DNA of 63,393 nt, counting the filler, from Globobulimina sp. (Eukaryota), in NCBI GenBank assembly GCA_003354225.1. It is 47 parts of 47 records of this genome, joined end to end, with 100 filler letters (N's around TTAATTAATTAA, not from the genome) between each part and the next. Parts side by side here need not be neighbours in the genome. Positions count along the whole stretch, not along the records: positions 33,790 to 35,040 come from PIVH01020103.1; 46 more parts are not named here. The stretch is one strand, 5' to 3'. Under the pieces are notes generated by a model. It was not told the origin of the DNA. It saw nothing but the letters and a program-made list of their open reading frames with translations, and did not search any database. Every line of letters starts with the position of its first letter. The stretch's first letter is position 1. Positions 1-63,393 of this stretch are shown here, piece by piece. The position numbers were made by a program, and so were the translations under genes.

Positions 1-1252
1 CACATACTGTCATATCGTTAAATATCCACCCTTCCTCAAGAATTCTTGCGGCGGTAATTTACTACGCAGACCAGCCATTGATCAAAATAACAGAGATCCA
101 ACTGAATGGAGTCAACAATGGACAATATTTTGAGATTTATAATTTTTGCCATAACATAACAGATCTGTCACAACTCCAAATCTATGGCATTGGACATGGA
201 AATTTAGCTGCTTTGCTGCAACTGAATCAAGGCAATGTTGCGGTTGTATATAACACAGATAATCGATATTCAAACCAAGCCGCAACACCGAATTGCATCA
301 ATTGCCAATGTATTGAATCTGCACTGACCGCATCTATCGCAAATATGAAATGGTGTGACAATGCAGTTTATATTGGATGCTGTGATATGGATATACCAAA
401 TTCTTGCGAACCAAACAATTTCCCATTTGAAAATGTAGCAAACTGTGCATTTGACACTGGATTAGCAATGATATCATTTACTATCGGTTTAATATGGACA
501 AACCCTCAAACATCAATAAGAAAATTAGTGACAAAATTGATTTTCAATGCCACTCAACAATGGCCCACAGTCTCTGATAATTATGCATTGGAGCTGAAAA
601 ACAAAGGATATAATAATATGTTTGGATCATCCTGGACAATGTCATGCGATTCAGGTACTGTATATGTTTTGGATTGAATTGCTTTTGTGTGTCTTTGTAA
701 ACATTTATGTATTGCCAAAGGAGGGACGCCCGGAGACCATTACCTGTCTAATCTGTGTTCCTTTGATTGTGCAGTGGATGGGAATGCTTTATGTAACTTA
801 AATGGCGGAATTATGAGTGCAGCTCAATGTGTTGGAGCATCATGTGATTGTTTGGCTGGTTTTTATGCCCATTATCATACATGTTTAGCATTGCCAACAC
901 CCACTGATTGCAATGCTGTGGCTCAGAGTCAAACTGCTTCAAATACTACGTTTGGTATTGCCGCATGGGACGCTGACACCACATATCTGTACTTTCATTG
1001 TGAGGAACCAATGGGTTGTATCGGAGTGTATACGTACTCTGAAACAGTTACTTCACTGTTAACATCAATCGTATTTGATCAAGGTACGTTATCTGCAGAT
1101 GTTTGACTTAATTCACACAATGCATGTTAATGTTTGTTAGGAAGAGCTTTGAAATATTGAGACTGAAGGACATTTTTTAATTGTTACTGGTTTAACCGGT
1201 GACTCCGGCCGTATAAATGGTATTATTTGGTATTTTAGCGGTGGATAACAAA
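1..1252 (+). CDS. Partial Cys-rich extracellular protein with lamin-tail-like domain start and EGF-like segment, intron-containing
   Basis: KITEIQLNG...GQYFEIYN resembles an LTD start; C-x-C-LAGF EGF-like motif; GT...AG breaks near 654-720 and 1084-1140. Confidence 0.4.
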
Positions 1253-1352
1253 NNNNNNNNNNNNNNNNNNNNNNNNNNNNNNNNNNNNNNNNNNNNTTAA
1301 TTAATTAANNNNNNNNNNNNNNNNNNNNNNNNNNNNNNNNNNNNNNNNNNNN
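1253..1352. other. Artificial contig linker (44 N + TTAATTAATTAA + 44 N); first of 46 identical linkers spaced about 1350 bp apart
   Basis: Identical 100-bp spacer recurs throughout; contigs between linkers decrease from 1252 to 1250 bp. Confidence 0.99.
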
Positions 1353-1737
1353 TATTCAAGCGATGTTTCATCCATTTTTATCTACGGTGGAGTTTTGCAA
1401 GCATCCGTTTTGTCCAATCTATATATTTTATCATGCATTAAATGGAAATGATAATTATGCAGCTACATGACTCATAATTCAATTAAATTATGCTATAAAT
1501 GCAACCAACAATAAATAATTATATTTAATTCATCGTTGCTTAATGATTGGTTGTCGCCTAAAAAACTGTTGGGTTGGACACAATAAACTACGATTGCATA
1601 TTATGTATTGATGAGCTAAAAATCTATTAATTCATATCCGAGCTGTTTTCTTTTCTGTTTTGAGTTTTCGACATCACTGCAATGTTTTTTTTACAGTTTT
1701 GAGTTTTCGAATTCTGGTATCTTTGACCTAAACCACC

Positions 1738-2469
1738 ATGGACGGAACACGCCCACTCACAGCAGAGCAAGCAAATAAATATGGTTCCGAACCAGTAATA
1801 GCATATCATCGAAGACAAACCGGCTGTATTGGCATAATGGTAATTATAGCCGGTATTGGATTCCTTATTGGTGGTTTCGCCTCACTTTTTGTGGGCAATT
1901 ATGGAACGAGTCCTGACAATATTATTAGTGGAATTGTATGGATTACCATCGGATTTGGAATGTTATGGATTCAGGTTGAAGATCGAGGAGAATATTTATT
2001 ATTAACTACAGGTCCATGTAGATGGGCATTATGCGGCTGCGGCAAAGAGAAAATATATTATAGCAACATTAAAGATTATGGTTTGACCCAAACATGTTTT
2101 TATGGATTTGGAATCAATTGGTGTTCCTCCATTAAATTGTTTAATAATTGTAGTTGTTGCTGTGGTGGAGGCAGTTGGTGCGGACATAAAACGGTGAGAT
2201 TGACCATAAAGGAACGACCGCAGGGCTTTGGCGCAAAGGATAATGATGATTGTTGCTGGGAAAGTTGCTGTTTATCATGTTGTTGTGGGGAGAGAGGACA
2301 TTATATCGGTAAGGGATGTTGTTGTCAACCTGTCTGTAATCCGTGTAATGCCAATTGTTGTGCGATGAATACTGTCTTTGTATCGACCAATGACCCAAAC
2401 GGATTGATGCATTTATTAATGCAAAATGTACGCTCTGAGGGCAATCAAATTCAATACGTAAATATATAA
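1738..2469 (+). CDS. Two-TM, Cys-rich membrane protein of unknown function
   Basis: 243-aa ORF with ATG and TAA, two hydrophobic helices, CC clusters, C-terminal VFVSTNDP. Confidence 0.7.
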   Translation: MDGTRPLTAEQANKYGSEPVIAYHRRQTGCIGIMVIIAGIGFLIGGFASLFVGNYGTSPDNIISGIVWITIGFGMLWIQVEDRGEYLLLTTGPCRWALCGCGKEKIYYSNIKDYGLTQTCFYGFGINWCSSIKLFNNCSCCCGGGSWCGHKTVRLTIKERPQGFGAKDNDDCCWESCCLSCCCGERGHYIGKGCCCQPVCNPCNANCCAMNTVFVSTNDPNGLMHLLMQNVRSEGNQIQYVNI

Positions 2470-2880
2470 ATTATTATATTATTGGTTATTGCTCCAATAT
2501 CAAAAATATGAAACAAGTCAATATGAATACTGTTCAAAATTTGCATATGGCAAGAAATTAGAAATACGTACGGCAAACCTTAAAGTAGAGCGTCTCTCTT
2601 TGTANNNNNNNNNNNNNNNNNNNNNNNNNNNNNNNNNNNNNNNNNNNNTTAATTAATTAANNNNNNNNNNNNNNNNNNNNNNNNNNNNNNNNNNNNNNNN
2701 NNNNAAATAAAAATAAAATACCAATGAAACTTCTACGTTGTCACAGATATAGCTTTCCAACTGTCAGATAGAATGAATTATCATTATTTTGTTGTTTCAT
2801 TTTAAACATAATTAAAACTTTTCTTAAGATTTTTATAGTATGTTGCAAAAAAAAAACATAAATAAATTATTTAATAACAA

Positions 2881-3425
<545 letters not shown>

Positions 3426-3503
3426 TCAATATATTTGGAGAGGATTAAAGTACGACGCACGCTTTTATGTTACAACGAAAACGTTTTAGTAAACTATCTG
3501 GCC

Positions 3504-3956
3504 ATGTTTCTTGTGTCAGTGTTCGGCATACTTTTGAGCGAAATATGTTATTCAGCAACAACTGTATCAATCGATGGTACCAATTTCAAAATAAATAATG
3601 TTATAACCTATAATTCTGCATCCAATGCAAATCTCAAAGGATTAATGTTTAATTCTAGAATGGTACAAGGAATATTTGACGATTATAATGAATCTACAGT
3701 GCATAATTGGGATTATCCAGATACAAAGAAATGGGATCCAGATAGAAACGTTGATGAATTTGTTGGAAATATGTCATTGTGGCGAGAAAATGGTCTTTTA
3801 TCATTTACTGTCGGCTTAGTATGTTAATAATAAATATAATATCTCATATATATGCATATATAATATCAATTAATGTACACGTAGCAAGGTGGTTGTCCAT
3901 GTATGTTCAAATTATATTTATCATCACATACAGCATAGTACACACACTTACATACA
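3504..3956 (+). CDS. Secreted bacterial-type putative glycoside hydrolase-like protein, 3' truncated; introns 3819-3884 and from 3901
   Basis: Signal peptide; GLMFNSRMVQGIFDD, YPDTKKWDPDRN, WRENGLLSFTVGL|QGGCP after splicing. Confidence 0.7.
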
Positions 3957-4056
3957 NNNNNNNNNNNNNNNNNNNNNNNNNNNNNNNNNNNNNNNNNNNN
4001 TTAATTAATTAANNNNNNNNNNNNNNNNNNNNNNNNNNNNNNNNNNNNNNNNNNNN

Positions 4057-5308
4057 AATATAGATCATATACAAAAATTAATTGATACTGAAACACATGA
4101 ATTAAAACAATGGAATATGACTATAAATCCGACGAAATCAAAAATAGTCAAAATATCGAAACATAAAAAATTCTTCAACGAATCATACAGCAAATCCTTT
4201 ATTAATGAGTCTGATATAATTATAAATAACAAGAACATTAATTGGACGCCAATCAAATCCAATATTGTCAAATGGATTGGCTTTCGACTAAATTTCAACA
4301 AACGCAACTTCTTAGGTTACCATGTTGAGCAAAAATGTGTGACTTTTCAGAGACTGAGAGGTCAGCTTTACTTCAAAAAGATTTTGGGAAACGAAATATC
4401 GATTGAGATACAAATGAAATTATATAAAACTATCATAAGAATGGCATTTTGTTATGGACTGAAAATATGTGCATTAAATAAAACCCAATACAAAAAAATT
4501 GATTCAACACAACACGCTTTTTTAACAACAATAATGGGAACACGAAGAACGATAAATTCGCAATCACTAAGAATAATACTCGGCGTTCCAAAGTTATCGG
4601 ATTTTATAATCAAACAAAAACTAAATATGTACTATAACTTATTTAAATTAAAAACGGATAATTATACCAAAATAATTAAATCAAATTATAAAGAATTATA
4701 TCAAAAATATATAAATAATAATCATAGTTTAAAAGGAATCAGTGATAAATGGTCATACATATCATTGGATTATTTTAATACATTAAAATTATGGGATTTG
4801 GATACTAAATATTATGATATTAATAATTTACCAGATACAAAATCTGAATGGAAATCAATAATCAATCAAAAATATAGAAATATTTATAGAAACGAATTAA
4901 ATGAATTTATAATAAATAAAAATGGGAGAATATTAAACTTAATAATAGGATCACATGAAATATTTACAAATTATAATAATAAAATATACTCCGGATTGAT
5001 AACGGAATTAAAATGCATTTATAAGAGCGATATATCCACATTAAATCTAAAAAAATCAATAAAATTATTATTTAATTGGACGAAAATCAGCTTTCTAACA
5101 ATCAAAAACATCAATAACAAATCGGTTGTTGTACCTTTAACAAATCGGGATAATGATAAAATCTGTCCACTATGCGGTTCGAAAAGGACTATTTCCAACT
5201 ACCACTTGATTTGGTTGTGCAGTGCCATTGAGAGAAACAAAGACATCCAATGGACAAAGAAAACTGACTTTAGTGAAAACATAAACTTTCTAATGGGAAT
5301 ACAAAAGA
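4057..5308 (+). mobile_element. Non-LTR retrotransposon ORF2 C-terminal part (end of RT plus Zn knuckle)
   Basis: QWNMTINPTKSKIV (late RT motif), LYKTIIR, C-terminal CPLC...HLIWLC; no introns. Confidence 0.75.
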
Positions 5309-5408
5309 NNNNNNNNNNNNNNNNNNNNNNNNNNNNNNNNNNNNNNNNNNNNTTAATTAATTAANNNNNNNNNNNNNNNNNNNNNNNNNNNNNNNNNNNN
5401 NNNNNNNN

Positions 5409-6329
5409 AGGATTGTCTGTGGGTGAATCACTGGGTTGATTTGTAGGCGATGCTGTTGGATCATATGCTGTAGAATAAAAACAAAATCTCATATTGTTTT
5501 ACGCAAAATGCAAATTATTAAAACATACTTGTATGTGTTGGATGTACAGTCGGTTGCGATGTAGGCACAGATGTTGGATGTACAGTTGGTTGCGATGTAG
5601 GATAATGTGTAGGATATATGGTAGGGTGACTGGTTGGGTTTGTCGAGGGATTCAATGATGGCATACTAGGAGCAACACCTTGAAATAAGCAAAACATATG
5701 ATATAATTATAAATGCTGTAACAAAAAGTGAACTGTGACAGTATACAAAACTTGGTGCTGTTGTTGGGTTTGCAGTGTGTGCGGAAGGCATATTTGTCGG
5801 TGATGTTGTTGGTGATGCGGTAAATGCAGCGGGTATATTTGCTGGACAATCACCAATACAATCAAATGAATCTGCATTGGTTGCATCGATACTACCAAAA
5901 CTTTGGCATGCTGTGGTGAAGCGGCCAGTACATTGTAATTCGCAATGTCCGGTGCCGCAACTTATATCAATGTTGTCTTTGCACGCATCGTCGCCATTAC
6001 ATAACACGGTCACATCTGTGGCTGTAGCGGCATTAATTGTTGTTCCCGCGGAACATGTTGCTTTAGCATCGCAGAGTATTGTACACGGATCATTTGCTCT
6101 GCAGGTTAAGGTCTGTTCTTTACAGCGATCTTGTCCGCCACCACAACTGTACATGTATTAAATGTTAATTATTCGTTTTATTAATGCAATTTAGAACATA
6201 CTCCAATATGCAAGTTGTTCCTGTTGGTGCTGTTGGACAATGACAATTTCCGGAACAGCTGACAGTTTGCGCGTTAATGTAAGTAATAATTGAAACCAAA
6301 ATGAGTAGTATATTATCGGATGACAGCAT
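5409..6329 (-). CDS. Secreted Cys-rich protein with PT/mucin-like repeats, multi-exon, 3' truncated
   Basis: Signal peptide from ATG 6329, Cys-rich exon about 5750-6150, PTSQPTVH repeats in downstream exons. Confidence 0.65.
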
Positions 6330-6760
6330 GGTTGGACAAAGATGATGAAGCCCGAGTAGGTAGAGTTTTTAGTAACAAAGTTTATTTTCTGTGATACAAA
6401 AAGTGTGCTGAAAACGAAACTTGCGTTATTTTTATCCTACTTTTTTGAAAACTTAAGTTTTAGCCATAATTGAATTACCTGGTTCCATCACCTACGTTGG
6501 AATAATTACCTGCTTTTCCGCAATATTGAGAATAAGTGAAACATAGGATTATTAGAAGCAGGTTTTATTTGATATCGACTTGCCAGAATATGGATATAAT
6601 GCATATTGGAATGATACTGGGATATTTATTTGATTTGGGATTCATTTCACAAGAAACTACNNNNNNNNNNNNNNNNNNNNNNNNNNNNNNNNNNNNNNNN
6701 NNNNTTAATTAATTAANNNNNNNNNNNNNNNNNNNNNNNNNNNNNNNNNNNNNNNNNNNN

Positions 6761-7319
6761 GAAGAAGAAGAGCTTCAGCGTGGTGTCGTAGAATGCCGTG
6801 TCGGTAAAGAGCGGATGTGAACGCACTCCAGCCCAATCCGCACTGAACATGATGCCCGGCATATAGCCCATGATGGCGTTCTTGGTCCGAAGCGCCGGCT
6901 GTATTGCCCTGGAATGTCTCTCCATATTCTGCAAATGTCTCTCCATCGTCGGAATATGATAATTTATACGTTTTGACCCATTGCGATGTAATATCTTTGC
7001 GCGGCCACGTTGAGACTGAATCGACTCGAAATGTTTCACCGAAATCAACTTGGACATATTGAGCAGCCGCTTCAGAATTATCTGTGGCACACCACGCAAT
7101 TCCAGTTTGTCTGGCACCCCACACATAACATGATGGATGGTTATAATTAGTCTGCGTTGAAAACGCAGCATCCGGTAACGGCTCGATTAACGGCACTGGT
7201 TCGAATTCAATTGATGACGCTGCTCATTTTATTTATTTATATATTTATGTATTGTTAATTGTATTTGTGTATGCAGTACCTGGTGCTATCCAATATGCGA
7301 TAAATATGAAAAACCACAT
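6761..7319 (-). CDS. Secreted F5/8 type C (discoidin) domain protein, partial
   Basis: Signal peptide MWFFIFIAYW; AWCA, YVQVDFG, QWVKTYKLSYSDDG, FQGN motifs. Confidence 0.8.
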
Positions 7320-7443
7320 GATCACTGTACGTCGTAAGAAAAGCTACTTTTTGCGCTGTTGTCTGTTGCTGTCTAAATATTATTACGAGGAAAACAGATA
7401 ACAAAAAGTTTTTCAGCAAACCAAATCACTGCTGTTTTTTACA

Positions 7444-7956
7444 ATGGTTTCTTTTGAATACCTAGCGATGATATTTTATTATTCGCACTATATCAGCATA
7501 TCGCAAACAATACACAATCATGAGTACATAACGGATTTAGATGAATTATTGCATGATGCAAAAGAAAATCATGACATGGCGATTTATGGAAATCCGTTAT
7601 TAACCGCACAATGTAAAAATGCGTTACTGGCTGAACACAAATATAACATCAATACGACCTTACATTGGAAGGGTCTGCCTTTGCCATGGTTTTGGTCGCG
7701 AGAATCACTCGATGCCACCATAAGAGACAAGCCATTACACCGTCGCTTAAAAATAACGCATGCACTGAAACCAGTGATGACATTGCCGTGGAGTTCCACT
7801 GTAAGTAACCAATACGCTGCGGCCTATAAACAGTTACCTTCGCACATTGTAAGATGGTACGACAGATTGGGCGACAAATCACATCCAGGCAATACATACA
7901 GCGATGATTACGAGGCAATTGCTACGAAATTAGCAAATCTAAATGAGTTATATTAG
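7444..7956 (+). CDS. Hypothetical protein
   Basis: 170-aa ORF divergent from the discoidin gene. Confidence 0.45.
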   Translation: MVSFEYLAMIFYYSHYISISQTIHNHEYITDLDELLHDAKENHDMAIYGNPLLTAQCKNALLAEHKYNINTTLHWKGLPLPWFWSRESLDATIRDKPLHRRLKITHALKPVMTLPWSSTVSNQYAAAYKQLPSHIVRWYDRLGDKSHPGNTYSDDYEAIATKLANLNELY

Positions 7957-8283
7957 AGAGAGTCGTTGCTAGCGAATGTGCTGTAGTATCACACTACAAA
8001 AGCGGGTTCGTCNNNNNNNNNNNNNNNNNNNNNNNNNNNNNNNNNNNNNNNNNNNNTTAATTAATTAANNNNNNNNNNNNNNNNNNNNNNNNNNNNNNNN
8101 NNNNNNNNNNNNTTACAGATTTAAAGTAAAACGAAGAAGTTTTTTGTATCTTGGCTATATTTAGCGTAATAATTACATAATTGCCCAACTGGGTGTCTGT
8201 TTAGCAGATACAGTTAGATCACAGTCAGATCGTAAGATCATCAGAGCACATAAATCGTGATTTGAAGATCTAGGACGTGTTAA

Positions 8284-8475
8284 CTCATTTTTGGGTACAC
8301 CAAATTTTGCCTATCAAAAAAGCAATCCTCAGCTCTACTGCGTTTAGATACTAAAGCAGTGGTCCTGCGTTTGGCAAACAGTGTATTTACTGTTTGGTCC
8401 TGATTTTTTATGTAAACACAGTGGAGTTGGATATTGCTTTTTTGATAGGCAAAACTTGGTGTACCCAAAAATGTG
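8284..8475. mobile_element. MITE-like element with about 43-bp terminal inverted repeats flanked by TTAA (piggyBac-like)
   Basis: TTAA|CTCATTTTTGGGTACACCAAATTTTGCCTATCAAAAAAGCAAT ... ATTGCTTTTTTGATAGGCAAAACTTGGTGTACCCAAAAATGTG|TTAA; 2 mismatches between arms. Confidence 0.7.
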
Positions 8476-8585
8476 TTAACACGATACTTGCTCATGATTA
8501 TAAAATAGAAACGATTAAGCGTCAGAAATTGTCAAGATCTGATAAAAAACTTTGTAGCACCACAAGCAAACTGGCATAACTAATT

Positions 8586-9364
8586 ATGGTATTTTATTTA
8601 ATTGGTTTAGGCTTAGGATCTCCAGATGATATAACAGTGAAAGGATTGAATGCATTGAAAACATGTTCATTTGTGTTTTTGGAACATTACACATCAATTT
8701 TATGCGACACAACAACAGAAGAATTGGAAAGTTATTACAATCAGCAATTCAATGATCAAAAAATAAAAATAGTTTTAGCTGATCGATTAATGGTTGAACA
8801 AAACTCAAATAAAATATTGAACATTGACGGATGCATTAATAACAACACTGCCTTTTTAGTTGTTGGCGATCCATTTGCAGCCACAACGCACACAGATTTG
8901 TTATTGCGTGCCGCCAAAGACAAGAACATTGAATGTGTTGTGATCCATAATGCATCGATTATGAATGCAGTCAGTTGTTGTGGTTTACAATTATACTCAT
9001 TTGGTGCTACGGTATCTATTCCATTCTGGACAGATACATGGAAACCGTATTCATTTTATGAAAAAATAAAAAAAAACAAAGACATTGGTCTGCATACGTT
9101 ATGTTTATTGGATATTAAAGTTAAAGAAATATCAGAAACGAATTTATTAAAAGGAATAAATAAATACGAAGAGCCACGATTTATGACAATAAATGTTTGT
9201 ATTGAACAGTTGTTACACATTGAAAAAGAACACCAACAAAACGGTATGTTTTCTCATAATTATTTATGGAAACGCTTAGTAATTAAAACGTAAATGACAC
9301 GCAGTTTATGATGAAAATACCAAATGTGTGGGTTTGGCGAGAATTGGATCGACAACACAACACA
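8586..9364 (+). CDS. DPH5: Diphthine methyl ester synthase, 3' truncated; intron 9244-9304
   Basis: FYLIGLGLG, DITVKGL, FLVVGDPFAATTHTDL, HNASIMNAV, GLHTLCLLDIKVKE, spliced CVGLARIG. Confidence 0.97.
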
Positions 9365-9464
9365 NNNNNNNNNNNNNNNNNNNNNNNNNNNNNNNNNNNN
9401 NNNNNNNNTTAATTAATTAANNNNNNNNNNNNNNNNNNNNNNNNNNNNNNNNNNNNNNNNNNNN

Positions 9465-10554
9465 CATTGCAGTTTATATATTTATCAAAGAAATCGCAAA
9501 TATTTGGGATAAATTCCGATAATTTTTCGCGAGCACTTTGTTCCGTTTCATTGATACAATATAATTGTATTAAATATTTTGATATGATGAGACTTAGATC
9601 ATTTTGCAAATTAAATTGATTGCAATTGCCGCGGTTTAACGTCTCTTGAAATAATTCGTGTGCCATGTTGCCATATAACAAAACTGCTTTTTCTTCAGAG
9701 AAACGGATATTATTTGCCAAGATTTCCTTGCGTTGACAAGGATAACTCGATGCAATTCGGGTCGGTATCATTAGGCAATCCGGGTGTATTACTAAATAAT
9801 TATGCAAATTATCAATGATAATATCACAGCAAATATCTAGAATTATGGGCAGATTCTCGTTTGGTGTCATGTAGATTGGATATATATTATTATTATGCTT
9901 ATTTTCCAATTCATCAAATAATCTGCGCATTATTTCAACAGTCTCGCCAATGACATGTATGATATCATGGACACAAATAATTGATTCATACCAATCCTCT
10001 CTTATTTCGATGGTCCATTCCAATTCCTGCGAAACATCAATATCTTCATCCTCGTCCGCGGCGGGTTTGGTTTTTAAATCTTTGACTCGCAATATCTTAC
10101 TCCGCGTATGATGATCATTGATAATGTCAACCACTTCGAATCTATAATATCGATCTTTGTTTTTGTTGGAATGAGTGTCGGCCATTTGTTGCGTATCAAC
10201 ACTGCCCATATTTCTGTTGTATTGTTTCTGTGACAATGGTGAGTTTACTGTGCGCTTTGTATTCGGCGAAAAATCGATTGCTGGCTCATGCTCATTGTGA
10301 TTAATATCCATTTTACGAGTATATGGAGGCGTGGATGGTGCTGCTGTTACCACCATATTATTATTATTATTATCAAAGGACAATCTTTTAATTACATTTG
10401 TATTTGTTTTGTGATTATCCACATCATACAATGCCATTAATAACGCAGTTTCGTCCAAATCATCGTCAAAATAATCAAATGCGTCATTCAGATTATCATC
10501 GTTGGCCTCATTGCCATTCATTTGTATGTCGTGGTCGTTGGTGGTACTTAACAA
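9465..10554 (-). CDS. DNA2: DNA replication helicase/nuclease DNA2, N-terminal part
   Basis: IREDWYES, YLVIHPD, TRIASSYPCQRK, LYGNMAHELFQ match the Dna2 N-terminal domain. Confidence 0.85.
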
Positions 10555-10888
10555 TGAATCCAGTAAAGAGCTCAGTTTTTTGCGTGAAATTTCCTCTTTT
10601 GGTGTTATAGCGGGAATTAATAACGGTAAACAATGATTAGCAGCACTAACCGCCTTAATGTATTTCTCACCTGTGATATGAAATGGGTGTGGACCAATAA
10701 TTTCTTTATCACAAATNNNNNNNNNNNNNNNNNNNNNNNNNNNNNNNNNNNNNNNNNNNNTTAATTAATTAANNNNNNNNNNNNNNNNNNNNNNNNNNNN
10801 NNNNNNNNNNNNNNNNAAACGGGTTTTCCCATTTCTTTTTGTGAAAATTCACATGTACAGTACCAAGAACATATTGCTACTTATACAT

Positions 10889-11660
10889 TTAACAAAACCT
10901 TTTAACAGCCTCCTCCCTCCTGATCGTAATTTGTTTATTAATCTCCCGATATTCAGACAAATCCTGTTCCGTCAACAATTTGACAGCCTGCAAACATGTA
11001 CGATGATGTTGCCTGCAATCATCGCGATATAAAAACCACTTAAATCCCTCTTTCAACATATTCTGATTATGTCTATATAATCCGCCCTCCACTCCAGTTT
11101 TGTCACTGTTGTCCTCCACCCATTGCTTCAATGAATTGAGAACCGGAGTACGCAACTTATACAACAAAAACGTCACAAAACCGACGTACAAAATAGCAAT
11201 ACAACATACCCGCGGTCTCTCCTTTGCGATTCCGAACAATCCCTTGATGCCATTCTCGCAGTTTTCCTTTGTAAACTGGTTCAACTCTGTCATTTTGCGC
11301 GGTTTGTTCAATGCGTCAGTCAGAGCCTTGAGCCATGCCTTTGCTTTGGAGGTTAACTGAGACTCAGTTAACAATGGATGGCCATCGTTGATATTGATCA
11401 AACTAAACCGGTTTTTATCTTTCGTCGGAATGCGACACGTTGTGTGCAGTATCATTGACTTTGCAAATTTGATGGCAAAATCCCGCACTTCGGCTTTCTT
11501 GGCAGGTAATAATAATAATATGTTATCCACGATCTTCTGAGAGACATCAAATACGGCTTTGTACTGATTGAATTTCGGGAATCTTTGGCTGGTTTTATCG
11601 CCATTCTCCTCCTCATCGGAGTCGTCATCGTGGTCGGCGTTGTTTCGACGATAAGCGTTG
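10889..11660 (-). CDS. Hypothetical protein fragment; frame continues upstream of 11530 (NAYRRNNADHDDDSDEEENG...) to the junction
   Basis: Open frame with acidic stretch, cut by a TGA inside the adjoining pilin sequence. Confidence 0.45.
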
Positions 11661-11931
11661 CTTTTCCAGACTCTGCATCAATAATTATATTCCTCTCTTT
11701 AGAACAATAATCAAACTGGCTATTAGTACTACAAGCTATCTGGCAACTTTGAACAATCGTCTGGACATTAACCTTTCCACCCCCAATATTCACCACTTTA
11801 TCCCAAAGATTACCCCACCCCGTCGTAAACCCATATATAATCACCACCAAAACCACCAACGCCAAAATAATCATAACAATTGTCCCAATTGTCATTTCAG
11901 CTCCTCGCTTATTCAATTTATTTATCTTCAT
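11661..11931 (-). CDS. Archaeal (Pacearchaeota/Woesearchaeota-like) type IV pilin-like protein with class III signal peptide, apparently truncated at a junction
   Basis: NKRG-AEMTIGTIVMIILALVVLVVII...GWGNLW, CQIAC...YC; Shine-Dalgarno just upstream of ATG 11931. Confidence 0.75.
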
Positions 11932-11933
11932 CT

Positions 11934-11941
11934 TCACCTCC
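11934..11941 (-). promoter_or_regulatory. Prokaryotic Shine-Dalgarno sequence GGAGGTGA
   Basis: AAAAGGAGGTGAAGATG precedes the pilin ORF; AAAAGTTTTTGAA BRE/TATA-like box about 40 nt further upstream. Confidence 0.7.
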
Positions 11942-12168
11942 TTTTATACATCTAACTATCCTAAACCATAGATTAACTTATTCAAAAACTTTTACAAAAC
12001 ATAAAAACAAACCTTAGCATAAAAAAACTCAACCCTCATATCGGTTTATCGATTACTAAGGATTATAANNNNNNNNNNNNNNNNNNNNNNNNNNNNNNNN
12101 NNNNNNNNNNNNTTAATTAATTAANNNNNNNNNNNNNNNNNNNNNNNNNNNNNNNNNNNNNNNNNNNN

Positions 12169-13334
12169 CTTAACTCATTAAAATAAATGGGATCATCACG
12201 AATATAATCTGGCAAATAATAAAATGTGAAAGCCTGATCGAACTCAGTTTGGATCAACTTTTCAGACTCATCCACAGCCTCGAAATCGTAACCAAATTTT
12301 AAAACATATTCCAATCTGCAAAGCCTTGTTTGCTGATCAACCAAATATTCATAGTTCACGTATTTGCATCGAAATACATTCCATCGCAATATTTCATCAA
12401 AAAACGTCAATCCTTTCTCATATTCGCCGTGCAGTGCATACCATATTGCAATTTGATGAAAATCACTAATTGATACATTTCCGTGATGTTCTTCACTCTC
12501 AAATTGATCTTTATTTTCTTCATAGGTCTGCAATGCCGAAGCGCCGCGTTGCTCTTCCCGCTCAAACTTACTTTCAATCTCTTTCAGAAATTCAGAAACC
12601 TCTACACGTGGAATAAAACCGCATTTTTGAGCAAAATATAACGCTTTGTTATATGCTTCAATTTCCGAGTAATGGATACTTAGTGCATACTGGCAATATT
12701 TATCCTGGTTATCAATGCTCATTCCTTTTTTAATTAAATCTAAATACAGTCTGCGTCCATCAACGTACCAACAGCTCAGATCATATCCAAAATATTGCTG
12801 CTTGACAAATGCTGGTAATTGCTGTGGTTCATAACAGCGGGGATCGATCAATAAACAGGCCTCCATTCCATATATTGATGCTGTAGATATTCGTGGGATT
12901 GGCTCGCCATTTTCTATCTTGTCAATTAATGGTTGTAGCCATTGTAGTAACTCATACAAAGTGTTGTCACTGCTTCTTTGGCGTAGATAATGAAATAGAA
13001 AATCAACCACAAAAAACGCATAATACTCATAATAGATTGTATTGCTCACAATTTCTAATATTTTGGCAAAGTTTGCAAATAATTTTGCGTATTTGGGTGC
13101 TTTTGAAAATAGTAAAGTTATATTGTCAGATAATAATGAAGAAACTGCGTCGGTATGTTTGTTGCCAACAAATGCTTCCAATTCAGATATATTCATTATC
13201 ATTCTGTCGTGTAACGCAATATTTGTTTTTTCATCTTCTTTCTCCTCGTTTTGTTTAGATTGTGAGTTTGCAGTGATACTGTTGGTGACTTGTGCCTGGA
13301 CCTGGCTGTCTGGTGAGGATTGCAAACAACCCAT
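12169..13334 (-). CDS. Helical (TPR-like) protein with N-terminal MGC acylation motif, 3' truncated
   Basis: Long ORF, MGCLQS start, HGEYEKGLTFFDE helix. Confidence 0.6.
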
Positions 13335-13520
13335 TATTGAGGATGTATTTTAGAACTGTTTTGTGGTGATCGAGCAAATTTGCTTAATTTAAAATAACAT
13401 AAACAATATTAATTACTTTTNNNNNNNNNNNNNNNNNNNNNNNNNNNNNNNNNNNNNNNNNNNNTTAATTAATTAANNNNNNNNNNNNNNNNNNNNNNNN
13501 NNNNNNNNNNNNNNNNNNNN

Positions 13521-14166
13521 TCTCAATTTCTAACATATCAATGGTTTTTCTAATTTACCATTTCCAAAATTGATGCTTGAATAACATAACATGAATTTCG
13601 CCATTTCTATTTAAAAAACGTTTTGCTGCGCGTAATAGGCCAAATAACAATTTTTCATTTTGTTGATTATAATTTGGCCAATGTTTCACTCTTGGAAACG
13701 TATAAAGAATCCGATCAAATTTAGAGTGGAGTGTATCGGTCCAGTCATGTTCTGTTAAAGCAATGGATTTGCCATCAATACCAAATGTCACTTTGCATTT
13801 GTAATCTTTACAAAATTGCAAATTTTCTTCAAATATTTTGAATTTGTGCATACCTATTTGTTTTACAGTATGTATCCATTGATGATAGTAACACCACGCA
13901 GTGGAACAACAATGTGCGCCAGTTTTTCTTTTCTTAATTATACAGCAAGTAAATGAGAAATCGCATTCTCCGCAAATTAATGTATGTTGCGACGCATTAT
14001 AATCTAATAAGTCTGGCGATACTTTAATAGATTTATAATCATCCAATCTTTCACCAAACTGATGTTGTGATCGATAGTAATACATTATTTCGCCTTTTTT
14101 GTATGACTGCATTGTGTAATTTGGTGGGACATTTTCGTTTGTTTTTACATCACATTGGATAGCCAT
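13521..14166 (-). CDS. DUF2431/Bmt5-like rRNA uracil-N3 methyltransferase domain protein
   Basis: FGIDG, FDRILYTFP, NEKLL, FLNRNGEIHVML motifs. Confidence 0.65.
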
Positions 14167-14220
14167 TTGAAAATTTGAGTTTGCGAAACTTTTCACAGCG
14201 CACAGTTTTTTTCAGAAACA

Positions 14221-14550
14221 ATGTCATCAAATAAATCTGAATTAGAGATGTTAGTAAACGACGATGAGAATCATGAGATGAAGGAACAAGCTCTGATGGA
14301 AAACAATAATGAAGAGAAAAAAGAGCAGGAAGAGAAAAAAGAGCAGGCACAGATAGCAGACACAGATTTGAGTTTAATGAGATTTTTAAAGCCTTTGCAA
14401 TTAAAGAGAAACGAAAGTTGGTATTTGGAGAAATTCGCAAATTATAAAAAACATCCAATTGATAATCTCAAGAAGCTATCTGAATTCAAACGAATTAGAG
14501 AAGGGGTAATAAGCAGTGACGACTTATCACAAATGGGTATAGACCAGTGA
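14221..14550 (+). CDS. Hypothetical Glu/Lys-rich protein (SAM-like start), possibly partial
   Basis: 109-aa ORF; FLKPLQL...YLEKF...DDLSQMGI. Confidence 0.4.
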   Translation: MSSNKSELEMLVNDDENHEMKEQALMENNNEEKKEQEEKKEQAQIADTDLSLMRFLKPLQLKRNESWYLEKFANYKKHPIDNLKKLSEFKRIREGVISSDDLSQMGIDQ

Positions 14551-14872
14551 TGAACACTGAATCCTTCGAACCAGCTCGGTGAATCTTAAGGTTTTTCGAA
14601 TCCTCGAATCTGAATCCTTGAATCCTTGAATACTGTGAATCAGCTCGAAAACATGAATGCTCAGAAAACCACTTTATTCCTTCTTCATCCTTTCTTCATC
14701 CCTTCGTCTCAGTGCTGGAACTTCCAATATAAAGCTACCAGAACGGTACGTGTTATGTTTGAATTTATTTTGNNNNNNNNNNNNNNNNNNNNNNNNNNNN
14801 NNNNNNNNNNNNNNNNTTAATTAATTAANNNNNNNNNNNNNNNNNNNNNNNNNNNNNNNNNNNNNNNNNNNN

Positions 14873-15262
14873 AGCTGTTCATGCAGTTTATCCTTTGCAC
14901 TAGCATCTTGAAACTTTTTGAATGACAAACCCTGTTCAGTAACGGCTTTGATCACTCTGTCAATTTGTGGATCTGGAACTCCTAGCTCAGTGGCTTTGGA
15001 AGTCAGACAAGACAGAAAATCAGTAACTTGATTTTCGCTGCCTTTGCGATACTCAATTGTGTAATCGAAAACAGTCAATATTTCAAACCAGCTCAGAAAT
15101 TTGCTCAATTTTCGACCATTGGTATACTGTCGCAAAAGTGTAGTTAATGGCTGGTGATCTGTTCTTAGTGTGAACTTGCGACCCGCAAAAACTTTTCCCA
15201 ATATTCACAGAAATGGACTGCACCTAGGGCTTCTACATCTAGTGTGGAATATTTTCTCTGTC
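14873..15262 (-). pseudogene. Ty3/gypsy LTR retrotransposon RNase H fragment, frameshifted
   Basis: QRKYSTLDVEALGAVHFCEYWEKFL then frame change near 15187 to GRKFTLRTDHQPL...FDYTIEYRKGSENQVTDFLS. Confidence 0.85.
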
Positions 15263-15537
15263 TGCACGATGGTTTGGCATAAAACCAGGTTTTTTTAGAT
15301 TAAAATGCTCACTATTCCTCTAGTTGTTGATGAAATCATTGATTTATACGTCAATAGAAAGGCAAAAGTTTGTAGTTGCACTTAGTATATCGAAATCCTC
15401 TCGAATTATAACTAAAGCTCTTTGTTTGTCAAGTGGAAAACAAAAAAGTTGAATGCAAAAAGGGGGCGGGGCTAAAGGTCCCGGAAAAAAAACGGGATCA
15501 CAATTTTGTCGATAATTTGTCAACAAAGCATTTATCG

Positions 15538-15830
15538 CAAAAACAAAAAAAACCAAGAACACAAGCCGGTTCTGGCGCATCTTTTGACGCAACTTTCATG
15601 AAAAGCGATTAAAGATTGGCTGAGAAAAATGTGCAAAACTTTGGCACCTTTTCGTAAAAAAGCGGAAAACGGCTGCACAGTTTAGTATTTCACGCTTTGT
15701 AGAAACTTTCATTCGAAAAACAAAAAAAACCAAGAACACGAGCCGCTTCCGGCGCAAATTTTGACGCAACTTTCAAAATTGAAAATTGGTTAAGTATTGG
15801 CTGAGAAAAATGTGCAAAACTATGGCACCT
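15538..15830. repeat. Imperfect direct repeat of about 110 bp, two copies
   Basis: AAAACAAAAAAAACCAAGAACAC(A/G)AGCCG...TTTTGACGCAACTTTCA...ATTGGCTGAGAAAAATGTGCAAAACT(T/A)TGGCACCT near 15540 and 15717. Confidence 0.8.
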
Positions 15831-16393
15831 ATGCGGCATCCAGCGCAGCGACATCTGGCGGAAGAACGGTTTTTTGCCAATATCTCCTTATTGCATTGAG
15901 CTAGAAACTTCGGGATGGTTTTAAAAATATTGGTTTACCTAATAACTTTGTAAAATTAATCGAAAAAACTATAGGCAAAGGTCTAGAATAATTTTACGAT
16001 TTTTTCCACAGCCAAACCATCGTGCAATCTGTATGTATATACGAGAATGAAAAAGTTATACAGAAAATGAATTTTCTTTTTTGATTGTGGGTAAAAAGCA
16101 GTATGAAAAAGCAATGTTTCTTACNNNNNNNNNNNNNNNNNNNNNNNNNNNNNNNNNNNNNNNNNNNNTTAATTAATTAANNNNNNNNNNNNNNNNNNNN
16201 NNNNNNNNNNNNNNNNNNNNNNNNGTTGTATTGCGGGTTATGAATGATTTGGAGACTTATTATAAAAAAACAAACAAACAGAATTTAGTTTGTAAAACGG
16301 CATATTTCGATCAGTTAAAGACTGAGACTTGACATTTATAAATGAAAACGCTTTCTCAATTCTCACTACATTTTTAATATCAATGTCATTGCA

Positions 16394-16951
16394 TTACAAA
16401 TCATCACCTAAATAATCTTGAGACAATATTTCAACGGATTGATCGATTCGCGCAGCTAAAATAAAATCTGCTACAGTCAGTGCATATGATGTATATGAAT
16501 AAATAGCAATGCTGATTTTCTTATGACCTTCAATCAAAAAATCAGGCTCGTAATTGGAAGAATTTGCAACGTCAAAAATAGCATTTGAAATATCCATAAT
16601 TTCACCAAATGTTTCGACATTAAATTCTCGAACAAGATGGTATTTACCATCAACGATTTCTATTTCCCACTCACTATGCAAAAGGAGCAGATATATTTCT
16701 ACCTCCTTTGTCTCCAATGCTTGCTTAAATTTGTACATTATATTTTGTGTCAGTAACTCCTGCCGTTTATCTGCAATATCATTGTTTTCAAATTTTAGCC
16801 ATCCAATATCGTTCATATTGCAATTGTGCTCTTGCCCAGTTCCTGAGGAAACAAGTAATGATGCTGATGCTATAGATGACAATGACAATCCAAACAAATG
16901 GTTGGTTCTAAAACTTTGTGTGAATCGAAATAATGTACGTAAAAAAGACAT
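16394..16951 (-). CDS. Pterin-4-alpha-carbinolamine dehydratase-like protein with mitochondrial-type presequence
   Basis: EW...LVREF...F...ANSSNYEPD...ALTVADFILAARID; Arg/Ser-rich, acid-free N-terminus. Confidence 0.8.
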   Translation of the reverse strand: MSFLRTLFRFTQSFRTNHLFGLSLSSIASASLLVSSGTGQEHNCNMNDIGWLKFENNDIADKRQELLTQNIMYKFKQALETKEVEIYLLLLHSEWEIEIVDGKYHLVREFNVETFGEIMDISNAIFDVANSSNYEPDFLIEGHKKISIAIYSYTSYALTVADFILAARIDQSVEILSQDYLGDDL

Positions 16952-17041
16952 GGTTTTTACAGTTGAAAAACTTTGGGTTAGTCTGCACTCTGCACATTAC
17001 ACTCTACCTAACTAAATACGAAGTCCACTAAACTCTCTACC

Positions 17042-17476
17042 ATGTCGACTGCAGCTGTACCAAATGAAACAAGTGCATTATTATCAGTGACACGTCACAA
17101 AACTGCCAGTAATAAGCAATCACAAGAATGGAGAAAGAAGGTTGTTCCATATAATGAAGCTAGAGGTTATATTGTCGAAATACCTCTTCTTATTGCTGTT
17201 GGAATACATTTATTTTGTTTACTGTTTGTTGTAATTTATTATGCATGGAAAGGAAATGTATCATTTGAAATAAAAATGGCATCAAATGAACAATGGTATT
17301 TTGATGCACTTTCAATGGCAATATCATTTTCTATGTTTATATGGTTTTATGGATTTTCATTTCATGTGATGTGTAATATTACGTGTACCAAATCATCATC
17401 ATATTGGAAAGGATGCGGTTTATGTCAATGTATTTATTTTGTTTTTGTCTCATTAACTACGTTTTGTTTAACTCGT
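17042..17476 (+). CDS. Multi-pass membrane protein, 3' truncated
   Basis: Three hydrophobic segments. Confidence 0.55.
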
Positions 17477-17576
17477 NNNNNNNNNNNNNNNNNNNNNNNN
17501 NNNNNNNNNNNNNNNNNNNNTTAATTAATTAANNNNNNNNNNNNNNNNNNNNNNNNNNNNNNNNNNNNNNNNNNNN

Positions 17577-18415
17577 TGTGCAATTTCAGTATACAACCTT
17601 GGGGGCAAAGTGGAGGGTTTGGTGGGATGTTTGGTGCCGGGAACAGTGGCATGGGCAATGCACATCGGCCGGGCTATAGGTATAATAATGGTGGATTGGG
17701 TGGGTTGGATAATGGCGGAATTGGCAATGATTTGGCTGGTCATCAGTTGCGAGGCATTTTTGGCGATTTGGGTCCGTTGGGCAGCGGTAACGGGAAAGGA
17801 CAGTATGTGGCGGGGCGGCCGTTGGAGATACAATTGGTGGGTTCGAGTAATGGCGGGTTTCGGAGAAGGATTATGGCGCAACATTGGAATGAAGGCAATG
17901 TGGATGCGATTTATGGCAGGAAATGCAAAATAATTAACGGCAGAAACGAGTTGTGTGTGGGACATAATTATATTAATGTTATGATTGAGAACAATAAGAG
18001 CAGTCCGACGGCGGAGGGTGGGATTCAGAGCGAGTATGTTCGGTATATGGTAGCACGCGAATTTGTGTATGATGTTGACAGTGAGGATGAGGAGCAATGT
18101 TTTGAATATTTTGAGAGTGGCTTTAATTTATGTATGAGATATGACAATGACATGATATTAACAGTGCGTAATAAGAATAATGAGAATGAGAATGTGTTCA
18201 GATTTATGAATGATAATAATTGGAATCGGATTGAATCCATTTCGAAAACTAATAATAATATATTTGACAATATAATTCTAAAGAAATGTATTGATATTTA
18301 TTCACATGACATTCCTACAAAAATATGTATAAAACAAACTCAAAATAAAAAAGGCAATTTAGTTTTGTATAAAGCAAATGTACAATTTTTAGCTACAAAT
18401 GGAGAGAATCACTGA
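17577..18415 (+). CDS. Hypothetical protein with Gly-rich region, 5' truncated
   Basis: Long ORF; Gly/Asn-rich N-part followed by globular-looking C-part. Confidence 0.5.
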
Positions 18416-18929
18416 ATTGAAATCGGATCCAAATTAAATGACAAAATTCTTTTTTTTTTGTTGCTTTGTATTTGTAATTTGTTATCCTCCACTTTGTATA
18501 CAATAAAAAAATTTAAAGTGTTGTTGGTTGATGGCCGTCGTTTTTTAAAATACCATCCTTGCGAATCACAACATATCACTCACATTCCACAATGGAAACA
18601 AAGACGTCTGCAACAAAAGATAAAAAAAAGAATTATAGATTAGATCATTGCCTCGCAAATGAATATCACTGTAATCCATTTCAATATAATATTATATAAA
18701 TTATGCACGACATTTGCGTGCATTGTTAGTATATTTGTATTTGTGTTAATTATTCATAATTGGCAATGTCAATTATTGGAACTGGCAATGTCTGGCATCC
18801 AATAATAAGTGAAGATTATTCGAGAATTNNNNNNNNNNNNNNNNNNNNNNNNNNNNNNNNNNNNNNNNNNNNTTAATTAATTAANNNNNNNNNNNNNNNN
18901 NNNNNNNNNNNNNNNNNNNNNNNNNNNNT

Positions 18930-19490
18930 GATTTATATAAAATATTTAAAGAACAAGAATCAAAGAAGAACAAAGATAACATGATAGAAAGAGAGGAATT
19001 AAGAGCAAATGACATGAAAGTACAATTAATGAGTTTATCGTTTGGAAAGGAGACAGTCCATCCAATGGAAAAGGCATTTTTATATGATTCAAAACATCCA
19101 AATGTCTGCAAAACAGTGCATTGCAAACAAATATCAATAATAGGTGGTAATTTCAGAGAGGTTGTGGTGAGAGCATATGTGAAGAAATCTGAGTGGAAAT
19201 TAGAATGTGAACAAGCATTTAAACAATTCGTTAAAAGCAAAGGATTAGTACAAGATGAAGATTATGATATTGATAATGGCCGTGCATCGATATCAAAATA
19301 TATATCACCGAAACAAAGAAGAACCAAATCAAGAAGAAATGTTTCCGATACTAATAATGACGTATTAAATAATAAGAATTCAAGAAAAAGAACACGTCCA
19401 ACATCGCAACTTTCACCAACCACATCAATTGATTTTATGGACACACCACAAAGAAATAAAAAGCCAAGACTTAACTTGTCAATTAATTGA
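18930..19490 (+). CDS. SAMHD1: SAMHD1-like dNTP triphosphohydrolase, C-terminal fragment
   Basis: LSFGKETVHPMEKAFLY...ISII..NFREVVVRAYVKK parallels SAMHD1 MDYGMQEKNPIDHVSFY...FAEQLIRVYCKK. Confidence 0.65.
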   Translation, partial: DLYKIFKEQESKKNKDNMIEREELRANDMKVQLMSLSFGKETVHPMEKAFLYDSKHPNVCKTVHCKQISIIGGNFREVVVRAYVKKSEWKLECEQAFKQFVKSKGLVQDEDYDIDNGRASISKYISPKQRRTKSRRNVSDTNNDVLNNKNSRKRTRPTSQLSPTTSIDFMDTPQRNKKPRLNLSIN

Positions 19491-20279
19491 AAATCTTTCC
19501 TGTTTTTTTTTAACTAACTACCAACTAGCTCTCGTGTATTTGTTACAACAATAAAACTCAATTTATTAGTTTTATTTACTGTTTATACCAGTTATTGCTT
19601 TATCTAGTATTATCGCACATTTTTCGAAGATGTCTGATCATACCGTTCTCAATAACAATAACCAAGTATTTCAAAACATCCATATGGCTGAACGTCAGGT
19701 ATTCTGAATAATATCCACAATCACCCAAAACATCTGGAATTTTAGATTTATTATACACAGCCATCAACAAATACTGCTTCTAATAACTTATCAATAGACA
19801 AAAACGCACAATTTAGCATAAATAATATGATAACACCACAACCACTCTCTTTGCCAATAGCACCACCTCCACCTCCCGCTGCCTTCCAAATACAACTAAA
19901 CCCGTCGGCGCCCACATTTACTCCCAATCCGTTTATAAATATGCCATTAACTAACAACAGCCAACCAGTGCAAGGATATAATAACAATGCATTATCAAAC
20001 CAGATACAAACACTCCAAAAACACGTACAAGAATCCTTGGGCAAATTACAGATATTAGCCATCCAATTAAATACCTTCCAATTAATAAATCAACAGAACC
20101 CTACCATTGAATCACTGAATCAATATCAAAATATCTATCAACAGTACAACACCCTCTTCACAAATACATTATTAGTCAANNNNNNNNNNNNNNNNNNNNN
20201 NNNNNNNNNNNNNNNNNNNNNNNTTAATTAATTAANNNNNNNNNNNNNNNNNNNNNNNNNNNNNNNNNNNNNNNNNNNN

Positions 20280-21530
20280 CATTGTTGGCGAAAGAGGTAT
20301 TTTCAATGTTGCAAAGTATAACAAGTAATGGTCAACAATTAAGTGACAATGATTTTGTTGAACCAGACAGCATCAATGCATTTATTGTGCAACTTAGTGG
20401 CAAATTTGACAATAATCCGACTGTGGCGCACTTTTGTAACGCAATCTTATCCAATTTAGAACCATTTGTTGTTACTGTTGCTGTGGCACCGCCATTGCCG
20501 CCATTACCAGGCCTACCACCACCACCAATGACCGATATGAAGGTGGAGATGGAGATGGAGATGGATATGGAACAAAACCTAGTGATATTAGCACCTCCTC
20601 CTCCTCCTCCGCCAATGCCACCATCACTGCCTATGATTGACGCACAAGTACAGTTTCAGCAAGCTTTGGATCGTCGATTGGACGAAGAGCAGAAAGAGAA
20701 AGCATTGTTGGCCTTCATTGATGTGGATATCACCGAGAATGATATTGCGATGTTAATGGAGAATCACGCCGTGGACAAATTAGTGGCGACATTAGCAGCG
20801 AGCAAGAAAGGCGACCACCAACAAAAACTATTGAATGCATTGTTTAAAGTGACGCAAAAAGGGGATGAAAATTTTGAGCATTTTATTGGTGCGGGCGGTG
20901 TTGGCGTATTAATCAAAATTATGAATGAACATTATATGAATGGTTATGGCGACATCTTATTGGAAAGCTTGCATTTTGTGGGTGAGATATCTGCCAATAA
21001 TCACTTAAAAACTGTGTTGGGAATGCATAATATTATACAGTTAATGATAAAATGCGTTCGCGAGAATGGCGACAATATCAAAGTATTGGATTCATGCTTT
21101 TATGTGTTGGCCAATTTAGCCTATGACCACAATGCGAATATGACACAAATCATTGAATTGGGCGGCGTGGATGAGATATTTTCGTGCATCGCGAATCATG
21201 GCGATAAAAAAGAGCAAAATATTTTATTGATTCGATCGGCAATGGACTTACTAAGTAATTTGATGCATAATTCCGATCAAAATAGGAAGTTAATTTGCGG
21301 CGGATGTGGTTATATATTGTCTATGTTGGCGCTGCATGGCGATGGTGACAGTAAATTGGCAGTGAGTTGTTTCCGAGCCTTAGGTAATTTGGCCTATGTC
21401 CCAGATAATGTGCGTAGATTGGTGGGAGAGGGCATCATTGCGGCCATTGTCAACGCCATGACTGCCAATTTGAAAAACGACACATGTCTGCAAATGGGCG
21501 CCGCTGTGCTGTCCAATATTGCCGCGGATC
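20280..21530 (+). CDS. Armadillo-repeat protein with polyproline tracts, internal fragment
   Basis: Repeated LANLA/LSNL/LGNLA/LSNIA ARM motifs; PPPPPP tracts. Confidence 0.8.
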
Positions 21531-21630
21531 NNNNNNNNNNNNNNNNNNNNNNNNNNNNNNNNNNNNNNNNNNNNTTAATTAATTAANNNNNNNNNNNNNN
21601 NNNNNNNNNNNNNNNNNNNNNNNNNNNNNN

Positions 21631-21784
21631 CCATATCTAAACTTTGCATATGTTGATCGCTCAAACTAGTGTTCTCGTTCAATCATGGACCAACTTACTG
21701 AAACTTAGTGGAAATGAAAACTGATTCCTAACATCTAGTTACCGCTTTCACTTTGCGATCAACATATGCAAAGTTTAGATATGG
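21631..21784. repeat. Perfect 30-bp inverted repeat around a 94-bp spacer at contig start
   Basis: CCATATCTAAACTTTGCATATGTTGATCGC (21631-21660) and its reverse complement (21755-21784). Confidence 0.9.
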
Positions 21785-22185
21785 AAATATTATACCCCAT
21801 GAGTTTATCAATGATATAAAGAAGCAGTATTTATCCATGTTCGATTGTATGATGATGTCAGAATAATATGTCAGAATAATATGTATAAATAACATTGTTT
21901 GCAAGTATGTTGATTGCTTCTAGTAGGAATCCATATTTTGCAGCTCCTTCTTCATACTCGGTATACAACAAAAAATCACGATTGGTGTATTTGGTTTATG
22001 GACAGTGCCATATCATTGTATGGTTTGTTGTCAGGAATATCGTGTGCACTGTACTCAAAGCCGGCTGACTTATCTTCTTTCTCCTCACGTACAAGCTCTC
22101 TCACGAGAGGTTTCAGTTTTTTTTGAAGTGCATGTCGAAGTGCTTTCGAACTCATCTATCATTAATTGAAAAACCTAGCAAGACC

Positions 22186-22881
22186 ATGTCAAAGAAACAA
22201 CGTTATTCTAAAGTGCATCACAACATATTTGGAGATGATGAAATGTTCCATGGTCACTACGCGAATTACAATACACGCAAAACAAAACAAACCAACCAAA
22301 ATAATGATGCTTCCCTATTAGATGAAGCAGGTATTGATGCTGATGAATCTGAATCATATGAAGAGACTGCTTCCTCTGATTCTAATTCTGATTCTGAGAG
22401 CTCTTCATCAACGCAAGATGAGTCTAACAAATCGGACCAATTTGAATACAGAAATAAAAATCAAACCAAACAATCAACTTTTAATGAGATTGATAAAGAT
22501 CAACACTCACTTGATTGTGATCAAGATGATGATTTATTATTTGCATCGATATCAGAATCACAACGTAAAAAAGATGAGGAAGATAATATTACTGGCTTGA
22601 AATGTGCCATGTTAATATGTTTATTTTGTACAGCAATTATTATTTCAATGTTATTTGGTATTCGTAGTCAAACAGTGGATGAGATCGATATAAATCAAAG
22701 CATTCAAATCGTTGATACAAATGAGACACAGTCCTATAACATTAATAACAATCCAACTCATAATATAATACATCACACAAACGACACAACACATAAACCA
22801 ACAACAAAATCGCCCTCGATATCAATCACTAAGAAAACAAATAAATCAACAAATAAACCAACCACCACCACCACTACCACT
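22186..22881 (+). CDS. Type II single-pass membrane protein with Thr-rich stalk, 3' truncated
   Basis: Acidic/Ser-rich N-part, one TM, poly-Thr. Confidence 0.6.
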
Positions 22882-23066
22882 NNNNNNNNNNNNNNNNNNN
22901 NNNNNNNNNNNNNNNNNNNNNNNNNTTAATTAATTAANNNNNNNNNNNNNNNNNNNNNNNNNNNNNNNNNNNNNNNNNNNNACCTGCAACGATTTCTGTA
23001 AATTAGTTATTACTTTTTTTCTACTTGAGACCAGTTCAAATTCACATTGCATCGTTGCTGACAAAT

Positions 23067-24232
23067 ATGTCCGATGAAATATTCATTGTAGATGAAATTG
23101 GGGATGATATAATTGTTAGGTACATCCGTCGTTCATCGCCAAGTCCACCATCACCAAGTCCACCAAGACCACCATCACCAAGACCACCATCGTCATCTAC
23201 CAAACTGTACGTTTTAGGTGCTGTAATTGTTTTTTTTATTTTAGCTATAGCAGTATCGGCTGCATTTGGCGCATTCGATCAGACGCCAACTACTAACCAT
23301 CCCACTCATTCACCTACAAATTCTCCAACGAATGCACCAACCAATTATCCCACTAATGCACCCACTTATTCGCCCTCATATTCTCCCTCCAATTCACCAA
23401 CAAACTCACCCACCAACGCACCCACTTATTCGCCCACATATTCTCCATCCAATTCACCAACAAACTCACCCACCAACGCACCCACTTATTCACCAACCAG
23501 TTCGCCTACAAATCCCCCTACAAACTCTCCCACAAATACACCCTCCAATTCACCAACCAGTTCGCCTACGAATCCTCCCACACATTCTCCAACCTTTTCT
23601 CCCACAAATTCTCCCTCCAATTCACCCACAAATCCAACGTATTCACCAACGTATTCACCAACATCATCGCCTACAACACTCATCGAATCTGATATTGCCA
23701 TGATATCGACGGTGTCAATTGTTTGCGCCATTTTAACTTTAATATTTTGTGGACTATGTTTTAAAAAATGGAAACAGCGCAAAATTTCTCAGGAATTTTC
23801 CCCTTTATTATTGCAAAAAAATGAGCAAATAACTGAAGAAAAATATGATATATTGAACAATTTTGGAAAAGTTAAAAGGTGCATCAAACATTTTGCGACC
23901 CAAAACATATCAAAATGTGTTGAAATAAGGCAACGGATTGACAATAAATTGAAAGTTAATAACAAGAACAATGACTATTCGCTTGCGTTTGGAATCGAGA
24001 ATTATATTTCATGCATATCTTATCTTTTCCCGGAGGCAGCCTCGTTTCTCATTGGTTATGGCATAGCTGTCACATTGTTAAGCTTCGTAAATATTGGAGT
24101 ATGTAACGGCTGTTCACGAAATATTGTCATCATATGGTCATCCATTACACTCTTGTTTCCTCCCTTCAATATTTCCCTTACCGCCGCTAATGGCTTTGTT
24201 ACATCCGACACTTGCGCTATAACATTCATGTT
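23067..24232 (+). CDS. Membrane protein with SPT/PTN mucin-like repeats, 3' truncated
   Basis: TM, about 30 xPTx/xPSx tetrapeptides (23290-23680), further TMs. Confidence 0.75.
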
Positions 24233-24925
24233 NNNNNNNNNNNNNNNNNNNNNNNNNNNNNNNNNNNNNNNNNNNNTTAATTAATTAANNNNNNNNNNNN
24301 NNNNNNNNNNNNNNNNNNNNNNNNNNNNNNNNTATCACCGACAACAAATTGGAAAGACTCATCGATTGAACCAATACTTGCATAATGTACTCAACGAATG
24401 GAATTCAGATATCGCTGTCGTGACAATAACTGAGAACATCGTGAAAATAGACAAACAAGATCTGCAAAAACTAAACATTCTTTCATGATAACCTTACTCA
24501 AAAACTGCAATCATCGAAAATTAACATTCCTAATCCTAGCATTCTCTCTCCGTTTGTTCATTGCAGCAAATTAAATCAATGTCTCTTCCGAGAGCAGGCA
24601 CAATCAATGGTTTTAATTCTGGATTGAGTGTGTTTGGAAATACTTCAATGTATCCATTATTTCATGATTTAAAACAAACACAAATGCTAAGCACTTTGCT
24701 TCTTTTTTTGTTTTAAAGAAATTCATAAATTGTAAACAGTGAACGGCAATCAAAGAATATAAAATGGACTGAAAATATAAAAGAATTGAAACTATCAAAT
24801 CAAGAAAAAAGAACCAAATTAAAATTAATGAATAATAAATATCAATTTATTTTAGGTTTGTTTGCTAATTGCTATATTCAATGAATTTTAAAAATGTAAA
24901 ATAAATTGTGATATAAAAAGAAACC

Positions 24926-25417
24926 GTGAAATGTATTCAAGTTTGCAATGAAGATGAAAAAATTTTAAATTTAAGTCATGATAAATTACAAAAAATTGAA
25001 AAAACATTAAAATTAACAAAATCAGTCGATGATCGAATAAAAAGTCGAGAACGGAGTAATACCGATGTTGGAGAATATAATTCTTTTCAAATGGCTTTTG
25101 AACAAAAATCAAATGCATTGATTCAACAAAATAAAATAATGAAACAACAATTAATTAATTTACAGTTACATTATAAAGAGAGTGTACATAGAATTGAAGA
25201 ATCAAAAAAATATCTAATTCAAATCAATCAAAAATCAAATAATGTTATTTTTTTTCCAAATGCAAGCGCTCAAATTAAAAATAAAAAATTAATTGATTTG
25301 CTATCTCAAAAATTAAAACAAGAAAATGGGAAAAAACAAATTATTTCCAAACAAAATGATTTTATTAAAAAATTACAAAAACAATTACAAAAACATACAA
25401 ATGATGCAAATAGTTAA
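24926..25417 (+). CDS. Coiled-coil protein exon
   Basis: K/Q/L-rich ORF with likely flanking introns. Confidence 0.4.
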   Translation: MKCIQVCNEDEKILNLSHDKLQKIEKTLKLTKSVDDRIKSRERSNTDVGEYNSFQMAFEQKSNALIQQNKIMKQQLINLQLHYKESVHRIEESKKYLIQINQKSNNVIFFPNASAQIKNKKLIDLLSQKLKQENGKKQIISKQNDFIKKLQKQLQKHTNDANS

Positions 25418-25683
25418 GTTTTTGTTTTTGATGCAATTACAAAACATACAAATTATGCATATGTGCACGTGTTGTATGTATAGGGCATATATCTGACAAT
25501 AAACCAGCTCAACAAAGATATGATGAATTATGTCAAGAAAAAATATTTTTTCGTATAGCATTAGAACGAGAAAAAATACGCTTNNNNNNNNNNNNNNNNN
25601 NNNNNNNNNNNNNNNNNNNNNNNNNNNTTAATTAATTAANNNNNNNNNNNNNNNNNNNNNNNNNNNNNNNNNNNNNNNNNNNN

Positions 25684-26934
25684 TGAAAAACATATGCAGA
25701 TATTTGCTGCGAACGACCCCATTACGCAAACCCGTGCGATTTCGCTGACCAATGTACGGAATTTAATTGTGACTTTTTTAAATAAGAAGTTTTATTCATT
25801 ATTTTATATGCATAATGAACTGAGAAAGTTGTCGCGCAGCGTAGGTGCGGATGATTTAACCTCGTTGGAAATCGTAGTGACTTCGTGGAACCATTTATTG
25901 ATCGATACGTTTGATGCGACGCAGTTCAAATTCCAGCAGGATAAGGAATTATTGGTGCAATTGACGCAGTTTACGTATTTGGATGAAGCGAATCAAGATA
26001 AGGATGGCTTGCAATATTTGCATGCCATATTAGGCTAAGAAAAGCAAGCTGAGGAGAAAAAAATGCAACCCACTATGACGAGTAATGAATTCGATGCGTT
26101 TACTGATCGGTTATTGATGTTTATGGCGGGGGACCAAGGCAATGTGAATGCGGGTGATGCTCCGATTCGACCCATACATGAGATGAGCACGTACGATGTG
26201 GTGGATTTATTTAAGGCGCGGCGACAAAATTTGATGCAATGCGGCGTGCAGAAATTTTCTGATTTCGAACAATTCCTACGTATGCATGATGTGACCGGGT
26301 CGAAATTAGTGGAAGCTTTTAAACAAAGTAAGCATGATTTAGCTACAATGAATAATTTATTATTTGGTGAACAGCAGCAATTGTATGATAATGAGAAACA
26401 GGAGAAGATTACAAATGAAATTATGAAAGTTGTAGACTTCCAATTGCTGCGCGATAAGGTACAGAATGATTTAATTCCAAAATTCGATATTTGTAAACGG
26501 ATCGCGAGGCATCGACTGTTATACTATTCCGAAGGTGGCAGGGATGAATTGGATGAAAATCGGCATATTCCGATCGAGAAAACCTATTTAGACTTTGAAC
26601 AGATTGAAGCAAATTGGCTGTCGTATGTCACTAAATGGGAGCAAACCATTGAGACACTGCGGAAAGATTTCAATGTGTTGACTTTTTATACGGTGAATGA
26701 TATGCGATGGATTTTGCATAAAATTAATTCTTATATCAATCAGGGCGCCGGGCCGGATAAGGATAAGTTTTTGAGGGAATTGCATTCTTCGTTGTCATTC
26801 ATTGATAGCAATTTGAAATTGGAAGAGTGTAAGACTGAGATACAAAAGTTATGGAAGAAAAAGCAACCAGAAACTATGCGAGATTTGGGTGAAAGTTTAC
26901 AAAATGCATTTGGTCAACGAATTAAAACTGTGGT
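25684..26934 (+). CDS. RNF213/mysterin-like giant protein fragment with one in-frame TAA at 26036-26038
   Basis: Both predicted ORFs are in the same frame; W...IETLRKDFNVLTFYTVNDM resembles the RNF213 R..Y..LNYFT..QL segment. Confidence 0.5.
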
Positions 26935-27345
26935 NNNNNNNNNNNNNNNNNNNNNNNNNNNNNNNNNNNNNNNNNNNNTTAATTAATTAANNNNNNNNNN
27001 NNNNNNNNNNNNNNNNNNNNNNNNNNNNNNNNNNAATTATGATTCTAAGTTTTGCTTTATTTTTTGTCCTTTATTTTGTTGCAGCAACGTAAATTATATT
27101 ATATACAGAGTTAAATGGTTTTGGTTATTGTTTTAAAATAATCATACTGTATATCAGTATATTATAATGTTGCTGATAAACAATGGATATTGGGAGTCTT
27201 TAATATCATACATATTCATAGAATATTGTGACGGCTCTATCACAGTAAATTAGTCCCTGTTTTCCATGTGGTGACAAAAGTGACTTTTAAGTATTTTTCT
27301 TAAGTCAGTGCTAATCAAAACATGGTGACATCTTTGCTGTACATA

Positions 27346-27442
27346 CCTTCTAATTTTTCTTCTAATTTTTCTTTTAATTTTTGTTTTAATTTTTCTTTTA
27401 ATTTTCCTTTTAATTTTCCTTTTAATTTTCCTTCCAATTTTC
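27346..27442. repeat. 12-bp minisatellite (TTAATTTTYCTT), about 8 copies
   Basis: Directly visible; reads KIKR repeats on the minus strand. Confidence 0.8.
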
Positions 27443-27574
27443 TTTATAAAAGACTCATCCTCGCACAAAATAAAGGCTAGATCGACTGAATCGGTACTAA
27501 CCAAACATGTTAGTTTCTGTCCTCGCACAAAAGAACAACCCCCTAATGGGAAAAAAATTATATTCAGTATATAA

Positions 27575-27647
27575 TGGAGAACCCGGGTTTCGATCCCGGT
27601 GCCTCAACGTTGCGAACGTTGCACTCTTCCGATTGAGCTAGTCCCCC
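27575..27647 (-). tRNA. tRNA-Ala (anticodon CGC)
   Basis: GGGGGACTAGCTCAATCGGAAGAGTGCAACGTTCGCAACGTTGAGGCACCGGGATCGAAACCCGGGTTCTCCA: 73-nt cloverleaf, G3:U70 pair, anticodon stem CAACG/CGTTG, no encoded CCA. Confidence 0.93.
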
Positions 27648-27900
27648 ATATTATTTTTTTTTATTTTTTTTGCAATATACAAATTATCAGAGACATATAT
27701 AAACACTCATGTATTACCATAAAAATCTCATGGGAGTGCAAAAAACAAATAGATCACTACTGTCCTCCCAAACAAAGGCGATGTGTACTTTTTCTCAAAG
27801 TGTTGAAAATGACAGTGCACATTCACCAAATGTCAAATGAGTACAAAAGCAGATTTGAAATAAAACTTTAGTACAAACTGTTTTTTCTGAAGTTTGAATA

Positions 27901-28285
27901 ATGGATTCTTTACCAACACCAACCAACAACAGCTCGCGTCCAGAGGTTGACACCTCCAAATCTGAAAACAACTTACTGTTAAAACCTAATGTCGAGTCTT
28001 ACAGTGAACAAACGCATTATAGATATCATCCTGGAAACAACCAAATGACATCTACACAAACTCGCAATGATAGGTTACAAACAAATTTTACTGATTTTGC
28101 AAACAAGCACCGTCAATTTTCATTTACCAATCACGAAGGACTAGCACCTATCGATGACATCGGTGGTGACCGCCTTCGTGACAGAGAATCATCCGTTGAA
28201 CATTCACCATCACCGTCATCCACGCCAATTGTAAGCGATTTGGATGAATTATTAGCCGATACACCCAATGCCAATATGCAACACA
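27901..28285 (+). CDS. Hypothetical protein N-terminus (disordered)
   Basis: ATG-started ORF running to contig end. Confidence 0.5.
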
Positions 28286-28385
28286 NNNNNNNNNNNNNNN
28301 NNNNNNNNNNNNNNNNNNNNNNNNNNNNNTTAATTAATTAANNNNNNNNNNNNNNNNNNNNNNNNNNNNNNNNNNNNNNNNNNNN

Positions 28386-29442
28386 ACAAACCTTTCCCAT
28401 GATGTCATTGGATCGCCTCCTGTATCTGATCCACCAAATACATAAATTCTATAATTTACTAAAATCGCAGCAGGGGACGATCTGCCTGATTTTAACCGCC
28501 TACTCGTGCCAGAACTGATCAATTCGATGACATTGCTGACCGGATCATAAATCTGTATACTTTGCGAGGCTGTGCCCGAACAGCAACTATCTCTACCTCC
28601 AACTAAATAGATTTGATTATTTAAAATATCGCTGACAGCTCTTTGGAAATAGACATTGTTATTGGCTTTATAGGCAATATAGGACCAGCCAGAGCTAAGA
28701 GATGGCAAACCACCGATATAAATTCTCTCTGAAGAGGCACGAACAGTCTGTGTGGTTCCGTCCATATAAGATCCACCAAATACATATAAATAATCGCCAT
28801 GTACTACACAGGCATGTTTGCCTCGGCCCGCAAGCATATACTTGGAGGAGAGAGACCAACTGGGAGACGCGCCTCGATTGTCTAATACCTGTAAATATTG
28901 GCTCGCCACTGGATCAGTTTCTATGGTCATTCCTCCCGTTGCAAAAATCCAGTCTGGATATATAGCAGCAACGCCAGGAGCCTCTAGATTATACGGCAGG
29001 GCCTCGTTGGCAGGCTCCGAAGAGGTTAATTGTCTCGAACTAAATAAAAACCGTCTTAATATTCCATTATCAATGTAAACTATGGACTCTCCCCATTGCG
29101 CTGAACATTGAGCATTGGCCTGAACGATTGCTGTAGTCAAATAACCATGATAGTCCATTGGGCTTGTTCCGATTTTATAAGAGAAAATTCTGTCGTTGGC
29201 TCCGCCAATTAGAAAGATTCTGTCGTCTGATGCCTGGTATCCTAACGGTGTGGTTGGATTATATAACATTTTTGATGTTATTATATTGAAAAATTAGAAA
29301 GGAAAACCAAACCTGCAAATTGTGTGGTTGCTGCCTCTGGCAAAGGTGGACTCGTGTATTTGGTCCATAACGTTAAAGGATCAGTTAATTGTGATTTACA
29401 TGAATTGGAGATAAAAACGTTGACCACAAGGAACCACAGCAT
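28386..29442 (-). CDS. Secreted Kelch-repeat protein, 3' truncated; intron 29242-29312
   Basis: Signal peptide MLWFLVVNVF; IFLIGG, IFATGG, LYVFGG, IYLVGG, IYVFGG repeats. Confidence 0.85.
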
Positions 29443-29736
29443 GGTTGAAGCGAGACTTGGACTGTGCTCCAAAACTTTGACTTGAGTATTAAACACAACT
29501 ATCGTCTTCTGTCAGTAGTGCCTGGTCGAAATGATTACAATAGCAAAAAAGAAAATTAATTTAAAAGCAATTATACATATTTTCAAAATCATTGTCGCTC
29601 AGTTTCTTTTCATAATCATTGTCGTTTTTAGGAATTNNNNNNNNNNNNNNNNNNNNNNNNNNNNNNNNNNNNNNNNNNNNTTAATTAATTAANNNNNNNN
29701 NNNNNNNNNNNNNNNNNNNNNNNNNNNNNNNNNNNN

Positions 29737-30952
29737 TATTCAATCTCTTTATAAATGATGCTACTGAACAATTAAAGCCAGAAGGAACAATTAAACTCTA
29801 CGCGGATGACTCAAAATTATATCGTATTATATCAAATCCTAATGATGTCAGAGCTCAACAAGATGATCTAACAGCGTTGCAAACTTGGGCTGACAAATGG
29901 CAATTAAAATTCAATGTGGAGAAATGCTCAGTATTACAATTAGCATCAAGAAGAGAACCAAACGATTATTTTCTACGAAATGAACAGCTAAAATCAACAA
30001 CTTCCGAACGTGACCTCGGTGTCTACATCCAAACAGACCTAAAACCTCATGAACACTGTAAAAAGGCAGTCGCAAAAGCAACTATGACATCGATGATGAT
30101 TAAAAGGACGTTAGGACATCGAAAGGAGACCGATCTACTTAGTAATTTGTACCGAACATATGTCCGACCTCACCTTGAATATGCGAGCTCAGTGTGGTCC
30201 CCCCAATACATAAATGACATTGACCTAGTAGAAAGTGTACAAAGAAGGTATACAAGAAATATGCCTGCATTATGGGGACTCACGTATGAACAAAGACTCC
30301 AGCGGCTCAAACTACAAACATTAGAAGAAAGAAGGTTTATAGCTGATTTGGTACAGGTTTACAAGATTTGCCACAATTTAGACGTTTTGAAATTTGAAGA
30401 TTTTTTTAAACTCAATGACACCCAAACACGAGGTCAACACCCCCTAAAACTACAAAAAGAACACACAAATTGTTCGGCCAGAGCTCATTTTTTCTCTGTA
30501 CGAGTGGTCGATTCCTGGAACTCACTACCCGCCTACGTCGTTAATGCTAAATCGGTTGGGACTTTTAAAGAAAAATTAATGAAATTGGATGTTTGGCACA
30601 TCAATGAAGGCAAATGGCGCATCGGTTCAGCTACAACAGACTAAACACAGATATTTCGCGCATTTGATGGCCTGAGGGAAAACGAAAAATTTATTATATT
30701 ATTTTTAATTATTTATACAGTATTATAGGCTACAGTATTCAAATACTAATCAACGCATCACGCTATTTTTTAATGTTTATTATGACAAAAACTGTGTTAA
30801 GTTTAAAGGTTGCGCTAGTCGTTTCCTTGTTTCAGACGTGTTTATGAAACCTGTTTTAAACTATGTTGATTCTAAGATGTACTTCAATTGTTGTTATTAT
30901 GCTTTCTTCGCATTTGTCTGACCTAAAACCAAATAAATACATACATACATAC
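29737..30952 (+). mobile_element. CR1/L2-group LINE 3' end: RT C-terminus (to 30644), 3' UTR and (ATAC)n tail
   Basis: FNLFIND, KLYADD, WQLKFNVEKC, ERDLGV, VRPHLEYASSVWSP, FFSVRVVDSWNSLP; AAATAAATACATACATACATAC near 30931-30952. Confidence 0.9.
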
Positions 30953-31087
30953 AACCGTCTTATCAACTATTTTAAAACTATTATCAGNNNNNNNNNNNNN
31001 NNNNNNNNNNNNNNNNNNNNNNNNNNNNNNNTTAATTAATTAANNNNNNNNNNNNNNNNNNNNNNNNNNNNNNNNNNNNNNNNNNNN

Positions 31088-32179
31088 AACGCCTTGATCC
31101 ATCCCGACGACTTATGGGCCTTCGAAGAGCAATTAATCTCCGCCTTGTCGTACATCCACAACGTGTGCAATGTGATGCATTTGGACTTCAAGCCGAAGAA
31201 TATAATGATTAATAGATACGGCTACGACATCATCAAATACGCCAAGAATTTACACTTAATCAAATTGCAACAGTCCAACATCACTTTGATTGATTTTAGT
31301 GTCTCAGCTAAAGCGCCAAAGAAGGCCAATTTGGACGAAGTGCGCTATACTGGCAATTTCGGGACGCGCCGCTATCGGCCGCCAGAGATGATATATGGCG
31401 GCAAATGGAATCGCAGCGTGGATACCTATGGCACGGCGTGCATTATTCTCGAAAGTATCAAGTTAGTCCCTGTCATCGATACGACTTATTACAAAAAGAA
31501 GAAAATACTTAAATATAAGAAAAAATTAAAGAAAGTGGCCCATGCACATAATAACGGCACTGGCCACCATCAAAAATATCGCCTCAACAGTTCCTATAAA
31601 CAATTAGATATTTCTGAGGTGCTGTACTTGATTATACAACAGGTTGGCTTCCCTGATTACGAGTATTGGAGGAATATGGACATGAACGAGAAGGCACTGT
31701 TTCCACAGCATCCGTTGATTGAAAACATCGCAAAGAAGGGGAAAAGGTCGAAATTGTTTAGCAATGACGGATATCCATTGGATTCGCGCAAATTTGCCAA
31801 AAAAAAACAGATAAAAACGGTATCGATATCGGATTTGCATTTACGTGAAGGAGATGAGGAGGATGAGGAGGAAGAGAGTGATGAGGAGGAGGAGGAGGAT
31901 GAGAGTGAGGAGGAAGAGGAGGATCCGATGGGTTGGCATTTGTTTAGTGATAAATTGACAGCGCATAGAGGAACTGCATGGAATCTATTTAAACAGTACG
32001 GATCTAATCTAATTATGACTTGTCAGTTGGAAAAAATGGAGGAGTCTCTCAGGAAAATGGTTGTATGGGATCCGCGCCAAAGAATCACACCGGAACAGGT
32101 GTTGGAGCAATATTTCCCCAAACATAAAATCAAAATACTTGTCAAGTGTGATGAGGATGATATTGCTAACGATGACTAA
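31088..32179 (+). CDS. Ser/Thr protein kinase (CMGC-like), 5' truncated, with basic and acidic inserts
   Basis: HLDFKPKNI, LIDFS, GTRRYRPPE, WDPRQRITPEQVL. Confidence 0.9.
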   Translation, partial: NALIHPDDLWAFEEQLISALSYIHNVCNVMHLDFKPKNIMINRYGYDIIKYAKNLHLIKLQQSNITLIDFSVSAKAPKKANLDEVRYTGNFGTRRYRPPEMIYGGKWNRSVDTYGTACIILESIKLVPVIDTTYYKKKKILKYKKKLKKVAHAHNNGTGHHQKYRLNSSYKQLDISEVLYLIIQQVGFPDYEYWRNMDMNEKALFPQHPLIENIAKKGKRSKLFSNDGYPLDSRKFAKKKQIKTVSISDLHLREGDEEDEEEESDEEEEEDESEEEEEDPMGWHLFSDKLTAHRGTAWNLFKQYGSNLIMTCQLEKMEESLRKMVVWDPRQRITPEQVLEQYFPKHKIKILVKCDEDDIANDD

Positions 32180-32438
32180 TGAGTTTATATGAGTTATGAC
32201 CATTTTTTTAATTGTTTTGTTTTTCAACTTTCAATTTAATTTTTTTCAGTTTTTCAGTTTTTGAACTTTTTTTTTTTGTTATTGTATGATATATAATATA
32301 TTTGTCGCCGATGTCGATGTCGATGTTTCGTACGAATTNNNNNNNNNNNNNNNNNNNNNNNNNNNNNNNNNNNNNNNNNNNNTTAATTAATTAANNNNNN
32401 NNNNNNNNNNNNNNNNNNNNNNNNNNNNNNNNNNNNNN

Positions 32439-33470
32439 TGTGCCTGTGTTCGCAATGAATTGCCGTATTTGTTTGAATGGATTGAATATTACAGAACACT
32501 TCAACAGTTTGATAAGATTTATATTTATAATGATTTATCACAAGACAGAGTTGCATATTTATCATATTTTTATAGTGAATACATGTGGAATTATACAGAA
32601 GTTGAAATATTAATAGATCCAGAAGTTGAAATGATCGATCCTTCAAACAGAAAGCAAGAATCGTGGCCACATTGTCGGCAAAGAGCATTAAATGATAACA
32701 TACGTTGGCTCGCAGTGTTTGATGTTGATGAATTTATGTATTCATTAAATTTTGATACAATTAAGCAATTCATACAATATATTGATGCGAATGAACCGCA
32801 TATCAACACAATAAATGTTCCCGTCACTCCATTTGGAGCAAAAATATCAATGAAAAAATTTAAATATGATTTAAATGTGAATCAAAGTGACAAGGATTGT
32901 GTTTTAAATTCATCACAAATATTATCATTATCCTCGTCATTATCGCTGGATTTATTGAATGAGTGTGAGATTGATATAATTAATGCAAATGAGAATGGCA
33001 TTGTTACTGTGATTGGAACATATTTGTTCCGAGCACCCGGTGTAAATGCTGGTGATTCAAAGAAATATGTCACGCATTTATTACAAGATAATATAACGAA
33101 TTGTAATCATTTTGGTAAAAGAGGTCGAGAACCAATTAACAAATCAACAATTTGTTCATCCGGCACATTTAGGAAATCGATATCGAAAATTCCAGAATGT
33201 GAAAGCCTAACAAATCATCGTTGTGAAACATGGCAAAGCAATATGAATGCAACACACTTTGAGGATATTGCTTTTATTAAAGGAAATCATTATTTTCTTC
33301 GAGGATATGAAAATTTTTTTGCATCTTATTCATTCTATAAACCCGATAAAAAAATTGAATTATTGGATGCTGATATTCGCCATTTTTTTTTATCGATTTA
33401 TGATCCAATTCTGGCTCACAAATATCATTCTGTTCTATCTCAACGGTTGAGCAAATTATTGCGTTGTTAA
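32439..33470 (+). CDS. Glycosyltransferase family 92/GT2-like protein, 5' truncated
   Basis: NELPYLFEWIEYY, IYIYNDLSQD, WLAVFDVDEF, NHYF. Confidence 0.85.
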   Translation, partial: CACVRNELPYLFEWIEYYRTLQQFDKIYIYNDLSQDRVAYLSYFYSEYMWNYTEVEILIDPEVEMIDPSNRKQESWPHCRQRALNDNIRWLAVFDVDEFMYSLNFDTIKQFIQYIDANEPHINTINVPVTPFGAKISMKKFKYDLNVNQSDKDCVLNSSQILSLSSSLSLDLLNECEIDIINANENGIVTVIGTYLFRAPGVNAGDSKKYVTHLLQDNITNCNHFGKRGREPINKSTICSSGTFRKSISKIPECESLTNHRCETWQSNMNATHFEDIAFIKGNHYFLRGYENFFASYSFYKPDKKIELLDADIRHFFLSIYDPILAHKYHSVLSQRLSKLLRC

Positions 33471-33790
33471 CTTTTTTTTTCTTTCTTTTTTTTTCTTTCT
33501 TTCTTTTTCTTTCTTTTTTATTTTTACAAGTGAATATTTTATAAAATCTATCTAAAGCAAGTCAGTGCATCATCAATTCTTTGACAATATTTTTTTGTTT
33601 ACACCAATCGTGATTTTTTTGTTGTATAAACCTTATAAAATTCACCTAAAATCGCCTATAAAATACACCATAAAATGCCAATGCAATTANNNNNNNNNNN
33701 NNNNNNNNNNNNNNNNNNNNNNNNNNNNNNNNNTTAATTAATTAANNNNNNNNNNNNNNNNNNNNNNNNNNNNNNNNNNNNNNNNNNNNC

Positions 33791-34936
33791 ACGACGCGTT
33801 TAGTGCAAAATCATGTTTTGAAACAAAAAGAGTTTGATTATTGGTCCATAAATAGGTGCATAAAAAATAAAAATATGGACACTTATTATTGTAATAAAAA
33901 TAAAAATTTTGATGAATCCACGGCAATGTGGACATTATTAAAAGCTAAATATTCAACGTATAAATATCAGCAAATGAAACAAGCATCAAAATCCAAAAAT
34001 AATTCCATGGCATCGGACCCAAACACTTCTCAATTAATTGAGCCATTATCCTTTGATCAAATTGCTGCCATATTCCTATATACAACAAACTATATTTACA
34101 AAGATCTTCGCGCGGATTTATCTGCCATGAAAGCGACTTTTGCCGATTTTATCGTTGAATTAATTGTTGGTATTAACAAATTACCCATGGTTTGGCACAA
34201 AACCTATCGTGGATTCAGTGGTGGATATTTGAAGCGAGATCCTCAGTTTTTTAAAGATTACAAAAAAGGCAATATTTTACGATGGGATTCGATGAATTCG
34301 GCATCGCTCAATCAAGATGTTGCTAAAAATTGGGCGGGCTCTGGATATGCAGTTGAAATCGAGGCATATCACGGAAGGGATATTATGCCTTTTTCTATGG
34401 TTCCGGGCGAAGCCGAGGTTATTTATATCATATCGTCACATTTTCTGATTACAGGGCAGTATGAATATGGCGGTCGAACCTGGTTTAAAGCGAAAGAAAT
34501 GGCATTTCCTTGGAATGATAAAGCTGTTTTATGGGTTGACGACAAACCGGAAGGCAATAAAGCTTTGATGGAGCGGTTAGAGCGCGAAGGCAAAATGGTA
34601 ATACCTCGCGTCTCCACAAAACAAGCTATGGATTTCTTGAAATTTATGAAGGCCTTTTTTTTAGATAATAACCAGTTCCATAAATACAGAATTGTTTCAG
34701 ACATGAAACGATTCGAGAAAGCCAATGAAGAGGACGAAAATAGTAAAATTATCACGGATAAAAAAGCTGGAGCCACACTGGTGCATCAATTAAGGAAACA
34801 AGGCTATCAAAACGAAGTTTGTATATTTACAGGATATGCTCCGCATGCTATTAAGTGTTGCGATGAGTTGGGCTGTACACAAAATATAATTGCTACAACC
34901 AGTACCGAAGAGTGTTATACATTTTGCAAATATTAA
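33791..34936 (+). CDS. NAD:arginine ADP-ribosyltransferase domain fused to C-terminal response-regulator receiver-like domain, 5' truncated
   Basis: ART: AIFLYT, TYRG, SAS, EAEV; REC: VLWVDDKP, IVSDMKR, AG..LV..LR, CIFTG. Confidence 0.85.
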   Translation, partial: TTRLVQNHVLKQKEFDYWSINRCIKNKNMDTYYCNKNKNFDESTAMWTLLKAKYSTYKYQQMKQASKSKNNSMASDPNTSQLIEPLSFDQIAAIFLYTTNYIYKDLRADLSAMKATFADFIVELIVGINKLPMVWHKTYRGFSGGYLKRDPQFFKDYKKGNILRWDSMNSASLNQDVAKNWAGSGYAVEIEAYHGRDIMPFSMVPGEAEVIYIISSHFLITGQYEYGGRTWFKAKEMAFPWNDKAVLWVDDKPEGNKALMERLEREGKMVIPRVSTKQAMDFLKFMKAFFLDNNQFHKYRIVSDMKRFEKANEEDENSKIITDKKAGATLVHQLRKQGYQNEVCIFTGYAPHAIKCCDELGCTQNIIATTSTEECYTFCKY

Positions 34937-35140
34937 TCATTGAATAATGTGTAGATTAATATTGTCCACATACCAATATGTTTTATATAAGACTGTTGTA
35001 TGTGTGTTTGTATATATTATTCATTATTATAATGTCATGTNNNNNNNNNNNNNNNNNNNNNNNNNNNNNNNNNNNNNNNNNNNNTTAATTAATTAANNNN
35101 NNNNNNNNNNNNNNNNNNNNNNNNNNNNNNNNNNNNNNNN

Positions 35141-36204
35141 AATTAAAATGTAAAGAAATTGAGGAGAAAATTGATGAAATTAAGAAACGGAAAAAAGAGA
35201 TTGAAAATGAATTAAAAATACAACGGAAGAAGTTGTCGGCAAAAGATTGTGAATTAAAAAAGTTGGAGAAAATTGTGAATAAAAATGAGAAGCAATACAG
35301 TTTGATGGATATTTCTGAGACTAAATTACAATCAGAGTTAGTAAATTTGAATGAGGCCATCAAAACAAGCAAGAAAATTGTTGAAAAAATGTTAGCTGAA
35401 TGCGAGTGGCTATTAGACGGTGTGTCGGAGTGCGAGATAGAAAGTGGAAAATATGAAGAAATGGCGCAGAGACAAAATAAATTAAAAGAGGAACAACAAG
35501 TATTACACTCAAAGATCAATCACAAAGTAATGTCCATGTTCGAAAGGGCAGAGAATGAGTACCGAGATTTGATCAAAAAAAGAGAAATTATACGGAATGA
35601 TAAGAAAAAGATTGAGTCCGTGATCAGGGAGTTGGACAAAAAAAAGGAGGATACGTTGGAGAGTACTTACAAAAAAGTAAATGAACATTTTGGAAATATA
35701 TTCAATAAATTATTGCCTGGCACGCAATGCAAATTGGATAAGATGAAAAATGACGATGAGGAAGCCTCCATTTTGGATGGATTAGAAGTAAAAGTTGCAT
35801 TTGGTAATGAAGAACAAGGCAATAATAATGAGAGCGATGATGGCGCCCCGTTGTGGAAAGAATCGTTATCGGAGTTATCCGGCGGACAAAGATCATTGTT
35901 GGCGTTGTCATTGATTTTGTCGTTGTTGTTGTTTAAACCCGCACCGTTATATATTTTGGATGAGATTGATGCCGCTTTGGATTTATCACATACACAAAAT
36001 ATTGGTATTTTAATCGCAAAATATTTTGCAAAATCTCAGTTTATTGTTGTGTCGTTGAAAGAGGGGATGTTTACAAATGCAAATGTTATATTTCGAACGT
36101 CCTTTATCGATGGGGTATCCGCTGTAAAAAGGAGTGTCGGATCTGGATTGAGACATAATGACAAAGAAAATGACAATCATAACCATAACAGGCATCGACG
36201 CTAA
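35141..36204 (+). CDS. SMC2: Condensin subunit SMC2, C-terminal head
   Basis: WKESLSELSGGQRSLLALSLIL, PAPLYILDEIDAALDLSHTQNIG, SQFIVVSLKEGMF. Confidence 0.97.
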
Positions 36205-36491
36205 ATTCAGACATTTAACATCATTTAATATCAGTATTTAAAAAAGTATCTTTTTCTCCATTTTTATTAGCAGTAAAACCTAAAAACTTAGTAAGTCACT
36301 AACAAGCTATGAGCTTTAACAAACGTAGAGGCGGAGTTACTAGTTATACACCGTCACCAATACAATTGACAATACATACAATTAATCGTATNNNNNNNNN
36401 NNNNNNNNNNNNNNNNNNNNNNNNNNNNNNNNNNNTTAATTAATTAANNNNNNNNNNNNNNNNNNNNNNNNNNNNNNNNNNNNNNNNNNNN

Positions 36492-37742
36492 GACAAAAAC
36501 AATACATCCTCTGTTTACACCCATAGCCAAATAATCAATACAAATGCAACATTTGTAACTGTCAGTTGAAAATACGATATTGACCAATGAGCTAATTCAT
36601 TACCACATAAATATAAACCTGACGATGTACCATATATAACACATAAAAATATTGTAAATAATATTGCTGTTTTACTTCCTAAAATGTTTGTTACTGCCAC
36701 TAATTTATGAAAAAAAGGATGTTTAAATTGCGGTACCGTTGATATATTTGACTGTGAGGGGAGAAGACAATTTCCTTGTTTACAATGTATACAATTATAA
36801 ACATGGCCAGCTCCTAACATAAATAATGCCAATCCTGTGAATATCAATACTGTATATTCCTGAAAATTGTCATACGCTGTAATATATAACGATGTGCTGC
36901 TGCGTTCTGATGAATCAATCCATGCTGGCAAATAGGAATTATGTGCATCAGAAAATGCAGAAAATAGTGTCATATCATTCGCAGAAAATCTATTACCTGC
37001 CACTACGATTACGGTTTGATTTAAAAAACGTGTTGCATTCAAATAATTATTTGGTATATTACACGATAAAGAGTTATCAAATAATGTCAAATTAACCAAT
37101 TTTTGTGGTGCTTCATATGATGTTTCAAGACGACCAGTCAATGCACATTGGTGTGCAAAAAATCCCTCTAAGTTACTATTTGTTGGGATAACAGGCACTG
37201 TGCCATGAAGATTCAGGTTACGATATATGGATAAAACTGACAGATTTGGTGATATGTTTGGATCAAATAATGCCGATAACCATTGAGACAAATTATTATC
37301 ATTGAAATTGTTGTCATGAATGGTAATTGCGGATAAATGTGTCGCTGGCTTCGCTATCAATGGGAGAGCTTTTTCAAAATTGTTTTTGTGCAGAAACGCA
37401 TAGGTTAGATTCTTCATTGTTAAATTCAATATGTCCGATTGTTCTGCACTTTTAATATTATTATGTGAAATGTCTAAATATCTTAAACTACTCAATGCTG
37501 GAAGTGGAAGTGCACCATCTTTTGCACTATAAAAGCAATCGGGAATGGAGGTAAAACTGTTATGATCAATCACAAATACTTGCAATCTGCGGTTACAATA
37601 TGAATTTGATATATTTCCATGCAAATTATTCCTGCCAATATTCAGAACACTATATATATTTACAAACATTATAATTATTAGTATGGATATAAACCGTATT
37701 AAACAAAACTGTAGGTTGCAATCAGCAGATATCTTTGGCAAT
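36492..37742 (-). CDS. Leucine-rich-repeat multi-pass membrane protein, internal fragment
   Basis: LRYLDISHNNI, LTLFDNSLSCNIP plant-type LRRs followed by TMs. Confidence 0.8.
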
Positions 37743-37842
37743 NNNNNNNNNNNNNNNNNNNNNNNNNNNNNNNNNNNNNNNNNNNNTTAATTAATTAANN
37801 NNNNNNNNNNNNNNNNNNNNNNNNNNNNNNNNNNNNNNNNNN

Positions 37843-38107
37843 TAAATTCATTCACGTTCGCTGTAAAATCATAACATTCAATACGTGCTTCTGGATTCAT
37901 AGAATTGACGGATGGGTAGTCACGGTATGCTACGAAGGCTACGCGCAGTTTGGCTCTTAATTTTAATGAGACAGTGGCCACTAAATTGGTTATGTCGTTT
38001 AATACTTGCGAGATGAATGGCTGCATTGTGTTGGTGCAATCACAGACAAAACAGAGATCCACGTCGATTCGGTCATCGTTTAGCTTTTTTAATGGCGGAT
38101 TAGACAT
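37843..38107 (-). CDS. von Willebrand factor A domain protein N-terminus (vwkA/alpha-kinase-associated type)
   Basis: VDLCFVCDCTNTM MIDAS-like motif, LRVAFVAYRDY. Confidence 0.8.
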
Positions 38108-38651
38108 ATTTGTTTTCGGTTTGTTGTGAAAGTGGTGTGAAAATAGTACAGTATCAAACTCTAGTTTTTGAAAGAGAGAGTAGAGCTTTTACTAACTCAG
38201 TTTATTTTCTGTGACTTAAAAACTGCGTTGATACAGAAACGCAAGTTTCCAACATACGTTTCGTAAATATCATAAGTTTATGTAATATATATTTTTCCGA
38301 TAACAAAAGTTACGATAATTCACCACTCATCAAAATATACATATTGAAGCTATAACTATATTTTTCCGGTTCACATAATGATCCAAATCATAATTCCGTG
38401 GATGAATCTGAACCCATCTTAAAGATGTCAACAAAAAGAATGGTAATCAGAGATCCTGAATTAAAACATGAAATGGATAAAAAAATTATCAAATATAAAC
38501 AAATCTTAGAGCTTTTACTAACGCCGTTTATTTTTGCTGTCAGACAATTGGCAAGAAACATTTTTGCAAAAAAAGCAATTATTGCAACAAAGAATTATAT
38601 TAATTACAACAAAAAAGGAAAAAATGACACAGAAATGACAAAATATACAAT

Positions 38652-39032
38652 TTATTTAAATTTATGAATTGATAAAGTATTGGAGCATTCACCTGGCCTT
38701 TCTGGATGAGAATAAGTGATTGTTTGCAATGCCCAACCTTTTTCAGCAAATTTTTGCTTGTTTTGAACAATAAAATCTTGAATAGAATCAATTGGATCAA
38801 CAATTTGAAATTTAGTAAATGTAATATTTCTTTCTTTATTTAATAAATCAATACAACGCATTATCTCAAATACAAAATCTTCATTTAAATTTATTGATGG
38901 CTCATATTCTCTCATTGGTTGATTAAAGATTGTAAATGAGACTAATTTTGGACATAATTCAATAAATAATGATATTTTCATGGTTTCTGTCTTTGAGGAG
39001 GACACAAATATTTGTTTAAATTTACCAAATCC
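38652..39032 (-). CDS. Terminal exon of a hypothetical protein
   Basis: Open frame after a TTTAG acceptor; ISLFIELCPKL segment. Confidence 0.45.
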   Translation of the reverse strand, partial: GFGKFKQIFVSSSKTETMKISLFIELCPKLVSFTIFNQPMREYEPSINLNEDFVFEIMRCIDLLNKERNITFTKFQIVDPIDSIQDFIVQNKQKFAEKGWALQTITYSHPERPGECSNTLSIHKFK

Positions 39033-39479
39033 CTAAATATCACATTCCCAAACATCAGAATGATAACGAAAAGGTTTATCAACATAGGCATAANNNNNNN
39101 NNNNNNNNNNNNNNNNNNNNNNNNNNNNNNNNNNNNNTTAATTAATTAANNNNNNNNNNNNNNNNNNNNNNNNNNNNNNNNNNNNNNNNNNNNTTAGATA
39201 TTATAATAATAATAAATATCATTTCGGATATTATTATTCTTGCAAATATTGATGCCAACGTAGCAGCACATGAATATATATTACATTTATCAATTTGCTC
39301 ATTTACCTGTGGCATAATATTCACATTTATGACTGCATTTAGCTTATCCTATCAACGAATGTTCAAATATAACAAGTAAAAAAAAGAAGATTCTTCCTTA
39401 TCATTATAAACAACGAGTGTTTAAATATTAACATATAAGGAACGATCTTCTTTTTTTTGATCATTTTAGTTCGACTACT

Positions 39480-40301
39480 TTGCCTGCGTTGTGTTTCTGT
39501 ATTGAATTATTATTATTATTTATAATGATTGTTATTACCTTTATTGCCCACTATAATGAGGACAGATATTTTGAATGGTTGCTTACAGTGATAGCATTTA
39601 TAAATTTTCTATATCCAAACGTACCATTTCATAAAACGTTTTTAATGTATTCTTTTGTGAAATGGTCAACGAGTCAAATCTATCAATTTGTAATCAAAAA
39701 TAGTGAATTAAGTGAGAATAAACCTGCATTGCAAGATATGTGCATTCGACTGTATTGCTATTTACATCGAGAAATACATCATAAAGAAAATATAAATGGA
39801 CATTGTCAAAATAGGAATTGTTGGATGGCTCAATATAAATTTTTAAAACTAAACGATACGGAAAAATTAAAAACAATTTATAAATTAATAAACAATGGCG
39901 AGAATTGGAAAAAATTTGAAAATCTGCAAACACAAAAACGTTTTATATATTTTTTATCATCCATTATTTCATTGGTGTTTCCATTTTGGTGGTTCCATCT
40001 AACTATGGGCCATATTAATAATCTACAAATTGAAATCTTCTTTTATGGATTAAATGTTTTGTATTTGTGCTTTGTATTTTGGATATTTATTTATTTGATC
40101 TGCAAAGTTCGATGGACATTTACGAAGTTGAAGATTATGATGTTAATATTCTCACACAGAGAAAAAGTACAATATTCTGTTGCTAAATTTTATTTATATT
40201 CAATGTATCATAATTTACCCACAATAGAATGTGTTATGCAATCTATTCCGAATACAGATATTGCATTGATGATTCTATCTTATTTATTGATTGTAAATTA
40301 A
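39480..40301 (+). CDS. Multi-pass membrane protein of unknown function
   Basis: 273-aa ORF with four hydrophobic segments. Confidence 0.55.
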   Translation: MPALCFCIELLLLFIMIVITFIAHYNEDRYFEWLLTVIAFINFLYPNVPFHKTFLMYSFVKWSTSQIYQFVIKNSELSENKPALQDMCIRLYCYLHREIHHKENINGHCQNRNCWMAQYKFLKLNDTEKLKTIYKLINNGENWKKFENLQTQKRFIYFLSSIISLVFPFWWFHLTMGHINNLQIEIFFYGLNVLYLCFVFWIFIYLICKVRWTFTKLKIMMLIFSHREKVQYSVAKFYLYSMYHNLPTIECVMQSIPNTDIALMILSYLLIVN

Positions 40302-40543
40302 TTTTATCCTTTATTCCCAAAAACGTTAAACGTTATAAACTAGAAACGAAAACACTCCTAAAAGCCGAGTATACAAAATCTATTTTTTTTTTTAAATCAA
40401 CCACACAAAATCTATATTTTTTTTTTACATTTAATGAAACAAANNNNNNNNNNNNNNNNNNNNNNNNNNNNNNNNNNNNNNNNNNNNTTAATTAATTAAN
40501 NNNNNNNNNNNNNNNNNNNNNNNNNNNNNNNNNNNNNNNNNNN

Positions 40544-40979
40544 TGAACAGGCCGGCGATGCCACCAAGACCAGGAAAAACTGTTCTTTGCTGCGTAACAG
40601 TCGTCGTATCTTGAAAATCTTTGCCCTGCTGATCTTTGGGGCACTCCATCCCCTGATTGGTAACTTCTTCGCGATCGTCTGCTAGAACTACTTTGATTTC
40701 ATATTTACCGGCTTCACTTTGTACCACGACTTCCTCTGTTTGTATTTCTTGGATTGGCTCTTTTTGCTTTGATTGGCCTGGGAATAATGTGATTGTAGTA
40801 TACTTACTTTCATCATCAAATGGCGATAGTGATTGTAGTACCCTCTCCCCTGCAATTCCACCATCATTGTTACATCGATAGACAGCAGCAGTTAGAAAGA
40901 GCACCACCAAAACCATTGCAATGACTACCATCCATCGCCATACATAACGTTGCTTTTCTGTTTCTTTGATGCGTAACAT
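40544..40979 (-). CDS. Type II membrane protein N-terminus
   Basis: ATG start, single TM, open to contig end. Confidence 0.55.
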
Positions 40980-41478
40980 TTTGATATTGTCAATTCAATT
41001 TTTTTAATACAATACAATCCTCAGAATTGATGTTGGATAAAAATAGAAATGGCACTGTATAAAAATATGTTTATACACAATTATGAGTATTTACCTTATG
41101 AGCTGCGCTTTCTAATGATCAATGCAATATATTTGTTGAATTTGTGACACTGTGATTTAATTAAGATGATATTGTGATGGTTACTCCAACTGTAACTGCA
41201 GGAGTTGTGATGAGAAATGATGATGACATTAAATTGTTGCAAAAAATAATATTCATGATCAATTCATATTTGTATTTGATTTGTATGTAATATCCGGCTC
41301 AGATGTTGATTTACAGTCCTTGTACTTCCATTAGAGTTTTTGCTTTTAGTTCATTTAATGAATGAACATTTAAGTTTTCTATTTTCACTAACATTTGACT
41401 GCTTCACACTGTAAGTAAGTATGGCGAGAATGAACATCGTAATATAATTTATTTAACGGCATTTAATTGGTATCATAT

Positions 41479-41552
41479 GGTTGTCGCCTAGCTCAAGTAG
41501 AGCACTGGATGTATGGATCCAGAAGATTCAGGTTCAATCCCTGAGGCAGCCT
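41479..41552 (+). tRNA. Atypical tRNA-like sequence (pseudogene or tRNA-derived element)
   Basis: TAGCTC..GAGC D arm, CTGGA/TCCAG anticodon stem with 8-nt loop TGTATGGA, TCAGG-TTCAATC-CCTGA T arm, acceptor stem with 3 extra nt. Confidence 0.65.
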
Positions 41553-41893
41553 CAAGTCCTCAACAGATGAATGAATTGAGAATGAAAAATGTTTAATTTG
41601 GTATTTTGTATCTGGAATACAACGCATAATAACCCGCATGCCACCATCGCATTGACAGAAGTGGCTTTTTAGCGGTTGGCCCCGTATTTTTATGTGCCTT
41701 GGTGCGGGATATGAACATTATAAGAAATTGAAAGAAGCGCGAAAGAGAAAGAAGAAGAAGCAATACGGAAGCGATGAAGATGCGGATGATGATNNNNNNN
41801 NNNNNNNNNNNNNNNNNNNNNNNNNNNNNNNNNNNNNTTAATTAATTAANNNNNNNNNNNNNNNNNNNNNNNNNNNNNNNNNNNNNNNNNNNN

Positions 41894-42625
41894 CGATTAT
41901 CGATAAAAATCGATTAAAAATCGATAATTTTAGTTATTTTTGAAAAGTTAACGAAAATGGTTCAAACCTTTTTAGATCGACAGCTAATAACGTTCCGAGT
42001 CAAACGCGGTCAAAATTTGATTTAAATTATTGCTCGATTATCGTTAAAGATAGATTAAAAATCGATAATTTTCAGTATTTTTGAAAAGTTAAAGAAAATC
42101 GTTCAATTTTTATTTGATCGACAGCTAATAACGTTCGGAGTCAAACGCGATCAAAAGTTGATTTAAATTATTGTCCGATTATCGATAAAAATCGATTAAA
42201 AATCGATAATTTTAGTTATTTTTGAAAAGTTAACGAAAATGGTTCAAACCATTTTAGATCGAAACCTAATAAGGTTACGAGTCAAACGCGATAAAAATTT
42301 TATTTAAATTATTGTTCTATTATCGATAAAAATCGATTAAATATCGATAATTTTAGATATTTTTGAATTGTTAATGATAAACGTTGATTCTTTTTTCTAT
42401 AGAAAGCTAATAAGGTTCTGAGTCAAACGCGAACAAAATATCATTTAAATTATTGTTCGATTATCGATAAAAATCTATTAAATATCGATAATTTTAGATA
42501 TTTTTAAACCTTTAACGAAAATGGTTCAAACCTTTTTCGATCGATAGCTAATAACGTTCAGATTCAGACGCGATAAAAATTTGATTTAAATTAATGATCG
42601 ATTATCGATAAAAATCGATAATTTT
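41894..42625. repeat. 141-bp satellite, about 5 diverged copies
   Basis: CGATTATCGATAAAAATCGAT unit starts at 41894, 42035, 42176, 42317, 42458 and about 42599. Confidence 0.95.
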
Positions 42626-42744
42626 CCATTTTTTCGAAAAATGCAGTTCAGACATTCATACCTATATAGATCGAGAGCTAATAATGCCCCCATTTTTATG
42701 CGAGCAAAATTAATTTTTAAAATTTCATAATTTATGCGAATTAG

Positions 42745-43143
42745 TTCATAATGTATTCCAAGTTCAAACGGACCGGGCTCATAACAAATCTCAAGTTCAA
42801 ACGGGACCGGGTTCATAATTGATTCCAAGTTCAAATGACCGAGTTCAATTTGGATTCCAAATTCAAATGACTGGGTTCATGATGGATTCCATGTTCAAAA
42901 GACTGGGGTTCAATTTAGATTCCAAGTTCAAATGACCCGTTTCATAATGGATTCCAAGTTCAAATGACCGGGTTCAATTTGGATTCCAAGTTCAAATGAC
43001 CGGGTTCATAATGGATTCCAAGTTCATATGACCGGGTTCATAATGGATTCCAAATTGAAACGGACAGGGTTCATTATCGATTCCAAGTTCAAAGTGACCG
43101 GGTTCATGATGGATTGCAAGTTGAAATGGACCGGGTTCATAAT
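42745..43143. repeat. About 32-bp minisatellite (GATTCCAAGTTCAAATGACCGGGTTCATAATG), about 12 copies
   Basis: Unit recurs at 42821, 42853, 42885 and onward, with no unique spacers. Confidence 0.92.
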
Positions 43144-43243
43144 NNNNNNNNNNNNNNNNNNNNNNNNNNNNNNNNNNNNNNNNNNNNTTAATTAATTAAN
43201 NNNNNNNNNNNNNNNNNNNNNNNNNNNNNNNNNNNNNNNNNNN

Positions 43244-44227
43244 CGTGTATGGTACGATGGGCAAAAGGAGGAAAATGTACTGGACAATGCGGGTCCTTTT
43301 TATTGTGGCATGTCGGTGGTTATGATAATGCCAGCATTTAGCATTCGACTTAACGGTCCCACATCAACCACTAAACAACCGCAAATTGCTATGAATTTTG
43401 CGGAACATTCGGGCATTATAATTCAATTAAATAATAAGTATGCTGCAGGAGGATATGAACAACCATTTTTTAACTCCTCCTGGCTTTCAAATTATAGCCA
43501 AGAAGATGAGCGAATTACAATGGGCGGATGCTTTCCAATACAAATAGAATCGATCAAACACGTTGCAACATCAACTAATTTTGCTCCATATTTTGGACCA
43601 TTGTTTTGTTTTGATGCCATAATATCTGGATTGGATATAGATTTTAAATGGAATAAAAAGCAAATATTCACATTGAAATCTTTTATTAATTATGTAACCG
43701 CACCAATTGCAAGCAAAAAAGGTAAATTTGAGGAGTATATATTGGATACATTTGCTTATTACTTAAATAGTAAACAAACGCTAACTTTTAATTTATCATT
43801 GATTGACCAATACGTTCCGGCACAAGTCAAAGATTTAATATTTGTTTCAATAAATGGGGAAAGCGATAGCGATAATATTGTTTATGTGGATAAGTCGAGT
43901 AATGTAAATATACCACGGCCAGAAATATTAAATATGTTTGAAAATATGAAGAAATTAGTCATTTATTCTACAGATGTACGTGGTAAAAAGTCATATCCGA
44001 TATCAATAAAATATTTATTGAGTCAGCTAAGTACTAGTAATGATGTAAAATGTGTCATTACTGCGAAGTGGAAAGATCTTATGGCTAAAAAAGAACAAAG
44101 ACGCAGCTGGTTATTTTATCAAGATATATCCGCCTCAATTCCGAAACATTTCATGTCATCTTTAACAACTTTCATTGACTATCTCCAGAATTATAATGAT
44201 TTACTAACTATTCAATCACCACAATAA
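43244..44227 (+). CDS. Divergent ART-like domain protein, 5' truncated
   Basis: PFYCGM, GPTSTT, AMNFA..SGIIIQL, WLSNYSQEDERI occupy the R / S-T-S / E-x-E positions of R-S-E ARTs. Confidence 0.6.
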   Translation, partial: RVWYDGQKEENVLDNAGPFYCGMSVVMIMPAFSIRLNGPTSTTKQPQIAMNFAEHSGIIIQLNNKYAAGGYEQPFFNSSWLSNYSQEDERITMGGCFPIQIESIKHVATSTNFAPYFGPLFCFDAIISGLDIDFKWNKKQIFTLKSFINYVTAPIASKKGKFEEYILDTFAYYLNSKQTLTFNLSLIDQYVPAQVKDLIFVSINGESDSDNIVYVDKSSNVNIPRPEILNMFENMKKLVIYSTDVRGKKSYPISIKYLLSQLSTSNDVKCVITAKWKDLMAKKEQRRSWLFYQDISASIPKHFMSSLTTFIDYLQNYNDLLTIQSPQ

Positions 44228-44593
44228 ATATTTTCGTACTTTTTGTTATTTCAATTTCTCTTTTTTCCTTATTTTTTGTTTCCAACTCTTATCATTCCTT
44301 TATACCCCTTTGTGTTTAGTTTATTTTCTTACTTCTTTTATTATTTCTCAATCCTTATCTTTTTCCTTTTACTCACATTCCTTTCATTGAGTTTTAATTT
44401 TAGTTTTTTATTTTTATATTATTTCTCTTTCTTTTTCCATTTCTTTTTTCTATAAAATGTACTACTTATTTTTGGGTTTTTGGTTTGTTTTATNNNNNNN
44501 NNNNNNNNNNNNNNNNNNNNNNNNNNNNNNNNNNNNNTTAATTAATTAANNNNNNNNNNNNNNNNNNNNNNNNNNNNNNNNNNNNNNNNNNNN

Positions 44594-45843
44594 TTTAAAT
44601 TTGCAGACAACATTTGCCATCTTCAAATCGCGGTGAATGAAGTTCTCCGAATGCAGAAATTTCATTCCTTGTGCAATATCATTTAGATAAAACAATCGCT
44701 GATATATTGACTTTATGTTTGGATTATTTGCATGGACATCATGGACAATAATCTCTTGTAAGTCTCCAAATAGACAATATTCATAAATTAAATAAAATGA
44801 ATCAAAGGTTAATGATACACCATAAAAGCGAACAATATTTGCATGAGATATGCGCGACGACAGTATTGATTCGCGAAATATTAATGTCAAATCTGTCCAA
44901 TTATTGTTATTATTATTTACTAGTCTTTTCATAGCAACATCAATGTCATATTTCTTCCATTTTGCTTTATAAACTTTTGACGTCGAACCTTTGCTTTTCA
45001 TGTCCGACTCGGATATTATTAATTTATTAAATTGTATTATTTCAACCTGACTGCTCACGATTTGTGATAACTTATTAAATCTCTTACTCATTGTATACGT
45101 ATCCATGTTTGTATGCCGTGCCAAACTGAATAAAGGCATACTTGCCAAAGAAGTCTGTGTAGAATCTAATAATGGCTGCGATGAACACATCCAATACATT
45201 GAATCATCTTTGATTGTTCTAAAAAATAATAATGGATACAAAAAATACCAAATATAAAAATATAATTCTTGTATACATAATATATCATATAATTGATATG
45301 AAAAAATCTCAATAAATATATTTAATATTGATACAAATATAATAAATATAACATATCGATTTATAATTGTTTTACGTTTCCAATGATACGAAGATTGGCG
45401 AAAAATTAGTAATATACAACAAAATAAAAACATAATATAAACAGTCAACAATGAAATCGATGATATTACAATAAAAAAATGAGACAAAATATAAAATATA
45501 TAACAAATAATTGAAAATGGCAATGATATTTTTAGTGATCTATAAAATGCACGCAATGATAAAGTGTTTTTTGTGAATAAAAACATAATTAATGACATTT
45601 GAAGCAATGACAGTGCATAAATGAATGCGTACAGACTTTTAGCATACAAACTATTTATTGATACAAATTGTAATATGTCTAACAAAAATATATAAATTAC
45701 TAATGAGACAAACTGTAATGACATAATCGTAATATATACCATAATAATATTGCCATAAATGTGCAAAAACGAGCTATTGGGATCATTTATATTTATTTTG
45801 TAATAGTAATAGTATAATAATATAATAATTATTGAGTTTATTG
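44594..45843 (-). CDS. Multi-TM (about 6-7 helices) protein fused to tyrosine-kinase-like kinase, partial
   Basis: Hydrophobic helices then KVYKAKW, VAMK, HANIVRFYG, YEYC..GDL, IAQGMKFLH, IHRDLK. Confidence 0.85.
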
Positions 45844-45943
45844 NNNNNNNNNNNNNNNNNNNNNNNNNNNNNNNNNNNNNNNNNNNNTTAATTAATTAAN
45901 NNNNNNNNNNNNNNNNNNNNNNNNNNNNNNNNNNNNNNNNNNN

Positions 45944-46170
45944 AATGGAATTTTGGAGGCTTTGCAATGGTGGGTGTGGTGTGGGGGATTGGGGGGGAGT
46001 TCTTTGGTGATGTTGAGATTGTAATCGCCATTTTCAGTGAACCCGTTGTATTGTGCGCATGTTGGACGTGGGCAAATCCAGCCTTGTTTGTAGCAGTTTG
46101 GTGTGGTGGTGTTTTTATTGCAAAAGTGACAATTAAATGATTGTTTCTTTTTGCTACTGAACCATGCCAT
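45944..46170 (-). CDS. TMEM201: Ima1/TMEM201 (Samp1) inner nuclear membrane protein, N-terminal Zn-binding domain
   Basis: NCHFCN...WICP...CAQYNGFTENGDYN. Confidence 0.85.
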
Positions 46171-46217
46171 GATTAATGAGGTTTTTACCTTGTTATTGAG
46201 CTGAAGTTTGTAACAGA

Positions 46218-46960
46218 ATGATGACGATTATGCATATTGGTTCCAAAACATTGCCACAAGAATCAATATCAGATGACGAAATTGAAAATAAAGGCTCGAA
46301 TGACAGCAGTTTACTTATTGAGAACGATACGGACACAGAAGAACAAACGTTAACACATATTGTCACTATGGACGTGGCTGAAGTAAATATTGAGCCATTT
46401 CGAAGAAATTCTATTTCTGGACCGATCAAAGGATCATCACATTTTACTGTGTTCATAACTACATTGATCGTTATGATTATCGCAGGTTCGAGCAACGATT
46501 TTTTAGGCAAATTAATATATCAAATCTATCCATGCCATAATTGTCAATTGAAAGGACTACATGCACTTAAACATGAATACTGGTTAACATTTTTATTGAC
46601 CTTCGGTTCATTCTTTGTGTGCACCTTTGCTTTATTTACCAACTCAGCGTACAAATCATATGCAAAAATGAGTAAAAAATTGTTTTTAAAAATGCTTGTT
46701 CCATCACTTATGGACACGTTAGTGACTGGCGGCCGCTATTTAGGAATGTTATTCTTATCTGCTGCCTTAATATCTATCTTAAAAAATGGGTCGCAATTAC
46801 TGTTTCTTGCATTGTTGAGGTATGTACAAATATATACTATGTATTTGCAAACGTTTCTGAGTAAAACTATACGTTCAAACTACAAAGACACTGTTTTCAT
46901 CAAAAAAAATTATTATGTGCAGAATGGTTTGGGATTGCAATTATTATCATCGGTATCTGG
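46218..46960 (+). CDS. DMT superfamily / SLC35F-like transporter, partial; intron about 46820-46888
   Basis: LVPSLMD, GMLFLSAALISILKNGSQLLF, spliced KKLLCAEWFGIAIIIIG. Confidence 0.7.
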
Positions 46961-47293
46961 TATGCTATTCGGTTTTTGAATTTTCCCCCGGGTTTTGATG
47001 CCCCTCCCGTATATCTTCCCCGTAGCCTTGTGGCTGCCGTGCCGGGCACTCCCGTGTCACCTATTTCCCGGCTCACCCCGGGGCTTGCGCGCGTCCCCAG
47101 GGGTGGTTTTTTCTCCCTTGTTCAACTATGAAGGCCTCGTCTGAGTTTTGCTTCCCAGGCTGGAGTAGTTGTGTGGGGACGTTTTTTGTCCCCNNNNNNN
47201 NNNNNNNNNNNNNNNNNNNNNNNNNNNNNNNNNNNNNTTAATTAATTAANNNNNNNNNNNNNNNNNNNNNNNNNNNNNNNNNNNNNNNNNNNN

Positions 47294-48254
47294 CTGCTCA
47301 TACTCTCCTCTTTATCATCATTATTATCATATTCATCTATTTGCTGTACATCTTCCTCATACTCGTATTCAACATATTCCTCATCTACATTCTGTACTTC
47401 CTGTGCAATTGCAACAACATTCAATTCCTTCAATATTGATATTGGTACCTTTGGAGGTACTGATGGATGCTTTGCGTGCTTTACTGCCTTCAATCTCTGT
47501 GCTTGGCGTTGAATCACTGCCGGGTTTATGGTAGCTGGTGGGGGTGGTGGCTGTGCGAAGTCCGGTACTGTTTCAGCTTGCAATTCTTGAGAAAGTGGAG
47601 AATATCCTTGTCTGTTAGCATCGGCACCATATTCCTCATATACATGATCATGGTCAGCATAGTCTTGCAATGGTTCCAGTTCTGGCTCAACGTGCGTTTC
47701 TGTATGGAACTCTTCATTGAAATGTTTTTTTATGTCGGGGACGTTTTCTTGTTTGGTTAAGGCGACCCCTTCAATGACTGCATCAAATGCGGCTGTGTTT
47801 TGTTGGCGTAATTCATGCGCATTGCCAAATGATTGAGATACCTGTGGTCTGCGCACATATTTATTGGGTGAGTTAATATAATGTGTTGATATCCTCTCGG
47901 ATTGCAATTCATTTATGCCACTTTTTACTGATATTTCCGAGGAATGTGTTTTTCGTTTTATTCTTCGTTTTATACAGAGATAACAAAATATTGTTACGCC
48001 ACAAAGTATTGCTAATATGCATCCGCTGAGGATCCAATCCAATGTTGTAAAACTTTCAGGGCCGTATAGGTTGTCTTCAAGTGTTGGAGATGTTGTTGAT
48101 GAAACTTGTTTATACGTACATAAACATATGTGGATTATATTACATATAGGTATAGGTAGGTACCAATGATTGTAGTTGTTGGTTGAGAATTGGAGATATT
48201 AATGAGACACCAAGAAAACATTAAATAAATGATTGCATACATCTGCGGTGACAT
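47294..48254 (-). CDS. Type I membrane protein with signal peptide and low-complexity tail, 3' truncated
   Basis: Signal exon from ATG 48254, TM WILSGCILAILCGVTIFCYL, polyPro and acidic tail. Confidence 0.6.
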
Positions 48255-49286
48255 GATCTTAGTTAACTTCTCTTCGAAAACTTTGCAATTAATATATATA
48301 TAGATCACTGGTTTTTCGACAGTACAATGGAAGATGTAGTTCACGTTGAAAAGGCTATAATTTGTGCCTACAAAATGACATTATCTCTTGGCTTGGCGTT
48401 AGACAAATATTCTTGGAGTGAACTGGAAAAGGATGAAATTGGTGAGATGCGGATATTTTGTGATGAAATGAATGTCTGCGCCAAAACAAACTGCGACATT
48501 GTTCGAATGTGTGTTGCTGTTCAAATTATGATATAAAAGCATTNNNNNNNNNNNNNNNNNNNNNNNNNNNNNNNNNNNNNNNNNNNNTTAATTAATTAAN
48601 NNNNNNNNNNNNNNNNNNNNNNNNNNNNNNNNNNNNNNNNNNNTTTTTGATAAATCTGGATTTAAATTAATATTTACGTGGACACTGGACACAAACCTGT
48701 AAAACAACAATGAGAAAATATAGTAATCCATATGGTAAATATTACACAGACGGACAGATAGTCGGTGCCTCGGTGGTCCGTTTCATCAATGGAATAAATT
48801 TGAGAATGCCAAGATCAAAAAGTTAGCGAAACCTGCTGATAATCCATTTATTTCATTCATGCGTCCAACAATTTTTTAAAGGGAATACCAATACTTAATG
48901 ACTAAAATCGACACATTTTTTATTTTGTAATGAGTCAATAACGAAATGTTGGTAGATTACGTAATTAAAATTGGACCCTAGGTTCTAAACGTTGAAGTTG
49001 TTTACATCTCAAACATGACTGTATTGCTAGGACCACTGTGGGCGGAATATATTTATCTTCAAAACTAAAGAATCAATTTGTATTTATGAGATGCCTATCC
49101 TGGCACAAATACGTGTACACTAAATTCTTATTTGAAATTAAAAAAAAACACACAATACAATTTATCACAAATAGAGTGCACAGCATAATAATATAAATTT
49201 ATATATTTAGCCATCTTATATCATTAGCATAAATAAATATCATTATTATATTAAATGCTGCGAACTTGTTTATAATTAGCATTATT

Positions 49287-49646
49287 TTAAACCTTCATTG
49301 TTTGAGCAATCGCTTTCAATGCTTTACTCATTGTACGTACTTCTGATACAGTCCAATCCCCCGAAAGCAATCCGTCGTTCATGGCGCACAGAGCAATAGT
49401 CACTTTAATGCCAAATTTCTTTGGATCTGCAGGCTTATAATCATGTCTATAACATCCCCAGGAGCAATCTATGAACCGTTTGTTATAACATCCAGCTCCA
49501 TATCCATTACATCCAACCTTGCCATATTCGTTTATTGTCGATGAGCATCCACATGGGACATGCTTCCAAAATGACGGTTCTTCAGAGTCGCAATGAGGAC
49601 ACGGGAAATATAATTTGATAGACATTGTTTGGTTTTTGCTGCTCAA
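49287..49646 (-). CDS. Small Cys/His-rich putative Zn-binding protein
   Basis: CPHC..WKH..CG...C...C..W.C..H spacing; likely ATG at MSIKLYF. Confidence 0.6.
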   Translation of the reverse strand: MSSKNQTMSIKLYFPCPHCDSEEPSFWKHVPCGCSSTINEYGKVGCNGYGAGCYNKRFIDCSWGCYRHDYKPADPKKFGIKVTIALCAMNDGLLSGDWTVSEVRTMSKALKAIAQTMKV

Positions 49647-50101
49647 TTAGATGTTGTAAAAATGTTGTGTTTTAAGGTTTTAAAGTACAAAGTATTTTAA
49701 TCATAAAGTTAAAGACATTAAACAGAGCTATATATAATCGCAACTTTAAACTAATTCAAACAAAACAAAAAGAGCTAGTCGCAAAAAGCTACAAACACAA
49801 AAGATTTAAATTAAATTGTAAGTACTCTATCTCTTCTATCTACACAATTATAACATTGGTATAATTTCCTATTATTGTCCTTATTATCCTCCTNNNNNNN
49901 NNNNNNNNNNNNNNNNNNNNNNNNNNNNNNNNNNNNNTTAATTAATTAANNNNNNNNNNNNNNNNNNNNNNNNNNNNNNNNNNNNNNNNNNNNAAAACAA
50001 ACAAACAAAAAATCAAGACATGAGGGAGCTGAACTAAATAAATAAAAAACAAAACAAACCCATAGAATAAAATTAATAAAGAATAAAGAATGACAAAATA
50101 A

Positions 50102-51243
50102 TTATAAAAACGAAGGGCCATTGTCGACCTTGCGTTTGGAAATCATATATGCTGTGTTCTTCAGAAGAATACAACTTATCTCCGATGTAATAACATTAAT
50201 AATAATATTTGCATTGATATTATATTTAGATCCAAATTGTTTTGCAATACGCTTAACAAATAATTGGGCGGGTAAACTCCACCCCCCACTTCTCTCAAAT
50301 GCAATCGGTTGAAATTTCCAATGAACTGATTTAATATCTTCCTCATATTTTCTATATTTACTCCGAATAGCTATGTCAGCCGAAATACCGGAAAACCGGA
50401 TAGTTTCGGCTAACTGATTAAATTTATACGGTGACACCACAGTCACATCAAATGCATAATCTTGACCTTTTAAATAATTAAATAGATATAAATCTGCCGG
50501 TTTCGCACCGGAATCCAATAAACCAGGCTTCTCCTTTTCCACCAAAAATCCTGCCTTCTTTGAATAATAAACAAGGCAATCCCTAATTTTATTATGTGTA
50601 TACGTAAAAATGCCGTCATGACTGCCACAATTAATACAATGTGTGCCATAGGCATCCATCTCTTTATCACAATCCACACACAATCTTTCATCCACATTCC
50701 AATCAAATATTTTCCATCCATATCTTGCGTGTGTAGCAAACTTATATGACAAAGGAGACAAAATTGTTGCCGACCTTGTAGGCTTAGCACGTATCCAAGC
50801 CCCCGCGTTAGCGGCCTTTGCCGTCGAATGTCTGCTTTTATCGATAGCTGACTGCAAATTTGCCTCATACTGAGTCAGTCTAAAATCTTTAATATAATCC
50901 GATAAACTCTCCTGATTAAATAATGAATTATCACTTAACAAAGCTGGATCGATCTGATATTTATCACAAAATACTTGTTTTAATGCAACAAATTCTTCAT
51001 AAATATGATTCGATAATAAATCACATTCAATATTATCACCAATAATTTGTAAATATGGAATAGTTTGGGCGTAGGAACCCAGATAAGCCGCGAATGAAAT
51101 ATCTTCAATGATGCGAACTCCATGACCGCCTTCCTTGATTCCCAAACAAAATTCCATAAATTCAAAATCGGTAAATGTCCGACCGAAAACGCGTTCGAAT
51201 GATTCCTTCAATGAATAATCAACATCTTTCAAAGCATCAATAA
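50102..51243 (-). mobile_element. CRE-like non-LTR retrotransposon C-terminus with Zn knuckle and restriction-like endonuclease
   Basis: GGHGVR, AGAWIRAKP, CVDC...HCINC, HNKIRD, KPADL...FDVTV, KYRKY, FQPIAFERSGGW. Confidence 0.85.
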
Positions 51244-51833
51244 NNNNNNNNNNNNNNNNNNNNNNNNNNNNNNNNNNNNNNNNNNNNTTAATTAATTAAN
51301 NNNNNNNNNNNNNNNNNNNNNNNNNNNNNNNNNNNNNNNNNNNATTTTAGCGCGGCGATATGGTCAGCTTGGCTCACGTCTGCTAGAGATTGGCTCCGGG
51401 ATGGGTCATCTGGTTGGTGATCTTGAAAAAGATTTCGAGAACACTGCACTGGATGTCAATCATTGGGCTTTGGTGCAATCGAAAGAGGTGGCGGCAAATA
51501 CGGATTTGAATGCATCCAATATTAAAATGCAAAAAGTTAGAAGTGTTAGTGATCACTGTCCTGATGATACGCAAACAATATGAGTAATAATTGTAGAAAC
51601 TTATTGTATATATACATATATTATGTAGCCGTTTCAAACACTTGTAAGTATATGTTGTTTTTCTTTAAATACTGGTGATGTCTGTGTATTCTGTTGAGAA
51701 TTGAGTAACGAATCTAGATCGTTTCTGTGCTATTGATATGAACATCTAAACGTATATATACGTAAACATTTCCGTATGTACGCAAGTCTCTTATTAACAT
51801 TAATTTTATGAATTAAAAAGCAATGGGTTTGTG

Positions 51834-52565
51834 CTAATAATCCTTAGTTATAGGTTTATCATCCAATTTGAATGAAAGTATTTCATCATTTGGTGCTTCG
51901 ACAACATCCATTGTCGATATAAAAACCTCCAATGTCTCCAATAGAATCACTTTCGAATCAATATATTGTCCATCAACAATGGCACCTTTTTTTATTTGTA
52001 CAAAAGATATTTGTTCAGTTAAATCCTTACTGTTATAAATTGCGGGATCATCAACAATTACTACAAATCGCATTTTTATTCCAGTGTATTCAGATGGGTC
52101 AAAGCTCGAACTGGGTGATCCGAGTAACATTGTTTGCATTGTTTGAATCTCTTGTTTCTCTTCAGTCAGTTCAGTGTTTTCTCCATTTCCTAAATCATAA
52201 TTATCCCCAACACCAAAATCATTTAAATTTGCTGTCTGTGTTATTCTCACACCTTTTGTTTCTATGAATACTTTAAACCAATCCTCTCTCTCTTTCCTTG
52301 TCTCGAACTGTAAATACCAACTTCTTGTTTTTGTATCAATATTAATTAATTTCTCCGCTTTCTTATCCAAAGCAATTATTTCAATTAAATCAATATGTCC
52401 TTTGAGTGCACCATTCACTCCATTTTGTGTTAAATATATCAACTTTTTATTTGTAAATAACTTAAACCATCTTCTTTTAAATGATTTGTTGAAGTGACCT
52501 CTTTTTTTAATCCATCCCTCTTTTATAACAATGGCTGTTTTGCCCCAATCGCTAAAGGTCGACAT
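51834..52565 (-). CDS. PH domain protein
   Basis: IKEGWIKKRG, SFKRRWFKL, KGHIDL, EREDW. Confidence 0.9.
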   Translation of the reverse strand: MSTFSDWGKTAIVIKEGWIKKRGHFNKSFKRRWFKLFTNKKLIYLTQNGVNGALKGHIDLIEIIALDKKAEKLINIDTKTRSWYLQFETRKEREDWFKVFIETKGVRITQTANLNDFGVGDNYDLGNGENTELTEEKQEIQTMQTMLLGSPSSSFDPSEYTGIKMRFVVIVDDPAIYNSKDLTEQISFVQIKKGAIVDGQYIDSKVILLETLEVFISTMDVVEAPNDEILSFKLDDKPITKDY

Positions 52566-52693
52566 TGTGTCATCATTGTCATGGATGTCTTCTNNNNNNN
52601 NNNNNNNNNNNNNNNNNNNNNNNNNNNNNNNNNNNNNTTAATTAATTAANNNNNNNNNNNNNNNNNNNNNNNNNNNNNNNNNNNNNNNNNNNN

Positions 52694-53560
52694 GAAACAA
52701 TTAAAATATTCACAATCACGCATAAAATATTTGTCCATATACTTTTCATCTAAAATTTGTGCTGGAATTCCGAATTTAAATCTATTTATTTTATCTTTGA
52801 TATTATTCGTATTAAGTGTATGGCAGAGTTCTTTGTCTCTATTTTTAATGCTCTTTAATACGGTGTATGCATCGGATATATTGTGTGCAAATATCGATGT
52901 ACAATCTAATGATTTGCATGCTGGAATTATGCCATTTGTACTGATTACATTTTTGGATGGTTTAATACCATAAATGTTATTTAAGGCAGCGGGGACACGA
53001 CCACTTCCCGCTGTGTCTGTGCCTAAACTAAAACTCACTAAGTTTGAGGAAACAGCAACAGCGGAACCACTACTGCTCCCACCTGGTATTAAGCGATTAT
53101 TGTATGGATTGACAGGTGTTCCGTATGCTGTTCTTGTGCCATTCAAACCTGTTGCAAATTGATCTAAATTTGTTTTTCCAATTAATATGCCACCAAATAA
53201 TAATATATTTTGCACACATTCTGCTGTTTCATTTGCAATATATTTATATCCAGGACACCCACATGTTGTTGGTAAGTCTTTTATATTCATATTATCCTTA
53301 ATCGCAAATGGAATGCCATATAATGGATATTTCATAAAAAATGAATCCATGTCGTTATCATTATCGTTGTATATACTTTCTAAATATTCTGCTCGTTGCA
53401 GTATATCTTGGTTTGGTAGTCTATGAATCCAAACATTGTCTTTATTTTCAGAAAATTCAATGTTTTGTATCACTGATTTTGTGATAGGAGATGGTGTAAA
53501 TATCTTCTTTTTGTATCCATTTAACAAATGTGATATGTTTAGATTTAATGACTTAGACAT
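52694..53560 (-). CDS. Allophanate hydrolase (amidase signature family; AtzF or N-terminal part of Dur1,2), 3' truncated
   Basis: PLYGIPFAIKDN, GKTNLDQFATGLNGTR, GGSSSGS, GTDTAGSGRVPAALNN, PACKSLDC. Confidence 0.92.
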
Positions 53561-54043
53561 TCCAATAGGGCTCTCGGATAATGCTATTTAAAAAGTTTTT
53601 CCATTTTATTCATCAAAGTAATCAAACAGTCGGCATTCGTTTTGCCAGTATCAATGCGTTGTGATGACAAAGTGCAGCAATCCAATGAATAAGAGCATCC
53701 TGTTTTCAACGTCAGATTTTTATTGTTTCTGAGAAACGAAGGCAAACCTATATTATTTTTACCTTTATCAGTCACCAGAAACGGTTTGCTTACACCTTAC
53801 CCGGATGCTCTTAATACATAATATTCAGTGTCGAGTGGATATACTACAGTGATGTATCGGATAAGATGAAGACAAAATGATCAAAATATTGATATGATCA
53901 AATATCACTGGACGAACTTTTCCATACATTTTTTTTTTTTTTTNNNNNNNNNNNNNNNNNNNNNNNNNNNNNNNNNNNNNNNNNNNNTTAATTAATTAAN
54001 NNNNNNNNNNNNNNNNNNNNNNNNNNNNNNNNNNNNNNNNNNN

Positions 54044-54966
54044 AATGTTGCAGGACATCGATACAACATCCTTATGTATAGACACAACATCCATATGCAT
54101 TATCAGAATGGTTTTCATATCCAATCAATGATTTAAATGATGCATCTGTACAACAGATAATAGTAAATTCAATAGAATCATTATCAATTAATGGCATGTT
54201 TCATATCCCAAATTTTCTATCAAATGGTGGTTTATCATTGTTTCAACAAAAAATGACTTCAATTCAACATAAACGAAATCGACAACAACGCACAAAAAAT
54301 GTATTTCAAGATTTAGGTGATTTAAATAATTTTGATTCAAAACATCCAAGAAATTATATCAACACATTTTTGATTGGTTTTGTTGGTCGAAACAGTTTAA
54401 GCAAAGAATTTATTTCTTTTTATGAATATGAACCTTTACTCGATTTCTTCAAACAAATACTGCTAAATGCGCACCATTTGAACAATGATACATTTGATTG
54501 TCAAACATATACTGATTTATGTTTATCCGCCGCAAAGGAAGGCAGTGTGTACGCCTATATTGCACAAAACGGAGATTGGGGGCAATGGCATTTTGACCAA
54601 CATCCTTTTTCATGCGTTTGGATGATATCTAAACCACAGAAAGGTGGACAGTTAAAATATAAATATACGCCACCTATAAAAGGTGACAGCAATGCAAATT
54701 ATTATGATAAAAAAGTAGGATATGATTGGCAGAAATTATCTAAAATTATAATTGAGGACAATGAAGAATATTTTCATCGATTGAGTGCAAATGAAGGCGA
54801 TGTGTATTGCTTTAAAGGCAATATTACGGTACATATGGCTGAGCAAGTTTTTGGTGAGAAATTGAGATCTGTGTTGGTTACGACCTTTGCAGATTATCCC
54901 AATTTTAATCATATTCCAGAAATTGATAAGGTCAATGATTGGGGTCAGAATAAACATGAATTGTAG
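54044..54966 (+). CDS. Fe(II)/2-oxoglutarate dioxygenase (BesD/HalD-related hydroxylase-type)
   Basis: WHFD, KPQKGG, GDVYCFKG, VH...R jelly-roll motifs. Confidence 0.75.
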
Positions 54967-55607
54967 TTTTATACTCTTATGTCAATTAGCGATCAATTTT
55001 TGTTGTTTGTTGTTTTGTGCCCGCAACTCTCAGAGGTACTGCAATACTGAGGTCACGTTTATGCGGTCTGGTAATTCAAAGTCTTTTGGCAAGCCGAGCA
55101 TAAAGTAGCTACACAGCGGAAGTCCAAAACTGTTGAAGACCAAATGGCTGCAGAAATCTTCCTAATCAATTGTTTCTCAGAGATCAGGCTGCAGAATTCC
55201 TTGATTTGATAAATTGTAAAACATTATTATTTGGTATTAATTCCGTTATTATTTTATCGATGACAAATATCCAAATCAAGAAAATTATTGTTTNNNNNNN
55301 NNNNNNNNNNNNNNNNNNNNNNNNNNNNNNNNNNNNNTTAATTAATTAANNNNNNNNNNNNNNNNNNNNNNNNNNNNNNNNNNNNNNNNNNNNTGAAAAG
55401 TTTTATTTTTGGGTTTCACAAAAAAAAAGTAGGAAAAGTTTTATTTTTGTGTTTCACAAAAAAAAAGTAGGAAAAGTTTTTTTTTTACGAATTCCATTAA
55501 ACCATTTTCTATTAAGATACTCGTCGCAGTAGTATTGTTCCCACAACTACTCGTCACTATATTCACAATTTGAAGTATTTTCATATTCGGAATTCCGTCA
55601 GTAACCA

Positions 55608-56643
<1,036 letters not shown>

Positions 56644-57063
56644 NNNNNNNNNNNNNNNNNNNNNNNNNNNNNNNNNNNNNNNNNNNNTTAATTAATTAAN
56701 NNNNNNNNNNNNNNNNNNNNNNNNNNNNNNNNNNNNNNNNNNNTACTCATGACCCGCTTGGGGAAAAGACTTCAACGAGAAAGATCGTGATTTTATAGAC
56801 ATAGTAGAATTAGCTAATCCGCCCATTCAATACGAATGAAAACATAAATGCTACCAATATATACAAACAGATTGCTGTATTCTGAACAATCAAACATATA
56901 AAAACAGAAAGAAAAAAAAACAGTGATTTATACGCAATCCAACAAAAATTCTCAACACAAAAACTAAAAAGTCAAAACAAAAAAAACCTCAACACAATCA
57001 AAGTTATTATACAACAACCAACATAATCAAAACACGGCATTTATATATAAAACACAAGCATAA

Positions 57064-57417
57064 TTACCGCAATTCCTGTTCTTCCTCATCATAACTATCA
57101 TGTTTCGTGATTTTTGCTCTTCCGCCACCACCTTCATTTTTTCCCTTTCTTTTTTTATCCTTAATCGGCAAATTCTTCTCCTGCGGATTGACCACCGTGG
57201 CATGGCCATGTCCTTCACCATAACAACAACGGTCATAATCACCACACCAATAACACCCCGTTCCCTTAGTTTCTCCCAATACCTCATCCTCTATCTTCTT
57301 ACATAGACATCGCACGAAACCAAATACAAACAATACCAATGATATTATTACAAAAATAATCGCAAATACCAATAAAACCACAAACGTTGTAAACTGCCCA
57401 CCTATGCAACACAACAA
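57064..57417 (-). CDS. Small single-TM protein
   Basis: Hydrophobic helix followed by Cys-rich and charged tail. Confidence 0.4.
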   Translation of the reverse strand: MLCCIGGQFTTFVVLLVFAIIFVIISLVLFVFGFVRCLCKKIEDEVLGETKGTGCYWCGDYDRCCYGEGHGHATVVNPQEKNLPIKDKKRKGKNEGGGGRAKITKHDSYDEEEQELR

Positions 57418-57569
57418 AAATTCAGTTTCAAACCAACAAAAATTTCCAAATTCAAAGAAATATTTTCAGTTTCAAACCAATATTAGTTTCAAACTGAAAA
57501 ACGTCAAAAATATGGGTTTGAAACTGGATAAAAAAAAACATAATATTTTTAATATATTTTTAGCAGAAT

Positions 57570-57993
57570 TTAACTCCATTTATCGTCGGGATCCAATTTG
57601 CCGACATCTTTGCAAAGGCCGTCAGTGTCACCATAGGCATAACAAGGCACAATATCACCGGCTTCAAATTCATGTTGTTTTGTACATTCGGCAGTAAATG
57701 ATAGTGCGACACAGCCATTATCCCATAATACACACTCGTCGACGGCACAGGTACTGTCGTCATCGAGTTTGATGGTATATGTGTTTTGTGAGCAGGCATT
57801 GCTGTCGGTACAGGTTTGTGTGTTACATTGGGCATTATGTGCGATATTAATATAACAATTTTCTTTATACTGCGCGTTATTATATTCAGCCAAATCGTTC
57901 GCATTCCATAATCCAACTGAGGTGATTAAGAATACAATGAATAAAAATAAACAGACGGAGCCTCCACATATGAATTTAGTGGATTTGCATTTT
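57570..57993 (-). CDS. Cys-rich membrane protein fragment
   Basis: TM followed by Cys-rich loop; may be spliced to the 57064-57417 ORF. Confidence 0.4.
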
Positions 57994-58353
57994 NNNNNNN
58001 NNNNNNNNNNNNNNNNNNNNNNNNNNNNNNNNNNNNNTTAATTAATTAANNNNNNNNNNNNNNNNNNNNNNNNNNNNNNNNNNNNNNNNNNNNACATCAA
58101 TGATATGAATACATTTTCGATACAAATTGTTGACAATATATATACGCCATGATATGCAACAAATACTTTTTTTTTCTTGTTCTTTGTTGTTGCATTTTTG
58201 TGTATGATTTCAGGATTTAAATAAATGTTTCACATGACAGGACTTTCAATCTTAAAATTAAAAGCAAAATAAATTAACCCGCAGGATATATCATATATCC
58301 TTGCACTCACAGAACAATTCAAAAAACCACAAGATAGCTTTATAGCAACAACA

Positions 58354-59034
58354 TTAAGTCCCATCATTCAACATAAATGACATAAAATCCTCATAATCGA
58401 TGGTATTTTCATTTTTATCCCCAATTTGTTGAAACAATGCAGTGACTTCTCTCTTCGTCAATGGTTCGCCCACAGTTATCATTGCTTTCATTAACTTATC
58501 CTTCTCAATGGTCCCATCATTATTGGTATCAAACAATTTAAACGCGTCCCGAATCTCTTTCTCATCGTCGGGGTTCTGCATCTTATGCGCCATCATAATC
58601 AAAAACTGACTAAAATCTATCTTATACTGCGCCACTCGGTACAATAGCTCCTCCTCTGCCTCATGCTCCGCGATCTTTAACTCGGACACATTCAACACAT
58701 TATGGTTCGATATGAATGAGGTTGTCGGCGAATCTCTGCCTCCGCCGACACCGCCCAGTCTACTATGAAAGGGCGAGTACGAGGATGATTTGGTGGAATG
58801 GATTGAGTGTAATATGTCGGTTAATTCTTGCTGTGTTGGATTCTCACCCAATGCTCTCATCGCATTGCCCAATTCAATCTCGTTGATAAACTCATCATTG
58901 TTCTTATCAAACCAATTAAACACTTCTCGGAATTCTGCTATTTGTTCGGCGGTGAAGTCGCCATCATTGTACACTCCAATTGTACCTCCTCTCTTTCCTC
59001 GATAACTTGAGAAAGAACCTAATTGATTCCTCAT
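58354..59034 (-). CDS. Calmodulin-like EF-hand protein with long insertion
   Basis: TAEQIAEFREVF..FDKNND, MRALGENPT, IDFSQFLIMM, EIRDAFKLFDTNNDGTI, IDYEDF. Confidence 0.9.
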   Translation of the reverse strand: MRNQLGSFSSYRGKRGGTIGVYNDGDFTAEQIAEFREVFNWFDKNNDEFINEIELGNAMRALGENPTQQELTDILHSIHSTKSSSYSPFHSRLGGVGGGRDSPTTSFISNHNVLNVSELKIAEHEAEEELLYRVAQYKIDFSQFLIMMAHKMQNPDDEKEIRDAFKLFDTNNDGTIEKDKLMKAMITVGEPLTKREVTALFQQIGDKNENTIDYEDFMSFMLNDGT

Positions 59035-59443
59035 TATTCAAAACAGTAAAACACAGCTCAGATAAAAAAAAGTTTTTTGGTAATTTGTTGTTAAAGCAAT
59101 ACAATATTTTTTACATTATTGGTTTCGAGCATCTGATTTGGGTTTCAATTGCGATCAAATTTATGCAATATATTTAAGAATGTATGGAATACTGCAGGAT
59201 CGAGAAAAAAATTTGGATGATGAGAAGTGGATACATTTATGTTTCTGGCTTTCTTGTTTCGATGAAATCAAATCGGAAAATGGTTTATGTGTTGCAATTC
59301 CAGCAAGTATTCGCAAGCAACTTATGGTTAATGTTGTAAGTTTNNNNNNNNNNNNNNNNNNNNNNNNNNNNNNNNNNNNNNNNNNNNTTAATTAATTAAN
59401 NNNNNNNNNNNNNNNNNNNNNNNNNNNNNNNNNNNNNNNNNNN

Positions 59444-60693
59444 GTGCAATCGGAGTTATCCACCTTATATGGCAAGAATTTAATATTCAATTCCAACAAT
59501 GGCTCTATTCACATCTCTGGCTTTGTGCAATCGCAGCATATGGATGGTATTCAAAATGGTTACGTCCAAATCCGCGCAGCAACAGCAAATGGAAGCAATC
59601 AATTCATTGAGTTTAACGAAAATGCGGTGCACTTATCCGGCAATAACGATGGCGTGCAAATTATTGCTCAGAATGGTATTTACATCGATAAGAATATCAC
59701 AAATTTAAATGGGACGTTGGCTTTCCATTTTTTGGACAATGACATGGTGTTTACATCGCCCTCCGTCTATATTAGGAACGAAGGTATCGACGGTAATATA
59801 ATATTTGATGATAATGGCAATAATAATGCCATCCTAATCCATTCATTGCCGGCGGGTATTATGGCCTCTGATTTGAGCTCAAATATAACATTGAGTGTAC
59901 CATTAATATTACAGCGATCGAGTGATTTGCAACACAGTGAGTTTACATTTTATATTGGTAATATTTTACAATGCATAGCACCATCCACTGGTATTCTATT
60001 AACTGGATCACAATCATCAAAGGCAGTGGGTGCAACAATAAATATTGAATCATCAAATATTGTTTGGAGTGCAGCATGTTTTATGAAAACAGATTCTCAA
60101 TTTGATATAATTTGGTTGCATCCCATATGTTCTGCTTCGAATTCAGACAACAATAATTTATGTGTTATGTATTTAGGCGGCGGCAATAATAATAATAATA
60201 GCTATTTGTTAACCAATCAAGAATTAAATAATATAAATACATCATCTTTGGCAACATTGTATTTAGGCGATCGAGACGGTTATAGTACAAAAATGGATAT
60301 TATTTACATTAATGGCTTACAATTTAATTCAAATGCATCCATAGCAAAGAATTTATATATTACTGGCAATGAAATGAATATTATCTATGGGTCATCAATA
60401 TTTTATGATTTGAATGTAAATTTAATTGCGAGACGGAATATAATATTGAGCCATAATGCGTCGTTATTATTAAATGCAAATTCTGGATATGCATTATTTT
60501 TACAAACAAACGAGTACTGCCAATATAATGATAATAACAGTACATTGTGGATAGGCTCTCGTTGTAATATACAAACAAATCAAGGTGCAATATTTGAATA
60601 TTATGGCGGTGACATATCCATAGCGAATACTGCCTATATAAATGCATCCGATTCAACAATTATAATTTCAGAAAGATGTTCATCGTCGTATTC
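59444..60693 (+). CDS. Internal fragment of a large Asn/Ile-rich, probably beta-rich extracellular protein
   Basis: Frame open across the whole contig. Confidence 0.65.
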
Positions 60694-61361
60694 NNNNNNN
60701 NNNNNNNNNNNNNNNNNNNNNNNNNNNNNNNNNNNNNTTAATTAATTAANNNNNNNNNNNNNNNNNNNNNNNNNNNNNNNNNNNNNNNNNNNNGCATTGA
60801 TGATATTTCAAATATTCCAAGTGATCCACAAGTGGATGATATCGTGCCATCAACGAGTGGGTTGGGATTGGATTATATTGAGTTTGAAGCAAAGCAGGCA
60901 ATGTCGGACGCACCAGTTGGCCATGGATATTATGATAGTTTGGATATTTTACAGCATAAATATTTAGCACAAGCAATAAATGAAAAAGGTTCTCTAACAC
61001 CACAATGACAATAAAATTATTTCACGATTGTGTGTTGTGTGAATTTATCGTGTTCTGTGTATGTATCCAGGCTCTTATGCTTCATAGCTCACTAAATCGG
61101 AATTTCGGATAGTTTGCAATCTGGATCGCGATCTATAACGTAAAACAATAATTTTTGAACAGTATACAAAACAGAACATTTTGTTAATGCACAAAGTCCG
61201 AAAATATCTGGCTGTTTATGATGAAAATTTTGATATCCATAGGCTAAAAATAATAAATGAGACAAAACAAATGCAAATTGCCAATAGTTATATAATTGAA
61301 AAATCTAAAACATTGATTTAAATAATAATAAAACAGACAAAACATTGATTTAAATAATATT

Positions 61362-62043
61362 TTATAAACACACAAATTGTATTTTTTTTCTATGTCCATT
61401 CCATTCTGCGGAGCTTGACGGTGATACAGGCACTGATTGTGCTACATTTCCCTTTCGTGGTGAAGTTAATTTCACAATTGAATCAACTAAAAATTTCAGA
61501 AAAATAATACAACGAAAAAATCTCATGATGTCCCGAATAATTCGCAAAATTAAAAGACCAATATTATCAATATTAGAAATACCAAACATATCACCGACAT
61601 ACATTACGCATAAAAATAGCGATACACAAAATATAAAAAAATCAATTTTATGATCTCTAAATTTGAAATAATCACAAAAATTGCATCCATAAATGGCGAT
61701 GAAAATTAATGATATTTCTGCAAACAAAATGACAGTGAGTAATATATCAAATATCGAATAAATAATTGGTAACTTGAAATTATAATAACTTGCTTTCGTA
61801 CTCGTAATATTATGGTTGTGTTTTACAAATAAAATTATCTCATAAATAATTAAAAATGTATTAATTATCACCATCAGTGCATTTAAACAAATTGTAAATG
61901 TTAAACCAATTGAACTGAAACAAAACTGCCGGTAAACACTACCGAATGATGAATATGGTTCATATTCCATATCTTGAATGTCTTGCTCATTGTTTTCATA
62001 TTGAAATGTATTGTATCTGTACAATCAAAATAAAATACATACG
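61362..62043 (-). CDS. Voltage-sensor-domain-like 4-TM protein
   Basis: S2-like FDILLTVILFAEI, S3-like KIDFFIF, S4-like LRIIRDIMRFFR, then short tail and stop. Confidence 0.7.
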
Positions 62044-63393
62044 NNNNNNNNNNNNNNNNNNNNNNNNNNNNNNNNNNNNNNNNNNNNTTAATTAATTAAN
62101 NNNNNNNNNNNNNNNNNNNNNNNNNNNNNNNNNNNNNNNNNNNTTACTCATAAAATTAGAAATTTATCACAGATTTTAATTCAAATGGATGACTATATGT
62201 TAATTGCTAAGATCTGAAATATATTTAAATGATATCTATGATTTTCAAAATAAATCTGGAATAAATTGGTTGCGAAATGTTGCAAGAAATACAAGAAAAG
62301 CCTGGTCTTTACCCATCGAACAAGAAATTGCAGATAAACTTTGTGATAAAAAGGAAACAGTTCAAATAAAACAAAAATTGATATTTTATGGAAAGAATGA
62401 CATATATTTTCAAATTGAATTGAAACAAAATTCGAATTATAACTTAGCTATGAAATGTAACGATAAATTATGATTTAATTCAAGTCAATGTTTGAAGAGA
62501 TACAATGATAAAAATGACAAATTGGTTTACAGATTAATAAAATCATCAAACTTTATGAAACAAATGGGATATAAACAGAAAACAAATGATTTTGACATTA
62601 CATTGATTGGAAGTTAACGGATATCTCAGTATTTAATAAAGCCGTAACTCAGCAATGTATATAATGTATTCATGCAATAAAACAAATTCATAAAGGAGAC
62701 TCATATGGGGCATTGCTCAAAGCCTTGATGTTTAACCCCGTAATATGTACTAATCAACCACTTCTTGTTCAGAATATATATAATGCAAAACATTACTGGT
62801 CAATGCCCATTATTTAATTGCGTAATTCGTAACAATACAATTTTCAATCTCAACTTTGAATGTCACCTATCATCGCGTAGTAAACTAAAGTAATGTTATT
62901 GAATGTATTCCGAAGATAGTTGTATGATCACCACACGTTCTGCAATTACTGAACCTGTTGAATCGCTCGAATTCGTTAAGAAAACAAAAGGCGCCACAAA
63001 TACAGACATAACAGGAACTGATGATGTTGACCCTTCCCAACAGGCATGTTTATGCATTTGTTTTTTGCAAGCTTATGTATTTAAATTCTTTTATCTTTTA
63101 TGCAACAGATGCAACGAGTAAACGTAATAAATTTACACGCAACAAAATACTGTAAAATTATTTTAATGATTACCTGCGTCATTGTATTAATCAGCATAAT
63201 GCTAATCATATCCTCCCATTTATTGTATAAACCAACATTCCCTCCAACATCACCACCAACACAGTTAAATATTATTGCTTTTTGTTTATTAAATTTAATG
63301 TGCATTTTTTTGTCTTTAGATATGTATCAAATGTCACTCAAATTGATGGAGGCCAAGCAACACTGCGCCTGGACAGCAATGGCGACTATGTGA

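Follow-up and report, generated by a model that had tools for sequence, protein, structure and literature searches.

An ARTC-type ADP-ribosyltransferase fused to a Lys-less receiver-fold domain in Globobulimina sp., with relatives of the fusion in bdelloid rotifers and of the receiver in bacteria

The locus and its contig

We analysed a window of 63,393 nucleotides from the Globobulimina sp. assembly GCA_003354225.1, in which 47 contigs, each about 1250 nt long and unrelated to one another, are joined by N linkers. The contig PIVH01020103.1 (window 33790-35040, 1251 nt) carries on the plus strand a single stop-free frame at 33791-34936, which is open from the second base of the contig. The closest full-length relatives have 100-330 aa more upstream than this ORF. 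The following features were assigned, with the supporting evidence in parentheses.

33791..34936, plus strand: 5'-truncated ORF of 381 aa and a TAA stop (helical region, ART, receiver)
33791..34039, plus strand: N-terminal helical region, aa 1-83 (structural alignment, model)
34040..34504, plus strand: ARTC-type (R-S-E) ADP-ribosyltransferase (ART) core, aa 84-238 (PF01129, 6dre, 6drh, conservation)
34208-34210, plus strand: R140 (TYRG)
34298-34300, plus strand: S170 (S170-A-S)
34409-34411, plus strand: E207 (E207-A-E209)
34415-34417, plus strand: E209
34514..34933, plus strand: Lys-less receiver-fold domain, aa 242-381 (alignments, model, structure search)
34538-34543, plus strand: D250/D251 (W248-V-D250-D251)
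34700-34702, plus strand: D304 (S-D304-M)
34709-34711, plus strand: R307 (D+3)
34829-34831, plus strand: T347 (F-T347-G)
34901-34903, plus strand: S371, followed by T372, at the canonical Lys position
34937..35040, plus strand: A+T-rich stretch of 104 nt from the stop to the contig end, probably the 3' UTR (sequence)

Since the window joins unrelated contigs, the genes on either side of the ORF are not its neighbours, and their use as its genomic context was rejected. Among the proteins encoded on the remaining 46 contigs are ubiquitin-conjugating, SMC, symplekin, PH, and EF-hand proteins. The ubiquitin-conjugating enzyme gene (window 2705-3956, minus strand) contains a GT-AG intron of ~80 nt, either retained or reflecting genomic sequence, which indicates that the source is eukaryotic. 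The genes on these contigs may suggest a foraminiferan host. The GC3 of the ORF contig (0.30) is typical of the window, and so is its codon fit, which ranks 15th of 33. The first-pass annotation had regarded the host origin as unproven because the ORF lacks introns. This absence is uninformative, since stop-free frames of at least 379 aa occur in 10 of the 47 contigs. The gene is of eukaryotic origin, as its codon usage is typical and its receiver nests among ART-linked receivers; the same two results contradict a bacterial contig.

Several other contigs carry features of separate interest. A 327-aa frame at window 43244-44224 (plus strand) has the ART-like motifs PTSTT and QEDER. It gave no match to Pfam or PADLOC and a weak one to the ART-receiver profile (hhalign probability 2.5%, E 0.019); judged by its motifs, it possibly represents a divergent ART family, and it resembles what we take to be foraminiferan expansions. 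At 29739-30641 (plus strand) lies a LINE-type reverse transcriptase fragment (RVT_1, E 4.7e-5), and at 14875-15204 (minus strand) a retroelement piece with no Pfam match, whose motif is presumably a gypsy-like RNase H. At 54082-54963 (plus strand) the sequence matched HalD (halogenase D) of Pfam with E 1.8e-8, which is unusual for a eukaryotic dataset.

Two folds and their conserved residues

The ORF matched PF01129 with E 2.4e-6 (27.5 bits, above the cut-off of 22.3). Its best solved ART relative by sequence is PDB 6dre (E 1.5e-5), with which the R-S-E residues align; 6dre and 6drh are structures of an interbacterial toxin, presumably Tre1. With 88 relatives of near-full length chosen as input, a structure model reached pLDDT 92.8 and pTM 0.90, and its aa 44-238 superposed on 6drh with Z 20.2 (rmsd 2.1, 182 aa aligned). 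The ART fold is shared with 6drh, HopU1, XopAI, and ART2.2 (Z 20.2, 17.2, 17.1, and 17.1, respectively), as are the R-S-ExE residues and the ARTT loop pattern, whereas the C-terminal receiver sets the ORF protein apart from these four, to which it is 17-25% identical. The region from about aa 11-44 structurally matches the helical part of ARTs of the ART2.2, HopU1, and 6drh type. An NCBIfam search of the protein returned XopAI at E 0.016 and nothing else, and neither a PADLOC model nor a phage match was found for it.

Among the 88 aligned relatives, the catalytic residues are kept in 82 (R), 79 (S), 85 (E207), and 85 (E209), so the R-S-E triad that had been noticed at TYRG, SAS, and EAE is intact and stands within an ART fold. 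ExE has been described as the arginine-modifying ARTT pattern (PMC11281641). This pattern, taken alone, suggests that the ART would modify arginine; mainly NADase activity instead of arginine transfer could also be the case.

The C-terminal part was not convincing as a receiver by sequence alone. PF00072 matched the isolated domain with E 0.034, which is below the cut-off, and no Pfam receiver match was obtained with the whole protein; the best receiver match in the PDB by sequence had E 1.1, and Atlas scores of 0.88-0.89 serve as a lead only. The model gave a clearer result, in that aa 242-381 form five beta-alpha units of the flavodoxin-like type, with an acidic beta-hairpin insert at aa 307-323. 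A structure search with the model matched many receivers at Z 11-12.8, including PorX (Z 12.8, rmsd 2.3, 112 aa) and FixJ (Z 11.8, rmsd 3.0, 113 aa), and an earlier model from 6 sequences had shown the same two folds. Thus, the modelled structure makes the receiver fold clear and real, and the earlier description of a CheY-like domain with WVDD, VSDM, and IFTG holds for both its motifs and its fold (Z ~12), although the Pfam comparison did not reach significance.

Most of the receiver pocket is conserved. D250, D251, and D304 are present in 86, 87, and 85 of the 88 relatives, and W248, N256, T276, and both metal-binding Asps are near-invariant (83-87 of 88). Arg at D+3 (R307) is found in 87/88, while the position of T347, after beta4, is occupied by Thr in 56 and Ser in 4 (T/S in 60/88). 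Lys at the canonical column, which follows beta5 and is normally succeeded by Pro, occurs in only 10/88, and S371 occupies that position in the ORF protein, in agreement with the first-pass remark that no Lys was obvious. The Lys position was assigned by alignment of the family profile to RcsC and by the family alignment, that is, by sequence and not by structural superposition; in the profile comparison R307 corresponds to the Met of D-x-x-M-P and Ser371 to the Lys. As judged from these alignments, R307 is a candidate pocket residue. The ART and receiver residue sets are both intact in 71/88 relatives.

A pseudo-receiver has been defined as a receiver fold without at least one of the five catalytic residues (PMC12632262), and by its aligned residues the ORF receiver fits this definition, as Lys is absent. 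It is like the pseudo-receivers treated there in this respect and in its orphan status, and differs from most of them in that the whole acidic pocket is kept, an Arg is added at D+3, and the clade is coherent rather than decayed.

Eukaryotic fusions and bacterial receivers

A single-sequence search detected 5 relatives and a profile search 85, of which 28 are named as bdelloid rotifers, including two on 18-20 Mb Adineta vaga contigs. The fusion also recurs in independent assemblies at 76%, 60%, and 54% identity and is therefore real. A proposal that the protein is a protist effector is borne out as to eukaryotic origin but not as to a restriction to protists, since bdelloids have it too. When the receiver alone was searched against 1.84 billion representatives, 61 matches were obtained. 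Of these, 41 carry an ART immediately upstream, 18 are fragments whose start lies at or within the receiver, and 2 have a different N-terminus; an ART thus directly precedes the receiver in 41/43 informative relatives. These representatives appear to be eukaryotic, as suggested by their partners (ubiquitin, PH, SAM) and one EukProt entry. The distance from the last ExE to the receiver Trp is 35-49 aa in 34/41 fusions, with 3 outside this range and 4 unmeasurable. A 'longer' search, for which the receiver served as profile, yielded only 6 out of the 8000 candidates scored. Further domains were found on ART-receiver proteins (P0042, P0055, P0051, P0032, P0124, P0119, and P0145), namely NMNAT-like, rhodanese/dual-specificity phosphatase, PDZ, HINT/ubiquitin, trypsin-like, and GTPase domains, and two Adineta steineri proteins add the NMNAT-like domain with E 3.4e-4. 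The recurrence, the spacing, and the added domains indicate that the fusion is a stable, repeatedly decorated module. Databases label the eukaryotic fusion proteins only as ARTs, and Pfam misses the receiver in the query and most relatives.

A hydrophobic stretch was present in 1/88 relatives, and no signal peptide or delivery domain was seen in the relatives. In P0003, P0007, and P0120, a short domain with a G-S-V/I-x-I motif lies upstream of the part matching the ORF. We take it to resemble SEA domains, and a Pfam SEA match was absent from P0007 and P0120. Such a SEA-like domain may be what the 5' truncation of the contig has cut off.

Bacterial relatives of the receiver were collected by scanning GTDB for the pattern LWVDDxPx[NG]N. 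At least 599 stretches fitted it, of which 371 could be confirmed, and the 80 best of these 371 were retained. The pattern itself fixes W, DD, P, and N, whereas D304 and R307 lie outside it and are kept in 79/80 and 80/80 of these members. Auto-ADP-ribosylation was rejected as the reason for R307, because this Arg is invariant in the 80 bacterial members, none of which has an ART domain. The T position is loose (T 25, A 33; T/S 34/80), and the six most frequent residues at the Lys position of these 80 do not include Lys. The receiver is C-terminal in 77/80 and is preceded by a hydrophobic segment in 63/80. Its partners among the 80 members are SIR2 (two), TIR (one), KAP (two), WD40 (two), caspase (one), Macro (one), Ser/Thr kinase (two), wHTH (three), and DUF4062 (three, below cut-off); NAD-linked partners amount to 4 firm and 3 weak cases. 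No PADLOC model exists for the receiver, and no phage match was found for a bacterial receiver of the clade.

In a quick unrooted tree of 97 rows (12/70 rotifer-type, all 45 other ART-type, and 40/80 bacterial receivers, with no canonical-receiver outgroup), ART-type and bacterial receivers were split at SH-aLRT 98, and the ORF protein (P0001) fell inside the ART-type side; an unrooted tree gives no direction of transfer. An assembly chimera or bacterial contaminant has a negligible probability: the contig is short and 5'-truncated, but this tree split, the window-typical codon usage, and the recurrence of the fusion in the other assemblies and on the long Adineta vaga contigs all argue against an artefact.

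Some bacterial loci lie in defence-related surroundings. The E. coli member, an orphan TM-receiver gene found in 28/5426 E. coli genomes, lies in an accessory island (L001:3577-6366), and the island ATPase has PADLOC similarity to the defence ATPases PDC-M01A/AriA; the island appears by resemblance to adjoin guaA and to hold an IS remnant. In a Rhizobium plasmid member, the receiver ends a vWA protein encoded next to MoxR and near a CBASS cyclase. At five loci (L004, L010, L011, L020, and L031, near 6000), a TM-receiver gene adjoins FAD-oxidase and/or 4Fe-4S/CCG genes of the glycolate-oxidase type, an arrangement that is a recurring insertion site. Among 95 co-oriented neighbours at 52 bacterial loci, no recurring signal-making enzyme was found, and many of these neighbours are housekeeping or unannotated, so that only some loci have a defence context. 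Three Shewanella proteins (L021:5497-6357, L033:3998-4858, and L063:5410-6339) have a wHTH-TM-receiver order. If they follow the ToxR/CadC topology, as we assume, the receiver would be placed outside the cytoplasm, and by this analogy the three receivers are probably extracytoplasmic, likely as periplasmic sensors.

The receiver on P0147 and on the Rhizobium plasmid protein is carried by a SAV_2336/vWA protein, as in the vWA-MoxR ternary conflict effectors (PMC7159879). In the available part of that paper, the receiver is mentioned only as a sporadic effector and no kinases are noted among the effectors; ART fusions and eukaryotes appear in the present family and not there.

Control of the transferase

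Gating by a His-Asp phosphorelay, as proposed in the first-pass annotation, was not upheld. In such a relay, comparable to the Detocs effector DtcC, a kinase would phosphorylate D304 and thereby activate the ART. The DD, D, and T residues are present in the ORF protein and Arg could replace Lys, but Lys is rare at its column (10/88) and R307 near-invariant (87/88). A histidine kinase was found in 3/80 bacterial loci (flanks up to 6 kb, often shorter) and in none of the 95 co-oriented neighbours, so that the bacterial relatives are orphans. A kinase regex found 1 of the 3 confirmed kinases, and the remaining two, which lie at locus edges, were detected by phmmer and a three-sequence profile; divergent kinases may therefore still be missed. 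For orphan regulators the kinase is often encoded away from the regulator gene, and a receiver that has lost its Lys may still be phosphorylated (PMC12632262). Many histidine kinases are reported in ciliates and Cercozoa, whereas none are reported for animals or Reticulomyxa in the available part of PMC6324907, which does not mention rotifers, and the fusion is expanded in animals, namely bdelloids (28/85 named). Taken together, the missing Lys, the orphan status, the three probable extracytoplasmic receivers, and the lack of reported kinases in animals and Reticulomyxa make relay control unlikely, and we assign it a small probability.

Detocs shows that immune effectors can be gated by receivers, which speaks for the relay reading. 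Its anti-phage effector DtcC likewise fuses a receiver to a toxic enzymatic effector; its receiver is N-terminal, and it has a cognate operon kinase and needs His-Asp transfer (10.1101/2023.01.24.525353). The ORF protein comes from a eukaryotic host and has an ART as its effector, with a receiver that is C-terminal (as in 77/80 bacterial relatives), orphan, and without Lys. The Detocs operon has DtcA as its sensor kinase and DtcB as a stand-alone receiver, whereas here a eukaryotic single gene is found.

The receiver may instead be a structural cap or dimerisation module, in which an internal D304-R307 salt bridge plugs the pocket and the ART is only stabilised, dimerised, or constitutively restrained. 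The lost Lys, the loose T position, and the fixed ART-receiver spacing would suit such a role, and there is precedent in GlnR and RamR, whose Asp serves dimer formation and not phosphorylation (PMC12632262). We consider it somewhat improbable, as the metal-binding Asps, W248, N256, and T276 are near-invariant, the receiver module is reused on many unrelated domains, and the second acidic residue, which is lost in about 80% of pseudo-receivers (PMC12632262), is kept here.

Alternatively, the receiver could itself be an enzyme, a cREC/HAD-like phosphoesterase acting on ADP-ribose or a nucleotide product, so that one protein would both make and clear the signal. The near-invariant Asp triad with Arg has a catalytic look, some members are fused to a Macro, SIR2, TIR, or NMNAT-like domain, and for cREC domains, which are receivers without a kinase, an action on derivatives of ADP-ribose has been predicted (PMC7824862, PMC9503650). 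The ORF receiver resembles cREC in having a receiver fold without a kinase in an NAD+-related context. However, the cREC profile PF20274 matched 1/15 members (E 0.046) and not the query, cREC was described from phages whereas this clade has no phage match, and the TM-only and wHTH-TM fusions suit a sensor better. An enzymatic receiver thus appears rather improbable. The iREC domains are inactive receivers of conflict systems that have lost the Asp, which the ORF receiver keeps.

The explanation we favour, tentatively and at a little under even confidence, is that the receiver works independently of a kinase, takes up a phosphate-bearing ligand or donor, and thereby gates, in cis, an arginine ART. 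The protein would be a cytosolic NAD+-dependent arginine mono-ADP-ribosyltransferase held against its C-terminal receiver-fold domain, which would switch it on and off with no histidine kinase involved. The remodelled pocket, which retains the acidic triad but not the Lys and has gained an Arg at D+3, would bind a phosphate-bearing small molecule such as a nucleotide or NAD-derived signal, or might take a phosphoryl group from a small-molecule donor. Occupation of the pocket would shift the packing of the ART against the receiver and so license the ART to ADP-ribosylate or to consume NAD+; its role would most likely lie in stress signalling or in cell-autonomous defence. The short fixed linker and the pTM of 0.90 suggest that ART and receiver function as one unit, and ligand binding by pseudo-receivers has precedent (PMC12632262). 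A wider proposal, possible but doubtful, is that the D-M-x-R Lys-less receiver has an unrecognised role in bacterial conflict systems, where it would sense nucleotides or phospho-metabolites, or process them as an enzyme. Eukaryotes would have captured this domain and joined it to an arginine ART, with a later expansion among protists and bdelloid rotifers.

Both component domains are already known. No description of the ART-receiver fusion or of its receiver clade was found in full-text searches of the literature, although supplementary lists of domain architectures may show the fusion. If the receiver gates the ART, receiver domains would gain a novel mode of input; their regulation outside the phosphorelay was called unresolved in a 2025 review (PMC12632262). 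Bdelloids would then own a working receiver within the animals, a group reported to be without histidine kinases, and the finding would point to a single-gene bacterial family of TM-, SIR2-, and TIR-receiver proteins that can be assayed directly. If the sensor reading of the D-M-x-R receiver is true, a kinase-independent, receiver-gated ADP-ribosylation immune switch would be common to bacteria and animals.
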